A stretch of 11,411 bases of DNA from an archaeon (GCA_043819075.1 JBDRFE010000027.1:1-11411); one strand, 5' to 3'; positions 1 to 11,411 are shown, counted from the first letter of the stretch. Numbers and translations are program-made. The notes: generated by a model from the sequence alone, not told the origin.

Positions 1-263
1 ATTCGTTCAACCATTTTGCCTAACCATAAATTCATTTCAACCTTGACTTGTCCTTTAATCTGTTTTCCCTTGTCAAGGCTTTTCCTCAGCATATTAACAA
101 TAGTTGCCTTTGGAAAAGGCAAACCCAAGTCATCTGCTTCATCGTCTTCAATGTCTTCCGGAATCGCGGTTTCAGATTCCTGCAATAAGTCTTCTGCCTG
201 CTCTTCAATAGCTTTTTTTTCTTCTTCTTTCTTATTCTTTTCAGCTTTACTTTCTTTTGACAT
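1..263 (-). CDS. Histone-fold protein with Lys/Glu-rich then acidic N-terminal extension (5' part; runs off the window edge)
   Basis: Manual translation from ATG at 263: MSKESKAEKNKKEEEKKAIEEQAEDLLQESETAIPEDIEDDEADDLGLPFPKATIVNMLRKSLDKGKQIKGQVKVEMNLWLGKMVER (87 codons, no stop). GGGGGTA SD-like motif upstream. LPFPKATIVNMLRK resembles helix 1 of archaeal histone/NF-YB/NC2 folds. Confidence 0.7.
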   Translation of the reverse strand, partial: MSKESKAEKNKKEEEKKAIEEQAEDLLQESETAIPEDIEDDEADDLGLPFPKATIVNMLRKSLDKGKQIKGQVKVEMNLWLGKMVER

Positions 264-412
264 CAGTTTATACCCCCAAAAAAATTAAACAAAGAGTGCT
301 GTAAAACTCCATAAAAATAGAATAAGATTCAAAATAAAAAGCCTTACTGCAGGAAAAAGTTAAAGGGTTTAAAAACTTTTGCATCAACTGCAATTAACCC
401 TCCCCCCTGAAT

Positions 413-468
413 GCTTTATCGAGCTGAAAGCGAAGATAATGCTTCGTGACAGCCGAGCGAAATCGGCT
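413..468 (+). repeat. Structured intergenic element copy 1 (two hairpins; lacks the terminal GGGCTGAAGCC)
   Basis: gctttatc-GAGCTGAAAGCGAA-gataatgc (413-442), then TTCG (443-446) and agccga-GCGAAA-tcggct (451-468). Same layout as 5868-5945 and 6971-7009. Confidence 0.75.
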
Positions 469-778
469 AATTAAATCCATATTGGCGGGCAAATAACAGC
501 ACTTCAATTGCAGTTATAATAAAGAAAAAGCCTGCAACATAAGAAATCCATGCGCTGATAACAACAACTGGAAGGGCAGAAAAATCAAATAAGAATGAAA
601 TAAAACTGAATAAATGCAGGGTAAAAAACATTAAAGAAGTGAGAAAAATCCATCGGGTAATAGCCTTTAACTCAGTTGAATTAAATTTCAGTGAACTCAA
701 AAAAGATACAACTACTGCAACCAGAATTAAGATTAAACTGGTTACATTCAGCAATGAAGTGAAATTCAGTTCAATCAT
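467..778 (-). CDS. Small integral membrane protein (~3 TM), paralog of 775..1101
   Basis: Three hydrophobic segments, AGGTG SD, ATGA overlap with the upstream gene's stop at 775-778. Confidence 0.85.
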   Translation of the reverse strand: MIELNFTSLLNVTSLILILVAVVVSFLSSLKFNSTELKAITRWIFLTSLMFFTLHLFSFISFLFDFSALPVVVISAWISYVAGFFFIITAIEVLLFARQYGFN

Positions 779-1101
779 TCCAGCACCTTCTTGTTTTTCA
801 TTCCGAATTTCTCTGAAAACCTTAAAGCCTCAAAAGACGTTAAAATTAATCCAATGCTTGTGGCAATCACAAAAAAAGCCCTTACAGCATAAATTAAGTA
901 AATAGGGTAATCAGTGTAAACCATTACTAAAATAAAAAACTGGCCTGAAACAAAAATCAGCAGAGAATAAAAAAAATGAATTAAAATATCTCTTAACTTT
1001 CCTTCATTAAACCTGTATAATGCGCCAAAAAAAAGCATTACAGTAAGTAATGCAATGACAAAACTGATTAAACTTGAAGTAAAATCAAAGCCTAAAGTCA
1101 T
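775..1101 (-). CDS. Small integral membrane protein (~3 TM)
   Basis: Three hydrophobic segments and a basic C-tail, GAGGTAGG SD, ATGA overlap at 1098-1101. Confidence 0.85.
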   Translation of the reverse strand: MTLGFDFTSSLISFVIALLTVMLFFGALYRFNEGKLRDILIHFFYSLLIFVSGQFFILVMVYTDYPIYLIYAVRAFFVIATSIGLILTSFEALRFSEKFGMKNKKVLE

Positions 1102-1655
1102 TTTCCTACCTCAATGATTCTGTCACAGAACTGGCTTACCTGTGCAATCAGCCTTTCATCAACATTTTTCTGCAAAGAAATTAATACCCCTTTAATTTTC
1201 CATTCCCTCATTCTTCCCGTAAGAAAATGCGCAAATTTTGTCACACTCTGCGACTGGTTGTAAATCAGTAAAGTGCTCAAAGAATCAAGGAAAATAAACC
1301 TGTCAGTTGTTTCTTTCATTGCCTTAAATGCTTCTCCTAAAGCAATGCCTAACTCTGTTAAGCTGTTAGGGGAATTAATAAACAAACAGTTTGGAACTTC
1401 TTTTGCTTCACCTACAACTGTCATGGTTATTGCATCAATGAAAAAAATGTTTTTGGTTTTAATCTTGTTTGATTCAAGCAATTCAATCAAGCTGTTAAAA
1501 GGCCTGTTGATTGTAACATAAATTCCTTTTTCGTTTAACTTGTTTGTTAAAATGTTAAGGATTTTAAGGTTTGTTTCAAGATACTTTTTTTCATCAGACA
1601 AAATCAATACAATCTCTTTTTTCTTTACTTTAGACAACTCTTTAATCAAATCCAT
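1098..1655 (-). CDS. Inactivated KaiC/RecA-fold ATPase-like protein (DUF835/DUF7504-like)
   Basis: GIYVTINRP, FFIDAIT and Walker-B-like IFLDSLSTLLIYN motifs; terminal CDRIIEV strand; no GxxxxGK[T/S] Walker A; GGGTG SD. Confidence 0.8.
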   Translation of the reverse strand: MDLIKELSKVKKKEIVLILSDEKKYLETNLKILNILTNKLNEKGIYVTINRPFNSLIELLESNKIKTKNIFFIDAITMTVVGEAKEVPNCLFINSPNSLTELGIALGEAFKAMKETTDRFIFLDSLSTLLIYNQSQSVTKFAHFLTGRMREWKIKGVLISLQKNVDERLIAQVSQFCDRIIEVGK

Positions 1656-1794
1656 TTTCTAGCACCCGTAAAACTTCAATTAAATTCCTTAAATAAAAAC
1701 ACTTTAAAGGTTAATAAGTCTTACTGTAAAAACACAATTAAAATAAAAGGAAAAGCTTAAATTAATCCAAAAACCAATCATATAAGTGATAAAA

Positions 1795-2166
1795 ATGCAA
1801 AAAAATCTTAGGCAAAGGCGCATAACAGGCGGAACACTGTTTGGCAGCTTTAACTTAGGCGCAGGTCATGAAATAAAGGCAAAGCCATTGTACAAACCAG
1901 AAGCCCCTGCAGGAAAAATTAATTTAAATGAAATAGCTGTTTCAAAAAGAAGAACAGACAGAACAGCTTTCAATAAGTTTCTCAGAAAATTTAGTGCAAG
2001 AGTTAACGAAAAAGGAACTCTAGTTAACTCGGATGGAAGTGTTATTCAGGGCGGAGGAACACATGAAAACATTGAAAGAGTAAGAAAAATACTTAAAGCA
2101 ATTCACAGCTGGCAGCCAGAATACAAGCCAACAGACTTGCAGAAAAAGAAAACTAAGAAAAAATAA
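1795..2166 (+). CDS. Hypothetical Lys/Arg-rich protein
   Basis: ORF fills the gap between divergent and convergent neighbours. ATG 1795 follows an AGTGAT SD-like motif (the track's GTG at 1786 lies inside that motif). No recognisable domain. Confidence 0.7.
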   Translation: MQKNLRQRRITGGTLFGSFNLGAGHEIKAKPLYKPEAPAGKINLNEIAVSKRRTDRTAFNKFLRKFSARVNEKGTLVNSDGSVIQGGGTHENIERVRKILKAIHSWQPEYKPTDLQKKKTKKK

Positions 2167-2167
2167 T

Positions 2168-2839
2168 TCACACTATTTTTAAAAGCTCGTTAATGTCTTT
2201 TATTTCAAAATCAGCTTTAATCTTTTTTGAAAAAAACTTTTGCCCATACAATGCAAGACAGGTCTTCATTCCAGCCTGTTTTGCGCCAACAATATCTCTT
2301 TCAGGGTTATCGCCGACAAACAATATTTCTTTTGGCTTTAACTTTAATTCCTTTAAAGCTTTTTCAAAAGGAATTCTGTTTGGCTTTAACAAGCCAGTGT
2401 CATCTAAAGTGACAACAACATCAAAATAATGGGTTAAATTCATTTCAGCTAACCTCAGCCAGGCACGCATTCTTGGAGCATCAGAGACAATGCCTAAAAC
2501 AATATTTTTTTCCTTTAATTTGACTAAAGTGCTTCTCACATGAGGATAAGGAAACAAAAAACCTGACTGCACTCTTCTGTAGGCTGCAATGCCATTGCTT
2601 AAAATCCTGTAATCAATTTTTTTAATAGTTTTTTCAAGAAATTTCTGGAAAATGGTTTGGTCTTCAATGCCATGCTCTCTGAACAACTCAGACAAAATCT
2701 TTCTTGCCTTGTCTTCTTTAATATCTAAGCCTGCGTCAATCATTGCAAGAATTGCGGCATTAGATGATTCAGTTTTCATTCTCATGAAATCAATTAAAGT
2801 ATTATCCAAGTCAAACAAAACAGCTTTTATCTTTCCCAT
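2168..2839 (-). CDS. HAD-superfamily hydrolase, subfamily IA (YjjG/CTE7-like)
   Basis: Motif I FDLDNT, motif II IVSD, motif III KP, motif IV GDNPERD; GAGTGATG SD. Confidence 0.93.
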   Translation of the reverse strand: MGKIKAVLFDLDNTLIDFMRMKTESSNAAILAMIDAGLDIKEDKARKILSELFREHGIEDQTIFQKFLEKTIKKIDYRILSNGIAAYRRVQSGFLFPYPHVRSTLVKLKEKNIVLGIVSDAPRMRAWLRLAEMNLTHYFDVVVTLDDTGLLKPNRIPFEKALKELKLKPKEILFVGDNPERDIVGAKQAGMKTCLALYGQKFFSKKIKADFEIKDINELLKIV

Positions 2840-2845
2840 AACACA

Positions 2846-2941
2846 TCACTCTTCCAAAAAAACATTTATTTTATCCATAAAACCTCACACTTCCCAAAAA
2901 AAACCAGCTTTTTTTCATTAAATCACACTTCCAATAAAAAC
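2846..2941. repeat. Three imperfect ~18-20 bp direct repeats with 38-39 bp period
   Basis: tcactcttccaaaaaaac (2846), tcacacttcccaaaaaaaac (2885), tcacacttccaataaaaac (2923). Confidence 0.5.
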
Positions 2942-3342
2942 AATTCAGTTTTACTGTCTTTTTTTCTTTCAATTTTTTCAGGAAAAACCTGCAAAAAAAC
3001 CTCTAAAGTTGCACCAACTGTCCCAGAAACAAAATGGCCTCCGATTACACTGAAATCTTTTTTTCCTAAAACAATATGCGAGTGAACAAAAGGCTTTCCC
3101 TGCTTTAAAGAAATGTTTCCGGAAAAGCTTAATACTTCAAGGTCTTCTTCAAAAGTTTTGCTTAAATACTTTTTTTCTTCCAGAGAAAAATGCGCTAACT
3201 CGGCTTTATTTAACGCCCCGATTCCATAAAAAAAGCCTGAAAAAACTTTTTTTTCTTCAAGGAATGCAATGAATTCTTCTAAAACACTTTCCCCTGAAAA
3301 AAACCTTAAAACAAACCCAGAAGAAGTTTTTTTGTGTCTCAT
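2923..3342 (-). CDS. PPC-domain / DUF296 protein
   Basis: GIGAL, LEVLSFSGNI, HSHIVLG and GGHF motifs (HxH...H metal site) typical of DUF296. Confidence 0.92.
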   Translation of the reverse strand: MRHKKTSSGFVLRFFSGESVLEEFIAFLEEKKVFSGFFYGIGALNKAELAHFSLEEKKYLSKTFEEDLEVLSFSGNISLKQGKPFVHSHIVLGKKDFSVIGGHFVSGTVGATLEVFLQVFPEKIERKKDSKTELFLLEV

Positions 3343-3404
3343 TTTATCCCTTCAATTTTATTTATTCTGTCCCTTCTTATAAAAAAATAATTTTTTTTAC
3401 TGCA

Positions 3405-3482
3405 TTAACTAACTCCATTCCATTGCTTTCTTTCATACAGTTCAGGCTTTCCCCCTTCAATTGCAGGTTTTAATCCAGGCAT
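3405..3482 (-). pseudogene. 25-codon ORF, possible 5' remnant of a DegT/DnrJ-type aminotransferase
   Basis: MPGLKPAIEGGKPELYERKQWNGVS*. KPAIEGGKP resembles the KLAIxGGxP N-terminus of that family. TTTAAA box about 25 bp upstream on the minus strand. Confidence 0.3.
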
Positions 3483-3546
3483 AATAATAGAGTCTGATAA
3501 AAGCTTTAAAACACTTTTTAACATAGTTTTTTCTGGCTGAAAACAG

Positions 3547-4932
3547 ATGAACATTATTTTGGTTACCGCAGACACTTTAAAGGCAAAAACCCTTGAAATA
3601 GAAAAAAATAATATTCCAAACATTGAATTCCTGAGAAAAAACGGCTTTGAGTTCAGGAACCATTTTGTTTCAAGCCCTTGGACTGGCGCAAGCTTTGCCT
3701 CTTTTTTTACCGGAGCCTATCCAAAACAACATGGGTTCATCCTCAATTGCCCTGAAATAAAAAACTTTTCCGAGCCCCCTCACGAAGAAGAACCTGACGG
3801 GGTTTCATTCAAGTCATTCAACCCAGACAAAGAAAACCATTTCACTAAAACCCTGAAAAAAACCCATTATTGCATTGGAATCCAGGGAAACAGTGTGTGC
3901 CATGAAGAGCGTTTTGGAAGGCACTTTCATGAATACAAAGAAGATTTCAACAGCAGGCTCATGGAAAAGATTTTCAGGTTTTCAAGAAAAATACGTCTTT
4001 TCCCTTTGCTGATGAAAATAAAAAGAATCAAAGACAATGCAAAAGCCAAGTTATTCAAAAACAAATACCAAGAAACCGCAAAATTATTCAATAAAAGAAA
4101 AGCTAATATTCCGGTTTACAAGACCGCAGAAACATTAACTGACAGAACAATAAAAAAAATCAAGGCAAACAAAAACAAAGACTTTTTTTTATGGATTAAT
4201 TTTGTTGACATGCACGCCCCATACACTGACTTATACAATTTAAGCAGCAAGCCGGAATACAAAAAAATTAACTGCAACAAAACAGAATTGTTTGACCTGA
4301 TTTACAACCTGAAAAACAAGTTAACTGAAACAGAAAAAAAATTTGTTGAAGAAAAATATCACGCAAAAATCAGGCTGATTGACAGCCAAATCGGAAGAAT
4401 AATTGAATGCTTAAAAGAAAACAGCCTGTTTGAAAAAACCTCAATAATTTTTTCAAGCGACCACGGAGAAGAATTCTGGGAGCACGGAACAAAAAGAGAC
4501 GACAAATTTTTTTACACCAGAGGCGTATCACACGGCCACACACTATACAACGAGTTAATTAAAGTGCCTTTATTCATTTACAGCTCATCAATTAGCCCAA
4601 AAAAAATAAACAAGTTAACCAGCTGCGTCAACATTTATAACACAGTGCTTGAAATAGCCGGAGCAGAAAAAAACCCTGAGCTTCCTCCTTCTCTTATTGA
4701 CATTGCATTAAACAAAAAAGAAATGGATTATGTGATAGCTGAAAGCATTTTATTCGGAAAAGAAAGAAAAACAGTCATAGACAAAAACAATTTCAAGCTC
4801 ATAAAAGGAACAGAAGACAATAAAACAGAATTATTTGACTTAAACAATGATCCAAAAGAAAAAAACGATATTGCAGAACAAAACCCAAAAAAAACCAAAG
4901 AAATGCTTGACAGGCTTTTCTTTTACATATAA
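3547..4932 (+). CDS. Sulfatase-like hydrolase/transferase (alkaline phosphatase superfamily)
   Basis: NIILVTADTL, SPWTGASFASFFTG, DMHAPY, SSDHGE, HGHTLYNELIKVPL and ELFDLNNDPKEKNDIA motifs. Confidence 0.92.
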   Translation: MNIILVTADTLKAKTLEIEKNNIPNIEFLRKNGFEFRNHFVSSPWTGASFASFFTGAYPKQHGFILNCPEIKNFSEPPHEEEPDGVSFKSFNPDKENHFTKTLKKTHYCIGIQGNSVCHEERFGRHFHEYKEDFNSRLMEKIFRFSRKIRLFPLLMKIKRIKDNAKAKLFKNKYQETAKLFNKRKANIPVYKTAETLTDRTIKKIKANKNKDFFLWINFVDMHAPYTDLYNLSSKPEYKKINCNKTELFDLIYNLKNKLTETEKKFVEEKYHAKIRLIDSQIGRIIECLKENSLFEKTSIIFSSDHGEEFWEHGTKRDDKFFYTRGVSHGHTLYNELIKVPLFIYSSSISPKKINKLTSCVNIYNTVLEIAGAEKNPELPPSLIDIALNKKEMDYVIAESILFGKERKTVIDKNNFKLIKGTEDNKTELFDLNNDPKEKNDIAEQNPKKTKEMLDRLFFYI

Positions 4933-5732
4933 CCCATTGAACGCAGTTTCTGCATCATAAACTGTTTTTCTTTGTCTTGTGCTCTTCCGCTTCTTTCAGC
5001 AATTTTTGTCTTTGATAGTTCGACAACAATTTTTTCAAGTGAATCAGCATTGCTTTCAACCGGAGCACAACAGCACTCGCATCCAATGCTCCTATACCTT
5101 TTTCCTTTTTCCCTGTAACCGGAAAAATATAAGTTCACCATTGGAATGCTTTCTCTTTTAACGTAAGCCCAGACATCTTGTTCAGTCCAGTTAAGCAATG
5201 GATGAATTCTCATGTGCTCGCCTTTTCCTGTCTCGCTTTTATATAAATTCCATACTTCTGCGTCCTGGTCAGAGTAATTCCATTTAAAGTCTTTGCCTCT
5301 CAAAGAAAAAATCCTTTCCTTGCCTCGAATTCCATGCTCGTCTCTTCTTATTCCTAATAAAACTGCCTCTAACTTGTGTTTTTGAATTACTTCCTTGAAT
5401 GCCTCTGTTTTCAGCTGAGAACAGCATTCAAATCTTCCTTTTTCCGGATTCATTCCGGCTTTCAATGCTTTAGAATTTTTTCCAATAATGAGGTTTAAAT
5501 TCCATTCTTTTGAGTACTTGTCTCTGAAATCATAGATTTCTTTGAATTTAAATGAAGTGTCAATGTGAATTACTGGAAAAGGAATTTCTCCAAAAAAAGC
5601 TTTTTTGCATAACCATAATAAAGTTGTTGAATCTTTTCCCATGCTCCAAAGCATTCCGGTTTTCTTGAATTTATTGAAAACTTCTCTTATAATGTAAATG
5701 CTCTGGCTTTCAAGTTCATCCAAGTGATTCAT
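4923..5732 (-). CDS. cysD: Sulfate adenylyltransferase subunit 2
   Basis: N-terminal HLDELESQSIYIIRE, PP-loop SMGKDS, HIDT, LKTEA, HMRIHPLLNWTE, YRSIGC, ERSGRAQDKE and terminal GYM match CysD. Confidence 0.93.
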   Translation of the reverse strand: MNHLDELESQSIYIIREVFNKFKKTGMLWSMGKDSTTLLWLCKKAFFGEIPFPVIHIDTSFKFKEIYDFRDKYSKEWNLNLIIGKNSKALKAGMNPEKGRFECCSQLKTEAFKEVIQKHKLEAVLLGIRRDEHGIRGKERIFSLRGKDFKWNYSDQDAEVWNLYKSETGKGEHMRIHPLLNWTEQDVWAYVKRESIPMVNLYFSGYREKGKRYRSIGCECCCAPVESNADSLEKIVVELSKTKIAERSGRAQDKEKQFMMQKLRSMGYM

Positions 5733-5835
5733 TACCTGAATTTAACTGCAAAACATTTTTTAATCATTTAACTACAAAATTTTTCTGGCTGATGATGATT
5801 TGACGATGACTCCGAGCGCAAGCAATGAAGAAAGA

Positions 5836-5895
5836 TGGGCGGACTGAAGCCAAAATTAGTTTTGCATATTATCGAGGAATTGAATGCAATGAAAT
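5836..5895 (+). repeat. 60-bp direct repeat, left copy
   Basis: tgggcggactgaagccaaaattagttttgcatattatcgaggaattgaatgcaatgaaat; 57/60 identical to 8795-8854. Confidence 0.95.
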
Positions 5896-5906
5896 TCCTC
5901 ACATAT

Positions 5907-5945
5907 TTCGTTGCTCGCGAGCGAAATCGCGAAAGGGCTGAAGCC
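5907..5945 (+). repeat. Structured intergenic element copy 2
   Basis: TTCG (5907-5910), tcgcga-GCGAAA-tcgcga (5915-5932), GGGCTGAAGCC (5935-5945). Preceded by hairpin gaggaatt-GAATGCAATGA-aattcctc (5874-5900). Confidence 0.85.
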
Positions 5946-5950
5946 GCAAT

Positions 5951-5998
5951 ATTTAAATTATGTTCCATATAGTGAACATATGTTCAGTTTAATGAACA
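5951..5998 (+). promoter_or_regulatory. TATA box followed by two tandem palindromic operators TGTTC-N8-GAACA
   Basis: TTTAAAT at 5952-5958; tgttc-catatagt-gaaca (5961-5978) and tgttc-agtttaat-gaaca (5981-5998), period 20 bp, directly before a wHTH gene. Confidence 0.75.
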
Positions 5999-6006
5999 GT
6001 GGTTTT

Positions 6007-6621
6007 ATGAGCTTAATGCAGCAATCAATAAATTCCAAATCAAAAATTTTATTGCTTGAAAAATTGCTGGATAAATCAGGTTCTTTTTCTGTTTCAGAAT
6101 TAGGGCGTTTATCCGGCATCCCAAAAGCAACTGTTTCAGGCATTGTAAATGACTGGGAAAAAGCAGGTTTGGTGCTGGTGGAATACCAAGGCAGAAACAA
6201 ATTAGCCAAAATTAACCAGAAGTTTTATTTACTGCCTGAACTAAAAAAAATCTTCAGGAAAACAAGCGATTTCCAGCAGCCATTGCTTAGCATGCTTGAA
6301 TCCTCTAAACTTCTGAAAAACCCAAAAATAAAAGCAGTGATTGTTTTCGGGTCACGCATCAGGAAAGATTTTTCGCACCACTCTGATTTGGATGTTTTAA
6401 TTGGATTAGAACAAAAGAACAGTGAACTGGAAGAAAAAATCGTGGAAAAATTTGTTAGTGCAACAGCCAGCACAGGCATCAGGTTTTCGCCGGCAATACT
6501 TGATAAAAAAGAAATTAAATCCCGTCTGAAAGAAAAAGACTTGTTTTTTCAAAACATTTTATCAGAAGGAAAAATACTGAAAGGAAGGACTTGGATTGAA
6601 CACCTACAAACAGCACTTTGA
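6007..6621 (+). CDS. wHTH-fused minimal nucleotidyltransferase (MNT antitoxin-like)
   Basis: N-terminal wHTH (FSVSELGRLSGIPKATVSGIVNDWEKAGLV); FGSRIRKDFSHHSDLDV fits GSx10DxD; C-terminal ILSEGKIL. Start moved from 5911 to ATG 6007 because the extension runs through the repeat and promoter. Confidence 0.9.
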   Translation: MSLMQQSINSKSKILLLEKLLDKSGSFSVSELGRLSGIPKATVSGIVNDWEKAGLVLVEYQGRNKLAKINQKFYLLPELKKIFRKTSDFQQPLLSMLESSKLLKNPKIKAVIVFGSRIRKDFSHHSDLDVLIGLEQKNSELEEKIVEKFVSATASTGIRFSPAILDKKEIKSRLKEKDLFFQNILSEGKILKGRTWIEHLQTAL

Positions 6622-6967
6622 TTTGGCTAACGAAAGGTTTCAGGCAGCAGAAGACTTGCTTAAAAAAGAAAAATATCATACAGCAGCACACTTATTTATT
6701 AACGCAGCCATAAACTACCATAATGCGTTATGCCAAAAGTTTTTGAATAAAATACCTTCACACAAACCTCACTCTGACATCAGCAGTTATTTCAACGAAC
6801 TATCACGCTTTTTAGGAGAAGACTCCAAAAAATACCGTGATGCCTATGAATTCCTGATAGCCAACAAAAGCCAGGCAGATTACGGCGTTTACTTTTCTGT
6901 TTCAATGGCCAAACAAATTGAACGCAAAGCAAACAAAATCAAGGAAATAGCAGAAATGCACTTGTAA
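6596..6967 (+). CDS. HEPN-domain protein (partner of the MNT)
   Basis: TTG start overlapping the MNT 3' end by 26 bp; helical pattern ANERFQAAEDLLKKEKYHTAA; conserved His (KPHSD); KSQADY in place of RxxADY. Confidence 0.85.
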   Translation: MNTYKQHFDLANERFQAAEDLLKKEKYHTAAHLFINAAINYHNALCQKFLNKIPSHKPHSDISSYFNELSRFLGEDSKKYRDAYEFLIANKSQADYGVYFSVSMAKQIERKANKIKEIAEMHL

Positions 6968-6970
6968 CAT

Positions 6971-7009
6971 TTCGCTACTGCCGGGCGAAACCGGCAGCGG
7001 GCTGAAGCC
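6971..7009 (+). repeat. Structured intergenic element copy 3
   Basis: TTCG (6971-6974), ctgccgg-GCGAAA-ccggcag (6978-6997), GGGCTGAAGCC (6999-7009). Begins 3 nt after the HEPN stop. Confidence 0.85.
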
Positions 7010-7020
7010 AGACTTTTCAC

Positions 7021-7071
7021 ACTATATAGGATTAAAATTCCATTTTTCGTGGAATTATAGTCCTTTATAGT
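7021..7071. promoter_or_regulatory. 22-bp imperfect inverted repeat, probable operator of the wHTH-Fic gene
   Basis: actatataggattaaaattcca (7021-7042), 7-nt spacer, tggaattatagtcctttatagt (7050-7071); 19/22 complementary. Confidence 0.65.
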
Positions 7072-7104
7072 AACCTTTTTATGGTTTTTGGCTTATATTT
7101 CATT

Positions 7105-8328
7105 ATGATTTCAAAGTATGATTTGCTTTATTCTGTTTTTCTTAATGAAGGATTAACCGCTGCACAATTAGTCAGGAAATTAGGCAAAAGCCAATATGAA
7201 TATAATAAATTCTATAAACATCTGAAGCAATTAGAAGAAGATGGATTAATTGAAACTAAACAAAACAAATACTTTCTTAAAAAAATTGAAAAAACAAAAG
7301 AATTCATCAAAGTAATTGACTTTTCTGTTAAAAACAATATTGATTACCATGAATTGTTTTTGGAAAAAACAATTGAATTCATTGAATTAGGATTAAAGAA
7401 AAATATTTTATTTGATTTGCCTTTTGATAACAAAACTGTTTCAAAAATCTCAACTTTTTTAGCAAAGCATGGCTTTCTCTTAATTGAGTCAAGAAAACCT
7501 TTTACTGCAAGAATTGTTTATTCTGATTTTTTAGAGAAAGTTGTGAAATTATTTAAAGGAAAAACTAAAATAAAGTGCAAAAAGATTTTTGAAGATGTTA
7601 ATGAAAAAAAACTGAATTCCCAGATTGAAAAGGAATTTTCTGCTTACAAAAAATCATCTAAAAAAATACTTATTGATGATGAAGTCAGATTTATTCACAG
7701 AAGTCTTTCTCTTGAAGGAAACACTTTAACTTTGTCTGAAACAGAAAAACTGATTAAAGAAAACATTCCGCCTAAAACAAGAACTTTTAAGGAAATGCAG
7801 GAAACAATGGATTACAAGAAAGCATTAGACAGGTTTATTCAAGATAAAAGTGAATTAGAGTTGCAGAAAGTTTTGGAATTCCATGAAACTGCAATGAATT
7901 CTCTTGAAGCAGGAAAAGGAAAAATAAGAAAACAAAACGTTAAAATCAAAGGAAATCCAGATTTTAAGACAGCTGACTGGAAAGAAATTCCGGGAAAACT
8001 AAATGAGTTGTTTGCTTTTTATAAACAAAATGTTTACAAAAAATTAAAAGCATTTGAGGTAGTTGAACTTGCTTCTTATTTTCATAATGAATTCCAGAGA
8101 ATTCATCCGTTCATTGACGGCAATTCAAGAACAGCAAGAGCATTATTTGCCCACGTTTTAATTCTGAAAGGTTTTCCTTTGATTGCCTTTCCTTCGGGAT
8201 TTGTAGAACAATACTTGGCCTTAACTAAATTATCAAAAGAAAGAGAAGACAAGCATTTTGAATTGTTCATGAAACAATTGGTTTTGCATTCATTAAAGCA
8301 GACAAACCAGAAACTGAAATACAGTTAA
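7105..8328 (+). CDS. Fic-family protein with N-terminal winged HTH region
   Basis: Fic motif HPFIDGNSRTAR (8104-8139); inhibitory motif SLSLEGN (7702-7722); N-terminal wHTH-like LTAAQLVRKLG...HLKQLEEDGLIE. Start is ATG 7105 or 7081. Confidence 0.92.
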   Translation: MISKYDLLYSVFLNEGLTAAQLVRKLGKSQYEYNKFYKHLKQLEEDGLIETKQNKYFLKKIEKTKEFIKVIDFSVKNNIDYHELFLEKTIEFIELGLKKNILFDLPFDNKTVSKISTFLAKHGFLLIESRKPFTARIVYSDFLEKVVKLFKGKTKIKCKKIFEDVNEKKLNSQIEKEFSAYKKSSKKILIDDEVRFIHRSLSLEGNTLTLSETEKLIKENIPPKTRTFKEMQETMDYKKALDRFIQDKSELELQKVLEFHETAMNSLEAGKGKIRKQNVKIKGNPDFKTADWKEIPGKLNELFAFYKQNVYKKLKAFEVVELASYFHNEFQRIHPFIDGNSRTARALFAHVLILKGFPLIAFPSGFVEQYLALTKLSKEREDKHFELFMKQLVLHSLKQTNQKLKYS

Positions 8329-8376
8329 TTCTCAGATTCAATTAACTTTTTAAAGTAAGAAAAACAATATTAAAGC

Positions 8377-8703
8377 ATGAAGAAATTGTTTTTGATCACA
8401 ATAATTGGATTAGTTATATTGTTTAGCGGTTGCACTCAAACTAATCCAAATCAGGAACAAAAAGAAAGCGTAAAAGAAATATTAATTAGTAATGTGTGCA
8501 AAGAAACTCTGTGCGCTCCAACCTATCTGTTTGAATGCGAGAATGGTTTTGCATCTAGTGATAGTTGCAAGGATAGTTTTAGTTTTGGATATGACACACA
8601 AGGAAACATAATAAGTCAATGTGGTGGATATATTGGCGGTTGTCAAATTAAAACAGATTATGATATAGGAAATTGTAATACAAAAAAGAATCTTTGTGAT
8701 TAA
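8377..8703 (+). CDS. Small Cys-rich predicted lipoprotein
   Basis: Signal peptide with lipobox MKKLFLITIIGLVILFSGC; eight further cysteines; TTTAAA box about 25 bp upstream (leaderless). Confidence 0.85.
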   Translation: MKKLFLITIIGLVILFSGCTQTNPNQEQKESVKEILISNVCKETLCAPTYLFECENGFASSDSCKDSFSFGYDTQGNIISQCGGYIGGCQIKTDYDIGNCNTKKNLCD

Positions 8704-8794
8704 GTCATTAACTCATCTGTTAGCACTAAATTTTGCCGTAAAATTTTAGAATAACTTTTAATTATGTAATTATTGTTTCATCTTTCGGTCAAGT

Positions 8795-8854
8795 TGGGCA
8801 GGCTGAAGCCAAAATTAGTTTTGCATATTATCTAGGAATTGAATGCAATGAAAT
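8795..8854 (+). repeat. 60-bp direct repeat, right copy
   Basis: tgggcaggctgaagccaaaattagttttgcatattatctaggaattgaatgcaatgaaat; 57/60 identical to 5836-5895; contains GGCTGAAGCC. Confidence 0.95.
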
Positions 8855-8899
8855 AATTGCATTAAAATATTCATAAAAAAAGAATAAAGCATTACCGGA

Positions 8900-10402
8900 T
8901 TACCAGTAATACTTGTGGTCTACAGTGTAAGTCACTTTTTTGCTTCCGTTTGCAGGAACCTTCACTTTAAATTCTATTTCACTTGAACTTTTTTTATTGA
9001 ATTCATCGCTTTTGGCTGTTATTGTCCAGCTAGAACCAACATACTCGTGAATCACTACTTCAATTTCAGTGTCTTTGTGGTTCCTTAACTCAATATCATA
9101 GCTGTTCCTGTACCATCCCTTGCCTAAATTCACTGATTCTGTTTCAGTTCTTTCCCCAACAACATCAAAAGCATCACCTAAATACAAATTGACTTCCTCG
9201 TCTTTTGAGGTGTGGTCAATGCTGTCTTCTCCTACAAACTGCAACTGCTTTTCTGAGTCTTCTTTGTATACTCTTACTGTTCCTTTAGGCAAAGGAAGGC
9301 CTAAACCTTGTTCTTCTGAGTTCCTGAAATTCAGTTTAACTAAAACCTTTGTTCCCTGGGTTCTTCCGTCATAATAAAAAACTTTTTTTACTGGAACATT
9401 CTCTGAAGCAAGCAAAGAAATCTGTTTTACCTGGTTATTCATTACATCTGTTTCTCTTTCCAAAGTATACATATGGTATTCAAATAACGCTTCTTCTGCA
9501 AAAGCTCCTGCTGTTGCTTTTTCTTCTGCATACGAATAATCATACATTTCGTTGTACCGGTAATCTGAAACTCTATGCACATCTCCTGCCACTAGCTTAA
9601 GCCTTGTGTTAGGATAAGCTGTACCGCTTTTGTTGTCAATGCTCACCCATCCGGTGAAATCCATCCTTGAATCATCTGAATTGACTTTTGCAATGTATTC
9701 TGAGTGCCATTGTATTCCATCAGTCAAATAAGAAGTTTGAGTGCTTCTGCTGCCTTCCTTTGAGGCATAAACTTTCCAGATTAAGGTAGGCTTAACCCAT
9801 AAGTTTTCTGGAAGTTTGGGGAAAACTATTTTTGAAGGATTTAAGATTACAACTCCAGAAGAAGTTTCCAAAACCATTCCATCAGAATAGCTTAAAAGTT
9901 TTCCAGTGTATTCTTCAACTTTGTCTCCTTCCTGGCTTAAAACAGTTATTTCCTTGTCAAGGTACTTTTCTAATAGTTTGGCTCTTGAAACCAAATCATA
10001 TTCATAGTTCTGCTCTAAAACAATAGTGTCAGAATAATCCAAATCCTGAAACAAGACACTTGTAGGGTCAATTTTTGCTGCTACGTCCATGAACTTAACT
10101 AAATTCACTCCTTTCTTCAAAAACAAGATTCTAATGTCTTTCACTAAAGCAAAGTTCTGATTATAAACAGTTAATTCAGTTCCGTCTTTTGTTTCACTTA
10201 ATTCCTCTGAAGCAAATTTTGCTATAGCAATTTCAGGTTTCTCCGCTGAAACAATATAAACTACATCCTTAATGTTTACATTTGGAATGTCAATTCTTTT
10301 TCCTCCTGTCTGATCCTGTTTTATTGTGCTGGGGGGAAAAGCTAAAACCAAAACAAAAACAGTTAAAACAACCGCAATAACTCCTAACTCAAATTTATTC
10401 AA
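8900..10402 (-). CDS. DUF4139-domain protein with N-terminal membrane anchor/signal
   Basis: LTVYNQNFALVKD, LEQNYEYDL, YLTDGIQW, LFEYHMYTL, PLPKGTVRVY and GDAFDV motifs; TTG start after a GGGTGATG SD. Confidence 0.88.
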   Translation of the reverse strand: MNKFELGVIAVVLTVFVLVLAFPPSTIKQDQTGGKRIDIPNVNIKDVVYIVSAEKPEIAIAKFASEELSETKDGTELTVYNQNFALVKDIRILFLKKGVNLVKFMDVAAKIDPTSVLFQDLDYSDTIVLEQNYEYDLVSRAKLLEKYLDKEITVLSQEGDKVEEYTGKLLSYSDGMVLETSSGVVILNPSKIVFPKLPENLWVKPTLIWKVYASKEGSRSTQTSYLTDGIQWHSEYIAKVNSDDSRMDFTGWVSIDNKSGTAYPNTRLKLVAGDVHRVSDYRYNEMYDYSYAEEKATAGAFAEEALFEYHMYTLERETDVMNNQVKQISLLASENVPVKKVFYYDGRTQGTKVLVKLNFRNSEEQGLGLPLPKGTVRVYKEDSEKQLQFVGEDSIDHTSKDEEVNLYLGDAFDVVGERTETESVNLGKGWYRNSYDIELRNHKDTEIEVVIHEYVGSSWTITAKSDEFNKKSSSEIEFKVKVPANGSKKVTYTVDHKYYW

Positions 10403-10554
10403 TCACATCACCCGTCAATCATTCAATCTTCAATTAAAGAATAGATATTATCGGGCTTTCACATATTTAAGGATTGCGTTTTGATTAGGAAAAAAATATT
10501 AAAAAAAAGCAACATAAGAAACAGTTAAATTAAGTTTGCAGTATTTTTTGTTTT

Positions 10555-11166
10555 ATGGAATTTGAATTCAGCGGAAACAAAATTGAATTTGAAAGAGAAC
10601 TTTCAAACCTAGACAAACTCGTAATAAAATTCACTAAAATTCTTTACAGGCTGAAAATAGATTATGTTATTATTTCAGGTTACATTGCTATTTTGTTTGG
10701 CAGAAGCAGGAACACCGAAGATGTTGACTTGTTCATTGAAGAAATGCCTTTAAAAAAATTTTTACGGTTCTGGAATGAACTTAGTATTGAAGGATTTGAA
10801 TGTCTTAATACATCAAATCCAAAAGAAGCATATTCTGATTATTTGAAAGAAAAGCTTGCAGTAAGGTTTGCAGTTAAAGGAACTTTTATCCCAAACTTTG
10901 AATTAAAGTTTCCGAAAACAAAATACAATATTTATTCTCTGAATAACAAAATTGAAGTAACTCTGAATAAAGAAAAACTAATGACTTCAGAAATTGAACT
11001 TCAAATAGCGTTTAAATTAAGCTTGGGAAGCGAAAAAGATTTTGAAGATGCAAGGCATTTATATAAAGTTTTTAAAGAACATTTGGATATAAATTTATTG
11101 AAAAGGCAGATTAATGAATTAAAAGTTGAAAAGCAAGCGGAGAAAATATTATGGAAAAAGGATTAA
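10555..11166 (+). CDS. Pol-beta-superfamily nucleotidyltransferase (AbiEii/DUF6036-like)
   Basis: YVIISGYIAILFGRSRNTEDVDLFI (G..A.....R.T.DxD) and C-terminal K....SEKDFEDA; TTAAATTA box about 25 bp upstream. Confidence 0.8.
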   Translation: MEFEFSGNKIEFERELSNLDKLVIKFTKILYRLKIDYVIISGYIAILFGRSRNTEDVDLFIEEMPLKKFLRFWNELSIEGFECLNTSNPKEAYSDYLKEKLAVRFAVKGTFIPNFELKFPKTKYNIYSLNNKIEVTLNKEKLMTSEIELQIAFKLSLGSEKDFEDARHLYKVFKEHLDINLLKRQINELKVEKQAEKILWKKD

Positions 11167-11321
11167 AACTCACAAAAAAAGACTTGAAAGAACTTGAAGA
11201 AGAAAAGAAAAGAAACTTAAAGCAACGCATGGAATTTGTTGACTTGTATGCAGAATGGCTGAAAAAAACACCAAACAAGGTTTGGAGCAATCAGCAAAAC
11301 AAACTATTAAATCAGCAGTAA
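11151..11321 (+). CDS. 56-aa helical protein overlapping the nucleotidyltransferase end (putative TA partner)
   Basis: Manual translation: MEKGLKLTKKDLKELEEEKKRNLKQRMEFVDLYAEWLKKTPNKVWSNQQNKLLNQQ*. 16-bp overlap with the upstream gene; shorter than any ORF in the track. Confidence 0.75.
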   Translation: MEKGLKLTKKDLKELEEEKKRNLKQRMEFVDLYAEWLKKTPNKVWSNQQNKLLNQQ

Positions 11322-11374
11322 GTTCAATACACTTTAATAACGTTTTTAAAGAAACAAAAACAATAATGTGTTAA

Positions 11375-11411
11375 ATGGCTAAAATATTTATTTTTGCAGG
11401 AGAGCATCCTG
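11375..11411 (+). CDS. Start of a downstream gene (partial)
   Basis: ATG 11375 reads MAKIFIFAGEHP to the window edge; TTTTAA box about 25 bp upstream. Too short to assign. Confidence 0.5.
   Translation, partial: MAKIFIFAGEHP

Follow-up and report, generated by a model that had tools for sequence, protein, structure and literature searches.

A dispersed, covarying hairpin-knot element in a DPANN archaeon and its association with stable-RNA gene ends and accessory genes

REP-type repeats accompanied by an enzyme of their own have been described from bacteria, and reduced genomes are thought to lose repeats. In both REP sequences and IS200 ends, a hairpin is preceded on its 5' side by a short guide (PMC6006769, PMC8266576), and in the part of the source available, only the IS200-type subclass 1.1 is seen in archaea (PMC6006769). 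The archaeal PATEs lack target duplications and keep IS termini, according to the excerpted description (PMC3119063), and whole-gene duplications and MITE-like copies have been described for archaeal box C/D sRNAs (PMC6009581, in part).

Here, we describe a small structured element identified in a stretch of 11,411 nucleotides of an archaeal genome (GCA_043819075.1 JBDRFE010000027.1:1-11411; hereafter, the window) and compared across six genomes of the genus (G000-G005; completeness 81-96%). We interpret it as a small, non-coding insertion element belonging to a single DPANN order, akin to REP sequences and PATEs, a reading to which, with mobility and array formation included, we assign a probability of roughly 55%. 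The literature search found no published description of the element, and an initial sequence-only reading, which recognized no named family, is borne out by the lack of any Rfam match at gathering score in the window and 20 other element loci.

The window contains three copies of the element, all on the plus strand and GC-rich (0.58-0.69 compared with 0.33 for the window), as originally reported (Table 1). The pattern TTCG-N10-GCGAAA, noticed at 443, 5907 and 6971, matches the window four times, the fourth match being copy 3 read in reverse, against 0.01 expected, and none of 200 shuffles reached four; the stems pair over 6, 6 and 7 bp, also as claimed. The element is larger than first claimed, with an additional 5' hairpin, denoted X, in copies 1 (413-442) and 2 (5864-5906). 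The 3' end of copy 1 contributes part of the stop codon of a minus-strand gene (467-778), and copy 3 begins 1 nt after the stop of the HEPN gene. Energy folding of single copies, in a model that leaves knots out, was not significant alone (z from +1.9 to -2.2).

Table 1. Coordinates of the element copies, sRNA gene, sRNA-end duplicates and cargo genes in the window
Feature	Position	Strand	Details
Element copy 1	413..468	+	hairpin X 413-442; lead TCG 444-446; stem 451-456/463-468; loop 457-462
Box C/D guide sRNA gene (predicted)	5787..5851	+	box C 5792-5798; D' guide 5799-5811; box D' 5812-5815
Box C/D guide sRNA gene, 3' part	5787..5851	+	box C' 5825-5831; D guide 5832-5843; box D 5844-5847
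Box C/D guide sRNA terminal stem	5787-5790/5848-5851	+	
Element copy 2	5864..5932	+	hairpin X 5864-5906; lead 5908-5910; stem 5915-5920/5927-5932; loop 5921-5926
Cargo 1: HTH-nucleotidyltransferase (MNT) and HEPN genes	5911..6967	+	MNT ORF 5911-6621; HEPN 6596-6967; Pfam
Duplicated, worn sRNA 3' end (box D + terminal stem)	5935..5945	+	the mini-hairpin of the sequence-only reading
Element copy 3	6969..6996	+	knot module alone, X lost; lead 6972-6974; stem 6979-6984/6991-6996
Second duplicate of sRNA 3' end	6997..7009	+	14-nt match, one mismatch
Cargo 2: HTH-Fic gene	7081..8328	+	Pfam Fic
Cargo 3: small lipoprotein-like ORF	8377..8703	+	no Pfam family
Probable collapsed element	8778-8790	+	
Third sRNA-end copy	8791-8810	+	
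Spacer copy and truncated hairpin X	8811-8854	+	

The core of the element is a knot, formed by base pairing between the 5' lead (TCG) and the loop (CGA); in copy 1, the loop CGA at 458-460 is complementary to the lead at 444-446. Lead-loop complementarity is present in 89 of 105 modules, compared with 24 when shuffled, and covaries through at least nine base combinations, the leads including TCG, CCG, CGC, CTG and CAG, among others. This pairing explains the fixed 10-nt spacing. Each 25-nt module combines the 3-bp lead-loop helix with a 6-bp stem, has near-invariant positions (C7, C11-G22, A18 and A19), and forms the knot specifically on one strand (49/54 vs 6/54). As had been proposed, structure is kept while sequence varies: among 330 stem pairs in 55 copies, 321 are Watson-Crick and 2 are G-T, and the X stems include 3 G-T pairs in 189. 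With G-T pairs so scarce and one hairpin class resembling IS200/IS605 ends, the action at the DNA level that was first put forward as probable is, in our assessment, plausible. A one-strand-only knot with an AA loop is equally typical of RNA and DNA; copies in kin are not independent, and palindrome-correcting mutation is able to perfect stems without selection.

The search for further copies revealed a family dispersed across the genome, comprising about 80 modules. A tRNA gene lies near 33 of 57 modules (4.0 expected), and 17 of the 57 are flush, within 5 nt, with a tRNA end or an antisense stop (vs 1.7%), the spacer between element and tRNA end consisting of 0-4 nt, mostly A. Other modules are located in introns, at the 3' end of the 23S rRNA gene, in the RNase P RNA (in sense) and in a pilin leader. 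As among REP sequences, there are many extragenic palindromic copies as well as doublets and mosaics. Orientation is independent of transcription, as the sequence-only reading maintained (antisense to the operon for copy 1, sense for copies 2 and 3), and tRNA-associated copies are antisense at the 3' side and sense at the 5' side. The proposed rule of a single strand did not hold up genome-wide, with 31 modules on the plus and 26 on the minus strand, and both strands used within single contigs (4/7 in C2, 4/4 in C60), so that three of three on the plus strand is unremarkable. Duplications accompany the element at other loci as well, with lengths of about 27 bp (C2:97.8k), about 38 bp (C45:5.5k) and 15 bp (C9); tRNA-flush copies have no duplicate within 3.5 kb. 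Viral contigs scanned with two element patterns yielded no match. A 19-nt X pattern matched 99 stretches of genome contigs, mainly unrelated bacterial palindromes or coding sequence, and 8 of the 99 loci were element-like, those with titles being labelled Micrarchaeota, Iainarchaeum or archaeon.

Upstream of copy 2, the segment 5787-5851 is predicted to be a box C/D sRNA, given that boxes C, D', C' and D and the guide spacing all fit; the Rfam C/D matches are weak and below gathering. Among the sequencing runs listed as containing the sequence, none was an RNA run. Both this sRNA and the lead-loop knot had been overlooked in the first reading. In a comparison for which most of the 23S rRNA of this genome is unassembled, the D' guide forms 12 pairs with the 16S rRNA of the same genome at 1011 (equalled by 3 of 500 shuffled guides), and the D guide forms 9 Watson-Crick pairs at 1355 (equalled by 38 of 500), which is weak alone; the D guide is invariant across genomes. 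Alignment of 5 genomes shows the boxes and guides to be conserved, as they also are in 2 genomes from a different family (G091 and G123), in which no duplicate tail or element occurs within about 1.5 kb of the sRNA. The sequence GGGCTGAAGCC, regarded at first as a DNA mini-hairpin of the element, does begin 8 nt past the loop in copies 2 and 3 but is no component of the element. It consists of box D and the sRNA terminal stem, which rules out the mini-hairpin, and accompanies 2 of 19 genome-wide pattern matches, both in this window. Because it is the sRNA 3' end, the occurrence at 5841-5851 is the original and those at 5935, 6999 and 8800 are copies; what had been listed as variants at 5841-5851 and 8800-8810 are present, as the sRNA end and its copy rather than forms of the element. 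A 64-nt repeat, 94% identical with 5832-5895, underlies the reading of 8778..8854, where likeness to the element lead region suggests that 8778-8790 is probably a collapsed element.

Accessory-gene boundaries are marked by element copies in this window, as suspected, units of element plus sRNA tail delimiting the MNT-HEPN, Fic and lipoprotein cargo; there is no repeat between the Fic gene and the lipoprotein gene. The MNT and HEPN genes (Pfam Polbeta/NTP_transf_2/MarR and HEPN; PADLOC PDC-M05A) would constitute a toxin-antitoxin-like pair, and the true MNT start is probably an ATG at 5980 or later. Element and sRNA tail were absent from 9 of 9 other Fic loci.

The cargo behind the sRNA differs between relatives and between sequenced populations. 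MNT/HEPN is absent from this position in G001, G002, G003 and G005; an 84% Fic orthologue lies directly behind the sRNA in G003, the sRNA array of G004 includes a 47% homologue, and Fic was not found in G002 or G005. In run X5, 5855 is joined to 8337 on one contig, which places the lipoprotein-like ORF directly behind the sRNA. In run X3, the second sRNA-end duplicate (6997..7009) is followed by one more element unit; the X3 back-joint includes 36 other letters. Since arrays with no cassette, with one and with several are all represented in public data, read analysis can test the order of events. The element itself also varies in occurrence: the site of copy 1 is empty in 4/4 relatives (G001, G002, G003 and G005), and a contig of run X1 skips 358-489, the copy 1 region. 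An element is present behind the sRNA at the position matching copy 2 in G002, G004 and G005, the TGCCGG stem type of copy 3 is found behind the sRNA in G004 and G005, and the sRNA retained in G001 and G003 is followed by no element. An sRNA tail follows an element in 4 of the 6 genus genomes and matches the host's own sRNA end in G000, G002 and G005; one G004 cassette has a foreign-looking tail. The boundary type of 8778..8854 recurs in G004, and in G000, G002 and G004 the join point is the same, immediately 5' of the D guide. The arrays in the spacers behind ftsZ and the C20 gene are missing in relatives.

Contrary to the anticipated pairing with a specific nuclease or recombinase gene, no mobiliser co-occurs consistently with the element. 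Across the six genus genomes, RAYT (NF047646) exceeded the cut-off in none and GIY-YIG was found in none, and HUH or GIY motif scans of 1296 ORFs of this genome detected none. The sole tyrosine recombinase of the genome passes the XerA cut-off and not the integron integrase cut-off. IS200-type TnpA was identified in G004 and G008, along with 16 residues in G000, and was not found in G001, G002, G003 and G005; at one contig edge in this genome, an IS200-type element is represented by its right end and the C-terminus. The local IS200-type ends show no lead-loop pairing and no match to the element, and no constant 3' tetranucleotide or motif, as at IS200/IS605 right ends, was detected in 57 modules. 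The commonest X class is one loop base longer than the IS200/IS605 end palindrome common to 76 of 80 viral loci, a comparison in which the palindrome pattern was built from the element and the copies in the window have either a different X type or no X at all; two viral loci with an IS605-type palindrome were confirmed as TnpA+TnpB. In other families, the X hairpins show no relationship to IS605 ends, so the likeness may concern one subfamily. A metagenome search with DPANN TnpA recovered 3 loci, with the element at none, and the IS200-type transposase is a weak mobiliser candidate.

What is observed is the covarying structure, the dispersal, the presence or absence between relatives, the preference for stable-RNA gene ends and, in this window, the sRNA-end duplicates that come after the element and delimit variable cargo. 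The element would be a replaceable hairpin X stacked on the compact knot. It would be non-autonomous, and an enzyme acting in trans would move it in the form of folded single-stranded DNA; for this enzyme, an HUH/IS200-type nuclease is the single likeliest candidate, at somewhat less than even odds. Its 3' end would be the reactive end, joined to a nearby site: joining to a site behind would yield a 10-40-bp duplication, for example, of the sRNA tail, and joining to a site ahead would delete the spacer up to a tRNA end or stop codon. Copies would survive only where RNA processing or gene ends render them harmless, and the direct repeats of element plus sRNA tail would serve as homology joints, by which toxin-antitoxin-like cargo located behind the sRNA could be acquired, accumulated and lost. 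For DNA-level movement, we counted the many copies antisense to their transcript; against the reading as a whole, we counted the lack of an enzyme that tracks the element, of a constant terminal tetranucleotide and of duplicates near the tRNA-flush copies. The wider proposition of a new class of minimal mobile element, with a self-paired guide-loop knot, an unrecognised enzyme, integrase-free cassette arrays of defence and toxin-antitoxin genes at stable-RNA gene ends, that of a box C/D guide RNA included, and tRNA introns lengthened in DPANN archaea, appears rather doubtful.

Variable duplications of 10-40 bp, short, mostly A spacers ahead of tRNA ends, strand specificity of the knot, and residence in transcribed, discarded RNA are also expected of a SINE-like retroposed RNA, in which the knot would be the 3'-terminal structure for a reverse transcriptase in trans, target priming would leave long duplications of variable length and short spacers rich in A, and the 3' ends of RNAs would prime or flank the element; a MITE-like sRNA family of Pyrobaculum has been compared to retroposition (PMC6009581, in part). 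This origin is nonetheless unlikely because no reverse transcriptase was detected in this genome, one of five relatives has two, located on 2-kb contigs and resembling those of group II introns, and G-U pairs are almost absent. Less probable still is a host-functional RNA module, a hairpin-knot that steers processing, stability or termination at tRNA, rRNA and sRNA ends and is spread by ordinary recombination. The tRNA association, strong in four genomes of other genera and families as well, the strict structure, and the sense insertion in RNase P RNA fit such a role, but 10 of 13 tRNA-flush copies are antisense, such that the knot cannot form in the transcript, most tRNA ends lack the element, orthologous sites are empty in relatives, and the sRNA of G001 and G003 does without it.

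The array could alternatively be built by host XerA at an attC- or IMEX-like site composed of element and sRNA tail, with cassettes entering singly. Its cassette-like layout, the direct repeats, the common join point, the foreign-looking tail in G004, and the weak binding of XerA to unrelated stem-loop att sites (PMC8371274, in part) are compatible with site-specific recombination; we consider it very unlikely, however, as most of the ~80 modules bound no cargo, there is neither an integron integrase nor a second tyrosine recombinase, the repeat is missing between the Fic and lipoprotein genes, and the X3 back-joint has other letters with no circle shown. An enzyme-free genomic scar, arising when replication arrest at hairpins or their cleavage by repair nucleases is followed by slippage that duplicates them and makes the stems perfect, would account for the absence of a mobiliser, perfect stems on both strands, and irregular sizes of duplications and deletions. 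It is highly improbable, given that palindrome correction makes neither the fixed-register, multiply covarying lead-loop pairing nor the near-invariant knot positions.

The insertion-element reading gains context from known systems, compared here as far as the available parts of the sources describe them. The element resembles REP/BIME/REPIN-RAYT sequences (PMC6006769, PMC8266576, PMC3733652) as short extragenic palindromes with many copies, mosaics and inverted doublets, in the short conserved motif 5' of the hairpin foot, the perfect short stems as in group 3, the ends that supply stop codons, and the in-frame insertion into genes. It differs in that there is no GTAG/CGTC tag, with neither GTAG/GGAG nor CGTC at the hairpin foot, and the 5' motif varies and pairs with its own loop; furthermore, RAYT is missing at the cut-off applied, targeting of tRNA and sRNA ends is strong, duplications are long, and the family is archaeal. 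Like PATEs (PMC3119063), it is transposase-free, palindrome-bearing, archaeal and devoid of terminal inverted repeats; unlike them, it has duplications, no constant terminal tetranucleotide and no match to local IS200 ends. One X class is almost identical to the IS200/IS605 palindromes. In contrast to MITEs, there are single arms without terminal inverted repeats, and duplication length is variable or nil; integron attC sites are set apart by the lack of an integron integrase in the genome.

The boxes, 12-13-nt rRNA guides, terminal stem and conserved guides of 5787-5851 are those of archaeal box C/D sRNAs (PMC6009581), but here, the 3' end has been duplicated more than once and stands at the head of a cargo array. 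As in tRNA-anchored islands and integron cassette arrays (PMC8371274), the host RNA gene is restored at one side, its 3' end is repeated at cargo boundaries, and the cargo is defence- or toxin-antitoxin-like; unlike in those systems as described, the anchor is a methylation guide RNA, the repeats, of 11-20 nt, are coupled to a dispersed knot element, and the array is without an integrase gene. The locus offers a methylation guide RNA seen as an island anchor, a concrete route for the growth of tRNA introns and leaders and for stacking accessory genes without an integrase, and, in the knot, a defined 25-nt bait for seeking the protein. In light of the REP comparison, these reduced archaeal genomes contain a family of REP-like behaviour whose signal, a covarying knot, differs from that of REP and for which no mobiliser is known.

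The dispersed hairpin element proposed from three copies in the window is real. The window is one entire contig (11,411 bp) of a 1.24-Mb genome (34.6% GC, 75 contigs, 90.6% complete), and the pattern TTCG-N10-GCGAAA is present in it at the three starts noticed in the sequence-only reading and in a reverse reading of copy 3 (expected number in the window, 0.01), with the stems and spacings of the three copies agreeing on re-check. Further copies exist genome-wide, where the pattern matches 19 sites and its reversed control 2; five or all six stem pairs form at 16 of the 19. A perfect 6-bp stem was found at 48 of 76 genome sites chosen by sequence anchors only, and the 55 sites with at least four pairs include 321 Watson-Crick, 2 G-T and 5 A-C pairs among 330. 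The proposed stem covariation likewise holds, as 171 of 180 pairs are retained in 30 distinct stems versus 80.7 +/- 7.3 with the arms shuffled.

The conserved structure extends beyond the stem. The first three bases of the 5' lead read as the reverse complement of the second to fourth loop positions in 65 of 76 distinct modules of this genome, with lead and loop letters unconstrained, and in 89 of 105 modules once relatives are added (shuffled mean 23.8, maximum 38). The lead/loop combinations include TCG/CGA (41), CCG/CGG (19), CGC/GCG (9), CTG/CAG (5), CAG/CTG (4), and CGT/ACG, CAA/TTG and CAC/GTG (3 each), with TAG/CTA also present. On 56 rows (53 of 66 plus the three window copies, the 6-bp stems being perfect by selection), the lead-loop helix has 97% paired cells, with both sides changing at all three pairs; none of 500 shuffles was as high, and slid partners were 10-36% paired. 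Rows were dropped as duplicates of window copies (3), as reverse-strand readings (7) or for lacking element context (3); none of the 10 non-duplicates has the pairing, which puts the unfiltered count at 51 of 66. The pairing keeps to one side (49 of 54 for the 5' lead versus 6 of 54 for the mirrored 3' positions), and 94 genome hairpins show it versus 7-12 for each shifted register and loop size, implying about 75-80 modules. This knot explains the fixed spacing first noticed; with a layout of 3 bp, 4 nt, 6 bp, 1 nt and 2-3 nt, it would correspond to a compact H-type pseudoknot. The module is mostly preceded by a second hairpin, X, of several interchangeable types, which copy 3 has lost, and across the genome arms combine into head-to-head doublets and chains.

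Features of the window and their coordinates
Feature	Position	Strand	Remark
Gene at contig start	16-288	-	Conserved behind KaiC-like/small membrane protein cluster (relatives' loci L116-L119); product presumably resembles a histone-fold protein with acidic N-terminal tail
Short inverted repeat	384-395, 504-515		Encloses copy 1
Hairpin X, copy 1	413-442
Copy 1	443 (start)
Gene sharing its stop codon with copy 1	467-778
KaiC-like protein (DUF7504/ATPase), two small membrane proteins	467-1655		Syntenic in four relatives
Sulfatase and PAPS-reductase-like genes	3547-5732		Between PCC gene and sRNA
Box C/D sRNA	5787-5851	+
Hairpin X, copy 2	5864-5906
Copy 2	5907 (start)
Copy 3	6971 (start)
Fic gene	7081-8328
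Lipoprotein-like ORF	8377-8703
Segment inside DUF2204 nucleotidyltransferase gene	10671-11124		452 bases skipped by contigs of runs X1 and X3

In the five genus relatives (G001-G005) the simple pattern has 6-19 matches each versus 0-5 for the control, and the X-plus-lead pattern occurs in all six genus genomes and in 1 of 190 other genomes of the order. The core module ranges beyond the genus: among 20 loci hand-picked from the matches to these two patterns, 13 form 5-6 stem pairs, in four genomes that belong to other genera or families. Named records with the element are titled Iainarchaeum, Micrarchaeota or archaeon. We regard the family as a dispersed insertion element, with a probability of about 0.9.

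The copies show a target preference: 33 of 57 modules lie inside or within 150 nt of tRNA genes (4.0 expected), and ARAGORN finds tRNA genes at 10 of the 20 hand-picked element loci. Of the 57, ten finish no more than 5 nt away from the 3' end of a tRNA and are antisense to it, three do so at a tRNA 5' end in sense, and four at an antisense stop codon, so that 17 are flush with such features (null 1.7%); another 30 are more than 5 nt from any called feature, for several because another module type is next in line. The uniform plus-strand orientation of the window copies does not extend to the genome, where 31 modules are on the plus and 26 on the minus strand. Further sites are tRNA introns, the 23S 3' end, a pilin-like leader (in frame) and the RNase P RNA of a relative. 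A role as a host RNA module is argued against by the antisense copies and by sites that are empty in relatives. Insertion is polymorphic: the site of copy 1, which shares sequence with a stop codon, is a plain 9-11-nt spacer in the relatives compared (G001, G002, G003, G005), and the element arrays 3' of ftsZ and of a gene on contig C20 are missing or different in relatives, their original spacers having been lost from this genome. Duplications of about 27, 38 and 15 bp lie beside some arrays, and none was found within 3.5 kb of tRNA-flush copies. The left part of the inverted repeat around copy 1 may be a relic of a second, opposite arm. Elsewhere (G000:C9:2000-5160), two elements, each followed by the identical 15 bases of a tRNA-Glu 3' end, bound a four-gene, 3-kb island, a tRNA counterpart of the sRNA array.

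The mini-hairpin that the sequence-only reading attached to the element is not part of it: GGCTGAAGCC matches the genome at 10 places and comes after an element only here. It is very probably the duplicated 3' end of the box C/D sRNA. That gene has boxes C, D', C' and D, guides of 13 and 12 nt and a 4-bp terminal stem, and Rfam gives sub-threshold C/D matches only. On the 16S rRNA of this genome, its D' guide forms 12 pairs at position 1011 (equalled by 3 of 500 shuffled guides) and its D guide 9 pairs at 1355 (38 of 500), the latter pointing at C1402 of the decoding site in E. coli numbering. The gene is present in all five relatives, and both guides are nearly invariant. A search of 151 genomes by a strict pattern recovers it in 2 that belong to another family. 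In this genome, G002, G004 and G005 an element has a copy of the sRNA end behind it, and in G001 and G003 none does; the last bases of the tail track the host's own sRNA end in this genome, G002 and G005, and one G004 copy ends like the G001/G002 sRNA. A second box C/D-like sequence, sharing the D'/C' loop motif of the window sRNA, lies on the opposite strand 3' of the stop of the C20-gene orthologue in G001 (contig C35) and G002 (contig C5); it is absent from our genome, both elsewhere and at the orthologous site, where an element doublet occupies the gap.

Behind the sRNA, the cargo turns over. Here the order is element, tail, MNT-HEPN pair, element, tail, Fic, lipoprotein-like gene and, at the end, what is probably a collapsed element, followed by a tail and a 64-nt repeat. 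In G003 a Fic orthologue (84%) adjoins the sRNA directly, G004 carries an array of its own in which elements and tails separate HTH-nucleotidyltransferase pairs and Fic, and G001, G002 and G005 are cargo-free. The 5' side is variable too, the sRNA of relatives adjoining the PCC gene or other inserts. Logan contigs of four sequencing runs (X1, X3, X4 and X5) were compared with the window (likeness 88). One X3 contig, with long pieces about 99% like the window, leaves it at 7009 and, after 36 other letters, enters a copy-2-like element, adding one unit; one X5 contig joins 5855 to 8337, omitting MNT-HEPN and Fic; and one X1 contig skips 358-489, each joint being a single contig with 31-42 letters on its short side. 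An X4 contig spanning 5634-6191 is window-like. The X5 and X1 joint contigs may come from related organisms, and X1 may be the source sample. Separately, X4 and X5 contigs lie within the DUF2204 segment skipped in X1 and X3, a deletion allele in the population.

The data show how the element is built, that it is dispersed and polymorphic, which targets it prefers, and that the sRNA tail is duplicated and the cargo turns over. These observations would fit an intermediate that is single-stranded and folded and is joined by its 3' end to sites behind or ahead, with copies surviving at tolerated places only and the resulting repeats serving as joints; for the whole account of element and array, we consider the odds slightly better than even. 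No mobiliser was found; an HUH-type enzyme is a tentative candidate, somewhat short of an even chance. Of the partners suggested beforehand, GIY-YIG is absent from all six genus genomes, no RAYT exceeded the cut-off, and the one tyrosine recombinase of this genome scores as XerA. A reverse transcriptase was not found in this genome; one of five relatives has two on 2-kb contigs (G002:C30 and C28), both group II intron-like and possibly foreign to that bin. No element was found on viral contigs. G004 and a further genome, G008, encode an IS200-type TnpA; of its 100 homologues, some carry the label Micrarchaeota or Diapherotrites. A search of four other genus genomes did not find this enzyme, and its element's own ends differ from the repeat described here. 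G004, G008 and two metagenome loci have those ends in conserved form, and the edge of contig C7 in this genome (about 1930-2073) holds the last 16 TnpA residues and a two-hairpin right end, cut by the contig end. One study reports IS200/IS605 elements from more than 65% of the genomes of Micrarchaeota (PMC13343696).

The literature searched, with few subscription papers covered, describes neither the element nor an island anchored by a C/D sRNA. It includes work on REP elements (PMC3733652, PMC6006769, PMC8266576), PATEs (PMC3119063), archaeal C/D sRNAs (PMC6009581) and tRNA-anchored islands and cassette arrays (PMC8371274), as well as PMC3184786. A phage attachment site reportedly lies in an SRP RNA gene (PMC12540744). 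The 19-nt palindrome of the commonest X hairpin occurs in bacterial REP-like repeats (Fervidibacter and Vicinamibacterales records; L005, L026, L037, L048, L053, L063, L076), in some 3' of a GTAG tag. Compared with IS200/IS605, the commonest X class of the genus is one loop base longer than a palindrome common to 76 of 80 viral loci; a TnpB-like motif lies near 23 of these, and TnpA plus TnpB were confirmed at two. Since the viral-locus pattern derives from the element itself, the match speaks of likeness rather than descent. In its behaviour the element is REP/PATE-like, yet it is a member of neither group.
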